A DNA stretch of 62,495 nt, the filler included, from Rhabdomonas costata (Eukaryota), in NCBI GenBank assembly GCA_019059605.1. It is 34 parts of 34 records of this genome, joined end to end, with 100 filler letters (N's around TTAATTAATTAA, not from the genome) between each part and the next. Parts side by side here need not be neighbours in the genome. Positions count along the whole stretch, not along the records: positions 25,784 to 27,525 come from JAHMHO010009770.1; 33 more parts are not named here. One strand, 5' to 3'. A program made the translations under genes and the position numbers. The notes beneath the pieces are model-generated. The model searched no databases, was not told the origin of the DNA, and worked only from the letters and a program-made list of their open reading frames with translations. This document shows positions 1-62,495 of the stretch, piece after piece. Position 1 is the stretch's first letter. The number at the start of each line of letters is the position of its first letter.

Positions 1-364
1 GTGGTTTTGTAAATCTAGAGCTGCTCAGCGGATGACAAGGGCGGTTACGACAATGGGGAAGGTCCACACAAACACAATTGATGGCTACTGGGGTTGTTTC
101 AAGAACTGTATGTATGAACTGTATGGGGTATGAAATCCCTTCGCACGGAGACTCAGCCTCTATTCCTCGCTGAGTTCATGTGAGGCATAATAGCTCCGTG
201 TTGGATCCCAACTGGTCTGTCTTTGAGTGGATTCTGGTGCTCTTGGGCTCCTACGCTCACGAAGAACCTTAGCGCACCAACTCTCTGTGCTGACCTTGGA
301 CGAACACTAGATGTTGTCTGTTTCTGGCCTTTCCCAGTCGTGTTCCACTTTTGGGGTTGTGTCA

Positions 365-405
365 TATAAATATTAAAATATTAATATTAATATTAATATA
401 AATAA
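365..405. repeat. AT-only (TATTAA)n microsatellite, possibly a retroelement tail
   Basis: atataaatattaaaatattaatattaatattaatataaat in otherwise mixed-composition DNA. Confidence 0.7.
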
Positions 406-1144
406 TTTTGACCGATACTCCTAAGCATCACTCCGTCTTAGATATCGAAGTATTGTTGCATCTATTGTTGTATACACACATAGATGACTTCCAGAATAGT
501 GCGGTTTCTGAACTCCTTTTTTCCGAGCCCAATGGTAAGCGTCATTTTTGAGTCATTTTTGAGCATAAAGCGTGCTGGACGCAAAGTTTTCGGGCTTTCT
601 TTCAATTGGACTCTTCTTTTTCTTGTGAACGCTCGCTTGAGTAGTCGCACCCCCAGAACCGCAGAGTCACCGAGGCAGAAGGTGCATCTTGCTATACTCG
701 CCAAAGCATGATGGGAGATTGTAGATAAAATTCCTATGCCCACCCGACTCATCTCCTAATGAGAGCCCAATCCTGCACGGAAGCTCTGAGCAGTTCCATT
801 TCACTCCAAAAACAGCAGCTCGGCTCGACGCATGGCCCCCAGCAAAAGGGGGACGACGCGTTCAACAGTACAGTGAAACACGAAAACATTATTTTCGGCA
901 GAAAAAGCCGAAATCTAATTCTATATTTACATGTAACTATGCAAAAAAAATACTGACAATGACACGGCATTGGGTGTGTGGATCCAATGTTCCACCACCA
1001 CTCACGCACCGCTGAAAGGGAAGGCACCGAGGAGGCATCCCACCCGTACAAGGGAACGCACGGCACAAGTGAGCATGTGGCACAGGAAGGCATCTATGAC
1101 ACGCGCTTTAGTGCATTCCGCCCCTTCGGGAGAAGACAAAATAC

Positions 1145-1319
1145 TTTGAGGTAAGGTAGTCCGACAGCTGCAGCGGGGGCTCCGAGGCGGCCAGCGTGGC
1201 GCATGTGGAGGCCCGCAGGGGAGCCTCCAGAGGGGGAACAGCAGGGGAACTCAGTGGCGGGTCAAAGAAGAAGGGATCCTTAAGCAGCGCCCACACCGTG
1301 GCCCCGAACATGGCGCGGC
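1145..1319 (-). CDS. Probable internal exon of an unknown gene
   Basis: GC-rich open stretch bounded by ttttcctcag| and |gtattt on the minus strand; no family recognised. Confidence 0.35.
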
Positions 1320-1742
1320 CTGAGGAAAAAAGTACCACCCCTCACGCGTGATCAAGGAAGAGAGACATGAGAAGGGCACAGACGCATACTGAAAGAACGA
1401 GCGCGAAAATACATCTTCACATACGCGCACGCTCTCTGCCCCAACCTGCCCGCTTCTCTTTGCGTTGAGCTCAAGTAAGTTGATACTTTTTTCGGCAACA
1501 ACTTATTCGCTGCTATGAATGAGATCGCGCTTTTACGCTTTTACGGGACAAGACCACTCCGATGAATTGATTGATTGATAGGAAGAAGACTTTGATTCAT
1601 CCCGCCACACTCATTAACCACCACAAAGCACAGCCTCTATCCCGTGGTTCTTCCATGGTTGCGCGCCCACAACCACAGACGGTTCTGTTGCACACAGCGG
1701 CTTCGCTGCTTTCTCCCTTCAACATTCCTGCTTCACAACACC

Positions 1743-1842
1743 NNNNNNNNNNNNNNNNNNNNNNNNNNNNNNNNNNNNNNNNNNNNTTAATTAATTAANN
1801 NNNNNNNNNNNNNNNNNNNNNNNNNNNNNNNNNNNNNNNNNN
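1743..1842. other. Artificial contig-joining spacer (first of 33; recurs about every 1.84 kb up to 60656-60755)
   Basis: 44 N + TTAATTAATTAA + 44 N = 100 nt; flanking contigs are all 1736-1744 bp, trending slightly downward in size. Confidence 0.99.
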
Positions 1843-4397
1843 AGTTTTTCTGCAGACGAAATGGAATCGAAAGAGCGTGAGCAAATGGTTTGGACTTTGA
1901 CTTCCTTTTTTCGTGCTTGTGTTGGTTGTGCATTCTAATTAGGCTGCACGAAAGAACCGCGGAGGCGAAAGAGCCGGCTCAGATCCCAGATGGAGGTAGT
2001 GCAATGGCCCAGAACACGTAGGAGAGCCTTTGAGTGGATGAGAAGATATTGAGCACGTTGTTGTCTGCAGTTGTGAGAGATTTCAGAGTCATTTTTGACG
2101 GAGTAGAGAGTGGTCGATATACGAGATTTGAGTGGAATGATTGACCAGCTAAAGATTGGAAGTTCAACGCTTGAGTTGAGAAGAGAGGAGAGCGTTGTTG
2201 CTGCAAGAGCAGAGATAAATTCTGTTGGTGAGATGGGACTTCAGAAAAGCTAAAGAGTTGATGAAGTAGTGGTGCATTTGGATAAAGCCATTGTAGTAAG
2301 TCACGGAAGATATATTGGAGCAGTTGAATGGGAAGAAAGTTGGGGAAGAAGGCGAATCAAGAGCAAGAACATCTAACCGAGGCAAGTTGGGAAAAAGCAC
2401 AACCCGAGCATATGACACACTGCCCGGCAGAAAAGCAAAGCGAGAGAGGGAAATGGTAGAGAATGCCGAACAGGAGGGAGATAGAGAAGTGCAAGATGCT
2501 CGAGCGAGACAGTGAGAGAAAGGATTGGGAAGTAAATTGAAAAGACGCAAACAAAAAGCAGGAAGTCACGGCAAGCGAAAGGCACAGGAGAAAGGAGAGC
2601 ATCCAGTGAGCAGAGATGAGAAGAGATAAAGCGCACCCGAGATATAAGAAGAGATGCGCTCAAGACGTGAAAGGCTTGAGGCAAGACAATGGCTAAACAG
2701 AAGGCAAGCTAAAAGAGGATTACAGAAGAGGTGGAAATAAAGGGTAACGTGGATAAAGGAAATCCTCGATGTGCATGTGTTTGTTGAGTTTTTGCCCAGC
2801 AAGAATCGACGAGTTCAAGATCCTGCAGAATGGAGGAATTTGACAACGAGTGAATGGAGGATTAAAAGAGGAACACGTCGGTGTTCTTCAGCCTCGTTCT
2901 GAGTGTTTCAACTAAGGTAAATGGAGGCAGCGCCCACGCAGTGAAAGATAAGTCTGGATACAGGCTGTCAGAGGCGGACTCCAGAGCCACAATCACCCGC
3001 AAGAGGTAGGAGACACAGGTTGTAGCAGATGGTTGCTGAAGGTCCAGAGTGGATTGTTAAAGAAAACTACCACATTGAGAGGTGGTAGCAAAATGTTGCT
3101 GAAGATTCAGATTGCAGTGTTTTAGAGAGGTACCACCTTGAAAGGTGGTAGTAGTCGGTTGTTTTTATAGAATAGAAATATCCTACAGCACAAGAGGAGC
3201 CCGGCTAAATCCCGCCCAGAGCAGGCGCGCAGAGCCACAAGGGGGAGAGTCAACGCCATCTAGCGATGAGATAAAGCCAGAGGCGTCGCGACAGAGGTCT
3301 CGTGGTAGCAGAGCAAGCGAGATATAGCAGGGGATGGAGACAGGCTAAAGTTATCCACCTCCGCAGGTGGTACAAGGCCTTCAGAAGAGCGTGTAGCTCC
3401 AACCCAGATAAATCTCTGTGTGAGTGTGTGTGCTTCCCCTGAACCTGGTGGTTTTCCACCAGGTCAGCGCAAAACATCTTTTTAGTTGATCGAGATATAT
3501 TGAAATTGTGTTTCCTTTTTGGTTAAAGGATGTCAGGCGAACCACCTCCACCCACGCCAGCTAAAACAGCAGCTGCCCAACCACCNNNNNNNNNNNNNNN
3601 NNNNNNNNNNNNNNNNNNNNNNNNNNNNNTTAATTAATTAANNNNNNNNNNNNNNNNNNNNNNNNNNNNNNNNNNNNNNNNNNNNGGTTTTGGGTTCCTC
3701 CGGCAGCACAGTTTCTGCGTGGTGTGCCTGCAGTGGTGCGCGGTGGTGCATCTGACTCACCTCACCCTAAGCGACTCCCCGGGCTCCAGCGCCACCTCTC
3801 GGGGTGGCTCCCTATCTGCCGTGCTGCTCTCCCCTCGCCTGCGGGCCCTGCGGTTCTTGTTCCGCAAAGGCACAGGCCCAGAGCTCGAAGTAGTAAGTGC
3901 TCTGCTAGGGCTACAAGGCAGCGATTCCCCCTTCTTTTTCCCTGGAGGGACAGGGGAGGTTCCATGGACTTTTGGCCAAAGGTTTTCCCGACCTTCTCGA
4001 TGCCATTAATTTGCGGCTCCACCGTAGGGTTTGTTGTAGACCCGCAAAAAGCGGTGTGAGCTTTGCGGGCCTCATGTGAGCCTCGCAAAGCCTTCCTTCT
4101 TGCTGGTGAGGTATAATATTATGGATTTTATGACCAACTTTTTCCATGTGGAGGGCGTTCTTGCGGATTTCCCTGCGACGGAATGGAATGCAAGCAGCAG
4201 GGAACCATCCCAATTCCATACAATTGTTCTCTCGAATAAAACAGACAAGATCACTGGTTTTGCCATTGCTGCAAAACCGCTTCGAACACTCGCCACCGAC
4301 TTGGGGTGTTGGTACCCTTCACAGTGTGTGGACTTTTAGTGGAGTGCTAACCCCTTGACGACGGCTGCTGAATGCAAACGCTTTTCTTTCACCCCAG

Positions 4398-5427
4398 CGT
4401 AAACCCACCGGCGCGATCTCAGTAGGAAGGTCTTCTGGTTTGTGGACTCTCCCGTCCCTCCGGGAAACCCCCAGCTCCTTCTTTCAAAGAGCTCAAGGAA
4501 GTCTTGCTGTGTGCCCTGCCCCGGCCTGTGGGGTGCGGGGCAGCGGTGGGATGTCGTTCCAACTCACCGCGCTGGAGCTTGAGGTGGACTGCGACGGGGT
4601 GTACTATGGCTTCCTCGCCTGCGCGGTGGCGGAGAGGGTGGAGGGGGTGGAGGCGGCATTGCGGTGCTCTTACCCCACGCTGCGGCGGGTTGGGCTGAGA
4701 CTGTACTCGACCTCCCGGGGGGAGGTCCCAGAGCTCACCGATGAGCACATCGGGAGGGTCTGCCAGGCGGTCTCCTTGTGCAGAGGCCTCACGAGCTTTG
4801 GGTTCTGCCTCGAGGAGTACCCGCAGGTTAATTGTTGGGGGTAATGTGTGAGAGTGAAATTTATGTTTCTTTGGGCTTCGGCTCCAAGAAGAGTCCAACG
4901 CTGCGCTATCACTGCCTGGGCAGCGTCCGCTTGGCCTTGACTTGGAATGAGTTTGCTTCAACCCTTACCCGCGCCTGCGTTTTTTTTTGTGACTGTTGTC
5001 CTTGGACCTCCTAGTCCTTGGACTTCTGCCTTCCGAATTGAGACCCATCCAAACCACCCCGCCCATCTCACATCCCTTTTTCTTCCCTTCCTTGTTGCTG
5101 GATGATGGGGTGGTCTGCTGGGCAGGACTTTGCCCTGGACTTTCCAAGACCAAAGTTCTGGGAGTACCTGGGAGTATAATCAATTGCCTGCTGGATTGTT
5201 TCAGATCACCAGCCTCGCACTCGTCGTATAATTTTCCTCCTACATTTCGGAGGGAGGGCTCCGAACTGCTTATACCCTCTGCTGTTCCTGCTCGCTCGTA
5301 CCGCAGGTGACAGAGGAATCGCTGAGGCACCTGACCCGCTGCGTGCTCAGCCTCCCTGCCCTCAGTGAGCTGCAACTCAGCCTCTGCCGAGGCTTCGCCT
5401 GCCAGTTCGCGCCGCACCACCACCACC
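4398..5427 (+). CDS. Leucine-rich-repeat-like protein, partial (exons ~4398-4826 and 5307-5427; possible upstream exon near 3720-3870)
   Basis: Phase-0 join CAG|gtta...ccgcag|GTG gives LRRVGLRL..PELTDEHIGRVCQAVSLCRGLTSFGFCLEEYPQ/VTEESLRHLTRCVLSLPALSELQLSL, an RNI/AMN1-like LxxLxL periodicity. Confidence 0.5.
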
Positions 5428-5529
5428 NNNNNNNNNNNNNNNNNNNNNNNNNNNNNNNNNNNNNNNNNNNNTTAATTAATTAANNNNNNNNNNNNNNNNN
5501 NNNNNNNNNNNNNNNNNNNNNNNNNNNGT

Positions 5530-5677
5530 TTTTGGGAGGGTGTTTTTTCTGCAGGGCGCAGATCATTTGAATTGGGGACTCTCGGAAGTTGCGCAAAGGA
5601 TGACTGGACGGAAAGCACCAGATGACAAAGGAAGCACAAAAAGGAGTCGCCCTGCAGAAAAAACACCCCTCCCAAAA
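5530..5677. repeat. Fold-back inverted repeat at contig start (arms 5530-5558 and 5648-5677)
   Basis: ttttgggagggtgttttttctgcagggcg versus cgccctgcagaaaaaacacccctcccaaaa (1-nt indel). Confidence 0.85.
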
Positions 5678-7369
5678 GAAAAAAGTAGGAGGGCGATAAA
5701 AAATTGCTCATCAAAGTAAGGTGCAGAGCTTTGAGATATCGTACGCACACCAAATGGAGCACAGCTGAAGCTGCTAGCTTCCGTCCGGGACAGTTTCGAA
5801 AAAATGTGCAAGGGCTCTCTGCCCCATTGCGCCCCTCGCAAAAAGGGACACAGACGTGAATCCGCGGTGGGGGTGGGGGTGATGGTGGTGATGGTAGTTC
5901 CAAATTGTAGGAATGATGGCGGCCGAATGGAAGGTGGTGGTGGGGAGTGGTTCCCGTTATCTCCTCCCACCGGTCAACACTGTACATTAACCATTTTTGG
6001 TATCCGTAACCAATGCAACAGTAAATTGGCCTGAAACTGGCTTGAAACTCCCAAGTAACTAACAATGGTCAGGTGAAACACGCCAGTACCCTCGAAATGA
6101 CTGTGTTTGGTGTAAGGGAGTTAAGAAAACTCTGCCAGTGTCTCCCACATGAGTGTTTTCTGCTCAGTAGCTGAAAACTACTGCTCGTGATATTCGAAAT
6201 TGGACCGAGTATCACGACCAGTAGAATAACCCTGTGACGCACGTGGCAGTGTGGGGAAAAGGAGTGACTTTGAACAAATGACATACCAACAATTGGGCTC
6301 GCGACAGGGAGGCGTCCACCTCCGGGTCAGGCTATTTTTCTTTCGTTGTGACCCGCGAGTAGAACCAGGAATGGCTTTTTAAGGAGGAAGGATGGAAGAA
6401 TGAGATTATCTCCGCATATGACCGTCCATACATGACGCATTGCTGCATTTCTTCCGTTGTGGGCATGTTTGACCGATAAGGACTTTTTTGTCTTTGGCTC
6501 GCATTGTGTGATTGCAGCGCTTCTGACTTGGCTGTTGCGAATACCAACGCATTAGTTCATATCTGGATGTTGCTGTGCTTTCGCCTTTGTCCCTCGTGGA
6601 ATGCGTTGGGGACCCCGCTACTTTTCACGGGAAGGTGTCGCCTCCCTTCATACAATTGTACTTACAACTTCGATGATGGCGCTTTGGCGATGCCGCCAGT
6701 GCACTTTTCCAAAAACGGGTCCTTTGCGAGGCAACAAGTTCTGCGCCACTCAGCTCTGCTTACTGTTACACTTCACGTCGATAGGTGGACAAGAACATTT
6801 CCTCAGCGATAGATTGAGTTCCAAGCGCACTTTTCGAAAAAGAGTCGTTCACCAATCAACAAAGTTAGCGCCACACTGCTCTCTTTACCCTCCAAAGGTT
6901 CACGTGGAGAAAGCATACTTAGCAAGAGCTTTCATTCCAATGAATTTGCCTGCGTTTTGGTAGTTAGGCAACGGCAATGGTGCCCCTTGAAAGCGCTACA
7001 CAGAGAAACACCCAATGTCTTTCTCAGAAGAAAAAATTCAATGAGCGGTCGTAGCCCCGCACTGCATTGGGCATCACTGTCACACCGCTGCCAAAGCACA
7101 CAGAAAGAGAATAAGGAAGAATGGAAGGAGAAAGGAACCTGTTCGATAGAGAGTGTGGTTTCCGGCGCAATAGATACCTCGCAAGGCCATGTGGCCGAGC
7201 CCCCCCCTCCCCCACCGCAGGAGTACCTGCTCTGGACTACCAGAAAGCGTGCCGGCATCACCAACCACANNNNNNNNNNNNNNNNNNNNNNNNNNNNNNN
7301 NNNNNNNNNNNNNTTAATTAATTAANNNNNNNNNNNNNNNNNNNNNNNNNNNNNNNNNNNNNNNNNNNN

Positions 7370-9032
7370 GTTGTGGTGTCAGCTGCCGGGTGGGGGCCTG
7401 AGCCTGCCTTCCCTTGTATCCTCCGCTGCTGAGGTGAATCAGCAGCAGCTGGAGAGCTGTGGACTAGGCGGAACCGCGGGGGAGTCCCAGCGGCATTACG
7501 CGGTGCAGTGCCTGGAGATGTACCTCCGCGAGGGGGCCTGCGCGGAGGGCAGCGTCGCGGAGAAGGAAGTGCGGCTTCTGCTGGCCGAATGGTGCGTGCG
7601 TTTCTTTTCGTGCGACGCCGCCCCTTCCGCCCCGCATGAATCTTCAACAGTATTTCGTACGAATGTCAATTTTTCTTATCAGCTTCTCAATTCGACCTCT
7701 GAGCCTTGAGATCGCGCATGCAACCAGGCGTTCCTCTCGGACACTGTCATCTCCCACGCCTTCACCAGTGCTCGGAGGGAAACGCTTTCTGCGCCCCGCC
7801 TTGATAATATGCAATGAGCGTAACTTTTAGATACGCTCCCATCAGCGAAAGTCCAAGTCCAGTGAAGGACCAAGGGCAGTGTGCGTGGGGGGGTGGGGAT
7901 GAGAAAAATGAAAGCTTACAGCGTGCGATGGGCGCCGAAACGCTCTCGCCCTCTATTGGTTTTATGTGCATTTGTGTGCGGCGTCTTCAGGTATTACTTG
8001 GAGGACCACTTTGTCGAAGCCTTGTCTCACTTGCTGGCCACAAAGAGGCTTTCCCTGTCCTCCGAAGAGCTCCTGAAGCTGCGCTATCTCCACCTAGGTG
8101 CAGACTCTTTGCTTCAGTCCATCATGCAGTTGGTGTCAACATTATACGGGCACCCCCCCCCCCAAGTATCATCTGAGCACTCCATATTTTTCCAAGATGA
8201 ACGAAGGAAGACTTTGGGCTCAAGAAACGCTGGGTTAAGTGAATATCATCGGTCGTGTCCCTTCCCTCGCCTCCGGAATGGCAACCTGTTTTTCAGGCTG
8301 CTCCATGAACTGCGGAACCCTGGAGGTTGAGCTACCCTCTCTGGCCCGGGACATCCAACTTGAGGGCAGCGCAGGCTCTATGCCCGAGAAGGTGGTCTCA
8401 GCGACGTTTACAGGGATCTCTGCCGGTGAGCTCTCGAACTGGCTGGAATGCGAGAAGGCGCGGATCACCAGAGCCGTGGATAAGGTCCCGAATCTCTCCC
8501 ATGTTTTTACTCTGTGATTTGGCTTTGAACATCTTGTCGCTTCAAAAAAGGTAATTGTTTAACATTTGGCGGTGTTTTTGACGGCACTGTTTGCCAGCAT
8601 TTTGAAGGCGCTTGAGCCCTTTCTCGCCCCGCCATGTTGAAAATCGATATCCTCTCTCTCAGGCAGTTGTGTACAGCCCCCTGGTACGGTGAGTTTTTGT
8701 GCTCGTGGGCCGTTAGCAACCGCACGCAACAGAGGCTAAGCCCATAACTGTCATACCCATTCGTTCTCTCTTCCATTTCTGGCAGTATTTTGACTATTAC
8801 CCACACCACTCTCGTTTTTCCGCTGGGAGGGTGGGGAGGGTTGCACCACGTCCACTTCCCTTCACCCGCAGGTCGTACAGTGTATCCTGCTGGACGGTGT
8901 GGCGGAGGTGTGTGGACGGTTTGGGGATGGCCCGTACCGCGGGCTGCTGTCTGAAGGGTATCGCGAGGCCCTGTACCTACGCTTCCAAAGCCGCCCTGCG
9001 GAACGCTCAAAGCTGTGCGCTGCCAGCCTGTG
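7370..9032 (+). CDS. Unknown multi-exon gene, partial (exons 7370-7591, 7991-8097, 8297-8484, 8872-9032)
   Basis: Three GT-AG introns with compatible phases (2,1,0) give one continuous frame ...LLLAEW/YYLEDHF...YLHL/GCSMNCG...AVDK/VVQCILLDG...AASLW. Confidence 0.6.
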
Positions 9033-9974
9033 GTATGCGAGACCGAAACGTCTGTGGGATGACTTTGTTTTCATCTCGGGGTGTGCTTTTGCCTTGTGGG
9101 CCCTCCGTGTTNNNNNNNNNNNNNNNNNNNNNNNNNNNNNNNNNNNNNNNNNNNNTTAATTAATTAANNNNNNNNNNNNNNNNNNNNNNNNNNNNNNNNN
9201 NNNNNNNNNNNGCCCACTCCACAGGACATGGGTGGTGACGTGGTACATTTTTCACGGGAACTGCGAAGAAGCAAAACGACGATAAAAAATTTATTCTGGC
9301 ACAACGGCGGCGCGGCAAGCGGGCAAGCCCAGTACCAATTCGCCCCTCTAGGTCGTGCTTTGAGGACAATGTTCGAATTTCCGTCCGGTCCGATCCAACC
9401 GGTATCTGGTCTGGTCTCCCGCAAATAGGTTTGCGAGATTTGATGGATGGTGAGAGTCCAGAGGCAGGCTGGAAAAAGAAATGATGGGACAAAGGAAGAG
9501 GAGAGAACGCGAGATGACAAGCGTTCCTTCAATGTGACAGCTCAGTTAAGCCTTCATTGACCTTAGCTCCTCTTGCTCGAAGCTGGGGAGGAAGGGGGGG
9601 GGTGCGAAAGCCGCGCTATGGAGTGCTCACCACCATAGCCTTTACCAAACGAACCAATGACCTTCTAAGAACGTACCCACCTTTCTGGCACATTCTCGGA
9701 GACCTGCGTTCACTTGCGGGCTGCGCTCCATCCCGATGTGATCGTGGAGGGACCACCGCTTACGAGATTGTCTGGCCCCCCCCCCCAACCGTGGGTTAGT
9801 TTTCGCCTTTTCGCCGTTTCGCATTATCATCTTGCTTCTCTTTTGTGCGAACGGACCCAGTCAGCATCCAAGAGGGCAGAGAGAAAGAGTGAGAGAGGAC
9901 AAACACACTTCCATGAACCAGACTGCAAGAAGCCAGGGAAGTTCATGGTCCAGTTGCCCATGCACTTCCTAACC

Positions 9975-10430
9975 TGCTCAGAGACAAAGCCACCGTATTT
10001 CCGTCCAGGCAATAGGAAAAGGATCGCAGAAGAGCGCCTAGTAGTTTTTGAGAGCCGTCCCAAGGTGGACAGCACCACCGCCGTCGGTACCTCCGAGCCT
10101 GTCAGGTCTAAGGCGCCTCTTCCTGGCTCCACAGCGAGGCAGAGGTCTGCGTCGGCCCGGGCCAGGCCAGCAACCACGGAGCCAAAGAAGCGTAGCCTTG
10201 TCCCAGCCCGAACTCCCGCGGTCCTGAACTCCCGCTGCTTTAGGGTCTGTTGCAGAGCGCACCACTGGGTAGTTGGGCAGCCGTGGGCTGCACCTGCTCC
10301 ACCAGCTCAAGTATGGCCCGCCTCAGGAGCGGGGCTCGGGTCAGGTTGGGAAGGCTGCAGTCTGGGATCATGCAGAGGTAGAGCTCTCCATCGCTCCAGT
10401 TGTCACATCCAGGATAGATCATCAGACATC
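9975..10430 (-). CDS. Probable exons of an unknown gene
   Basis: Coding-like open stretches (CLMIYPGCDNWSDGELYLCMIP...; VAGLARADADLCLAVEPG...GFVSEQ|gttagg); boundaries not fully resolved. Confidence 0.35.
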
Positions 10431-12895
10431 TTGGAAGAGAAAGAACAGTTCCTGAATTTGTCTGTCCAAACTCCAAAGACGCGGGGGAGGGGGGGGGCAG
10501 CAAATGGCTCAGCACCGACGAAAAAAGAAGAGCAACGAAACTCAAACAAACTCCGCCAGGCGCTGCAAATCCGGCAAGGCAGGAAATCCAGGAGAGTCAG
10601 TTTTTTGTATGCACATCTTGCCAAATGTCGCCGCTTTTGTCCTTTAAGAGTTTTCGAGATGTAGGAGAAGTTAATAAGGTAATTTAGTAATTTTGGTAAT
10701 TTTGGTAATTTTCAGCCTTTTTGAAGAATTAGATTTTTAAGAGTCATTGTATTTCGGTCTCGTGGCCAGTTTTCACAGAACTGTCGTTTCAGCGGTTTTC
10801 ACCATTAACATGGCCCCTGCAATATAGGTGTGCTGGTCTTCATCAGTGAATCAAGCCAGATAAAAGCGCAGACAAATACCTCCATCCAAATGCAGCGCAG
10901 TGAAAAACAGACTACCCTGAAACATATGTGGTCGGTACCCCCAAAACNNNNNNNNNNNNNNNNNNNNNNNNNNNNNNNNNNNNNNNNNNNNTTAATTAAT
11001 TAANNNNNNNNNNNNNNNNNNNNNNNNNNNNNNNNNNNNNNNNNNNNACCACGGTGGGTGCAATTCAAGCTCAGTTCCCTGATCCCAATGCTCCGCATCG
11101 AGGACCAGTCCCTCTCCTTTGGACACTTCCCCGTAGAAGCATTCTTGGGTCCATGTTTGCCATCTACGGTGAAAAAAATGCACGGCCACCCATCTAGCAT
11201 GCGGCCTATGCCCTGTAGCATAATTCGGTGGTCCTCCAAAAGTTGCTCCCGGCTGCGCCACTGCCCATATTGAGATGGATGCATATCACAGGGTCCAGAA
11301 AAAATGAAACAAACAAAAAAAGGCGCTGGCATATGAAAGAATGAATAAGTGGGTAAACAGGGCTAAGCCGAAGCAGGCCAGGGGTCTTTTGTATATTCAG
11401 CAGGCCTCCCGAAACGCTGCGTGGCCGGTCCTAGAGGTCATGTCCGCCATCTCGCCGAGGAACGGTAGCTTCGCTTCTAAAGTGCGTCAACGTCCGTCGC
11501 AGGCTGTGTCGGCCTGTGCGATGCATTGGTCCTGTATCGCCCCCTTTCAAATGACCGCCTGTTTGTTTTGCGCTGGGGTCTGATAAAAATCACCCTCTCT
11601 TCTCATTGGTTGGGTCGAGTTTCTGTGACATCTCCGCTGTCGCAGACGCACTGTGCCGCTCATGTTTCTCGCTCGATCGGCACCCATTTAAAATTTAATC
11701 TCTTCGTCCAACATGCGGCATCCTGGCTCTTCGTGGTTTGGCAACATTGCCCCATTTCGCAGCTGTGCTGCCTTTGCCGACAGTCCTCACATCTTTGACT
11801 GAATGCCATGTTCCTTGTTTGCTCCACCCTAGCTAAACACTCCATATCCGCCGTACCCTCCCGTTGCCTGGGCGTAAAAAAAAAGTCGCAGGCCACGCAC
11901 AGCGAGCAGATGTACCGCAAAGCAAAGGCGGCTGCAGAAGGGTACGCGCGGAAAAAGCAGGGGTCACAGGTCACCTGCAAAAGACTTGCCCAGCATCGCA
12001 CTGTTGGGCGACAACACACCCACCACGAATTACACCTCACCAGCTCACGACACAACGCTACAGGCCACTCAGTCCGTGTGCGGCGCCAACGCTCTCGATC
12101 CTCGCTTGAGGTAGCGGATGGGTATGAGTCAACGGTGTGTTTGCACATCTTCTTTGATTTCATTGCCTTTCCAACGGTGTGGTGACAGCACAGCGATCAT
12201 GCATGCCTGAGCCCCGGCATTGAGGACGAGCAAGAATGTAGGCAAGCAAAAGCCTTTCTCGCGTACCTTCCCAGCACGCAATCTCGGAATGGAACTGAGC
12301 GTGTGGGTGCGTCTGCGTAAAACAGAGCGGGTCATATTCTCGCAGACAACTAGCGCAACGGTGGGGAGGCATCAGAAATCGACAGGGAGGAGGGGGCTTA
12401 TGATAGACTTCGTCACAGCTGAAACGCTCAAAGGAGTGGCACCACACTGCGGCGCAGCATTCGAGCGAAAAAAAAACTCTCTTCCCCACCGAGCCCCATA
12501 CACAGAGAACTACACACAAGCACTTCAGCAGCGAAAAAAAAAAGAGGAAGAGCGTGGAAAGGGCAAGGGCAAGGAACACAACACGATTTCCCACCAAAAC
12601 TACACCGAGGGGCTTCTTCCTTTCAGTCCACAGGAGAGGACCATGGGGGTGCCAGGGGGCTCGAATTCAGGGAAAGGGGTGAAGAGGTCGCTGCGGCAGT
12701 CGCACCGGGACGGTGCACCTGGGGATGGGAGAGAGAGAGAGAGAGCACAAGTGAACAGCATCAATTCTAGCTTGCTTTGCCACAAACAANNNNNNNNNNN
12801 NNNNNNNNNNNNNNNNNNNNNNNNNNNNNNNNNTTAATTAATTAANNNNNNNNNNNNNNNNNNNNNNNNNNNNNNNNNNNNNNNNNNNNTTTGTT

Positions 12896-13028
12896 TGTTT
12901 CCCTCTATCAATGATGATTTAAATTTCCCGGACAAGTAGAAAAGTAGAGAAGAAGAGAAAGAGGAAAGCCTTTTGGCTGAATAAAACGTCGAACGGGAAA
13001 TTTAAATCATCATTGATAGAGGGAAACA
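12896..13028. repeat. Perfect 35-bp fold-back inverted repeat at contig start (arms 12896-12930 and 12994-13028)
   Basis: tgtttccctctatcaatgatgatttaaatttcccg and its exact reverse complement. Confidence 0.95.
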
Positions 13029-13619
13029 GACATTGGAAAGCAGATCAGAATTGGGAAGCCTTGGATTTCATGAAGTTTCCCATATATACTGGAACAGTAC
13101 ATGGTGAAATCGACATCATCAGGCAATCACCTGATCCATCTTACATGCCAGCGAAATAAAATGGCCGCTGTGATCACGGAGGGGGGGGGTCATAATTCGT
13201 ATGACCGACTGCACTGGATCGAGTGGCGCATCACCCTTTTGCTGAAAGGAAGAGCTTGTTGCAGTTACGTCAGAAATAAAGCATGCAGAGCGCGGCTATT
13301 GGCTTCAGACGGAGCACACAAAGAAATGCAGTGTACCGCAACGAATCCAACTTTTAAATAATGACTCAGCTTAGCGGACTAATTCTTAATCAGACTAAGC
13401 CTCTGGAACATAATTATTCCACGCGTGAGGCAACGGCCACCTATCCAGGGAACAAGAGACGAAACCGAAACTCTGATCAAGCAAATAACGAAATACAATG
13501 GCTGAAGAGCCATGCCCTGACTGTACCTCCTCTGTGCTCAACGAGCACCCGCCAACGACGAACCAACAGTCCTTGTCCAGAAGTGCTAGGAGCATGTCCT
13601 GACCAGAAAATGGAAATGG

Positions 13620-14424
13620 TCAGGACAGACCCTCAAACTCCGCAAATGCCTTGCGGTCCACCACACTGTACCGAGCCTCCTCGTCCTTGTGGACGTAGTA
13701 GAAGTACTCCTATGCAACAAAGACCCAGGGAAAAGCAGGAGGCACGTCCCCAGGAAGGGTAAACGACTGCGTCAAATAATATGGCTGAGACAGACGAGAG
13801 GAGGTGGAAGTGGAAGTTACCGCGGCGTTTGCTCTGCCGAGCATCCGCACGAAGTCCTCATCGTGGGTGATGACAATGAGCTGGAAGGAGCTCTGTTCGC
13901 GGCGGGCCTCGATAATCCCAGACAGGGCCTCGGCCAAACTGGCGACATTCTCAGAGTCTGAGCATCAGACCCCAAAGAATGAACGAAGGAGCAAGTGATT
14001 TCCGAATAGACGTAGGGTCAAACAGAGCTCAATGTTTTCAGGGTCCACACAACTTTCAACACTTTTTTACTAACTCTGGCATGGGACAAGCAATGGGAGG
14101 CAACAGAACACAAGACGGAAGACGGGAGCAATGCAAAATGCTTTGCCCAGCTGCCACACCCTACGCTTCAACAAAAGAGACCGAAACAATTCAAAAGACA
14201 TACACTGGGTAACATGACCACTATATTGGTGAAACTCTCACAGACTATCTGTCCCATTCCCATTCCTCTTCCCCGAGCCGCTCGTCTGACTCACTGAAAA
14301 TCAACAGGCAAGGTAAAAACGTAGGCATGCCCAGATTAGTGGTGGGCTCGTCGAGCGCCAGCACGGCGCAGTCACAGCAGAAGGCCTCGCTCAGAGCCAA
14401 CCGAATCACGAGGCTCCCCAAAAC
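13620..14424 (-). CDS. RAD50: DNA repair protein RAD50, C-terminal ATPase half (exons 14424-14331, 13957-13821, 13709-13620)
   Basis: Spliced product [87 protein letters not shown]..stop contains the Walker B/D-loop and H-loop of RAD50. Confidence 0.95.
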
Positions 14425-16573
14425 CTGAATTGAAGACACATTTCCCTCAAAGTCATCAACACCCACACAGCGTTGCGACCGTGCAAAGGGCTCCAGTCAG
14501 ATAGCAAGTTCAGCAGAGCAATGTTTTTCAATAGGAAGGCATCTACAGGTACAACTGATTTCTTAAATCCTCGGAATGGCGTACAACCTTTTGTCCCGCA
14601 CTGCACCGTCCACGCATGTCCAACACCCCCCNNNNNNNNNNNNNNNNNNNNNNNNNNNNNNNNNNNNNNNNNNNNTTAATTAATTAANNNNNNNNNNNNN
14701 NNNNNNNNNNNNNNNNNNNNNNNNNNNNNNNTTGTGTCCGCTTAAAGTTAAAAGTGATAGGTGGAAAAAGGGTTACCAAAATGTCATGTTAAGGGTCATT
14801 TTGGACTCAAGGGGGGGAGGGGGGGAGGGATTGTGAAAAGGGCCTCACTTTGTAACCATGTCAGCGAAGTTGTTTCTTATGTATTGGAAGCTATAAGCAG
14901 ATTCCTCTTTTCTGGGATACAATGGCGTTTTCCAGAATTGCATTAGCATGGGTTTCTCGCCTCTCACCTTGAACTTGGCTAGTGCCGCACAACACAGGAT
15001 AGACTGAAGACACGAAGTTACAATGCACGGTGGCCAGGTGACCCAGAACGTCAACATACGCCCGGGACCACCACAGCGCAAAGCACGGGCGCAGGCAAAA
15101 AGCAGGGCAAGTTTAGTTGCGGATGCATGCACGCACGCACGTAAGTACGTCACATTAGAGAGTGGGGATAGTACAGGGTCCAGGGATTCTTTTTCACGCA
15201 GAGAGGTTCTGCTCTAAGCAAATCATGTGGGGCAGGAAGCGAGTGGTGGAGGGGCGACATTTGCTTCGGATTAAGGACTTAAGGACACACGAAATGAAAC
15301 ACTGACCCCGTTAAGTACCTTGGGACCCTTATGAGGAATTTGGCACTCTGCACAATTCGTCCCATAGACCCCACCCCGCGGAGAGTAGCGCCCGTCATCC
15401 CTTACTACACCATAACTTGTTTGACACGTGACATGTTCAGGCTTAATTTTTGATGAGGATGTGTATAACATGAACACCAGATCGCTCACAAGGTCACAAT
15501 AAATCTGAATTCATCCAAAAGCGCACAAAACTACGGGTTCCATTTTGACCAATGAATTTCTGGTTTTTACATGATTTGAATAATTATTTATGTTTCTGTG
15601 ACCGGGGGAAACTGCTTGTATGAAGAGGTCAAGTTTGACCAGACTCATTATCATTTACCCGACGTTTTGATAGCTCATACCACAAATAATAACAACATCC
15701 TAAACACTACTACTATAAGCAGAAAAGCTACGTCCCCGACACCGAAGCTGTGCCCGCCATCTCTCCCAGAGGGTCTGCACCAAGACAGAGCAGGACTCAC
15801 GTATGACGACAAAACCCACATCTCCCACCCCTCCCTTTGCGCAGGGAGAAATCGGCAGGCGGCAGGTGTGTGTGTGGGGGGGGGGCAGTCCAAAAGTGGG
15901 AAGTTACTCCGCCCCACGCACCGCAGCACAGAGACATGTGGAATTAATTGAACGTCGTCTTGCAGCGGCAGGGAGCCCCGTCGTCATGGGAGGAGTCCGA
16001 GGAGCAGTCATCGCTGTCACTTTCCGTGTCGCTCTCTCCTACGCGATTTTCCATACGAATGGATGAAAGATTCAAAAAGTAAACAACCTATCTTCTGTGG
16101 AGATCTGGTGAAATGCAAGCAAGAGAGGGAGAGAGAGAAACTCCAGCAAGCCAGCCTATAAAGGAAATGACCTCCAAAAGGTTTAGAAATCTCATAATTG
16201 ATGTGCAAACGCCACTGCATCGATATCAGCACTGAACAGCTGACAGCTTACTGTGCTGTTTGACCTTCTTGGGAAACTGGTTTAAATCTCGGTCATGCTG
16301 GTCCATGAGCTGACTCGTCACGAACGAGACAAAATGGCAGGGGACCACCATCAACACAAATAGGGTCCAGCACCAACACCCCACACAATCTGTTCCACTG
16401 CCCCAAAAGGGAACGGTTGCTCACAAAAGAAAAAGAGTGTGTCGGTCCGGCCGGGGGAGTTGACACACAAAACNNNNNNNNNNNNNNNNNNNNNNNNNNN
16501 NNNNNNNNNNNNNNNNNTTAATTAATTAANNNNNNNNNNNNNNNNNNNNNNNNNNNNNNNNNNNNNNNNNNNN

Positions 16574-16990
16574 CCCGCCGACCTGCTGTTCCCGCACATG
16601 CTTCCCAAAGGCCCACACGCTTTGGACTTCACGGTCTGGTCACGGCATGGCGGTGCCCAAGATCCTTTGGACAAGGCACACCAACACAAGGATAAGCGGA
16701 CGCAGGGTGGAGTTACTCCGCGTGGGCCGCGGACAAGCATGACGGATTACACCCCCCGGGCCATCTCTTCTACAAAAAAGCTCATCAAGCAGCTGAACAC
16801 TAGCTGCCCTTATGCTAACGCGACCGCCGCGGACCTGGACGCCAAGGTGTGGAACGCGCTGTCCACAGCGGTGTGGCTGAGGGCGGCGACCCCCTGGCAC
16901 GGCACGGCAGGATGCGGGTCCGAGGCGGGTCAGCCGATCCAACCGACGACGACGACGCTGGAGGTCCCGGGCATCAACCATTCCACCTGA
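16574..16990 (+). mobile_element. Decayed non-LTR retrotransposon 3' region, restriction-like endonuclease domain (CRE/SLACS-like)
   Basis: PADLLFPHMLPKGPHALDFTVWS...LDKAHQHKDKR fits the RPAD..D.TV..A..K..K motif of RLE-type LINEs. Confidence 0.65.
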
Positions 16991-17390
16991 CCTTCCCCGT
17001 CGCCGCGGAGCCTGTGCCAGGTACCGGTTCACATCCACCTGCCCAGGGGCCCCTCCAGCCATGAGCGCACCCGCGCCGCCACACGTCACCAGCGAAACAT
17101 TTCCATCCCTGCCGCCCATTATGGCCCACAACATTTACACACCAAGCCTAGATGTCAGATTGCCATTAAGGTTTTTAATTTATGCATGTATCTGCGTATC
17201 AGTATAATGTGTGTCCGAATTGTGTGTGCGTGTATTTATTTGTATAAAAAATAGGCGGGATTCCAGAATATGCAGATATAAGGCCCCGGCAGCCAGCTAC
17301 ATCTTTAGCCTCGCTTTCTCTAGGCCCTCAATTTAAGGAAACAATGAATATAAATAACAATATATTTAAGAAGGTATAGCGCAAAAAAAT

Positions 17391-18300
17391 GTGGGCCAAG
17401 TAAAGCCTAAAAGCCTACGGAGTAAAAACTATAAAGAAGGATTGAAAGAAGACGTCCTAATTGCGTCTCCGCCCACAGTGGTGCTTTTTGTGGAAAGGGG
17501 AGATCCGCAAGAAAACGCATATAGGGCACACATAGATCACATAGACCCCCATCTCCAACTACCAGCGTGTACTCCAGGTGGAAAGCTCTTTGGCCAGTGG
17601 AAGTGGATGATTCCCCAGAACCGTTTCACCGGTAGGAGACAGACCAAGAGTATGACTGGTGGTGTGACGGAGGATCAACTCGCCGAGATCACAGGCGACA
17701 ACTAATACCATCAGTTTGGAATGGAGAACCACGTTTGAACAATCATACTTGGACGACGCGTTGCCTCGTGCAGCGACAACATTTTACAGGTTTCTTACGT
17801 GGGTTCGGTATTGAAGAAAATGTGCGTTTGACTGATCTGCTTCTAAGAAGACGTGGGTGTACACGTGGCGGTTGACCTGCCGATTATGAAGATGAACGCA
17901 GAAGAGGCAACTAGGATTCTGGAAGTGTTGTTCAAAATAAAACTTCTGGAGCCGCAGCCTACTGTAAAGAAAGAGGAAATGGGAGAGTGTTGTGGCAAAG
18001 AGCTTAGCTTGGAGTCTAGCATGGTAGCAGTGTGGAGCCGATTTGGACAAAAAGATGTGCTGATAGCAGATCCATTGTTTGCCACTTTGTAAGCCTTCAA
18101 AAATGGACCCAGAGTTTGACATGTTCTTGGATAATTTAAAAGACACTCCGTCACCACAACCATTGCTTTTCTTGCAAATAGTTGGTACAGAAGCATGTGA
18201 TAGCGCTTATGTATTCGTGAGATTCGGACTCTTTTGCGAGTTTGTATGTGGTGAGTGAGTTGATGTTGCAGCAAAAGGTTGAACCAATCGCTGGAACATC
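17391..18300 (+). pseudogene. Decayed intronless coding region, possibly transposon-derived
   Basis: ORFs 17391-17705 and 17853-18092 share a frame and are interrupted by stops; more AT-rich than host exons. Confidence 0.3.
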
Positions 18301-19675
18301 AACTCACCCACCACCNNNNNNNNNNNNNNNNNNNNNNNNNNNNNNNNNNNNNNNNNNNNTTAATTAATTAANNNNNNNNNNNNNNNNNNNNNNNNNNNNN
18401 NNNNNNNNNNNNNNNTTGTTGTTGTGGCTAGAACAGTGCGTCATCGCTTCAATTGCGTATCCTCCCGAACGGTCAGCACTGCTGCCCAAGTGTCGGAAGT
18501 CTCGTTTCTGTGAACGTTGCTTTGCGGATGGAGCGAACTGGGAATTTGTTAGAAACATCTGTTCATCTGTTCACAGTGGCAGGGACTGTGCCGCAACCTT
18601 GTATTACACAGGAAGCCTACAGGTGTCACCTACTGATGATGGTCACACGAGGAAATGGGCGCTCCTTCCCGTTTTTTAACGTCCAAAATTCAGGAGTTGG
18701 TAGGGTTTAGATTGAACTTCCGACTTTTAGGCGTTTTCTGCCATTCGCTTCTGTGCATCAAACTCCGCATCTGCGCCCTCAAGGCTATACCTCCGTATCT
18801 TCCCAAACGGTCCGCGTCGCTGTCGTTCCTCGGAACGTCGCTTTGGGGATGGAGCGCGCTGGGGTTTGGGATCTTTTCTCCGACACAGTGGCATAGATCG
18901 CGCCGCAACCTGGCAATACACGGCAAGCCTTGCCAGACAGGAAATGGGCGGTTTGTTTTGCACAAAATGTGGCTGATGCGATTCTTGGTTGCCAAAAGAC
19001 TTGGTTGCCAACCAAATGCAGCTCCAAACCTGTTCCCGTTTTTTTTTTCGATTTTGCTCATGGCAGCCATCCTTCAAGTCAGGCGTATTTTGCAAGGAGT
19101 GGCCCCATGCTGTCATGCGCCGCCGGACTTTCCCCCAAGCACCCGCGGAATTAAAAAAATCGATTGCCTCCCCTTGCTTAGCAAACCAACTGCCCTTAAC
19201 GCCGTGTCTTGGTTATACCGCGGCGGTTATCGTGACATTTTCCTCTCTGTCTTTCCCCCGCCCGCCATCCCATCGCAAATGTGTTCACGTAAAGTTCCGT
19301 TTATGGAAAGACCCGCTACGGGAGGCGGGGGAAGGGGGGGGGGCAGAAAGAGCCAAAGTTTCTCGCAAACAACCCGCATTTGCCCGAAAGCTTTTCCACC
19401 GAAAGGTGTTGGCGGCCCCTGTTTCTGTACGGCGGTTCTGGGAACCCCAAGAGGCGTTCAATCAGCCTTCCCACAAGCATGCTCTCCAGATGCCCCCTAA
19501 AAGTTCGTTTGCGTCTGCCATTCCCAACCATTGGGGGGTTTTTGGACTGCCATCAGAGAAGATTCTTGGGCTGCACCTTTCCTTTTCTCCCATTTCATTG
19601 CTGCGCTTCAGTGCCTGAACTTTCTTTTTCATCGTCATTTCCTTCTGCCGTGCCCTGCAACCGTCAACCACCTCG

Positions 19676-20157
19676 ATGGAGGCCTGCCAACGAACAAACT
19701 CGGCTGAGGCGATGAACGCTCTGCACATTCAGGCCGACGCCCACACCCTTCCTCAAAGACGAAACGCTACCCCGCCCTCTCGGCTGCACTTTGGGGTATT
19801 GGAAGTTCTCCGTGCCCGCATCCCGACCAGCACGCACATCCCCCGGGGCTTTCGAGTGACCTTCTGCCAGATTATGGCCCAAAGCCTGCAGCGGTTTTGC
19901 GAACACTCTGACGACGAGGCCATCCTTGCGGAGCTGGTCGCCCTTCCGAAGCTCCTCCTGCATCTCACTGAAACCCGAGGCACCCGACGCCACCACGCGA
20001 GGTTTCTTCGGGAGCTTCGGCTGCGGGCACAGCAGTGGTACAGGGGGGAAGTTGACGCGCTCTGGAACGCAGCCCTCGCCGCGCAGCGGTCCGTGGACGC
20101 TTCAACACCCTCTCCGACCTCAGCCCAGGGTGAAGCTTATGTTGAGGAAACGCTGGA
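19676..20157 (+). mobile_element. Non-LTR retrotransposon ORF, region N-terminal to reverse transcriptase (CRE-like), cut by contig end
   Basis: HIPRGFR...LVALPKLLL..TRG...LRAQQWYRGEVDALW resembles the IP..R / LPK..L / W..G...LW block preceding RT in CRE-clade elements. Confidence 0.6.
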
Positions 20158-20327
20158 NNNNNNNNNNNNNNNNNNNNNNNNNNNNNNNNNNNNNNNNNNN
20201 NTTAATTAATTAANNNNNNNNNNNNNNNNNNNNNNNNNNNNNNNNNNNNNNNNNNNNTGTTTTTGGGCATTTTCCTAATACGGAAGTGAAGGTGAAACCT
20301 GTGTTTCCTATGGTTTCCTTTTAACGC

Positions 20328-20500
20328 TTTTGGGATTGGGAAATAGAGGACCTTAAACTAAATTCCTACCGAAATCAGTGAAGTTTCCATTCAATTTTTA
20401 TCGAATCAGCAAAGTATTTTGAAAAGTAAGGCAGTATCAGTAAACAGGCCCTGGGCCCAAGACAAGGTTCGGGAGACCGAGCCCTCGCAAGGGCCCGTCA
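20328..20500 (+). repeat. ~170-bp repeat, left arm of an inverted pair
   Basis: Reverse complement of 21823-21995 with a few mismatches and small indels. Confidence 0.95.
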
Positions 20501-20535
20501 AAGGTCCCTAATTCTTTCTGCGTCTCCTTTTGCAG

Positions 20536-21112
20536 ATCGAAGGACGAGAAGCACCGGTCCTCCGGCCAACACTCCTCAAGACATCACCATCACCGAGGAG
20601 AGAAGCCTGGTGATCCCGCCAGCAAGGTGCAGTGTTGACTCAGTTTTCTCTGTCTTGTCCCCTTGTCCTTTTGGATACCTCAGGGTCACCTCACCTTATA
20701 CGCATTTTGCGGGTTCGCTATTGGCTCACTGGGGCCTCAGTGTTTGGTTTTCACCCCACCCCGGCTGTCTGGAATTGGTTTTTATCGAATTGGGGTGGGT
20801 TTCTCACAGGACCGTGCGGTGCGTGGGGGCAGCAGTGCGAAGCAAGGCCCGCGTGGCTCTTCGCGGTCGCGAGATCACCGCCACCGCCATGCCGAGGACT
20901 CGGATCACCGCAGTGGGAGCAGCGCGGGCAGCAGCAGCAGCAGCAGCAGCAGAAGCAGCGTGGGGCGGCATTCATCACACCGCCACCGCCACTCTGCCAA
21001 CCCTTCAGGGTCCACCGGGGCTCCTCCCTTCGCTGCTTCTTCGCAAACTTTTGCAGCGCCTCCGTCTTCAGGAGGAGGCAAGGGCCGCAGCGGAAAATCG
21101 CACCTTAGATAA
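20536..21112 (+). CDS. Last two exons (20536-20626, 20810-21112) of a protein with a Ser/Arg/His-rich low-complexity C-terminus
   Basis: tttgcag|..SKDEKHRSSGQHSSRHHHH..ASK|gtgcag and ctcacag|DRAVRGG...KSHLR-stop; phase-0 join; contains an (AGC)n tract. Confidence 0.65.
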
Positions 21113-21822
21113 CCACATGACTTGGGTACTGATGGGTTGGGAAGTCCCTTCACTGTGTGGATTTGTGTTCATCTTTCACTGCAACTTGACTTATTTGCCA
21201 TGGGTGGCAGTCTCTTTTGCAGTATCTCAGGCTGAAAAAGACGTACTGGGCACCAGGCGTGGATTATCCTCTGTTGCCAAACATGTTTGTCATTGCGCCG
21301 CTTTAACGGATCAACGTGAACTCAACGCACACAGCTTTCATCACATCCTGGTTCGACGGATAAAAGGTAAAGTCGAAGACTCAGAGGCTAACAAAGCAGC
21401 GGATACACAAATTGCGAACACATGCGCTTTCATACCCACCACCACACACAAAATCACATTACGCCGCCTTTTCTGAAGTAGCCCTTGCCTCAGGTCAGCA
21501 AAAACCCGGGGGAGGGGTCCCTGCGAGCGTCAAACACAATGTGTACGCCCACAATCCGACCCTTCCTCTTCCACCCCAGACGGACGATTTCCCAGCTTCC
21601 AGCCTGGCGGTGTTCCTCTCTTAGATTCGGGCGTTTTCCTACTCCCCTTGGCATTTGGCGCCTCCTGTGTTGAACTTCGGGTGCGCAATGTTTGGCAGTA
21701 ATGTGCCCCCTTTGGCCCTCACCAATTTTGACACCCACGGGCCTTGAAAACCCAACACCAAAACCATAAACGCACTAACCGCCCCCATCCACGACATTCA
21801 TCACTTCCATCATTCATTGCTA

Positions 21823-21995
21823 TGACGGGCCCTTGCGAGGGCTCGGTCTCCCGAACCTTGTCTTGGGCCCAGGGCCTGGTTACTGATACTGCCTTACTTT
21901 TCAAAATACTTTGCTGATTCCATACAAAAGGAATGGAAACTTCACTGATTTCGGTAGGAATTTCGTTTAAAGTCCTCTATTTCCCAATCCCAAAA
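21823..21995 (-). repeat. ~170-bp repeat, right arm of an inverted pair
   Basis: tgacgggcccttgcgagggctcggtctcccgaaccttgtcttgggcccagggcc... mirrors 20328-20500. Confidence 0.95.
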
Positions 21996-22519
21996 CCCNN
22001 NNNNNNNNNNNNNNNNNNNNNNNNNNNNNNNNNNNNNNNNNNTTAATTAATTAANNNNNNNNNNNNNNNNNNNNNNNNNNNNNNNNNNNNNNNNNNNNGG
22101 TGTGGTGTGTCTGAAGACAACTCTTGAGCGTCCAGTGTCGGCGTGGCTTTGACCTGGGCTTGTACAGACTGTTAGTGGACTGGCAATTGAGTTTTTCAAT
22201 TTTTCTGAAGAAAATGCCATCTGTCACTCTGCAGACCTCCTTTTCAGACAGCACTCCTCATGCCATTCGCTGAAGCATTCAGCATTCTTCTGCGAGCAAT
22301 CTGGTGGCTATAAGAATGAATGGACGTTCACACTGTCTCTGTATCACGGTGGAGTGCTCTCCGCAATCAACCTGCCGTGCTTCGAGCAAACTGATGTGTA
22401 GCTGGTCCAGGATGGATAGAGCCTCAAGCAAAGCAACCTTCCGCTGTACCTACAACTGTGCACTAGGCAAACAGATGTTTGCACTCGCATTTGTGGTCAA
22501 AAAACTGAAAACTCCCGTA

Positions 22520-23841
22520 GTGTTCTACTACAAAAGCTACAGACCACACACACTACGCAACACACTACGCCACATACAACAATACAAACACAGACTCCGA
22601 CTCTGAAACAGTCACAAACACAGACTTCAAGAAGACTCCGACTTCAACATCAATAGAACCAACACCAACCTCTACACCTACCACTACCGCTCCACCTACT
22701 CTAATAAAAACACCACCACCAACAACAACAACAACAACAACAACAAAACGAAGAACACACGCACACGCACACACTTAAGGAACACAGCCTCTAATACCAC
22801 CACCATACACAAATAATCCATCCACACTACAACATCCACCCACACCTTAACACAAACCAGTACCAGAACGTCAATCACACACCCAACACCGCAAAGCACT
22901 AACGCACCCAATGACACACCACCAAGCAATGAACCCAGCACAGAAAGAAATACCATGAGCCTTCGCAAAACCACAGGTTACGCACACACTCACTCCACAC
23001 TCCACACACCATTACCCAACCCCTACCTAACACCCATCGCAAGCAACCAGACCACACATACTTCCCAGCACAACAACCAAGTACACCACAAAGACCACGC
23101 ACAACCCACAGCCAGCAACCCACAGTAACACAAATGCACCCAATCACATTGCAAACTAACCAGAACCACAAACGCATACACAAAAAATCACCAACCATGC
23201 AACACCAGACAACAAAAACTTGTACACAACAACCCAGCATCAACCACAGCACAAACATTGGCCACAGCACACACACCAGAACACGAACACCCCCCAGCAC
23301 ACGCACACGCACATAACACACCATACGCACATACTACAACTGCAGACATCCCACCCATACAAATAGGAACTAGGAACAGAACACATAACACAAGCAAACT
23401 ACCCACACTAAGTGCAACGAAGCACATGCAAGTCCATGAAAACCAACCGACCATGAAACAAAGAAAAGGCCTAACGCTAACCCAAAGAAGTTCCAAGAAC
23501 CACAAACGCAGAAGCCGAGCACAGAACCAAGCCACATACCCATGACACAACGGAGCCCATACTGACCACCAAAAGCACCACAGAAGCACAATCACACACA
23601 GAATAAGGAGAAGAAGTAGCGAAAGAACCCATCAAACAACTGAAACAGCAACCCGAAGACGGAAACGCAGAACCCAAACCAAAAAAGAACACTTAGAGTC
23701 CGGAAGAGCGCAACCACCCAAGCCACTGCATAACCCACACACACCAGCGCACACACTCACGCCCACTCCCACGCCCAACCGCACACACACTCCTGACCAC
23801 ACAAACAGCCACGCAACCACGCCATCATCCTCCCACCAAAA
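22520..23841. repeat. Strongly A/C-skewed low-complexity block with (ACA)n and a Thr/Pro-rich reading stretch
   Basis: G and T are depleted on the plus strand for 1.3 kb; 22608-22750 reads TVTNTDFKKTPTSTSIEPTPTSTPTTTAPPTLIKTPPPTTTTTTTT. Confidence 0.75.
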
Positions 23842-24433
23842 NNNNNNNNNNNNNNNNNNNNNNNNNNNNNNNNNNNNNNNNNNNNTTAATTAATTAANNN
23901 NNNNNNNNNNNNNNNNNNNNNNNNNNNNNNNNNNNNNNNNNGGGGGGGTGGAGAGGAGGGAAGCCTGATCTAAGGGCTTCGAGGTAGGAGGGAGGAGGCT
24001 GGCAGGGAAGCTGCCGTCCATGCCACAAGCACCCATGCAAACAACATACAGGGACATGCATGGGGTGGCTCCTCCGTATGTGTGCCCCATGCGTGTATGC
24101 TCTCTCTTGGTGGGTGGGTCCCACTGCATGTGTGCGTTCTTGAAAGGCAGGATTTTGGGATGTGCAGGCCTTCCGGTTCGACGGCGCACACGGCGAACGT
24201 GCAGCGGTAGATGGGGTTTGATAACGATTACTTGAAGGGATGGGAAGCACAATTGCAGCTTTGCCAAAAAAACCAAACACACCATACGCATTTTCAACAG
24301 CAAGGCAGAACTTTGCACAGTTTGGCAGAAAGAAAGAGAGGTTTCAGTGTGCGCCCCCCCCCAAAAAAAAACTATCCAAAGCCTTTGCCACTACCGCCAC
24401 CATTCTTGAAGGGGAGGGTGTGTGTGCACGCAC

Positions 24434-25340
24434 CAGAGGTGGGCATTGGGCCGTTGTTGTACAGAATCTTGTCCATGTCGGCGATGCTGCTCTCTCCGGC
24501 GCCCTTGGGCAGAGCAGGCTGAGAAGTCCCTGAGGAGCCCCAAAAGAAGACCAAAGGCGAAGACGAAACTTGCCCGTGAAAAAATTACATAAGAGGCTCC
24601 GACTGTCTTTTTGCTTATATGTTATCCATCTTTTCTTTTTTGCGTTTACCCAATCTCTGCTGCCGTGAGCGCGTGGCAGCGCAGAGAGCGTAGCCCTACC
24701 CTCTCCTTTTTTGCGCGAGCCCGGGGGGTGCTACAGATCTGGAACACCACCGCGAGCGTGAAATCCACGCGGAGCCGAACGCACGCCGCATCTCGCGGCC
24801 CTTCACGTGCCTCGGGTTTCCCGACACACATGCCACATGCGTGATATCAACCACACCGCACGTGCATGCTCGCCTCGCATCTGTGCCTTCTTCGCCAATC
24901 CCCCAGACACCAGTCTTATGTGTGTGGGTCTTTCACCAACCGGGGCCGTGAGGTACTCCTGCTGTGCGCGGCTGTCAGTATAGTCTCCACTGACGATTTA
25001 AAAAAGGAACTGACCTCACACGGTGCTTCTCTGCTGTGCTTCCGCTGAACTTGCCTTTCTTGCGCTGCCTCACAGAAGCGTGTTCCCCGTTGCATGGCAA
25101 GTCGCGCCACTTGAGGAGGCTTTGTTTCCCCCTTGGAACCTCGCTCAGACAGCCCCTCACTCCAGAGTCGCCTTGCGGGTCAGAGGTTAGACACAAAGGG
25201 AACCCATGCACAAGGGCTAACGTACCCTCACGGGCCAGGTTGAAGATCACCGTGTTGGCGCACGAGCGACCGAAGATGACGATGTCCAGGAGGGAGTTGG
25301 CACCCAGGCGGTTCGCACCGTGCACGCTGGCACAGGCGCA
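24434..25340 (-). CDS. SDH1: Succinate dehydrogenase flavoprotein subunit, partial (exons 25340-25226, 24529-24434)
   Basis: [80 protein letters not shown] signature; phase-1 GT-AG intron. Confidence 0.95.
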
Positions 25341-25783
25341 CTGCGGGCCAAGGCAGAGACAGAGAGAGACCCCGAACAGGCAAAAGGGAGAAACAAGGCG
25401 ATCCGTGCGAGTAGCCCGAAGGTGAGTTAGAAGCAAGTGGGCTACGCTGAAAACCTTCGAAACAGAAATTGAACTTTCTGACAAAAATTCGCCTCACGTC
25501 CGAGTCCACAAATTACGTACTGGGCCGGCTATCTAGAACCTTTGACCTTGTTAGACGGGATGAGAAGGAAAAAATATGCAATTTTGGAAAAGAAAAAGGT
25601 TTCAAAAACGCCATGAAAGAAGTGCAGAAAAGAAAAGAAAAAGAGGACACGACAATTTTCGGAGGGTCGAAAACAAAAAAACANNNNNNNNNNNNNNNNN
25701 NNNNNNNNNNNNNNNNNNNNNNNNNNNTTAATTAATTAANNNNNNNNNNNNNNNNNNNNNNNNNNNNNNNNNNNNNNNNNNNN

Positions 25784-27525
25784 TGCACGGGGAGAAGACT
25801 CGGAGGGCTCGCGGGGCACCGAAGCTGAGCCCCGCCTCCCCACCACTGCGGAGGTAGGCGCTGGGGTGGACGGTGAGGTTGCTTTAGGTCCAAAGGCTTC
25901 CCCTGACCGGGAGTTGCCCACCACACGGCACAGCACATCTCCTCGGAAACTCTGCATCATGGAGACAACCTCCTCGTGGACGTCTCCTGGAATGTTGCTT
26001 TCGTGTAGGGCGGCAGAAAGAAGCTCAATAACAGCATCGAAGTGTGTGTCATTCAACCCCTGATCACGCACAAGCGTCCGGTGTGCTGCACGAAGGCTGC
26101 GTCCATCGTAACTGCTGGGGCCTCCCAGCGCCAGGGCAAAAAAGTTGCGCTGCATCTTCTGGAAGCGCGACTTCTCTACCTGGGAAAAGAAGCTTCCCAC
26201 TCGTCGATCCTCAGCAAGCTTGCCACAGTACCGCTGGACAAATGATTGAAGAGCCTGCTCCCCACCCATTCGCTGGTACAGTGTTTGGGAGCTGGGCGGG
26301 CTGGTTTCGGATGAAGATGAGCTGCCGCTGCCCTCCACTCTCAATGATGACGAGGATTCTACTGCTGGCTGTTGCGGCTTGTCAAGTACATCATCACGCA
26401 CACTTTCCGCCACTGCAATCACCTCAGAGATCACGTCCTCCGGAAAATCCGCTTCCAAGAGAGTCGACCGCAGCGATTCCATCACAGCATCGTAGTGACT
26501 GTCATTTAAGCCAAGCTCTCGCACAAGTCGGCGGTGGGCTACCCGCATGCTGCGACCATCATACTTCACTTGCCCACCGAGAGCAAAGGAAAGAAACCGG
26601 GTGAACATCCGCTTCTGATTGTTCATGTCAACTGAGGCAAAGAAATGCCGCACCCGGGGGTCGTACAGGATTCGAAAGTACAGCCGGTCCACTAGCTTCT
26701 CGACGCTGGCCTTCGCACTGACACGATCGTATAAAGTAACCTCGGTGTTGCTTGTGCCGCGGGCCTGCATAGGCTGTGCCTGAGGTGGGCTTCTCTCCAA
26801 AGACGAAACAGCTGCCGAGGGTTTCCTCTCGGATGCGGCGGCGGGCTTTGAGGTGAAACTTGCATTCCCCGTTCCAAATCTCGCACGCGCGGCTGTCGCA
26901 GGGGAAGTCGACTCTCCATTCTGCTGGCAGGCGGCCATTGGACCCGTCGAGGTCATTGCAGGCAACGCTCGCCCACCATTTGAAACCCCACAGGCGACAA
27001 AATCTCTTTCGGCGGAAATATCGCCGCCGGAGTGAACTTCGCCGCGCACCCCAGAAGAGGAGGGATCCCCTGCTGCGAGAGGAGGTGCCATTTCCCCCTC
27101 CACAGGCTTGTTCAGGATATCCCCACGCAGACTTTCCGTCAGGCCAAGAATACTTTCTATCACATTCTCAGGAAGATCCTGTTCCCGCAGCGTCGACTGC
27201 AGAGCCTCCATAACAGCGTCAAAGTGGGTGTCGTTCAGGCCCTTCTCCGTCACCAAAGCTTTGTGGGCCAAACGCATTTGTTTCATGTCATAGCTCACCT
27301 TGCCACCCAAAGCGAAGGAAAGAAACTGGGTGAACATTTTCTTCTGCTTCACCATGTCATACGCCTGAAAAAAGTGCCGCACCCGGGGGTCGTACAGGAT
27401 TCGGAAGTACATCCGGTCCACTAGCTTCTCCACGCTGACCTTTGCGCTCACCCGATCGTATAGCGTAACTTCCATCTTGCTTGCACCCTGGGCTCGAGGG
27501 GGTTGCTGCGGAACCCGTGGAGAGT
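25784..27525 (-). CDS. Multi-domain group I truncated (2/2) haemoglobin, at least 3 tandem domains, open at both contig ends
   Basis: Three copies of TLY.R..G/A...DPRV..FF...F...ALGG...YD...MR.AH..LV...GLND.H(F/Y)DAV, separated by Ser/Pro/Ala-rich linkers; no stop across the whole contig. Confidence 0.93.
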
Positions 27526-27625
27526 NNNNNNNNNNNNNNNNNNNNNNNNNNNNNNNNNNNNNNNNNNNNTTAATTAATTAANNNNNNNNNNNNNNNNNNN
27601 NNNNNNNNNNNNNNNNNNNNNNNNN

Positions 27626-28676
27626 GGTGTGCTGGCGCTGCTGAACCCAGGCCACTGCACGACGTTGCCCACAACATACGCGCCGGAGCGGAGGTCGAGT
27701 TCCTTGTCCATGCCCCGGAAGACGAGCCCTGTGATGTCGGGAAGGGCATCCAGTGCAGTGAGGCGTGGTGGACGGAGCAGGTCATCTGACACAGAAAAGC
27801 TTAGGAGCCCACACAAAAACGGGAAGTAAGCAATGGCTCAGGCATTATTAGAGCAGTACAAAACGAGTGGTGGCTTTTTCCCTCGTATTGGCTTCTTCCC
27901 TCCGGTCTTGGGCCGCGGGATGAACACACTTGGGCTCAAATGAAGTAAATCTCATTTCCGCGGGTCTGTGGTGTCCTGGGCCCCAGAACAAGTTACAACA
28001 TCAAGTCTTGGTGTCCTGGACCCCAGAACAAGTTACAACATCAAGTCTTATGTCGGCCAGGTGGAGGAAGGGGGGAGGTGCCCATCCGGCTAGGTTTCTT
28101 GATGCTTCGAGGTCCCCTTGAATTAGCTTTGCTTCAATTCAGTGTTTTGCCTAAAAAACCGAAACAGAGAAGGGCGAAAGGTCTCCTTTTGGGTCTCCTT
28201 CGTTACGTATTTGAGGCGTTAAGTAGTGTTGACTTTTCCGTTTCGTTTTCTCAGAGTTCAATGAACTTTTTGACGGGAGCGGGTGCCAATATGTGGCATC
28301 ATTTCAATAAAACAAAACACCCGTTTCGCGTCAAGCGGCAACCCGAGCTGAAAATACCATTTTTAGATTTATTCGGGAGGCCATGGTTTCAACCACATTC
28401 TAAACAACTCCCCTTTCCAAAAACCACACCCACGCGCCCATCACAGTCCTGCCCACCAATAGAACCTCTGTGGCGGGGGCGTTTTTCCAGGGCACGCTCG
28501 AGCTGGAACGCGAACTCCTTGAAGCGCTCCAACTGACCCTTCTGCTTGGCCCACAGCTTCGCGGTCAGCACGGGTGGCCAAACCACAGACTCCCTCATGG
28601 TGCGGTTGAGGTCCCCGTACAGCTCGGTTTCCAGGCCGTACAGCAGGATGACCCCAAAGTCTTCAAGGTCGGCGAT
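27626..28676 (-). CDS. ADP-ribosyltransferase domain protein (ARTC / R-S-E clade), partial (exons 28676-28466, 27785-27626)
   Basis: ILLYGLETELYGDLNRTMR..F.FQLERALEK../..LVFRGM...YVVGNVVQWPGFSSAST contains the I.LY..LY..LN..R helix, the VFRG arginine and the FSSAS motif; phase-1 join. Confidence 0.8.
27970..28049. repeat. 40-bp tandem duplication inside the ART intron
   Basis: ggtgtcctgg(g/a)ccccagaacaagttacaacatcaagtctt twice, one mismatch. Confidence 0.95.
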
Positions 28677-29485
28677 CTGAGGAAGGATGCATTCCGTTCT
28701 GATCTGCACGTAAAGGCGGTTCAGTTGCGGGTGGGTGTGCGGCTATCCTGTATGCGTTTCCGCACACCTGGTTACATTCACGGAGTTCTACCACCAGGGC
28801 GTTTTTCCATGAATTTTTGCCTCGGTTTTCCGCTGCAAATAAAAACTCTCAATGGAAAAAACAATGCTTTTTTTTTGGGTTTAAGCCTGCAGCAGTTGGG
28901 TGGCTACGGTGTCTTTGCCAAGAAACTCGGGGTCACACCCGTTGATTTCTGCCTGTGCCTGTGTGGTGGAGAAGGCCTTGCGCTTTGTCCAGAGGAGGTC
29001 TCACAGGTCACCAACAGAAGTCGTTCACATCCAACAAGCAAACACGGAGGTGCAAACACAGCAACAGCAGAACATTTTTCTTCACCCCCCTCTCCCCTTT
29101 CGACGAATGTCGCTTTGGCCGCCACACTGCGTGCATCCCTCTGAATTGTGAAATCATCTGACCGGGGGTGATCACTATGAGAGAGAGAGGCCTGCTACTG
29201 CTCTTCGCGAACGGAGACGTGGAAAACCGGTGGTCCAGTCTCTGAGCTTGTTCACTTTTGCACAGTGCATAATTTAAAATATGCAGCTGTGAACCAGCTT
29301 TAACAAAACCCCCAAACTAAGTATCCAGTGGGCCGATGCCATCGATACCCACGAGAGCATTGACACCANNNNNNNNNNNNNNNNNNNNNNNNNNNNNNNN
29401 NNNNNNNNNNNNTTAATTAATTAANNNNNNNNNNNNNNNNNNNNNNNNNNNNNNNNNNNNNNNNNNNNTTGTTGTGTGTGTGTGT

Positions 29486-31037
29486 GATGCTGGTGGGGCA
29501 GACCAAGACCGGGAAGTCGGTGTGCCACACTACTCTGAAGCGGGCCCTCACCAAGTTGGGGGTGGAGGCCACCGCCACAGCAGAGGCTGAGCAGCGTGCC
29601 AACGAGCACCCGTGGCACCAGGCCGTGACGACGTACCTCATGAATCCCAAGTCCGTGACCATGGGGGAGCTGTACGGGGAGGTCAATGAGGTCACGCGGG
29701 AATGGACCGATGGGATCCTCTCCAACATCGCGAGGAAGGCGGTGAAGAACATGAACTCTCGGGCTCGCAGCTGGCTCATCTTCGACGGGCCGGTCGATGC
29801 GCTGTGGATTGAGAATCTGGTATGCACACCCACTCATGTCCAAGCGTTATCCCTTCCGTCTGGTTTCTATAACAGCCAGACAATACCGGATGCCCGTCTT
29901 CGGGAGGTGCTTTGCGAGGTTTTGGCTTTTGTGTGCTGGGCAGGCTACATCCTCCGTGAAGAAGATAGGACATGCATCAACCAATTCGAATTATCCGCCT
30001 TTGACAAATTTGGAAAGTCTGAAAGTGTGATCACTGCAGCTTCGGAATTTTCAAGGATGAAGGCCGCTTCACATAGCGAACAAAGGCATACGGTACTTGC
30101 AACCTCACCTGACACTCCCTGAGCTCTTACCAGTGATGTTCGGTTTCTAAGTCGTGGGCTACGTGGGGTGGGGCGGGGGTCAGAACACCGTGCTGGACGA
30201 TAACAAGATGCTTTGCCTGGTGAACGGCGAGCGTATCAAGATCAGTGACACGGTCAGCTTCATGTTTGAGGTGCAGGACTTGCGGGTGGCCTCCCCTGCG
30301 ACTGTGTCGCGTTGCGGTATGGTCTTCCTGGAGCCTGACCACCTGGACGGCGGGATGCGCCCCTTGGCCACCCGAATGAACACCGCGCTGGCCCAGAGGT
30401 AAGTAACACACACAACACACATACACACATACACACGCTTCAGTGGCTTTCAGCATCCATGCCTTACCTGCTGGGCAGACACTAGCTGGTGTTTGCGACC
30501 AGAGAACTGCAACCCCTCAGGGAAAATGCTCTGCGCTCACGAAAAAAAAACACTCTCGTTGCAACTTTTTCCGATCGGGAAATGCCATCTGTCCACATCA
30601 TCGTTTGATCGTTTGGATTGGGATACAGCAACACATCCATGCACACACACACACACATACATTCCGATTCGTTTGCATTCTGCGTGCCCCAACCGTACCT
30701 ATATATTTTTAGACGTAGGAGACAGCGGGGTTTGGAATAGAGGCAGCTGTCTGTGGAAACAGGAAGGAGCACCTTTGAGCAGCGGTGGTGAGGACTCCTT
30801 CCCATCCCGGCAATCACAAACGCGTCAGGTACCCCGAGACGTGGCAGGCCGCGCGTGCCGCGGAGCTGCTGGAGCGGTTCGTGCCCAGCACCCATGAGTT
30901 CCTCCGGGCGAGCTGCCGGGAGTACATCCCCAGCAACCGCACGCAGCTGATGGAGAGTCTTCTGGTGCTGCTGGAGAGCCTTGTGAAGAACATCGAGGTC
31001 GACGATGACGACCCCGAGGGCTCGGCCCCGAAGAAAG
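29486..31037 (+). CDS. Axonemal-type dynein heavy chain, AAA2 region (exons ~29486-29819, 30184-30398, 30829-~31037)
   Basis: [12 protein letters not shown] (Walker A), [76 protein letters not shown]. Confidence 0.97.
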
Positions 31038-31789
31038 GCATGCACATAGACAAACATGCACACGGCAGTCAGAGGCAGAACCCCGTCCATCTCTTGAATG
31101 CAGATCACACGGAGGCCTGCAATTCTGTTTCTGTCCAGGCTGCTACTTTGATATCCCGTGAACTCAGCAGCAGATTCTGACCACTGCCTACACTGTGCAA
31201 CCCACAACANNNNNNNNNNNNNNNNNNNNNNNNNNNNNNNNNNNNNNNNNNNNTTAATTAATTAANNNNNNNNNNNNNNNNNNNNNNNNNNNNNNNNNNN
31301 NNNNNNNNNGGGGTGTTGTGTTCGAAGCATACCACGCCGTCCATCACAACAAGCGGAGGCAGGCAGTGCTGAATAGGAAAAGAGGGGATCAAAAACACCT
31401 CGTGACTATCACTTCAGCTGGAAAAATCATGGAGAAATCAAGAGGGTGTTTATTCGGCCTTGCTGCCTGTTGAATTACTGACTGTTGGTGACTGCTGTGA
31501 ACTGACGAGTGCGCGTGCTGTTGTCCACGGATGCTCGCGTGAGGCACCTTCAAAGCGAATGGCGCCTTGCCTGCTCCATTGCTGCCCGAGTCTGAGGCTC
31601 CTTCGTCCTTTTTGATGGGAGTGTGGCGCGTGTGCGTGTGCCTGTGGTGAGCGCAAATCTTTTCTGCGAAGTCGAGATTCTCTTCCCTCCTTGGGCTCCC
31701 CCACCTTACCTCTCCGCTCTGAGCCTCGCTGCCTAATGCCATTCCTTGTCTCGCAGGGACCCCCCTCCACACAAAACACACACACATAC

Positions 31790-32522
31790 CTCTGGGGCGC
31801 CCACTGCCCTTGCCCAGCTGAGGTGAAGGGTACGGTTGAGCCGGTTATTCAGCTCCTCGCCCTGGCCACGGCACGACGCCACATCGGCGTCGCGGTACCG
31901 GAACACTACCTTGCACAGACTGTGGGGGCTGGACCGCAGCTCCGCGCAGTCGCAGCTCTGCAGGCTGTGATTGAGACGAACATCCCACACATCCCACATC
32001 CCACTGAATGCTGAGTGCTGAGAATTCTCATGAAAAGGCGGTATTCAAGTGCCGCAAGGCACGCAATGACATGGTGGGCACGCTCACACCGCCTGTGTTA
32101 ACTGCAACGGCTTTCACTGCGCTGAGATCTCATTCTCGCACCCGCACCCCCAGCTCCCAACTCAATCTTCAGAATAGATCGATCTGGGCATGGGGCTTAG
32201 GATTCGGTTGGTTCACCACTTTTGGTGAAGCATGAAAGTGAAGCCTGTGCTGGTCTCGAGGCGATGTAGAATCGTTCAAATGCCCTTCAATTCCGCTGAC
32301 CACATCTCAGCAACAATCACGTTCCATAAAAATCATTACAGGGACTCTCCCATCATTCGAGGGAGTTGCGCTTGGAAGTGGATGAAAGGGAGTGCTGAGG
32401 GAGGGAGAGGAGTGTACCCAGCAATTAGGTGAACGGCTTGGTCCATCCTGGCCTGAGTTGCCGAACCCAGCGCGGCGCTGCCCAGCACCTTAAGCCGCAA
32501 GTACAGCTCCACCGTCGACGTG
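31790..32522 (-). CDS. Group II PLP-dependent decarboxylase-like protein, C-terminal part (exons 32522-32418, 31964-31790)
   Basis: Phase-2 join gives VELYLRLKVLGSAALG..RMDQAVHLIAG/LQSCDCAELRSSPHSLCKVVFRY...EELNNRL, like the LKLW..L..G / EL...P.L..V.FR / LN..L pattern. Confidence 0.6.
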
Positions 32523-35500
32523 CTGAGAAGCAAATGAGCGAAGGGGATGGGAGCTGAGGGGGTGGAGCAGCGGATGAAGCAAAGCTGGCATGGGTGGCCA
32601 GACTGAGGGCAAGGATCATCTCAAGACAAAAGTGTTTTCATAGGTTGCAGCAGTTCGATATAGGTGCAAAGCTGCCTGTCCGTACATGTCCGCATGCTGG
32701 CAGCACTTTTCAGTAACAACAACAACAACAAAATTTCACGTTTTTTGTGCCCGAAATTATCCAAGTCAATTTTTTATTACGAGTTTTTGTTCGACTTTCA
32801 CGCACGCAAAATTTTGTCTGAACCTGTTGACCCTCGCCGATGAGCCGCGATATCACACAGACATAAAAAGGAACGCACCGGCCATGACACCCACTACACA
32901 CAACAAAACGAATCTAAAAGAACAAGCTCAGAACCCACCCTATCTTCCCTCCTACCACATCCCAACTCCCTACAACCCCCATCCAACCAAAAGGTGCCCA
33001 TCACGCCAAACCCAAAACACGTGACGCTACTCTCGCAACTCACCACAAAANNNNNNNNNNNNNNNNNNNNNNNNNNNNNNNNNNNNNNNNNNNNTTAATT
33101 AATTAANNNNNNNNNNNNNNNNNNNNNNNNNNNNNNNNNNNNNNNNNNNNGATCGGAATAGCGCCCTTGTGTGCTTATTCAGTTCAGTCCTTTGGGACCT
33201 GTTTCGTTTCACGTTAACAACACCGCAAACTTCCACCACACTCCCAATTCGATTCCCACTTTATGTATTTTTTTTTGCAACAGTAGCTCAGTGTCCGAGA
33301 CAAATAGCAAACATATGCACATTGCTTTCACAAACAAAGAAAGGGAAGGGAAGAAGCCAGGTGGAAGGGCATGAGATCAGAGAAGGAACGGATGTGGGAA
33401 GGGGAACGTTGGGCTGGAATCCGGAAGATGCCAAAATGCTTAGCATGGTCGATGTGCCGTTTTTGCTTGAATCGGAAGGGGACATTCTCAGAACTCCCAC
33501 CTCCACAGAGAAGGAGGGAGAGACAGTGCACAATCGCGCACAAAAAAAGCACAGGGGGAGGGGCACACCGGGCGCTTCAGGAGCTCATGCTCTGTGCTGG
33601 AGTTGATAATAGAGAGGCGGCGAGAGCCCCCAAGCGGGAGCCTGCGGGCTAAAGGCGAGGCGGGCGAGCTGGGCACGATTGAATCCGACTTGACAATCGC
33701 CCTAGAAAATCGCTGCTGCGAGGAGAAAAAAACACGAAAAAGAAAAAGCAGCAAGCAAAGAAAAAAGAAGTGCAACCAAAACGCTGAGGTCGTGAAGGCT
33801 GCCGTGCAAGGGAACGGAGAACTTGGCAGCCACGTGATGGGTAAAGTCGGCTAAGGGTAGATGATTAGGGGAAGGCAGGGGGGAGGTCGGAATGGTGTAT
33901 TGGGTTGTTGCGCCCCATCTGGAAAACGACGGGTAATGGATCCTGCCCAATCCTTGTGATGTGTTGATTTCACAAACAACAGAGATCACGACCGCACAGC
34001 AGCGGAATGTCAATGGTTCATGTGAATAACAATAAAATACACGCGGGTGCTAAGGTTGACGGAGGGAACAAATGGAGAAGATGCAAAACAGAAGGGGGTG
34101 GGCTCGAAGTTGTCGGGAGAGGCAGGGAGGATGGACACAGAGGGAAAAAGATGTTACGCTAGGGGGGAACAATCGGGGACAAAAAGGTATTTCAAGGTCG
34201 GCGAAGCTGGAACCTCGGCGGACTCCTTCTCGTCTTTAACGAGTTGAGAGCCGCTGTTAGACCATGCTGTCGAAGGCCTCTCCTCTTCCTCGTTCGAGTC
34301 ATTGCGGAGATGCTATGAGAAAAGGAAAGGAAAGAGTAAATCATACGCCACCGCAGCGGAATACAATACCCCGAATCCATCGGGTTGGAAGTATCATACT
34401 GGTGATACTGCCCATACTGGTGACTGGGCTGTCACACGCCGTTTCAAGCACCGGGGCATTGAATGCAGAATTTTGGGGTTTCAGCGAAAACGCACGGACG
34501 AAAGTAAAACCACCGCCGGGCTTGAGCCAAAACTAGCCCTCTGATTCTTTCCCAGAACAGGGCTAGCCCCAGGGCAAGCGGTGCCCCGCAATGGACTGGG
34601 TCACTGCCTCATACCATGGTATCTTGACCTCAGAGTAGCACCCGAACAATCAGCGGGGCTCGCATCACAGTATACAGTGTTCCCATGCAAAATCCCACGC
34701 GGTCTGGCAAAGAATGAAAGTTGCTGAGCGCGTCATGACTCGCAGCAACTCACCGAGAAACAAAATCCCACCCTGCACCTTTTGACCCACACAGTCAGAC
34801 AGTCAGGTCTGCACAGCGAGAAGGAGTCCCACACGTGGGGGACGATATCTTAACGACTCACCTGCAGCACGGCCTGGGGAAGGGACTTGCGNNNNNNNNN
34901 NNNNNNNNNNNNNNNNNNNNNNNNNNNNNNNNNNNTTAATTAATTAANNNNNNNNNNNNNNNNNNNNNNNNNNNNNNNNNNNNNNNNNNNNGGGGGTTTG
35001 TATAAATGCACTTGATATGGGGGGCGGGGCGTCTAAGGGGATCTGGCAAGGTAAACCCATCCAACTTTTCGGCAATGTTAACTCAGTTAACTTATTTCTC
35101 GTGCTCGGAAAATAACTTCACCAAAAAAACAAAATTCACCAAAATTTCCTTGACGGTGCTTGGCGGTGTCAAACGTTTAACACCGTAAGACATCATTGCA
35201 GGTCCCCAAATCATCCGTGCAAAGCAAAATTCAAAATTCAATTATCCCCTGAGCCTGTGCTACTTGTGTGGTTGTACAAAACCCGAACATACAAAATCAC
35301 ATTCTGGGACACTCCCAGTTAGCAGCTTTCGGCTGTCGCCTCTCTCTGCTGCCTCTCACTCACTCTCTGGTCGTGAAGCGAATACAAACAACATTCGGTC
35401 TTGTGGTTTCTTTTGCAGATTTCTCTCTGTAGGCAAGATTGATGATTAGAAGGAAAGCCAACCAGACGCAGAAGGGAAAAAGTGTTACAGAGCACAGTCC

Positions 35501-35978
35501 TCAGACCTTGATTTGAATTCCAGCGTCAAGCAGGACCTGTGCAACGGCCAAATGGCCGTATTTGAAGGCAAACATCCTGTGCAGCACAATGAAATTCCCT
35601 CTTTCCAGGTTTTGATACTCAAAAGCCATGGTTCCGTGAAAAGACAGCCCTTGTCTGCATGTGGCCAGAAACCCTACAACCGCTGAAGGAGGGCCAACCA
35701 AACTCCTGGCAAAAAGTAAAGGAAATGGAAAAGGATCGGATGTACTTCTGTTGGTGGTCCTATGACATTCCAGGAGCTCCGCTTTGTTTCCGGCATTCAT
35801 CTCACGGCCAGGAAGATTCAAAGCAAGCACGAAGAACAAAAAGCGAGAGAGTGCACGGGCGTCGTACAGGGCAGTCAGGCCGTGCTCGTCCACCACGCCG
35901 AGGTCAGCCTTCTCGTGGATCAGGGTGGCGACCACGTCGGCGTACCCTCGGGCCGCGGCGCACAGCAGGATGTCAGGG
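35501..35978 (-). CDS. Ankyrin-repeat protein, partial (exons ~35978-35868, 35576-35501)
   Basis: LLCAAARGYADVVATLIHEKADLGVVDEHGLTAL/MFAFKYGHLAVAQVLLDAG after a CT|gtacga...cacag|G splice. Confidence 0.88.
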
Positions 35979-38234
35979 CTTCTCCTCACATCCTTTATTG
36001 CACCGCGAATCCCAGTTAAAATGCAATATTGCTATTGATATCAAAATGATTTCTGGAAGCAGAGTGAGCGAATGCGTACGAAGTTGGACATGCAACCGCA
36101 TGGGATTGTACGTGAGTATTAGGTGATTGTGCGTTTGCAGCGATGTCTACAATTGGGTCTAACATGTAAAATGTCGAAATTGACCGTTCTTCGCGCCCCG
36201 CGAGTTTCCTCCTCACCTCTTCACCACCACGTGCCTGCTTGTTTGAAGTTTCTTGTTTTCTGTTTGTACTGCTGGTGTGATGCTCACTGGACTTTGGTGA
36301 CGCGGTGCCGTGAAAGTGAAGAAATAAAGAAAGTGAAGAAAACATGTCCAAATAAGTGTTTTGAGAATTCCCTGCAGAGCAGTTCTGCTGCAACTTCTGT
36401 GTGCCGATTTCTGGGACGGGTGCCTCCAAGGAATTAAGAGTTCTCGTTGAGCAGGAACACGACCCGGCGATCGAGGTTAATCACCCCGAAAATGGGTTCA
36501 AGTGTGCCATGCTTCAGGTTCAAATTGGTGCGCTTGTGGTGTGGGGAGCCGCATCTTCGAGATCACAGAGAATGAATGTTGAGCGCAAACTAGAGCGACA
36601 AAACGAGGGATGGGCGAGCACCGTTGGGGAGGTCAAGGTGACGCTCTCGTACAGGTCAATCACCCGCGAGGGCTGCTGCGCCGCTGAATCCACGCCCCCG
36701 GCGAGGCGGTCCTCGCGGCGCGCCCCACACCCNNNNNNNNNNNNNNNNNNNNNNNNNNNNNNNNNNNNNNNNNNNNTTAATTAATTAANNNNNNNNNNNN
36801 NNNNNNNNNNNNNNNNNNNNNNNNNNNNNNNNGTGTGTGGGGGTAGGAACTAGAGGTGTGGTGATGATGCCGACGCCTGCTGGGCATGACCTCCGGCCCT
36901 ACGGCGACCTATGACCTATACCTTTAGATGGTGTACATGTGGACCTTGTACCGCTACCACGCATGGACTCTCCACAGGATTCCGGGCCCATGCTCCGTCT
37001 AACACCCTGGGGGAATGACGTGATGGCAAAGATGGACCCCCTAGTCTTTGCGTCGCCTATTCCGCTCCGCTCGTATGCCAGTAAATGTGTGCTCGCCCCA
37101 AATTTCCCAACTCGGTTCCTCGCCGCGGGGCCCCTGCGCCGACTCACTCTTAAAGTGTTGGTGTTGGTCTGGGCTCGGCCCCAATGATGGCACCGGCCTT
37201 TAGGCAGGTATGGGATGGGATGGGGGCCTTGCCGGGGAGTAAGTTTTCCTGATCGCATGCCCCGCACGCGCCCAAAAGTTTCATGTACTACGCTTGGCTC
37301 CGCCTACGTGCCAGCATTCTTACATCACGATGAGCTGCCTCGTTCATGGCCCATCATGTTCGCGGGGCACCGCCCGGAAGACTGAGCGACACGTAGGGTT
37401 AAAAGGTCTTAATGCAAGGGAATGTACCTAGGTAGCTGGACCCCAGGCCTTAAGCGCCAAGCGTTATAGGCGAATTAGGAAACAAGAACAGACACAGGAC
37501 GGATTGAATTTTTTACGCGCTTGCAACCTATTTCGCCGATGGAAGACATGATGGAATAACGCCGCCAACGGGTTATGGGGGTTGAAGTTATACAGCAGTA
37601 ATGCAAGGCGGAGTCAAATTAGGCGCGGGGTCGCGGAATGAAACCGTTACGTTAAGGTCTTTTTTAGGACACCACATATTTCTCCAAGAGCCCCTTATGT
37701 CACATAAGTCATTCCAGGTTTTCGGCCCGAAGTTTTGGGGAAACGAACATTGGATGGAACACCAACAAAATGTTCGTTAAATGGCACCGTAAGGAACCGC
37801 AAGCCGTTTCACTCGCGAATCCCAATTCTAGTAAGACCCATTGGCTCCAACCTGGATCTGAAGATGTATACCGATGTCTTGTTATACGTAGCGGTTAGAG
37901 AGCACATCTGCGCGTTAGCTTGGAGGCATCGTGGGCAACCCGGTGGTGAAATGGCCTCATGCAGCATAAGTTCGCGGGGAAATGTCTGGAAGAACCAGGT
38001 CGCAAATGTGCCAGGCTGTAGTGTCCAGGAGAACATCAGAGACAGAGGGCGGAGGTAAAAACGGCGAAGTCGAGGACAACAAGAAACACCAATGAGCGGT
38101 GCACGTCAAGGTCCTGGCAAAGAGCAGAAGCTCGCAAGCTGAGGGGTCCACCAGTCTCTCAATTGACGGCAAGCTGAAACGCAGTTAAACGGGAGCCACC
38201 ATTAGCTGCCCCTCAGTCCTTCCCCCCACGCTCC

Positions 38235-38444
38235 TCACTTCCCGTGAGAGGAGGCCGTCATCTGCGAGATCAGTCTCTTCTTGTAGTCCGCGAACTGGCC
38301 CTCGAATCGGGTCAGGTGCCCGCCACCGGCCACCCAGATCTCGTCGCACACAGAGCTGATCAGGTGCTCGTCGTGGCTGATGATCAGCACCCCGCCCTCG
38401 TAGCAGTTCAGCGCGGCAATCAGCGCGTCCACGGTGTCCAAGTC
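38235..38444 (-). CDS. ABC-F family ATPase (GCN20/ABCF3-like), terminal exon
   Basis: gtgcag|DLDTVDALIAALNCYEGGVLIISHDEHLISSVCDEIWV..GHLTRFEGQFADYKK..stop. Confidence 0.93.
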   Translation of the reverse strand, partial: DLDTVDALIAALNCYEGGVLIISHDEHLISSVCDEIWVAGGGHLTRFEGQFADYKKRLISQMTASSHGK

Positions 38445-39693
38445 CTGCACACCAGTGTGCGTTGTCAACGGGGGAGATTCAGAGGAGTCAAGAAACCTCT
38501 GGCTGTTGGTGTTTGCGGCCACTTTTGCGGCACGTTCTCACGACCAGGGGAACCACCTCCTTAACCACCACACNNNNNNNNNNNNNNNNNNNNNNNNNNN
38601 NNNNNNNNNNNNNNNNNTTAATTAATTAANNNNNNNNNNNNNNNNNNNNNNNNNNNNNNNNNNNNNNNNNNNNCGCCACCGCCACCGCCACCGCCACCCA
38701 ACAGGTCTGACAGCGTTGACGGTTTGTCCTTCGCGGGGGTCGTTTGTCCATCTGGAGGTAGCTGAGAAGCTAAAACAGGGGGTGTTACGGGGGCGTCACA
38801 TCATTGCTTCATGGTGTTGGTGGTAATGGTTTGTGTTTGCTGACCTTGAGGTTCTTCTGTGCTGATGCGCGGCGCCTCCATCGGCTGGATACGTATTTTT
38901 TGAGTGAGGGGGGCGCTATATTGAACTGATCAGTCTCCCCCCTCCCTTCCCGGGGACTTGTTGATATTACCGCAGGCACCAACGTTTGAACAGTCAGTAA
39001 CCCAAAACCAGACGTTTTGAGACAACCCAAGCAACCCAAAAACTAATTGTGACTGTTTTCAGGCCATTTTATAAATGCCTTGGCCACTTCAGGCAGAGAG
39101 AAAGAACACCGGAAAAAACAGAATGTATGCACAAACCTATAAATCATGGCGCATGTCTGGCTCACCAGAAGCACCTCTGTGGCCACCTCACGCAGCCTGC
39201 AGAGTATAGTGCGAGGAGGGCAGCAACAGGGGGAAACTGATATCTCAAAAGGTGGGAAAAGGTGGGGAGAACAGCTCAGACTCTGACCCTGAGGTTTTTC
39301 CTCATCGAAGCCCTCGTCATGGGAAATGAGTCAAATAGGGATTGCAACACAGCCAAGTAACAGGATACAAACTAAGAGCAGCAAAACGCGTTGCGGGATT
39401 ATGGTAATGCGCCCACACAACAGCAAAAAATACTGCTGCCCAAAGGGGATCGCATTCAAGTGATCAGACAAAACTCCCACGGATCTTGGTCCTCTTCGAT
39501 GGAGCCAGCTAAGCGGGCTCAGAACCACGATGCGGGGTGAGTTGCGGGGTCGTGCACTCGCACAGATGACATAGTTGCGATTGTTTTTTTCCCTTTGCTC
39601 AGTGGAAGCCCACGAGGCGCTTTTAAAGGTGCAAAAGCACTGGGTCAGACAGTATGCTCACAAACTGAGAGCACAGCTGCCTGCACACAAACC

Positions 39694-39840
39694 GAGAGTC
39701 ACGGCTGCTGTAGCCCTGCAGCCTCTGCACCACAACTGGTCGCTCCGTGGTGTCCAGCACGACGTCCAAGCCGTGGTGGACAATCACAAGGTTGCGGGGC
39801 AGCGTCGCCAAGCGGGACAATACGGCAGGGCCGGCGATGC
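39694..39840 (-). CDS. Probable internal exon of an unknown gene
   Basis: tttcag|GIAGPAVLSRLATLPRNLVIVHHGLDVVLDTTERPVVVQRLQGYSSRDSR|gtttgt. Confidence 0.4.
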
Positions 39841-39845
39841 CTGAA

Positions 39846-39913
39846 ACCGCACCGCACCGCACCACACCACACCACACCACACCACACCACAACACCACAC
39901 CACACCACACCAC
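39846..39913. repeat. Pentanucleotide microsatellite (ACCGC)3(ACCAC)n
   Basis: Directly visible; abuts a minus-strand splice acceptor. Confidence 0.95.
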
Positions 39914-41020
39914 AAGCGACTCTGCTTTATCTGGAACGGCTGAAACGGCAAGGGCAGCGTTTCTACAGCTCAGCGCCTTCAGCGTTTCGACGTGCCAACG
40001 CTCTGCGTCGGTTTCAATACGGAATCACGGGCAAGCAATGCCAAAGCTTGATCTGCTTGATCGAGTTTGTTTCACTCGGGGGAAAAGCCAGATGTCGTGA
40101 AAACGGAAGTCCTCAAGCAACGGAAATATCAGTGGCTTCAAGATGGAAACCAAGATTGCACTGAGATTGCAAACGGTTCGGAAAGGGGAGAGGACACGCC
40201 AAAGGCTGGGTTGGTGGTCAAGCCCGCGACCAGCCGTCCGATAACATCATTACAAGGGATCAGCGTTGGAGCCCAGAACAGCAACAGCGGGTATTGGCTT
40301 AGCGTCACACCAAAGGTCGACGCCTACAAAGGAAAAGACGCCTACAAAGGAAAAGAAAAGAAAAGAAAAATGCAAAGTGGAGAATCAAGGACAAGTCACC
40401 AACACATCCCTGCNNNNNNNNNNNNNNNNNNNNNNNNNNNNNNNNNNNNNNNNNNNNTTAATTAATTAANNNNNNNNNNNNNNNNNNNNNNNNNNNNNNN
40501 NNNNNNNNNNNNNTGTGGTGGGTGTGGTTGGTTTTGGTGGTACCCATCAGCGCTTCACGGCCGACGAATTTTTTGTTCTGTGTTTGGGTGGGTCGGCGTG
40601 TGTGTTTCGTTCAGATTGTGTGTGAAGCCTGCGAAGTTTTACGCGTCAACTTTCGTGCCGTTTGTGTTGAGCACGCTCCGTTTTGTTTTGTTTGTGTGGT
40701 GGTTTAGACGTCAAAATGTTTTTTGAAGTCAAGGGTAGGGATGATGCTTGCAAAGGCATGGAGTACACGTAATTTTCGTTTTCGCGGTGATTTGAGTCGG
40801 AGGGAATTATGTGCCCGAAGCGAAATGTCCTCACGAACCGTTTTGTCCCCCTTTTATTTTTTCCGAAACGTGTGATTGATTCAGTAAAAGATGTTCGAGC
40901 AGAATCAAATTTTTTAGATCGAGGTGAGCTTCCACACTGGAAATTTTCAGACGACCGTGCCAGAGAGTTCCAAAAGCGGGTGCCTATCATGAATCCGGAG
41001 CCCAGTAACAATCGGTGATC

Positions 41021-41057
41021 TGGAATGGGAATGGGAATTGGAATGGGAATGGGAATC
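41021..41057. repeat. Hexanucleotide microsatellite (GGAATG/GGAATT) x6
   Basis: tggaatgggaatgggaattggaatgggaatgggaat. Confidence 0.9.
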
Positions 41058-41235
41058 AAGTTGGTAACAATCCTGCTAACCCTCCATCTGTGAGAATTTG
41101 GCTGATTGTGGCTGCTTAGAATAGGCTCCAGTTGCACTTGCTGACCGAAATCGGGAAGTCATTGAGATGTCTCCCTATCTCCTTTCGTATGGTGATGCCT
41201 TGTTCCTCTGTGTTTTCAGGAATATTGCCTTTTCA

Positions 41236-41968
41236 ATGTTTCGCCGCCTTCTCCGGCCAACCTTTGCTGTTGTAGCCGTGGGGGCGGCGCTTTCGTCCTC
41301 CTCCTCTTCTTCTTCCTCTCCCGAGTGTCTAGAGGCGGAGGAGTGCGCATTTGGTCGCCCTCTTCTGGCCCTGCAGTGGGCTCCTGCTGCTTCTGCCGTC
41401 CCTTCGCATTCCTCCGTGCGCAGACCCCTTCTTGCCTGGCTTCTCTCCAAAGGTGCCGGGTCCTTACCGCTTTCCCAGGACGAGGATGAAGAGGAAGAAG
41501 AAATCAAAGACGCTTCTGGAAGCGCGATTGAGTCACACACCGGGGGGTACTCCTCGCGGAACGTGGCCTTCTACGCCGTCGCTTCCACCGTGGGCGGGCG
41601 CAAGTACATGGAGGACGTCCACGAGCTGGTTCTCAAGGCCGCCACTCTGGATGCCGGGTGCTGCGACTGGCTCGCGGTGTTCGACGGTCATGGCGGAAGG
41701 CAATGTGCGGAGTATGCTAAGGCGCACCTACTGAAGGCCATCACCTCCTCCCAGCTCACCACCCACGGGGAGATGGTCAACGCGATTGTGAATGGGTTTG
41801 CGGAGGTGGAGTCCAAGTACTTCGAAGAGTGCGCCCACGAGCTGTACCCCAACGTAGACACGGTGGCACGGCAAAACCTGAAGCGCCACTTCCCCACTCA
41901 GACGCCGGGAAGCACCGCGCTGTGCATGCTGCTGTGCCCAAATAAACTTGTGGTGATGAACATGGGAG
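41236..41968 (+). CDS. Protein phosphatase 2C (PPM family), first coding exon with a mitochondrial-type presequence
   Basis: MFRRLLRPTFAVVAVGAAL N-terminus; motifs GGRKYMED, VFDGHGG, GSTA and VMNMG(D) ending at GGA G|gtattc. Confidence 0.92.
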
Positions 41969-42647
41969 GTATTCGATCTTTTGTGGCGCTGTGTGCAGTT
42001 GCTTGCCATTCTCTGTGTGCAGGAGAAGCCCCATTTGTGGACCGAAGGGCTGCTTTCGGTCTCGCCACACTCACTGTTGAGCTTTATCATGTGTCTGGAA
42101 CCGACCCTTCCATTCTTTCAGAATTTTATGATGGGATGAATTTATTGTGAGTATATTGGGGGAGCACTTGAAAGTGTGGTGAGATGGGGGGCGTACGCTG
42201 GCCTACAAAGTTGGCTCGTGATCGCCTACCCAACCCCCCCAAACACACCCACACNNNNNNNNNNNNNNNNNNNNNNNNNNNNNNNNNNNNNNNNNNNNTT
42301 AATTAATTAANNNNNNNNNNNNNNNNNNNNNNNNNNNNNNNNNNNNNNNNNNNNTTTGTGGGGGGACGGGGGGTTCCGGAATGTGGGAATGCGGTGGTTG
42401 TGGAAGGGCGGAATATAATTGAGCTTGGTCATTGAGGAAAGAGAGGGAAGGAAAGAGATGGTCGAATCCCGTAAAAAAAAAAGTAGGAATCAACGCAAGC
42501 AGACAAGCCACGCACACACTGAAACATATTCCCAAAAACATTGCAACGTGTTGCAGCCAAACGCTAAACGGGGTAAAAGCCATCCCACACTTTGCCCTTT
42601 GCCCTTTGCTCCCGACAAAAATGAGACGGGAGGGGAAAGCTGCATAC

Positions 42648-43560
42648 AGGAAGCACGGCGTGGTGGACGGCCAACAGGTACAACAGCAGCTGGGCCTGTG
42701 CATGGTGTGGAGCGACGGCGCACAGATCGCGCAGGACTTGCTCCTGCAGAGCGGGCCAGCCCCTCCCCCTCTCAGGGGATTCCGCTAAAGGAGCAAAGCG
42801 AAAAGGAAAACACACAACCCGAATGTAAGGGTGCATAAATCCCTCTTCTTCTTTTTTTTTTGCCGTTCTGGGGAGTCCCTGTATCACCCATTTTTCCTCG
42901 CCTGCCGGCCTCCAGACAATCGTTAACATTCGTCAGGGGTCACGGAAATGGGATGAGGGAGGGGGGGCTCGAAGCATCTACCTCTTCACTTTCACTACCC
43001 ACCGATATACCAACGGATCCACGCCAAAACATCAGCAGATGAAACTAAGTCGTGTCCACCCCCAAAAAAGCGCGCAACCGCAAACCGCTGCTGAGCGCTG
43101 AGGGTTTCTTTTGCTGCGGCTGCGGTGGCTGCTTGGCGCGAAGCAGGCCGCGGCCGGCAGACTCGATGGGCACCCCAAGGAGCTGCGCCGCTTCTAGCAG
43201 GCACTGTGAGGAGGCCAGGTTATTTCCCCGCTGCTGCTCCAGCAGCGCAGCCTCCCTGTTCGCCCCACCAGGTATGGGCCCCCGACCACCCAGTCTGGGG
43301 TCAAGGCATGATGCCGTCTGCATCATAGTCAGATGGTTATTCCAGGTTCACTCTAAACGCTTTCTCCCGCCAGCAGAACTGAAGAACATCATACTCACCG
43401 AGCCGCAGGAGACCAAAGGAGGGGTTCGGTTTCTGTAAACTTAAACGAGAGGCGTGTGGAGGTGCGTGGAGGGGTGTGACCGGAAGTAGAACGCTGCCTT
43501 CCTGGAGCAGCGCATCCGAGCACAAGACTTCGCCAGGTGGCACGCCAGGAAGACATGGTT
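42648..43560 (-). CDS. TRAPPC9/Trs120-like protein, partial (exons 43560-43481, 43255-43086, 42784-42648)
   Basis: Phase-compatible joins give RCSRKAAFYFR/EAALLEQ...CLLEAAQLLG.../..GRGWPALQEQVLRDL...LLYLL, like the RK.AF..R and GW..LQ..L.E motifs of TRAPPC9. Confidence 0.65.
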
Positions 43561-44195
43561 CTGAGCAAACCGTGCCGTGGAGTGGGGTGGGGGGCGAGGG
43601 TGGAGAGACGAAGCCGTCGCGACGCAGAATGTGAGAAAGTTCACAGAGGCCGAGCGGCAGCTGAAGAAACCGGATCCTATCTCAGCTTACCCCAACACAA
43701 ATTAGCACAAGACTAAATTCAAAGACAGATTCCACGCAACGGGGCGCGATGACAGGTCACACGCACACCCACACACACTTTGAGCACTTGGCAAAGGAGA
43801 TTTTTACGGGAAAACTCGCGTTCCTCTTCCTCCCTCGATGGGGCATGGGCCCATCGGGCTTCACCCCCTTCTCTGTCTTCTCTGTATGCCTCGCTGCCTC
43901 ACGTTACTCCCCCCTGCCTCGCAGGGTTGGTATCCCCCTCGAGACCTATGGTGTACGCGGGCCTTGGGAACCCCTACTGGCGCATTTGGAGTACTCTCCA
44001 CAGACAGGTCACACACGCAAACATGTGTGTATGTATACATACACACACACCGTGGCACTAAGCACCCGGGTCTGCTCGTAGACCTCACACACCACNNNNN
44101 NNNNNNNNNNNNNNNNNNNNNNNNNNNNNNNNNNNNNNNTTAATTAATTAANNNNNNNNNNNNNNNNNNNNNNNNNNNNNNNNNNNNNNNNNNNN

Positions 44196-45363
44196 CCAGA
44201 GAAAGTCGAAAATGTTTTCCTCTGTTGGCACTATTCTTTATGAGCATGGCTGACTGTTTGATCATTTTGCGTTAGCTGAGCAACGGATCAACCACATTGA
44301 TGATTTATTATTTGAAACCCGCTGCCTTTCATTTTGTTAAACGTTCAAAGTGATTGAAATCAATGCGTGAAAGAAAAGCTGAAATGACGAATTTGAGTAC
44401 TGTCACAGGAAGCGTTATTTTTGCACATCGCCCCCTGCCACAGATGCAGTTCTCGCCTGATTTAGCCCAAGTTGCGCTTTTGAAGTGCAGTTCCTTGAAT
44501 CATTTACCTCCGTTTATATTTGTTGTTTTCTGTTCGAACCACAGCAAAGCACCCTTGTGCTCGTGCTGTGTGTGTATGTGCAAATGACCCCAGGCCTGGT
44601 GGGCTTGGTCCTGTTCTCATTTGTTGGAAAGTGAATTGAAGCCTTTTCCCGTTAAACGCTCTCCCCGCAGATTTAGCGATGATCTCCACGGACGATTCTT
44701 TCCGCTTCCTCCCGGACTCCTTGGAGAACTTTGCCGCAATGATCCTCCAGGTCAAAACCGCGACGGACGCCCGGATCCTCCTGAGCAGCAAGCCCTCCGA
44801 TGACAAGACGGCCCAGCTCTATGAGATTGTGCTGGGGGGCTGGCGCAACTCCAAGTCCGCCATTCGCAAGGCCAAGCAGGGCTCCAACCTGGCCTACGTG
44901 GACTCCGTGGGTGTGCTGAGCAAGGATGAGTTCCGGCTGTTCTGGGTGTGCTGGGCCCACGGACGGATCTCTGTGGGCAAGGGCGACGCTGTCGGGCAGC
45001 AGGAGTTTATGGGTTATGAGGATCCCACGGCGACCTCGGTGCGACACGTGGCCCTATCGACGGGGCGGGAGTCGAGTGGTCTTTGGCAGATGCGCGGGTT
45101 CAAGACACTAGAAGGTACTGTACTTTTTGTCTAAGCAATGAGTTTCCTGATATCAACTCCTCGGTGCTCTGAGTCAGGCTCCGGAATTTTTTGCAACCGT
45201 TAGGGTGGAAACGTCTCCTTACCTAGATATCCTATAGCATATATGCTATATATAGCATGGCTCATTAGGCCGATGGCTCCGTTCTTATTTTCCAGAAAAA
45301 GTCGAAAATGTTTTCCTCTCTTGGCACTTGTCTTTATGAGCATGGCTGACTGCTTGAACATTT
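44196..45363 (+). repeat. ~70-bp diverged direct repeats (44196-~44267 and 45292-45363) flanking the FAMeT exon
   Basis: ccaga(g/a)aaagtcgaaaatgttttcctct(g/c)ttggcact..tctttatgagcatggctgactg.ttga.cattt, spacing 1096 bp. Confidence 0.92.
44671..45114 (+). CDS. Farnesoic-acid O-methyltransferase-like (Methyltransf_FA) domain encoded on a single exon
   Basis: VKTATDARILLS..YEIVLGGWRNSKSAIRK...VLSKDEFRLFWVCW..GRISVGKG..FMGYEDP...VALSTG..SGLW; ccgcag|AT ... GAA G|gtactg, 444 nt. Confidence 0.9.
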
Positions 45364-47998
45364 GTTTTGGTCAAAACGGCGGAGGGTTTATTGTGTTTGG
45401 TTTATTTGCCTTGGCTCTCTGGTGATTTCGGGTTGTTACGCTACCTTTTCTTTTCTTTGTAAGAAAATTTAAAAACGCACAAACATTAATTTATATTTTT
45501 TTAATTTATAAATTGTTTTAACGCTCTATTCCGTTTGCGAACTGTTGTTTGAATGGATTGGTGTTCCCCCAACAGTCAAAGCAACTGTCCTTGATGAAGC
45601 TTTTCACTTTAGTGCGCCCCTGGTCCACGATTTTCGAGCTGTGACAGCAGTGATTCTGCCCCATCTGTCTGCAATCCAGGTGGTCCATGGACTCCCGCCA
45701 TCTCTTCCGAATGGAAAGGGCGCCCCTAATTGCTTCGAACCCAATGCTTTGCCTTCTTTCTCCGTCGTATCGTTCCTTTCAGGACTTCCTCTGTCCGATT
45801 TTCGTCGGCATCTTCTGACTTAAACCACAGACACAGCCCGCGGGGCAGGTCTCAGTACCCAAATTGGTTAGCGGGGCACTGGCTATTATGCCCGATTGCG
45901 GATCTTTAGAAACTCAATCGGGCATAACACCCACCNNNNNNNNNNNNNNNNNNNNNNNNNNNNNNNNNNNNNNNNNNNNTTAATTAATTAANNNNNNNNN
46001 NNNNNNNNNNNNNNNNNNNNNNNNNNNNNNNNNNNCCTTTCCCTTTTGTTTGTGCTGATGGCTAAGAGAGGGAGGGAGAGGGAGTCAGGTGGAAGGTGGT
46101 TGGAGGGAAAACAGGAAGCGAGGCACCCTTTTCAAGGTCTGGACCATTTTTGCAGTCTGCGACGACACGGACATGGATATGCGCTGGGTAATCAATTAGA
46201 GCTCTTTCTAGACTAAACCTGCCTGGCTAATTTTGGAGGTTGGTTCCTTGACGGACTTTGGTGGATGGACTGTTCCGGCCGATTGAAATTAATTTTATAG
46301 CGGTCTTTCACCGTATAACGGCCTTATACTGCATAACGGCCAAATCGAGGCGTTTTTCCTCGTGAAACAGTGGCGTTCTGCTCTACAGCGCCGCTAAACT
46401 GTATAGCGGTATTGTACCACATTCTGCTAACCCCTTCCCCTCCCTCCCGATAGAAATGGCCCATGTTTTGCTTTGTTCTGTGGAGCGCCACCTCCCCCAA
46501 AAAGGCAGTGTGGGGCGTCACCACTGGACCGAACACTGACCTCCTTCTACTCCGGGGAAGAGAGGGTAGGTCTCCGGTTCTGTTTAGCTCGGTGATGGTT
46601 CCAAGCGAATGCATTCCTTCTCCCTCGGTTGCACACATACACTCATAGGGTTTTAGTACCTTTCCGGCATCTCTGCAGAAAATAGCTTGGAACGGACCTC
46701 GCCTCCTCTTCTCTCTTGTGCTCACCCCCTTCAACGTCGTCAGCTCCGTTCCACACACGCACACCCGCGCGCACGCACACCCATGTTTATAGAGGGGTTG
46801 GTAGTTGGGAGCAGCCGCGGCCGTGGGTGCAAGTTGGGCCGCTGGACTACTTCATCGGTCGCCTTCCAGACGCTCCTTTTTGCTTCTCGGGCTGTGGCCT
46901 TCTGCTCCGTTCCCCTCCCCCGCCACTTCAGTATTCGCAGCAGGAGCTCCGTGGTTCCCCGTGGGCTTCTGTGGCGGTTGTAAGTTCCACATCCGCACAG
47001 CCCTCTTTCACTGACTTCTCTGCACGATGGAGTCGTCTTTACTTTTGGACTCTTTGGTGGGATGGCGTGGTGTCGGGACATCTGACGCAGCGCATATTCT
47101 GTGGTCTCCGGGCTCCACCCGGAGCTCTCTCTCTGCTGGCTTTGGGGGTGGAGGGGACATAATTTCTGATTGTAAAAAAGGATAAAAACCACATTTATGG
47201 GTTTCAGATTGCACGAGCGAGAGAAAAAAAGGACTGAAATTACTGAGAATTGAGAATTTTCCGAGCCAAAGGAAAAAGTGAAGTCCATCTGGTCGTTGGT
47301 TTATCCTTTCTTACTCGATCAGGTCCCGATTTTGCCTTGGATGCGCCATAGCGGTGAGGACCGACAGCTTTTCCTGCGACTGTTGTGACGTTTCTGCTTT
47401 CTGGAGGGACATATGGGGTCCATGATATGATTGCGGACCTGTTACCGGTTCCAGCTCTTGGAAGCTTGATGATGCTCAGGCCTGAGTGGTTTCTATTTTA
47501 TCACATCGAGGAGTAGAAGGATGAGGAAATATCTTGAGTCATATGGGCGGAGGCGTCGAGACATACTTGGCGTCTAAAGTGCCTGGGTTCCGGCTCCAAT
47601 AGGGAGTTGAATCCATTTTGCTTTACACCCTGTTTTGCGGCCCAGTCCTGAGTCACTCGCTCCCCACACTTTACACCGAAGGCCATATTTTAATTCCTCT
47701 CCTACGGCCATCTCAAAGCAAATTCCATTCAAAAGGCACTCTTCCGTCATAAAAATACCGTTTAAGCCCACTCTGNNNNNNNNNNNNNNNNNNNNNNNNN
47801 NNNNNNNNNNNNNNNNNNNTTAATTAATTAANNNNNNNNNNNNNNNNNNNNNNNNNNNNNNNNNNNNNNNNNNNNGGTGTGCAGCCTATTATTCTTTCCC
47901 TTATCAACGTGAAAGTGAACTGTATAGAAAGCTCCCTAACAAAAAAAAGAGTGATTGTTAATTTGGGAAGGGTGCAATGGTTTGGATGCCTTCCTCAG

Positions 47999-49477
47999 GC
48001 TGTACCCGGAAGCTCTGCAAAAAGAGGTGCTGGCCTGGGAGGACTACTTTGACGAAGTTCTGGGTGCCCCGGTGCGGCAGCTAGCGTACGTGTACATTTT
48101 GAATCCAAAATTGCGGAGTATGCTTCTGCATACACCCTACTTTTGTTGTGTCTGTGTCTGAGGTCTCCCGCGTTCAAGCAAAGAGGAGGAAACTTTTGTC
48201 GGGCAACAACAGCAAGGGTTGTCTTCCATCATTTTTCATATCTTTAATGCTGACTGTGGGAACAAAATGTAGAAAGCCTGAAAGCCGGTAGACCGGGATT
48301 GAAGGTCTCCCGAGTGAAACGAGGTGGAAACCGATTGCTGAGGTGGAAACCGATGCCCAATTTGCAAGAACATAACCCATAGTGAACATTAGCACAAGTT
48401 GGGGGTGCATGCGAATGGTGGGATGAGCAAGTAAAATGTCCTCCCTCTCCCTCTCTCCTGTCCAGCAAACGGGTGATGTGCTGTATTCTACAGAGCGCTC
48501 AATGGAAATCTTCAGCTGCGGGGCCAGTTTGGTGGAGAAGGGCATGCTCCTCTACGAGTACGGGTTTATCAGTGGACAGATGGTGATTACGATGAAGATT
48601 CGCCCCGAGGCTGTCCCTGCGCTTCAGAAGGACATCTCCGAGGTCTTCGCCAATGTGGATGAGCTGCTCAAGGATGGCCGTCCCTTCCTTTTTGGTGTAC
48701 TTTCGGTTTCAGTTTTAGAATCTTACTCTGGTGCTTTTCACAAGTGTGCTCCTCACGGTGGAAAAACATCCCCTCTTCAAACCGGTCACTGTAGAACTTG
48801 AGGCCCATCGGAAGTTGGCGGAGGGGGGAGTGGCAACGCTTACCAGTAGTTAAAGAAAAATGCTTTGAAAAGATTTCCTTTTTTTTCTGCTAAATTAACA
48901 TCAAAATGGTTAGGTAACAAGTCAGCTTTCCCGAAATGACTTTACTTTTATGCAATGGGGTCGGGTAAATGGTATATTCTTTGCCAGCACTTTAGATGAG
49001 TGTTTTTGCTTTGTTGTTGAAAACTGCTGTTGGCTAAGGCCATGGCCCATGGCCGGGATATGGGTTGCTGAGTGAAGGCCATTCCACCACGCGGCCGGAG
49101 CGGGCGGCTAGAACGGAAACGTGAACTTGAGGGCCTTTGACGACCTTTCTAAAATATGCTCCATAGAGAAAATTGCTACCAGTAGTAACCGTTGCCCCCC
49201 TCTCCCCAACCTTGAGAGCACCCACTTGAGGGCCCTGATATTACCTGGGGCCAGGATACACTTGCCATTCGGCCACGTGAACCTGGAAAGGTGTTTAAGG
49301 GCCCTGAGATCTGTGTCTGCATGTCTGTAAATGGTAGGGGAACAAATGACGGCCGCGGACATCACTTTCGCCGCGCTATCCTCCCAACTGATTTGCCCCC
49401 CGGAGATGGCCACCTTTCACCCCGACCTGTCTCCGTTCATGCCCCCCGCAATGCAGCAGTGGGTCTCGGCCCTCCGC
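47999..49477 (+). CDS. Glutathione S-transferase family protein, partial (exons 47999-48117, 48494-48694, 49338-~49477); last exon disrupted by an inverted duplication
   Basis: LYPEAL..EVLAWEDYFDEVLG..VR..AY; VFANVDELLKDGRPFLF/GEQMTAADITFAAL..LICPPE is the GST C-terminal N-cap motif. Confidence 0.85.
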
Positions 49478-49522
49478 TGCATTGCGGGGGGCATGAACGG
49501 AGACAGGTCGGGGTGAAAGGTG
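49411..49522. repeat. Perfect 47-bp inverted duplication (arms 49411-49457 and 49476-49522)
   Basis: cacctttcaccccgacctgtctccgttcatgccccccgcaatgcagc and its exact reverse complement, 18-nt loop. Confidence 0.97.
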
Positions 49523-49774
49523 CCACACAGGTAATAAAGAGGTTAACAAACCCAAAGGAAATGGCATGACGTGCTGTCATGTTATCACGCATGCTACCGC
49601 GTGCACAAAACAAAANNNNNNNNNNNNNNNNNNNNNNNNNNNNNNNNNNNNNNNNNNNNTTAATTAATTAANNNNNNNNNNNNNNNNNNNNNNNNNNNNN
49701 NNNNNNNNNNNNNNNTGTTTTTTTGAATTTTTCGTTTTTTTTGGTTGTTTTTCCTAATTTCTCGCATGTTTTCG

Positions 49775-50170
49775 TAATTTGTCCGTTTTTCGACCCTGGA
49801 TTTTGCATTTTGTCCTTTACATTTGGTCCTTTTTAATTTTGTCCTTTTTTTGAATTTTGTCCTTTTTTAAGTTTGTCCTTTTCCTATTTGTCCTTTTTCG
49901 AATTTTGTCCTTTTTTGAATTTTGTCCTTTAATTTTGCATTTTGTCCTTTTTCAAACGTGTTTTATTTTTCAAAACGTGAATTTTTTTTCAAACTTTTTG
50001 CATTTCACATGGATTCTTAGGCATATTTGCCATCGTTTGGGAGAAAAAACGGGGCGATTTGGGAAGCAGGGTTCCCCCAGAGAAGGTTTCAACTGAGGGT
50101 ATGTTTTTGAAAAAGTCCCTGAATTATGTCCTTTTTTGAATTTTGTCGTTTTTGAATTTTGTCCTTTATT
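49775..50170. repeat. Degenerate tandem array of the (GAA)TTTTGTCCTTTTT motif
   Basis: About a dozen TTTGTCC cores at 49778-49950 and 50125-50167; may be subterminal repeats of a DNA transposon. Confidence 0.85.
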
Positions 50171-50447
50171 GGATTTTGGGCCGTTTTGATTTTGACAGGT
50201 CGGCTGGGTAACCGGAGCTTTTTGTTGTCGGCCGGGGCCCTCCCCCCGCCGACATTATGTCGCCGTCCCTGAAAAGGGACGTGGGCAAAAAGGTTATTCC
50301 TGCAAATGCCTCCTAACCTCATGCCAGACTCCCCGCCTTCGCAAAACTATACCCTATTGCCAGGGCCTGACGCCCGTCTAACACCTGTTAGATCCGTCTG
50401 TGCCTCATCCACCCTTTTGTTCGTCAGTCCTTTCGTTTCTTCTGCAG

Positions 50448-51197
50448 GGGCGGTACGCCGTGGGAAACGTCTTCCTCAACCCAGAGAGTGAGTCGCGAAG
50501 AAAGACCAAGGCAAAGTTTGAGCAGATTTGCCAGGAGTGCGGGCTTCATGTCCTCGGCTGGAGGTTGCTGTTTTGCACCCCAGACCTCCAAAACCTGCGT
50601 TCTGGCAAGCAGGGTTGATTGAACTTCCAACGTTGAATACTTTTCAACTGAGCGAATAGAGAATCGAACGTGCAGCCTTTCTCTGGCAAGGCACCTTGTT
50701 GGGGCACAGCGCATGGACAGCTGCTTTTTCTTGTCGTAGGTGGTGCATCCCCCCCCCCCCCGTTGCGCTTGCAGGCCCGTGCCGACCGAGAATTCCCACA
50801 TCGGGGCGGGAGCAAAGGTGTCTGAGCCAGCTATTCAGCAGATCTTCGTCACTGAGCTCGGCACCGCACCTCCAGGGGAGCAGGTGCTGAATGACTTATT
50901 TTGAAAAACCGCGAAATTCATGCTTGCTCGTAAAACGACGAGCATTACAAACAGGGTCACAAATCCGATGGACTTGACATTCTCTCCCCTTTTGCCTTTC
51001 CCTTGCTCTTGGCTTTTGTCAAAGGCCGTCCCTTACATTTTTTGGTGTGAACCCACTTGGGGGAGGGGGCGCATCCACAGACCAAGAAGAGGAAGCTCGG
51101 TCTCACCTTTGACCAGAAGCTCTACCTGGCGCGGAAGTGTGCCTCCAGGGAGATTCCATATGACGACGTCTTCTACGTGTGCTCGCTGTCCTCCAAG
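50448..51197 (+). CDS. GLT1: Glutamate synthase (GOGAT) large chain, amidotransferase domain, partial (exons 50448-50563, 50775-50883, 51081-51197)
   Basis: GRYAVGNVFL...GLHVLGWR/PVPTENSHIGAGAKVSEPAIQQIFV.../FDQKLYLARK...FYVCSLSSK. Confidence 0.92.
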
Positions 51198-51565
51198 GTC
51201 AGCGAAGAATAGCCAAGGGGAAGGAGTGGTCCTGGCTTCTGAAAGACAGTCCTTCCTCAGCAGCGTTGCGCAAACCTCGAATTTTCAAGTTCAATTCATT
51301 GTTGCATACGTTTGAATATTCAGAGATCAGGTCAACGTCAGCCAAGAATTTAGAACAGTTCATTTTAACAAAGTTCAAAGAAAAAGCAACTGTCCACATT
51401 GTATGTGAGTGTTTAGGTGGGTGTGGGTGGGTGTGCAGAACAAGCAGCACAAGGACACGNNNNNNNNNNNNNNNNNNNNNNNNNNNNNNNNNNNNNNNNN
51501 NNNTTAATTAATTAANNNNNNNNNNNNNNNNNNNNNNNNNNNNNNNNNNNNNNNNNNNNGTGGGG

Positions 51566-51718
51566 GTTGCCCAGGAGGTCCTCCCGGACGATCACAATGG
51601 TCACCCCAGCCGGCCCGTGGACGTGTCGAAGTACGGAGTGATCTACGCCGGGGCGCAGAAGAACGCCGGGCCGGCTGGGGTGACCATTGTGATCGTCCGG
51701 GAGGACCTCCTGGGCAAC
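51566..51718. repeat. Perfect 52-bp fold-back inverted repeat at contig start (arms 51566-51617 and 51667-51718)
   Basis: The left arm is the reverse complement of downstream PSAT coding sequence. Confidence 0.95.
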
Positions 51719-53109
51719 TCCCTGCCCTGCACCCCACTTATGCTGGACTGGAAGGTGCGGCTGTCTCTTTCTCTCTTTCTCTCTTCTCTCTTTGAGAAGC
51801 TACTTTGGTGGAAAATAAAACGGAAGGAAAAAGAAAAAAAGAAGAAGAAATGTGAATTCTCCATTTACTCTTTGTTCGTGTGGGCCCAACCTTGCGTGCT
51901 TGAATTCCTGTCGATCTGGATGTATTCCTTCGCGGGTACGCTTGTGCCTGATTTGAGATTCGACGTGAGAACAGCACCTGAGGAGTACCTTGCAGGTTCA
52001 CAAATGTCGAATTCGAAAGCCCGAATTACTTTGGGTGTCATTCATGGGTGTCACTCACTCATTTGTTATACTGCTGGATGAGATTGCCAAGCAAGGTTTT
52101 TTTTTGAAGAAACGCCCTGCTTTGCATGTGTTGTTGTGTTTTTTTTTGTGCTCATCAATTTTTTTTTTTTGCAATTTGGTCAGCTCAACGCGGACAACCA
52201 GTCCCTATACAACACTCCCCCGTGCTTCTCGATCTACGTCTGCGGGCTGGTGTTCGAGTGGATTCTCAACGAGGTACGTTTTAATGCAGTCATGTGAAGC
52301 ACCTTTTCGCCTTGTGGCGTTGTTGCCCAGGGGTTGGCAATTGCATCCCCCTCGCAAAAACCGTGGTCGAAATATCTTCCTAACCCAACACAGGTGCACC
52401 CCGCGTGCACTTTGAACTGCTTCACGTTTGAATTTATGACGGCCGCATGCTGATCTGCGAGATGTGGGGTGGGGGTTCAGGTGGGAGGTTTGGAGAAGAT
52501 GGAGCAGCTGAACATCGCCAAGGCGAACAAGTTGTACTCCATGATGGACAAGTCGGGGGGGTTCTACCACGCCGTGGTGGAGCCCGCTTTCCGCTCCCGC
52601 ATGAACGTCCCCTTCCGCATTAAGGGGTACGCAAACAACTTACAATTTGGGAGTGGTGCATCGTGGATTGCACTGGAGAATTTATTGATAAAAAGGCGGG
52701 ATGACAACATTAGCTTCAGTGGAGTTTTGCCAGGCAGCTCGTCTGCAGACTTTTGAGAGTGCCGGAGACAGACGTCTTGGATAGTCGAGGCTAGCAATCT
52801 ATTCCACTAATTTTTCAGCTTCTTTCTGGCCTCCCGGTGTGTTTATGTTCGTTTAGGGGCGACGCCAAGCTGGAGAAGGAGTTCATCTCGGAGTCTGTGA
52901 AGGCCGGGCTGCTGGAGCTGAAGGGCCACCGCTCCGTGGGCGGGCTTCGCGCGTCGATCTACAACGCCATGCCCATCGAGGGAGTCGAGGCGCTGTGCAA
53001 CTTCATGGCCTCGTTCATGCAGAAGCACACCCAAAGTGTACCTTCGCGTCCTCTGTTCATCCCACCTGTTCTCCTTGAATCCCGTAACTGTGAACAACTC
53101 TTGTGCTAA
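51608..53109 (+). CDS. PSAT1: Phosphoserine aminotransferase, C-terminal half (exons ~51608-51754, 52184-52273, 52481-52626, 52857-53109)
   Basis: [26 protein letters not shown] (PLP lysine), [39 protein letters not shown]. Confidence 0.97.
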
Positions 53110-54539
53110 AAAATCAGAACCAAATCGTTTTTTCAAAACTGTTTTTTTCCCTTTTCCTCAGTGCCTCTCTCACTCTTCCTGTGTCTCTCCACCTGTTCCT
53201 CGCTTTCCATTTTGTTGTGGTCTCAGTTCCCCCGTCGCCAAGCGCTCAGAGCGGCACCGCCAGCCCGATTGTCAGCCCCCCGCCCTCGCAGTGGAGCCGN
53301 NNNNNNNNNNNNNNNNNNNNNNNNNNNNNNNNNNNNNNNNNNNTTAATTAATTAANNNNNNNNNNNNNNNNNNNNNNNNNNNNNNNNNNNNNNNNNNNNG
53401 GGTGAATTCTCTTTTTGAAGCTCAGTGTTTTGCCGTTGATCTGGGGGCTGAATTTGCGCGCTGATGATGTGCGCCCTTCAGGCACTACATGTTACCCAAG
53501 CTGGTGGGCGCATTTTTCGTGAACTTTTTGGAAGAAGCTCTTTTCCTTCCCTTCCTTTCCTTTTAAGTTCAGCCCCGCCCCCTCCCGTTGCTCTCTAAAA
53601 GGGGGGATGCCGTTCGTTTCGAATTTCCACTATCATGCACTACGTGCGTGTGTCCCTACCATTGCTTCTCGCCGGTTAAGTTGTGACTTGCCCCGGCTGT
53701 CTTGATAGACCCGCTGTCCCATACTAAATCACCACCCCTTCGGCAAGTACCAGCCTCAACAAAGGACAAAGATAGTGAGCGAGTGGCGAGTGTGCGCGAC
53801 CTTGGAATTCCCCTTCTTGCTACTTCCTGGCAGCCCAGAAGGAGGCACGATCTTGACCTCAGTGAACACGAGCTCACTCGAACAAAAGCATCGCGAACAT
53901 CCAGATGAGTGTGTGAACCACTACCGTTCACCGTGTCTCTGGTATTGTGCGCTAGTGCGAACGAAGTAATAGACTTGAGCAGTGCAATTCCTGGCAGCTA
54001 CCATTGACTTCTCTTCGCCGATATAAAGTGGAAAACGCCAGCCAATATTTGCTGCTCATTGGAGCACACTGGACCACAGCAGGAAAAGGGTTCCCGCAGT
54101 GGTTAATGATATAACCTTCTGAACACTGCACAGCAGGAAGTGGCATTCACTCTTGAGGTCGTTGAGTTCTCGCTGATTCCTTTCTTCCCGGAAGAACGTG
54201 TCGAAAGGCCAGGAGAGCCTCCGAGCTCAGCCGTTCATGCATTGGGCAATTCGCCGCTTTTTCCGGATCAGCTTGGAAGCTTTACAGCTACGATCACCGC
54301 TTTGCGAAGTTGTTGTTAATGTTGATAATGTTGGTAAACCGTTTACCCCCCCCCTCTCCCAAGAAAAATGGATCTGTTCACCACAGATGCCATGTGCATC
54401 AAAAGTGGAAGATGCCCTTCACGTGTGCCGCTTGGAGACGGGCGACCTTTCGTGCTATAGCGACGCGGTGGTGGAGCCCCCGTGGGTAACTCCTCTCTGC
54501 AAGTTGAGTGATGCCAGCACTCTCGACGTGCTTTCCTGA

Positions 54540-54920
54540 AAGTGCAGGGGGGGTTATCCGATGGGCCGCGCGGCGAGATCGGGCTGCAAAATTTCGAGGA
54601 CTGCGACACCGGCAAGGATTTTCATCTGCAAAGGTCCGACCTCCGCCAGACCCTGGCGGCGTTCGCCACGACGTATTTTTCCCTTCCTTTGCGATCGGGA
54701 ACGCGCAAGTCCCTCGCCTGTTATGGCAAAGCTGCCCTGGAGGCGGGTTATCATATTCAAATGTAGAATAGCGCACCTGACCCCATCGAGACCTTCTATC
54801 CTGTCCGGGCGCACGTGCATCACCACCTAATCCCCGAGGTTTCCGAGCGACCTGGGCTGAGCCCATGCTACCTCCGATGCAAATATTTTTCCCTTGAACT
54901 CAACCTCAACCCAGTGTTAT
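54540..54920 (+). pseudogene. Possible decayed non-LTR reverse-transcriptase fragment
   Basis: A frame with an internal stop reads DLRQTLAAF..S.P..SG...Y...M*N..P...F..V...IP...RPG..P.YLR, faintly like RT domains 0-1. Confidence 0.2.
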
Positions 54921-55239
54921 AGTTTCTGCCTCTCAACACTGGATTTTAAGCGCGCCTCCTCTTTGTAGCGGGTACCCTGCTTTTTACCCCATTGAGGTCA
55001 GTGACCTTTCTTGCTACAATTGGCAAACCCAGCCAAGAACGAAAGACGCACAAAGTCAGGACCGTATCGCCGCTGTGGCAGGACCCGTGACACCTGGTAC
55101 ACGTTTTCCCCGAGAGATACTTTAATCCCCCCACCCACANNNNNNNNNNNNNNNNNNNNNNNNNNNNNNNNNNNNNNNNNNNNTTAATTAATTAANNNNN
55201 NNNNNNNNNNNNNNNNNNNNNNNNNNNNNNNNNNNNNNN

Positions 55240-56095
55240 CCGAGGCCAGCCGCACCGCGGGTGCGCTGCTGCCCAGCGCCGTGGTGTGCACAGCGCAGGG
55301 CCACCGCAACGTGGACACCATCAAGGTTCACCCCACATCACCCCGCTCACCGACCTGCGTTTTTTTGTTTCGTAGTGGCGTTGATTGATTTCTGTAGATC
55401 GTTTTCTGTAGCTTGGCTCTGCGCTTCACCTGAAACTCTTGTCAGCCGAGTTTGCGGAGCCTGCTTGGGATTTAGGGGACAGAGGGCTGCAAGAAGAAAG
55501 GCAGAAAGCGACCAGCCAAAAGATGGATTTTCTTGCAGTCGAACCCCAAGTCCACACAGCGTCGCATTTTGGTTGCTTCCCGTGGCTTTTTTGTGTGTAC
55601 ATGTGTCTGTCGTGTATTTGTGCGGGAAGTGGGTTTTTAATGCCGTCGTTAGGGGGCATGAGAGTATGGATAAATTGCCGAAGCTAGTAAGGCCGAGTGC
55701 AGGTCATCTCATTTTGTAAGACTTATTGAGCATACCAAAACCAGGTATCTCTCCAGGGGTGGGATGTGCTCATTTTTCGAGATCGGTAGTCTGTCCTCTG
55801 CCTGTTCAAGAGAGAATCGGAACCAAACGGTCTTTCCTGGTACCTTCTGTATCCGCAGGACATCGCGTTCATTGGCGAGCGCAGCGAATACGTTTGTTCA
55901 GGCTCGGACTGCGGGCACCTGTTCTTCTGGGACGCCCTCACAGGGGAGCCTGTGATGGTGCTCCGCGGAGCGGACTCTCACTGCACTAACAGCATTGCCC
56001 CGCGGCCCTTCGAGCCGTTCACCATTGCCACCAGCGGAATCGACTATGAGGTGAAGCTGTGGTCACCTTGCGGCCTGCAGGACAATCAGATGGAG
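55240..56095 (+). CDS. DCAF8/DCAF6/WDTC1-like WD40 protein, partial (exons 55240-55325, 55859-56095)
   Basis: GHRNVDTIK/DIAFIGERSEYVCSGSDCGHLFFWD...D..CTNSIAPRP..IATSGIDYEVKLWSP. Confidence 0.88.
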
Positions 56096-58047
56096 GTGTG
56101 GTTTCGGCAGATCGGGTAGAAGGGCATGCTAAAAGGAAAGAAACGTGTGACGGAAAGGGGAGGGGGGTGAACGAGCCGCCGTGGGAATATTCCCGATTCT
56201 CAAAAGAGAACCCACTGGTGGTAGCGGTGCTCAGTCATTGCTGTGAATCTGGTCCGTCCGCCCCCACAGGGTGGTGGCGGTGAAGAGTTTGGACATTTTT
56301 TTTGGGGGGGGGGACGGTATTGCCGTAACCCGGTTGTACGGTACTTGAAAAAAGGATTTCTGGGGTTTGTTTTTGGCTGCAACGCACTGGCACCCCGTTT
56401 TTGCTGCTGTTGTTCCTGGTTATTCCAACTGGTACCTAGTTGCAGTGACACTTTACTCCACAGTGGGGGCAGCACCGTCTGCCCGCAATGTCTCTTTCCG
56501 CTCCCCCAAAAACCGGGGGGGAGGGGGCGGGGAGGGGTAGCAAAGTGAACTGGAAGTGCAGGCAAAAACCCTGGCAGATAAACGCCCGGGGACAGCACCG
56601 TCTCCTCACCCGCGAAAGCAGGGAGGGAAGAGGTAGCCATGCTCCTGTTGCCGCGCCACAGCCCCCGCAGAGCCACAGCGACCTTTGCCAGTCTGGAAAT
56701 TTTATTCTTTGACTTAATAACAGTTCTCAAGCTGCTCTCACTGTCGCCGGAGAAACGGTTCGCGTAGCAGGAGATCAGCTGCACGATGAATCGCTGTGGG
56801 AGGCAAATATGAATTTTAATAAACCCTTCCCGTTTATTATTTGTACCCCCCACAACTAATTATAACCCCCACACACACCTTGCTTCAAAATGACATTCCC
56901 ATTTTAGCGGAACCTGGCAAAGTATGCCTAACCTCCTGCTTCTGGAATAACATGTCCAGGGGGATCACCCCTCCCCCACNNNNNNNNNNNNNNNNNNNNN
57001 NNNNNNNNNNNNNNNNNNNNNNNTTAATTAATTAANNNNNNNNNNNNNNNNNNNNNNNNNNNNNNNNNNNNNNNNNNNNGGGGTGTTTTGTACGAAGCCC
57101 ACAGGAATGCCCGTTATTTTTGAAGATGCCCAGGGTTGCGACAAACAATTTGGACGATTTGTGACTCTTTACGCGATGCTGGCGTCATCTAAGATAGCAT
57201 CGTGCTGGGCATCGAGATAAAATAGTCCGTTATTGGTTCGAAGAGAAGAGCCAAAAATGAGGGCTGGTTCCGCGCTTATAACAAAAAAAACACGTGAAAA
57301 ATAGCGCCCAGTTTGCCCTCGCTTCTTGGCGTCGTCGGATATTCTTGCAGGCTATTTTGATGAACAGCCATATGATTTACACTTTCGGCGCAAATTAGCA
57401 CAAAGAATGGCCATTTTGACCCGAATTTGTCTCGTTCTTGTCAATACAGCCAACTCTGATGATGGTCTGGTCGTGGAGGTGGAGGGCAACTGAAAACCAT
57501 GTTTGCTATTTATAAAAAATGCTGACAGGTTAGGTTTGCCTGGGAATTTAGGTCGTCCCGTCAGCTATCGTCGGGAGAGTTCTTATGGGGTTGGGTCCCT
57601 TCTTCCTCACTTCCTCACGGGGATTAACCGAAAATCACCACAAGCTCTCCACCGTTCAACAAACAATAGTCTCAAGGCGAGCGACAAGGGCAGTGCAAGC
57701 ACATCACCATGAGTGTCACCCAAGGTAGGACTAAGATGTTTTACTGTTACAAACAAAATGCAAACAATGTACACGGCAACGGTGGGCACAACTTTTAACA
57801 GGGATGAAAACGGCCTCTCAGCCTCTAAGCCTATGCCTTCGGTTGCTGCGGTGACCATTTGGCTCTGCGAAGCACCGGGGGCGCGACACAGTCGTCAGAG
57901 AGAAGCACATACCGAATGTCACAGACATTGTAATTGTACCCGATGCTCATCCGCAGGCATGTCAACGAGAGAAACACGGAACTACATTTAGTAATGTCAC
58001 CGAACGAGTTAAAAGAATCAGCGAGACTTCTGTGGCATAGGTCATAC

Positions 58048-58815
58048 AATCCCGTTTCGAGGCTCCACACCTTAATGGTGTTGTCCCCACTGCCGCTGAC
58101 AACGAACTTTCCATCGGATGTTGCGGTCAAGGCACTGACAAAATCAGTGTGCCCCTCCAGAGTGCGCTCCTCCTCACCGGTATCGAGATTCCACACCTTG
58201 ATGGTGTTGTCGTAACTGCCACTGAAGATGTGCTTCCCATCTGACGTCACGGCAGTGGCGATTACGGATGCGCCATGACCCTCAAGAGAGCGCACTGCTT
58301 TTCCAGTCTCGAGGTTCCACACCTTAATAGTGTTATCCTTACTGCCGCTGACAATGTGCTGCGCGTCCAGGGTTACGGCAACGGCAAATACGGAACCAGC
58401 ATGGCCCTTAAGGGTGCGCACCTCCTCCCAGGAATCGAGACTCCACACCTTCACAGTACTGTCCCCACTGCCGCTGACAATGTACTTCCCATTCGAAGTT
58501 ACAGCAACCGCAAAGACGGAACCAGTATGTCCTGTAAAACTGTGCTCCTGGTTTCCTGTACGGTAGTTCCAAATCCTGATGGTATTGTCGTCACTTCCAC
58601 TGACAATGTGGACGCCATCCGGAGTGACAGCCACCCCGCTGACAAATTTCGTGTGTCCCTCAAGGGTGCGCTCCTCCATGCCGGTGTTTAGGTTCCAAAC
58701 CTTGATAGTGGTGTCCTTGCTGCCACTGACAACGTGCTTCCCGTCTGGCGTCACCGTCACCGCCCTGACGTAACCACTGTGGCCTGCAAGTGTGCGCTCT
58801 TCCTTCCCAACAAAC
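58048..58815 (-). CDS. Protein with six near-regular 42-aa WD40 repeats, partial; probable donor at 58047
   Basis: GH...V.AVAVT.DG.HIVSGS.DNTIKVWNL.TG.E.RTLE repeated at 126-nt spacing; open to the contig end. Confidence 0.95.
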
Positions 58816-60234
58816 NNNNNNNNNNNNNNNNNNNNNNNNNNNNNNNNNNNNNNNNNNNNTTAATTAATTAANNNNNNNNNNNNNNNNNNNNNNNNNNNNN
58901 NNNNNNNNNNNNNNNTGTTGGGTTTATTATCCACTATGCATGGTTTTGCAGGCCATACACAGGTCGACCTTGGGTCTCCTCCAAAGCATTAATACCACAC
59001 GAATAAGGTGATGGTTCATGTCCACTAGCAGAGGTCATATCACCGTGTCCAACCTGTGTGGTGATGGCATGACTCGCTTCAACCAACTACCAACGTACAA
59101 AACTAAGGTTTTGAGTTACGCTCTACGTTGCATAGCATCACCGTGGTACCTGCTTCATCACGTGTTTCTTGTTAGCTTGGTTAGTAAAATGATTCCAACA
59201 AAGGAGTTGAACTTCTGGACGTCTCGGCACTACTCATGACACTGGGAACTATAGTCGATATGTTTTTGTGCACTGAAGTTGAGAGTGGGACAGTAGAGGC
59301 ATTGCCGTACGCAGCCTTGTTGTTCTATGGAGATCCCGAAGGATTTCCGCAAATACGAGACCAAACCAAAAGCAAACATCCAAAGATTGAACCCAAAGAC
59401 AGAAGGACCATACAGAGACAGAGACGCGAACACAAACCCAGAACCTCAACTCAGAAGACAGAATACGAATATCAAAACACAAAAGCAGAACTCCAACACA
59501 CGAACTCATAATCCAAACTAAGAAAGCAAAAACACAAAAGCACAAACCCAAATCAAAAACCAACCACGAAATAAAAACTCTAAGTGCGAACCATGAGATC
59601 CTAATACCACCAATATCTGCGGTGCACTCCACCTGCCACTTCTCCGCATAACCTACGGCACTGCTCCGTATCACATACCATACCCCATACCACCGCAAAA
59701 CCACCCTGATACATCTGATGTGCATTCTAAGGCTCCGAGCAAAATGATAAGATGTGAAGTCTATGATAAAATGAGATAGGGTGATGTTAGTTGTACCCAG
59801 TTTTAGAAAACCTACAAGCAAAAGAGGCGCTAGAAGGCACAATAAATGCATCCAAAAATAATGAGTTCTCAGAATACTTTCGGGTCATAAATTAAGGGAA
59901 ACAAGTGGAATAGAATGCGGAAGAGAAATTGAGCTGCAAATTTGTAAATAGTTGGAGCGCAGGAGGCTCTCCAGCTGTGAGCCTCTCAGACGCTGGGCTG
60001 TATCCTCTGCCGAAAAGGGCAGCCGTGGGGTGGCAGGTGGCGTGATCCTGCACGCGCTCTCTGTCTCTCTATGAACTGTGCCTTAAGCAAGTGTGTCACA
60101 CCCACTGTACTGCTGCACACTGTGCAGCGCCGTCTCGCGGCTCGCTGTGCTCGCACGGTGAGGGGTTCGGACGAGTTTCACATCTTTGGCTGCAGTAGTT
60201 ACTGAATGTCGCTGCCCATATTTAATGCTTGCCA

Positions 60235-60540
60235 GCTCCTCCTCCTCCTCCTGGTTTACAGGATACTTACTTAGGCACTCGGTATCTGTCTACTGTTATC
60301 TATTATTTAGCCGAGGGATTGGTTCGACCCGTTGTCCTACCTGTTATTGTTTTTGCACCACATTACTCCACCACTTCCTAAGTTGTGCACACCAGGTTGC
60401 ACTCTTTTTCTTCCCTGTGCCCATACGCTTCTTCGATGGACGCCATGCGTGAGGCTCTTTGGCTTTTGTCACCAGTGTTGCCGGTGAAGGTAGATTTCTT
60501 AATCTGGTGGTTCTTAACTGGCGCACGGAAATCAGCGGTG
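60235..60540 (-). mobile_element. Possible decayed 3' end of an RTE-like LINE with a (GAG)n tail
   Basis: LRTTRLR....AWRPSKKRMGTGKKKSATW resembles R.R...W.P..KR..GRP..TW, followed by a gaggaggaggag microsatellite. Confidence 0.35.
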
Positions 60541-61434
60541 TGATATGTGATACCTCCTATTTACATAACTTCTGTCACTGGTACTCGCTTCTTGTGGGCA
60601 AACTTACCTCTCATGACATTACTCTACTGGAACGCAAATATCTGTCCCACCAAAANNNNNNNNNNNNNNNNNNNNNNNNNNNNNNNNNNNNNNNNNNNNT
60701 TAATTAATTAANNNNNNNNNNNNNNNNNNNNNNNNNNNNNNNNNNNNNNNNNNNNGCGGAGCCGAGAGGACTCTCGAAACTACAGCGATATCCCAACACC
60801 ACAAAGGAAGCCTAAGGAAAACGTGGCAGTGGGATGCTGCTGGAAGGGACGTGAGGTAGGGAAAGGGATGGGAGCGCGAACGCGAACGTGCGCGGTGGAG
60901 GTTTTGGAAAGAGGCTGAGCCCCTCGGTGTGAGAGGAAAAATGAAGTCCTCGGAACGCTATGAGGAAGCCACTAGACTGGAGTGTGTGTGGGTGTGTGTG
61001 CATATATGATACTTTTCCAACGTTTTCATGTTTCTGAGGCCAAGAACCTGTGTTCTGAGTAAGGTCCAATGTGATATTGTCCGAATGGACAACGCAAAGT
61101 AATGCAAATGAGCGGGAGGGTGTACCCAGAAGAGTGGTGAGTGAAGAGGGAAGGAAAACAACACAGAAGCTGTATGGCAGTGCTGGTGGGACCGTGTGAG
61201 CGAGGGATCGAAAGAGTGGAAGGAGTAGTTAGATCGATTGCTTCCACCAACGGAGGGGATAAATACACGCAACTGCATCAGCTTAACTCCGACAGAAGGA
61301 ATGCGAATACCTATTACACGTTACCTTCTGCCCTCCCATCTTGGGTGCGGCAGAGGGGCATGCGGAACATGACAGTGACATAAGGCGCCCAGCATCCAAT
61401 CTCCAAAGAGCAACGCCGTCTTCCAAAAAACCAG

Positions 61435-62098
61435 CCTCTCCACTCCGGGTCCCCCACCCACGGCATCGAGCAGCTCAGAGGGCCCCAGGGCCTCGGGCAC
61501 GGCGGCGGCGGCAGTGGCTGCGAACATCTCCCCTCTGTCGACGCAGTCGTTCTGGAGGCCTGAGGCGGCCGTGCTGAGCCGTTGCGCGTCGGTATGCAAC
61601 AGGGGCGTTGCTTTCTTTTGCTCTAGTGTGTGTGCTTTTCAATTCCGGTAAGGCCCATGCTTTTCGGGCCAGTGCATACCCCTCTCTTGCGGAGCCCATG
61701 CGCCTTCAGCTAAAGTGTTCTCCGGGGGGGGGGGCGACCAGATATACGACTAGATTTGTTTCGTGCATTAAGGAACTTACTTTTACTCTTTGGGGGTTGC
61801 GATTGACGGAAGCGAATGGTTAACACAACATTACCTACACGCTCATAAAGCAGCCAGCGCGCCCGTGCAACACACACATACACACTCGCTCACTCATTCA
61901 CTCACTCCCACTCCCACTCCCACTCACTCGCCCCATGCTCAGTGCGCACACCCACACGCACTTTCGCAGGTCCCTCCGAAGCCAAAGGCCGCCAAGCCCA
62001 CGATCTGGATGCGCCGACACGGCCACAAGCCTGGCTACCCGGACATCCCCATCCTGGAGGAGATTCGCAGGCTGCTCGGAGTCAGCGTGAGGGCCTAA
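61435..62098 (+). CDS. Last two exons (~61435-61591, 61970-62098) of an unknown gene
   Basis: ..QSFWRPEAAVLSRCAS|gtatgc ... ttcgcag|VPPKPKAAKPTIWMRRHGHKPGYPDIPILEEIRRLLGVSVRA-stop, phase 0. Confidence 0.5.
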
Positions 62099-62495
62099 CC
62101 CGCAGACGCGATGAGCTAGGAGTGAGAGAATTTGATTCCCTCACGTCTCTTTGGGGAAAGAAGGCATGGCATTTTCTCTCCTGAACAATGACTGGGGCGA
62201 GGGTCGAGCCATGAATGCCTTCTGGATATGTACAGATCTGTGGTGCGCCTTTGTTTTTCCCTCGCCGCAGGTCACCCAGCGGCATCCTTTTGTTATCTTT
62301 TCCACTCCCTGGACCGTTTTCCGCCCCCTTTCGCATGTCGCTTCTTGGGCAATAGCGAAGTGTGTATGTTGTTGTGCATCTTTTTCTCTTCATGTTCCAT
62401 GGGGAGCTGCCGACCCCTCCAAAGACCAAACACGAACTCAAAGCAATGGCAGCTCCCACACGGTGTACTTTGCTGTCGTTTCCCCACCCCCACAA

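Follow-up and report, generated by a model that had tools for sequence, protein, structure and literature searches.

The locus examined here raises the question of what kind of protein is encoded by a contig that reads as a single open frame with several globin domains in a row, and of what such a chain might do. The contig belongs to a window of 62,495 bases, the whole stretch of DNA that was analysed, which consists of about 34 separate contigs of ~1740 bp each, joined by spacers of the form N44-TTAATTAATTAA-N44. The polyglobin site coincides with exactly one of these contigs (25784-27525, 1742 bp). As the earlier sequence-only reading had proposed, the entire contig is one minus-strand frame: translation from 27523 to 25784 (25784..27523, minus strand) gave a protein, P0001, of 580 codons, all 580 of them open, with a stop codon at neither end. 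No other globin pieces were detected by tblastn within the 62,495-base window, Rfam yielded no match in the window at gathering thresholds, and a dinoflagellate spliced-leader motif had no match in the window with up to 3 mismatches allowed.

The proposal that the intronless gene contrasts with neighbouring host genes had to be abandoned. Because the window is made of unrelated contigs joined end to end, a positional comparison with neighbour genes is meaningless. Short exons do occur on other contigs, where an SDHA match covers 33 residues and an aminotransferase match 44 residues, which suggests that the organism is intron-bearing. An FAMeT-like ORF on another contig had one weak homologue match.

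The identity of the encoded domains was addressed with profile searches. The Pfam family Bac_globin (PF01152), the search that had been recommended as a check, matched three stretches of P0001 (E 2.2e-39, 134.8 bits against a cutoff of 21), and for none of the non-globin Pfam rows did a matched stretch of P0001 pass by itself. A unit HMM, built from 21 single-domain relatives, located full globin units at residues 14-140, 257-383, and 408-534. The three domain ranges given previously agree with this result once they are counted from the Met at residue 17. Group I entries led the 26 PDB matches obtained by sequence; the best were the Synechocystis/Synechococcus GlbN proteins (E 1.5e-29), and the further top solved relatives were Chlamydomonas THB1, the C. 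eugametos, Tetrahymena, and Paramecium globins, and M. tuberculosis HbN. Multi-unit truncated haemoglobins (MU-trHb) are delimited by two or more complete truncated haemoglobin (trHb) units per uninterrupted frame, and P0001 contains three. Pfam, the PDB sequence ranking, and the Foldseek ranking described below all support the original assignment to a multi-unit group I trHb. We consider it near certain that contig 25784-27525 is a gene fragment for a multi-unit group I (N-type, T1) truncated haemoglobin.

Unit 1 (27107..27475, minus strand; residues 17-139) was delimited by Pfam, the unit HMM, alignment, and AlphaFold2 (AF2), unit 2 (26378..26746, minus strand; residues 260-382) by alignment to unit 1 and PDB sequence matches, and unit 3 (25925..26293, minus strand; residues 411-533) by alignment, AF2, and Foldseek. 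The positions of each unit were mapped onto GlbN from the PDB sequence alignments. The helix labels agree with the GlbN residue numbers, and F8 is the position that aligns to GlbN His70. The proximal F8 His, previously reported for all three domains, was confirmed by alignment as H87 (27263-27265), H330 (26534-26536), and H481 (26081-26083); CD1 Phe and E14 Phe are likewise present in every unit. The three F8 His account for three of the four invariant columns in an alignment of 33 multi-unit relatives, and among relatives with three or more units this residue is kept in 368 of 383 units.

The distal side of the pocket is less uniform. Units 1 and 2 share Tyr B10, Gln E7, and Phe E11 and differ at B9 (Met in unit 1, Leu in unit 2), whereas unit 3 carries Tyr B9, Cys B10, Phe E7, and Gln E11. 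Met occupies E10 in all three. Of the 383 units in relatives that have at least three, 286 carry Tyr B10, as do 65 of the 68 single units. Across the entire alignment, Cys B10 recurs in just two further units, and Phe E11, as in units 1 and 2, in 12 others. Since unit 3 lacks Tyr B10 and Cys at this position is rare, ordinary group I chemistry is not assured for it. Gly-Gly hinges at AB and EF are a family hallmark of group I trHbs. The EF hinge is Gly-Gly in all three units, while the AB hinge is Gly-Gly in unit 3 only and Ser-Ala in units 1 and 2. Among relatives, 339 of 383 units have AB Gly-Gly where the protein contains at least three, and 62 of 68 where it contains one.

Units 1 and 2 lie in register at a spacing of 729 nt; their sequences agree at 68% of protein and 70% of DNA positions, with a dN of 0.26, a dS of 0.99, and a dN/dS of 0.26. 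Judged from these substitution rates, they are old duplicates, both copies of which are under purifying selection. Unit 3 is more divergent, with 39-42% identity to the other two and saturated synonymous sites. From these residue differences, the unequal pockets predict that ligand affinity or redox behaviour may vary along the chain.

The AF2 model of the whole fragment, for which the 33-protein alignment of multi-unit relatives served as input, comprises three helical units that repeat one helix pattern. A pLDDT of at least 90 was reached by 297 residues, and ten-residue blocks scored 88-98 over all units and 88-97 in units 1 and 2. The pLDDT fell below 50 at residues 145-152, 155-258, 393-410, and 536-577, that is, in the linkers and the tail. 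With a pTM of 0.36 for the whole fragment, no fixed packing between the units is predicted. Together, the disordered linkers and the low pTM suggest that the units may behave as independent beads. Unit 3 modelled alone, on the basis of 41 single-domain relatives, reached a pLDDT of 95.1 and a pTM of 0.87. In a Foldseek search of this model against the PDB, ranks 1-31 were all group I globins (target-normalised TM 0.72-0.94), and group II and III globins appeared only from rank 32 down. The values for the top THB1, Tetrahymena, C. eugametos, and HbN entries were 0.86-0.94. The 2-on-2 fold is thus predicted by AF2 for all units, with the comparison to PDB folds applying to unit 3 only.

To place P0001 among known proteins, 1.84 billion cluster representatives were searched exhaustively with HMMER, which gave 3071 matches at E ≤0.001 and 48 at ≤1e-30. 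Among the best 150 of the 3071 representatives, 89 contain at least two full units, 54 at least three, and 18 at least five. Some of these could be named through word-indexed searches and look-ups of clusters; besides the protist polyglobins compared below, they include an Astrephomene gubernaculifera (volvocine alga) protein of 640 aa with five full units and proteins of up to 1923 aa with up to 14 full units from ENA contigs of 0.3-1 Mb. Three-unit proteins of ~400 residues were found in gammaproteobacterial MAGs (among them Chromatiaceae, Ectothiorhodospiraceae, and Candidatus Tenderia), with a match of about 1.2 kb at 8 of the 80 loci kept, which is evidence at the level of loci and not ORF by ORF. 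The exact P0001 sequence was absent from a collection of 15 billion proteins. The best identity to P0001 was 45%, and no identical or near-identical protein was present in the databases searched. A metagenome scan returned 24 loci, 36-49% identical in their best segment, none of which extends the gene. A protein atlas provided sub-threshold leads only (0.85), to a Perkinsozoa-rich globin cluster.

The architecture had been put forward as possibly undescribed. This view did not survive the search, given that 54 of the best 150 representatives have three or more units and that in silico descriptions have been published. Hade, Kaur, Chakraborti and Dikshit reportedly described multi-unit truncated haemoglobins ('MU-trHb') in silico in 2017 in IUBMB Life (69:479). 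The excerpted text of the 2020 review PMC7475203 states that T globins with several units have been recognised in silico and that eukaryotes possess multi-unit sequences of the T1 type; the excerpt of PMC7082302 notes polypeptides that combine several 2/2Hb domains. The 2017 study is cited in both excerpts. The literature searched contained no biochemical study of any multi-unit trHb and no description of euglenozoan or Perkinsus polyglobins (papers outside the search may exist). The sequence-only reading had named, as a finding that would count against it, that trHb1 proteins with three or more units prove both common and characterised. Common they are; biochemically characterised, in the literature examined, they are not.

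A quick per-unit tree (SH-aLRT support; 134 units, 127 columns) left 56 of 129 forks unresolved. Within this tree, units 1 and 2 were sisters (support 100) and unit 3 was unplaced. Units mostly clustered by lineage, a pattern that fits repeated, lineage-specific amplification.

Three lines of evidence bear on the origin of the fragment. The best full-length matches of P0001 are diplonemid proteins (31-35% identity). A dynein heavy-chain exon on another contig (29469-31209) had its best PDB match in 9y6s (E 2.9e-30) and its second in 9e5c, an entry with the same 'putative' naming, which is presumably from Trypanosoma brucei; animal and other entries not named 'putative' matched at E 1.2e-23 or weaker. 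The code 9y6s is contained in a preprint that describes the Leishmania tarentolae axoneme. Six other coding pieces of the window span GC3 values of 0.62-0.87, and the globin frame, at 0.61, sits at the bottom of that range. Taken together, the diplonemid matches, the dynein contig, and GC3 are suggestive of a euglenozoan affinity, and the fragment is probably a eukaryotic nuclear gene from a euglenozoan protist.

The sequences between the units deserve separate consideration. Linker 1 (26747..27106, minus strand; residues 140-259) was recognised by composition, the unit HMM, and AF2, linker 2 (26294..26377, minus strand; residues 383-410) by composition and AF2 as Ser-rich and predicted to be unstructured, and the tail after unit 3 (25784..25924, minus strand; residues 534-580) by translation, composition, and AF2. 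Between the HMM-defined units the linkers measure 116 (residues 141-256) and 24 residues. The description of the domains as joined by Ser/Pro/Ala linkers was accurate: Ser, Pro, Ala, Gly, and Thr make up 59-67% of these segments, as against 26% of the units, with 59% in linker 1 and 67% in the tail, the final 46 residues of which have the look of another linker and continue to the contig edge with no stop codon. The 317 linkers of relatives with at least three units have a median length of 8 residues; 262 are at most 15 residues long, and just 10 exceed 110 residues. A decayed fourth globin in place of linker 1 was considered and rejected, the unit HMM at E 100 with filters off having found no match in any linker. 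The 116-residue linker could in principle be an intron retained in frame. The open frame across it is weak evidence against an intron, because another frame has a single stop across the same stretch.

Long linkers invite the alternative that the chain is a polyprotein precursor, translated as a whole and later cleaved within the linkers to release single-domain globins. Euglenids and dinoflagellates make some plastid proteins as polyproteins, and the euglenozoan hints provided by the diplonemid matches and the dynein exon would fit such a route. So would the length and disorder of the linkers, the stretch just before units 1 and 2, which is similar as would be expected of a shared processing site, and the near-identical repeated units of several relatives (ENA1M, ENA756k). 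However, the two linkers differ in length (116 versus 24 residues) and in sequence, no shared motif precedes unit 3, and the short linkers of the relatives (262 of 317 with at most 15 residues, median 8) leave little room for a processing site. We regard processing into single globins as unlikely.

How far this chain extends is a matter of the two contig ends. At the 5' end, 16 in-frame, Pro/Gln-rich codons precede the first Met (27476..27523, minus strand); they may represent either the linker of a further upstream unit or 5' UTR, and they can be aligned to the end of the linker between units 1 and 2. The resemblance to the linker before domain 2 that had been pointed out was reproduced, with 50 nt aligning at modest identity and an in-frame indel of 6 nt. 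Counted from the alignment, about 26 of 44 aligned bases are identical to the end of linker 1, a value that is not decisive because dS between the units is near 1. A further globin unit upstream of unit 1 is possible on the strength of this similarity. The ATG at 27475-27473 has A at -3 and G at +4, as in a Kozak-like context, and unit 1 starts with it at the very point at which single-domain globins start; it could therefore be the true start. The sixteen open upstream codons in themselves are no evidence for or against an upstream unit. At the 3' end, the lack of a stop and the linker-like tail indicate that the gene continues beyond the contig.

This open 3' end also leaves room for the alternative that the globins serve as the input part of a sensor for gas or redox state whose output domain lies beyond the contig end. 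Non-globin domains do occur in the family. Among relatives, MCPsignal was found in two proteins, ankyrin repeats in one, and a peroxiredoxin domain in the Tetrahymena protein, and single-unit relatives carry PAS/MCP or cytochrome domains. Yet in a Pfam scan of 16 long relatives with at least two units, 12 had no Pfam family other than globin, the others having MCPsignal (2), ankyrin repeats (1), or UEV/Vps23 (1), and both MCPsignal relatives have two full units only. The 580 residues of P0001 contain no signalling output domain of the kind that defines globin-coupled sensors, and the segment following unit 3 has the composition of a linker (67% Ser/Pro/Ala/Gly/Thr). The earlier suggestion of a gas sensor thus receives little support from the long relatives, and we judge it quite unlikely.

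That the locus is an artefact or foreign, either a chimeric join of separate paralogues or a contaminant, is very improbable: the contig is just 1742 bp long, the assembly is very fragmented, and no near-identical protein exists in the databases searched (best 45%), but one frame passes through all junctions, units 1 and 2 (70% DNA identity, dS about 1) are too diverged for repeat collapse, so that their dS of 0.99 argues against a collapse of recent paralogues, the same architecture is present in many independent genomes and transcriptomes, GC3 is close to the lowest values of the other coding pieces, and two contigs point independently to Euglenozoa.

On balance, we consider it likely that the fragment belongs to a euglenozoan multi-unit T1 trHb with disordered linkers, which would form a multi-haem O2/NO chain. 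Group I globins with a single domain, HbN and THB1 among them, function in NO dioxygenation and in O2/NO handling. By analogy with them, a role of the chain in handling NO or O2 has about an even chance of being correct. The protein would carry at least three 2-on-2 units on long, disordered Ser/Pro/Ala linkers. Each unit would bind one haem b via His F8 and, to judge from its single-domain counterparts, might act independently, like beads on a string, and one polypeptide would then offer several haem sites for O2/NO chemistry. The chemistry would consist of NO dioxygenation or of NO/O2 scavenging or buffering, as in single-domain group I relatives, and the chain would depend on a separate reductase. 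On the distal side, units 1 and 2 would present the pair Tyr B10/Gln E7 together with Phe E11, and unit 3 would present Cys B10, Phe E7, and Gln E11. A more elaborate version treats the chain as an array of haem sites that differ by design: O2/NO chemistry would fall to units 1 and 2, while unit 3, whose Cys B10 would lie beside the haem and which has Phe E7 and Gln E11, would be thiol- or redox-gated or regulatory, and the long disordered linkers would let the units reach each other or a shared reductase. If polyglobins of this type were ancestral to Euglenozoa, as represented by the diplonemids and the present organism, they might represent a major unstudied NO/O2 system of very abundant marine protists. 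We regard this elaboration as speculative and improbable.

The fragment adds one lineage and an unusual variant to a larger class and alone changes little. The class itself is widespread, with multi-unit trHbs in diplonemids, Perkinsus, a ciliate, a volvocine alga, and gammaproteobacteria, and in the literature examined it is known from sequence only. It raises the question of why a cell would join as many as 16 haem globins into a single polypeptide, and it constitutes a cheap target for expression and spectroscopy.

Comparison with characterised globins sets P0001 apart by architecture. The single-domain proteins GlbN, THB1, Tetrahymena trHb, and HbN share with its units the fold, the family, the F8 His, the CD1 Phe, and the E14 Phe, but the solved group I trHbs have one unit per chain. 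GlbN differs in addition by a His at E10, where the P0001 units have Met; bis-His coordination in the style of GlbN would therefore not be expected. Invertebrate multi-domain globins, as presented in the excerpted text of PMC4503718, likewise arose by tandem duplication of units into one chain. They have a 3-on-3 fold, are of animal origin, and are often extracellular, and the relationship is one of analogy, not of homology of the architecture.

Closer counterparts are found among protist polyglobins. The hypothetical Perkinsus olseni proteins KAF4665176.1 and KAF4723286.1 (2375 and 1987 aa, with 16 and 14 full units) are T1 polyglobins of great length that contain one 120-residue gap. They differ from P0001 in that their cluster representative is about 30% identical and their units are of two alternating types that occupy a separate region of the tree. 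Tetrahymena thermophila XP_001030649.2, a 'protozoan/cyanobacterial globin family protein' of 1137 aa, resembles P0001 in having several T1 units per chain, seven of them full. These units follow an N-terminal AhpC-TSA peroxiredoxin domain, which is absent from the 580 residues of P0001, and the identity is 26%. The diplonemid polyglobins of Lacrimia lanifica (EP01063_P030903, 1882 aa, 12 full units) and Rhynchopus euleeides (EP01061_P003655, 1148 aa, 8 full units) share the T1 unit type with P0001 and gave its best full-length matches (E 2.4e-235 and 2.8e-138, respectively); each has one long internal gap, the two measuring 229 and 80 residues. Identity is 31-35%, however, and most of their units follow one another almost directly, separated by 0-3 residues, and in the quick tree they showed no particular pairing with the units of P0001.

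The MU-trHb type of Hade et al., as it appears in the excerpt of PMC7475203, agrees with P0001 in the arrangement of tandem 2/2 globin units in one polypeptide. Compared with its multi-unit relatives, P0001 has linkers of 116 and 24 residues instead of a median of 8, and its units are unlike each other. By the evidence of its sequence, P0001 is a variant of the catalogued multi-unit trHb type, distinguished by long linkers, unequal pockets, and a lost AB hinge.

In the window (positions 1-62495), about 34 contigs without relation to one another are placed end to end; each is 1736-1744 bp long, and spacers of the form N44-TTAATTAATTAA-N44 separate them. Thus, the nearness of features located on different contigs is without meaning. 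Three contigs carry a PP2C phosphatase fragment (41125-42147, plus strand), a class-V aminotransferase-like exon (51560-51760, plus strand), and an SDHA exon of 33 residues (24978-25493, minus strand). The shortness of the latter two exons suggests that the source of these contigs is an intron-bearing eukaryote. Exons of an axonemal dynein heavy chain, covering the AAA region and the AAA-lid, were found at 29469-30119 and 30779-31177 on the plus strand. Their top solved match was a chain of PDB entry 9y6s, which a preprint links with Leishmania tarentolae; this gives a hint of a euglenozoan origin for the assembly. An uninterrupted WD40 repeat frame of 327 residues with six WD40 stretches (57834-58814, minus strand) has a DNA period of 126 nt and is still open at the contig end. 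The ORF at 44640-45131 (plus strand) strongly matches the Methyltransf_FA domain, which is farnesoic acid O-methyltransferase-like, with E = 1.9e-31. A search for homologues of near-equal length returned a sole match, weak and unnamed, with 32% identity.

The contig at 22099-23841 displays extreme strand asymmetry, with a GC skew of -0.33 to -0.41 and an AT skew of up to +0.65. Its plus strand is composed almost entirely of A and C, as viewed in detail at 22700-23500. A simple tandem repeat was ruled out, and the contig may represent low-complexity DNA or an artefact.

Among the polyglobin relatives retrieved from the databases, the Tetrahymena thermophila protein XP_001030649.2 comprises a peroxiredoxin (AhpC-TSA) domain followed by seven units of truncated haemoglobin. 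Such a naturally occurring fusion implies that one polyglobin, at least, has a putative role in the chemistry of peroxides or in redox reactions. Three further relatives from ENA, P0025 and P0174 on a 1-Mb contig and P0019 on a 756-kb contig, contain six to eight near-identical units spaced by 2 residues. The near-identity suggests that the units were amplified very recently or are subject to concerted evolution inside the gene.

Three-unit group I truncated haemoglobins of approximately 400 residues appear to be encoded in gammaproteobacterial MAGs (loci L025-L032) assigned to Chromatiaceae, Ectothiorhodospiraceae, and Tenderia-like organisms, and related MAGs harbour two-unit and one-unit forms. 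Because passages of a 2020 review (PMC7475203) give bacterial multi-unit forms for groups II and III only, triplets of group I in bacteria may not have been described before.
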